From Naegleria gruberi (taxonomy: Eukaryota): 1,241 bases of DNA. The notes under the pieces were generated by a model. That model was not told where the DNA came from and made no database searches. It worked only from the letters and a program-made list of their open reading frames with translations. The stretch lies in the NCBI GenBank assembly GCA_000004985.1, contig GG739483.1; one strand, written 5' to 3'. Below are positions 1 to 1,241 of the stretch, piece by piece; positions within the stretch are counted from its first letter, which is position 1, and the number at the start of each line of letters is the position of its first letter. Position numbers and translations under genes: made by a program.

Positions 1-105
1 AAGATGGTTAGCTGTAATTTCATTGGTGAAGGATATACTAATATCGCAAACATGACTCAACTAAAGGTCTTTCACTTAACCGCTTGCTCTTCCCAACGAC
101 AATAA
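1..105 (+). CDS. Probable upstream continuation of the same gene in frame 1 (partial at the window edge, ends TAA 103-105); joins the frame-3 ORF only through a frame interruption near 85-101
   Basis: Frame 1 is open from nt 1 to TAA at 103-105, translating KMVSCNFIGEGYTNIANMTQLKVFHLTACSSQRQ*. Its codons are common yeast codons (GGT, GAA, GTT, AAT, ATT, ACT). The motif LKVFHLTAC fits the LxxLxLxxC core of cysteine-type LRRs, and the frame-3 ORF continues with ..TTIIDPFHIFL, which is ITDxxLxxL-like, immediately downstream. Both frames are open across 42-105. Confidence 0.3.
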   Translation, partial: KMVSCNFIGEGYTNIANMTQLKVFHLTACSSQRQ

Positions 106-509
106 TTGATCCATTCCACATTTTTTTGGGTGGTTCATTAATTTCACTGGAGAAGTTTGAATACACTTCATTGCACTTCAGAAACGACTTTTGTTTACCA
201 AACGACCTAGTTAACCTTCCCAAATTGACATTTTTTGAAACCTGTTCTCCTACTTATATTGATTTGCAGAAACTTTTACAAAATTCTAAAGTAGCTACAT
301 TAGATCTTTCTTTTGAGTTTTTTTTGAATTTCGAGTTCTTGGACAACCTCTTAACTAAAAATCATTCCATTACCCAGCTAATACTACCACCAAAGGCCGA
401 AGAAAGGTTCAAAGATCAAAGAAAATCATACCTCAAACAAATATCTAGAATTCAAAAACTGTTCAATATTCAAGTTTCATTTAGCAAACATATGCTTGTG
501 TTTGAATAA
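42..509 (+). CDS. 3'/C-terminal portion of a protein-coding gene; product hypothetical, with leucine-rich-repeat-like (cysteine-containing, F-box-associated type) periodicity; no in-frame ATG, so the start must lie upstream via another frame or exon
   Basis: Frame 3 is open from the TAA at 39-41 to the TAA at 507-509, i.e. 155 sense codons. For about 30% GC DNA the chance of this is roughly 0.927^155, under 1e-5. The ORF-track start at 84 is TTG, not ATG; the only in-frame ATG is at 496-498. Codon usage is yeast-like (AGA/AGG for Arg, TTG/TTA for Leu, GGT, CCA, GAA). Repeated LxxLxL/F..C..(I/Y)(I/T)D..L..L spacing, e.g. LPKLTFFETCSPTYIDLQKLL and FLDNLLTKNHSITQLIL, resembles CC-type LRRs. Codons 42-83 in frame 3 include two rare CGC Arg codons, so the true coding frame upstream of about 85 is probably frame 1. 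Confidence 0.6.
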   Translation, partial: YRKHDSTKGLSLNRLLFPTTIIDPFHIFLGGSLISLEKFEYTSLHFRNDFCLPNDLVNLPKLTFFETCSPTYIDLQKLLQNSKVATLDLSFEFFLNFEFLDNLLTKNHSITQLILPPKAEERFKDQRKSYLKQISRIQKLFNIQVSFSKHMLVFE

Positions 510-537
510 AATGTTAAAATAACATGCTTTGTCTTAT

Positions 538-834
538 TTATTGATGTTTTTGAATTTTACCAGATACTGACTTTCTAAATAACTTCCTAACGAATATCTT
601 AAGAATAATAGTTAACAAAATAACAATAAAGAGCAAAGGATATCCAAAAACGAAAGGGAAAAGAGCATAATATTGGTGGAAGTTAATAGTTAAATCCTTG
701 GCATGTAAAAAACTGGTCAAAATAATCACCGAGCCAAAATGAAGCAAAACACCAACAAAAACAAGGATTCTAAAAACCAACAAAAAACCCTCATATCTTT
801 CTTTCTTAATCAATTTTGTTGCATTATAATTCAT
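538..834 (-). CDS. Hypothetical small (98 aa) hydrophobic protein, predicted 2 transmembrane helices with a basic C-terminal tail; possibly a dubious or spurious ORF
   Basis: The ORF has an ATG start (complement of 832-834) and a TAA stop (complement of 538-540). A stop-free run of 98 codons is unlikely by chance in about 30% GC DNA, with roughly 0.1 expected in this window. Two hydrophobic stretches are present: GFLLVFRILVFVGVLLHFGSVIILTSFL (about nt 703-789) and YYALFPFVFGYPLLFIVILLTIILKIFV (about nt 589-672). The charged N-terminus and the K/R-rich C-terminus (RKLFRKSVSGKIQKHQ) agree with the positive-inside rule. Codons are yeast-like (AGA, TTG, GTT, GGT, ATT). Against the ORF: T at -3 gives a poor Kozak context, the putative 5' leader is G-containing and T-rich, and T-rich DNA readily yields hydrophobic pseudo-ORFs. 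Confidence 0.38.
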   Translation of the reverse strand: MNYNATKLIKKERYEGFLLVFRILVFVGVLLHFGSVIILTSFLHAKDLTINFHQYYALFPFVFGYPLLFIVILLTIILKIFVRKLFRKSVSGKIQKHQ

Positions 835-924
835 AAAATCTACGTTAAGTATTACGTCAATGAAAGTAATAAACTTAGTAGTACCGTTTCAGTTTTACCT
901 AGTTGTAATAAACACCGGAAATTT

Positions 925-935
925 ATTTATGTTTT
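925..935 (+). other. Perfect 11/11 match to the S. cerevisiae ARS consensus sequence (WTTTAYRTTTW); candidate replication-origin A element. Meaningful only if the organism uses a Saccharomyces-type ACS.
   Basis: ATTTATGTTTT at 925-935 matches [A/T]TTTA[T/C][A/G]TTT[A/T] at every position, and the 4 nt upstream (attt, 921-924) are all W as in the extended ACS. It lies in non-coding DNA with the (AT)17 unwinding-prone tract 42 bp 3' of the T-rich strand, where B elements/DUE normally sit. The expected number of chance perfect matches in this window is about 0.1. Confidence 0.3.
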
Positions 936-974
936 TAACAATAAAAGCTGAAAGTAGTCAAATGATGATATTTG

Positions 975-976
<2 letters not shown>

Positions 977-1010
<34 letters not shown>
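977..1010. repeat. Perfect (AT)17 dinucleotide microsatellite (34 bp), TATA-like and easily unwound
   Basis: A direct read of 977-1010 gives atatatat...at with no interruption, flanked by gaa (974-976) and ttt (1011-1013). Confidence 0.97.
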
Positions 1011-1013
<3 letters not shown>

Positions 1014-1241
1014 AATTGATGTTAGATATTAGTTGTTCCATTTATTTTTAAACTACTCCATCAACCTCCATGAATCTAGTTGTCTATTTCTTGTTGTAAG
1101 AGTTTTTCTTTGTGTTAATTAACAACTATCACAACTCTACTTTTACTACTTCTAATAACAGTGTTTTTGTAATATTTTTACAAAGTTTGTTCTTTCTTTG
1201 AATTCATTTTCTTTGGATTTACCATAAAGATTATTACTTCC

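Follow-up and report, generated by a model that had tools for sequence, protein, structure and literature searches.

The window, that is, the whole 1,241-nt stretch of DNA analyzed here, is AT rich, with a GC content of about 37% at its left end and of 17 to 28% downstream. On its plus strand, frame 3 shows no stop codon from nt 42 to 506, a run of 155 codons closed by a TAA codon at nt 507 to 509, and a run as long as this in any of the six frames appeared in only 1 of 2,000 mononucleotide shuffles of the window. The sole ATG in frame 3 lies at nt 492 to 494, with four sense codons after it, and the other candidate starts are all TTG or GTG. Frame 1, for its part, is open from nt 1, the edge of the window, to a TAA codon at nt 103 to 105, as seen in its translation. 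These results were in agreement with the preliminary description of this DNA, which had reported a nonrandom frame-3 open reading frame (ORF) of 155 codons ending at nt 509, a single ATG placed four codons ahead of its stop, and a frame 1 open from the window edge up to the same TAA. Two rare CGC codons had also been claimed for frame 3. Both codons are indeed there (nt 45 to 47 and 81 to 83, read off the sequence), but their rarity could not be upheld, given that the secure part of the ORF contains four Arg codons, all of them AGA or AGG, which are too few for such a statement.

The two frames can be divided into the parts of one gene. The upstream part, read in frame 1 (KMVSCNFIGEGYTNIANMTQLK), occupies nt 1 to 66, and the 5' portion of the gene extends past the left edge of the window. 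The downstream part, read in frame 3 (GLSLNRLLFPTT...FNIQVSFSKHMLVFE), runs from nt 66 to 506, as delimited by tblastn, phmmer, blastn, and pN/pS, and includes the encoded peptides LTFFETCSPTYIDLQK and LFNIQVSFSK; the TAA at nt 507 to 509 closes it in the frame-3 translation and is the stop codon of the gene. Between both parts, nt 64 to 92 delimit the interval of a net −1/+2 frame change, as indicated by a junction scan, the net indel, and one-base repairs, and the frame-1 TAA at nt 103 to 105 would act as a premature stop if the sequence were read unchanged. Inside the coding region, nt 307 to 332 form a weak tandem repeat with an 11-nt unit (TTTCTTTTGAA; 2.4 copies, 80% match), which corresponds to the stretch FEFFLNFEF, where the homolog described below has a 5-residue insertion.

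When the frame-3 ORF was searched exhaustively with phmmer against 1.84 billion representative proteins, one real relative emerged, the 551-aa hypothetical protein C9374_013657 of Naegleria lovaniensis (XP_044541877.1/KAG2372702.1), with an E value of 1.3e-21 and 49% identity at aa 418 to 550 of 551. A second N. lovaniensis copy, C9374_000732 (XP_044551874.1), is more than 90% identical to the first and belongs to the same cluster. When C9374_013657 was compared with the window by tblastn, frame +3 matched over nt 84 to 482 (aa 418 to 550; E value, 1e-31; 45% identity), and frame +1 matched over nt 4 to 66 and further (aa 394 to 414 and further; E value, 3e-5). At the DNA level, blastn against N. 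lovaniensis gave 67.5% identity over the 370 nt from nt 114 to 483. The short frame-1 peptide (nt 1 to 66) aligned with aa 393 to 414 of C9374_013657 with a score of 67 and 10 of 21 residues identical, compared with a maximum of 40 among 5,000 shuffled peptides and with scores of 20 to 21 for the remaining two frames.

Both N. lovaniensis genes are single-exon, uninterrupted ORFs of 1,656 nt (551 codons), and in tblastx both segments of the window fell in one subject frame for either copy. Because the frame-1 and frame-3 matches are collinear on one homolog, the two pieces belong to a single gene, the frame of which shifts by a net −1/+2. This had been the proposal of the preliminary description, and the alignment across the junction that it had set beforehand as the test was carried out: the homolog proved collinear through the junction and, in its own genome, is encoded without any change of frame. 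Against N. lovaniensis, pN/pS was 0.28 in the frame-1 segment and 0.53 in the frame-3 segment (dS, ∼0.8), and both segments appear to be under protein-level constraint, that is, purifying selection. Judged from these comparisons, nt 1 to 509 constitute the 3' quarter of a lineage-restricted single-exon protein-coding gene. In turn, C9374_013657 gains its first detectable relative outside N. lovaniensis, which supports its being a real gene.

The fungal proteomes that had been suggested as the comparison set turned out to be the wrong choice, the sole homolog coming from Naegleria (Heterolobosea), and a fungal origin was ruled out on the same grounds. The source of the DNA is instead a heterolobosean amoeba related to Naegleria. 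Its protein identity of 45 to 49% to N. lovaniensis and its low GC content, set beside the GC values in PMC6125883, would fit a Naegleria species more distant from N. lovaniensis or a relative of the genus. Word-indexed protein searches with the fused peptide, the homolog, and the minus-strand ORF described below returned nothing except the homolog itself. A 1,137-aa repeat protein that was retrieved by phmmer (E value, 2e-5) was discarded as spurious; it matches the IFLGGS stretch only, ten times. Viral and metagenome contigs yielded no relative in scans by DNA or by protein pattern, which argues against a giant-virus origin, and Rfam and tRNA scans of the window gave no match. None of the 11 possible ORF products of the window had an exact match in a collection of 15 billion proteins; the lack of a deposited protein fits either a locus at which gene calling failed or a genome that was deposited unannotated.

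The two N. lovaniensis loci are L001, with the gene at nt 5001 to 6656 (contig PYSW02000070.1), and L002, with the gene at nt 10001 to 11656 (contig PYSW02000011.1). Each copy lies within 3 to 5 kb of a contig end, and upstream neighbors of 293 and 366 aa are common to both. Since the copies are near-identical, are close to contig ends, and have the same upstream neighbors, the data suggest either uncollapsed haplotigs or a segment that was duplicated and may be subtelomeric. In L001, no long ORF occurs within 3 kb past the end of the gene.

To the right of the gene, the minus strand of the window contains a 98-aa ORF (nt 538 to 888; ATG at nt 834, stop codon at nt 540 to 538) within a frame that is free of stops for 116 codons, a run equalled in 6 of 3,000 shuffles of nt 510 to 1241. 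Its stop lies 29 nt from that of the plus-strand gene, so that both form a convergent pair. The predicted product has hydrophobic stretches at about aa 17 to 40 and 57 to 80, resembling a small two-pass membrane protein. Pfam and protein searches with it revealed neither a homolog nor an exact match, and the N. lovaniensis loci lack this ORF. It may represent a genuine orphan gene, or else have arisen by chance in DNA that is rich in T. Further downstream, a perfect (AT)17 microsatellite (nt 977 to 1010) lies where the window is richest in AT (GC content, ∼17%), and a minus-strand frame (nt 1152 to 1241) enters at the right edge and stops at a TAG codon at nt 1154 to 1152 (GSNNLYGKSKENEFKERTNFVKILQKHCY*). 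This last frame could represent the 3' terminus of a further gene.

To locate the frame change, frame 1 up to nt j was joined to frame 3 from nt j + 3, and each fusion was aligned to both homologs. The optimum of this junction scan was flat, with scores of 321 to 330 for j values of 66 to 87; the scores were lower for j values of 93 to 102 (310 to 321) and also for those of 60 or less. Frame 3 resembles the homolog already at nt 66 (K-GLSLN--RLL versus K-TLVLCYPRLL), and relative to N. lovaniensis the window stretch from nt 66 to 114 is longer by a net 8 nt, which is 2 modulo 3. The supported interval for the frame change is about nt 64 to 92, with nt 66 to 87 slightly favored. This interval contains four short homopolymers, AAA (nt 63 to 65), GG (nt 66 and 67), TTT (nt 70 to 72), and CCC (nt 91 to 93), and the addition of one base to any of them results in a continuous ORF across nt 1 to 509 that is collinear with the homolog.

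Other approaches did not refine the position. Codon-position composition contained no locating signal, all switch positions falling within about 3 bits, and a frame-breaking 2-nt gap placed by MAFFT at nt 112 and 113 cannot be the true site because it lies downstream of the frame-1 stop. The site is poorly resolved because the homologs come from a single species, in two copies that share more than 90% identity. The switch had previously been placed at nt 85 to 101; this range overlaps the supported interval in part, and the scan slightly favors nt 66 to 87. The 14-nt site that had been singled out, tcttcccaacgaca (nt 88 to 101), lies at or past the edge of the interval and, at this poor resolution, is a less likely site rather than a rejected one, since junctions at nt 93 to 102 score 10 to 15 BLOSUM units lower.

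The nature of the encoded protein is less clear. It had been described as LRR-like, a class that was not demonstrated here: the window peptides matched no Pfam family at an E value of 10 or below, the leucine-rich-repeat (LRR) matches of the homolog were subthreshold, and counts of the LxxLxL motif showed no excess over those of shuffles, although the matches in the C-terminal half are spaced every 21 to 32 residues. In the homolog, Pfam gave, always below threshold, an F-box-like match at aa 26 to 55 (E value, 0.069), LRR_At5g56370 (E value, 6e-4; 19.9 bits, with a cutoff of 27), and LRR_4 (12.8 bits). A search of solved-structure sequences with the homolog found no relevant relative, and its full-length single-sequence AlphaFold model (pLDDT, 38.6) was unusable. 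The model of the C-terminal 141 residues of the window copy reached a pLDDT of 64, with strands and helices in alternation. Foldseek found no match for it in the PDB at an E value of 0.001 or below; the weak, nonsignificant fold matches include SKP2 and FBXL17 amid many unrelated alpha/beta folds. The likeness to proteins of the FBXL type, such as SKP2 and FBXL17, would reside in the subthreshold F-box-like and LRR matches of the homolog and in the alternating strands and helices of the window model. Unlike that type, the homolog falls below every curated threshold, and the fold matches of the window model are nonsignificant. An F-box plus leucine-rich-repeat architecture is possible for this gene family, as a lead rather than a finding.

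The reading that we prefer, to which we assign about an even chance, is a real and evolutionarily young frameshift, which would make the locus a recent pseudogene or an allele that has lost its function. According to it, the frame would have been broken in the DNA by the net loss of one base (or the gain of two) within nt 64 to 92, and the most economical cause would be a one-base contraction of AAA (nt 63 to 65), GG (nt 66 and 67), or TTT (nt 70 to 72). Translation of the unaltered sequence would then end at the TAA at nt 103 to 105, and some 135 conserved codons at the C terminus, among them those of the FNIQVSF end, would go untranslated. We infer that the organism itself carries the indel, which would not stem from the assembly, and hence that the gene has been inactivated or truncated.

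The downstream codons bear on the age of such a lesion. The 134 codons past the frame-1 stop contain no stop codon in spite of 63 single-base routes to one, and a neutral untranslated tail would be expected to have acquired one by the time it reached about 0.14 substitutions per site (95% bound), a figure to be set against the dS of about 0.8 to N. lovaniensis. Because the downstream ORF is intact, the lesion must be young (less than about 0.14), or be an assembly error, or be bypassed. No sign of relaxed constraint was detected in these 134 codons, in which there is no stop and for which pN/pS against the distant homolog is 0.53. For a frameshift pseudogene, a tail of this kind is compatible only with a very young lesion.

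The intact tail is also the outcome expected of a sequencing or assembly error and in this respect counts against a real lesion. If such an artifact had occurred, the true genome would carry one more base in a short homopolymer and the gene would be intact, as it is in N. lovaniensis. We consider this explanation credible, if somewhat improbable. It would account for the repair of the collinear ORF by a single base in any of the runs at nt 63 to 65, 66 and 67, 70 to 72, or 91 to 93, for a downstream ORF that is wholly intact, and for purifying selection on both segments. Long-read and pyrosequencing assemblies typically retain errors in which a homopolymer is called one base too short; however, the runs present here are only 2 to 3 bases long, and such errors are uncommon at that length.

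There is little probability that the frame change is real but bypassed in expression, either by removal of nt 67 to 152 from the RNA or by a −1 slip at nt 63 to 66. Rescue by splicing, as an ordinary intron or through recent "intronization," is the less improbable of these two routes, and we still regard it as very unlikely. Nine GT...AG combinations restore the frame, and the most intron-like of them is the 86-nt plus-strand segment from nt 67 to 152, which begins with GT and ends with AG and whose removal would fuse frames 1 and 3 with no intervening stop codon. Its excision would shorten the coding sequence by roughly a repeat unit (1 nt less than 29 codons), yielding ...NIANMTQLK|KFEYTSLHF... 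and keeping the repeat register (LK|VF... becomes LE|KF...). The segment is similar in length to the median N. lovaniensis intron, which is reported as 80 bp (PMC6125883). Against splicing, the segment encodes in frame 3 the peptide FHIFLGGSLISLE, in which 9 of 13 aa are conserved with the single-exon homolog (pN/pS, 0.30), and the DNA of nt 127 to 161 ranks with the best conserved at this locus. Moreover, the donor, GTCTTT, fits poorly with the GTRAGT-type consensus used for comparison, no pyrimidine tract precedes the AG, and with nine frame-restoring combinations one would be expected by chance. An intron confined to the homology gap (nt 66 to 90) would measure less than 25 nt. Splicing is thus disfavored because FHIFLGGSLISLE is conserved in a homologous gene without an intron and because a gap-confined intron would be so short.

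Programmed −1 frameshifting, in which tRNA-Lys would slip from AAG (nt 64 to 66) to AAA (nt 63 to 65) to give ...MTQLK-GLSLNRLL..., is hardly to be believed: its product is the best aligned and has no gap against the homolog, and A-AAG is a slip-prone tetranucleotide in bacteria, but nt 42 to 105 contain no X XXY YYZ heptamer, as had been noted earlier (the best junction reads A CUA AAG), the 126 nt from nt 55 fold like shuffles in a test of secondary structure without pseudoknots (minimum free energy of −17 versus a mean of −17.2 kcal/mol; z, 0.07), Rfam gave no match, the site is not conserved, both N. lovaniensis copies being in one frame, and we know of no case of programmed −1 frameshifting in Heterolobosea. 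The earlier judgment that a pseudogene or a sequencing indel was the simplest explanation and programmed frameshifting an unlikely one therefore held, the homolog being collinear and in one frame.

The apparently start-less ORF of 155 codons is thus the 3' end of an amoeba gene restricted to its lineage, and its locus is best annotated as a single disrupted gene, or else corrected on resequencing. It would be of wider interest only if the frame change were truly bypassed, by intronization or by ribosomal slippage; in that event the conserved C-terminal 118 to 140 residues would still be produced, and with splicing an intronized repeat unit would rescue a frameshifted repeat protein.

Compared with known systems, the window copy is closest to C9374_013657 and C9374_000732, the sole detectable homolog family, with 45 to 49% identity over the last 155 residues, the same order of segments, and the conserved C-terminal FNIQVSF in common. 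The N. lovaniensis genes are read in one frame of 551 codons, whereas the window copy has the frame change at nt 64 to 92 and small in-frame indels, and the N. lovaniensis protein stops 7 codons before the window copy, after FNIQVSF; downstream of the gene, no neighbors common to the window and the N. lovaniensis loci were found. As for the type of lesion, in contrast with the young or unitary frameshift pseudogenes already described ("disabled ORFs," or the "blocked reading frames" of yeast), the disablement is known here from one sequence and the 3' end of the gene alone is in view. The likeness to them consists of one frame-breaking indel in a coding sequence that is otherwise intact and collinear with its homolog. 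The locus thus represents no new mechanism but either a young pseudogene of the ordinary kind or an error of sequencing.
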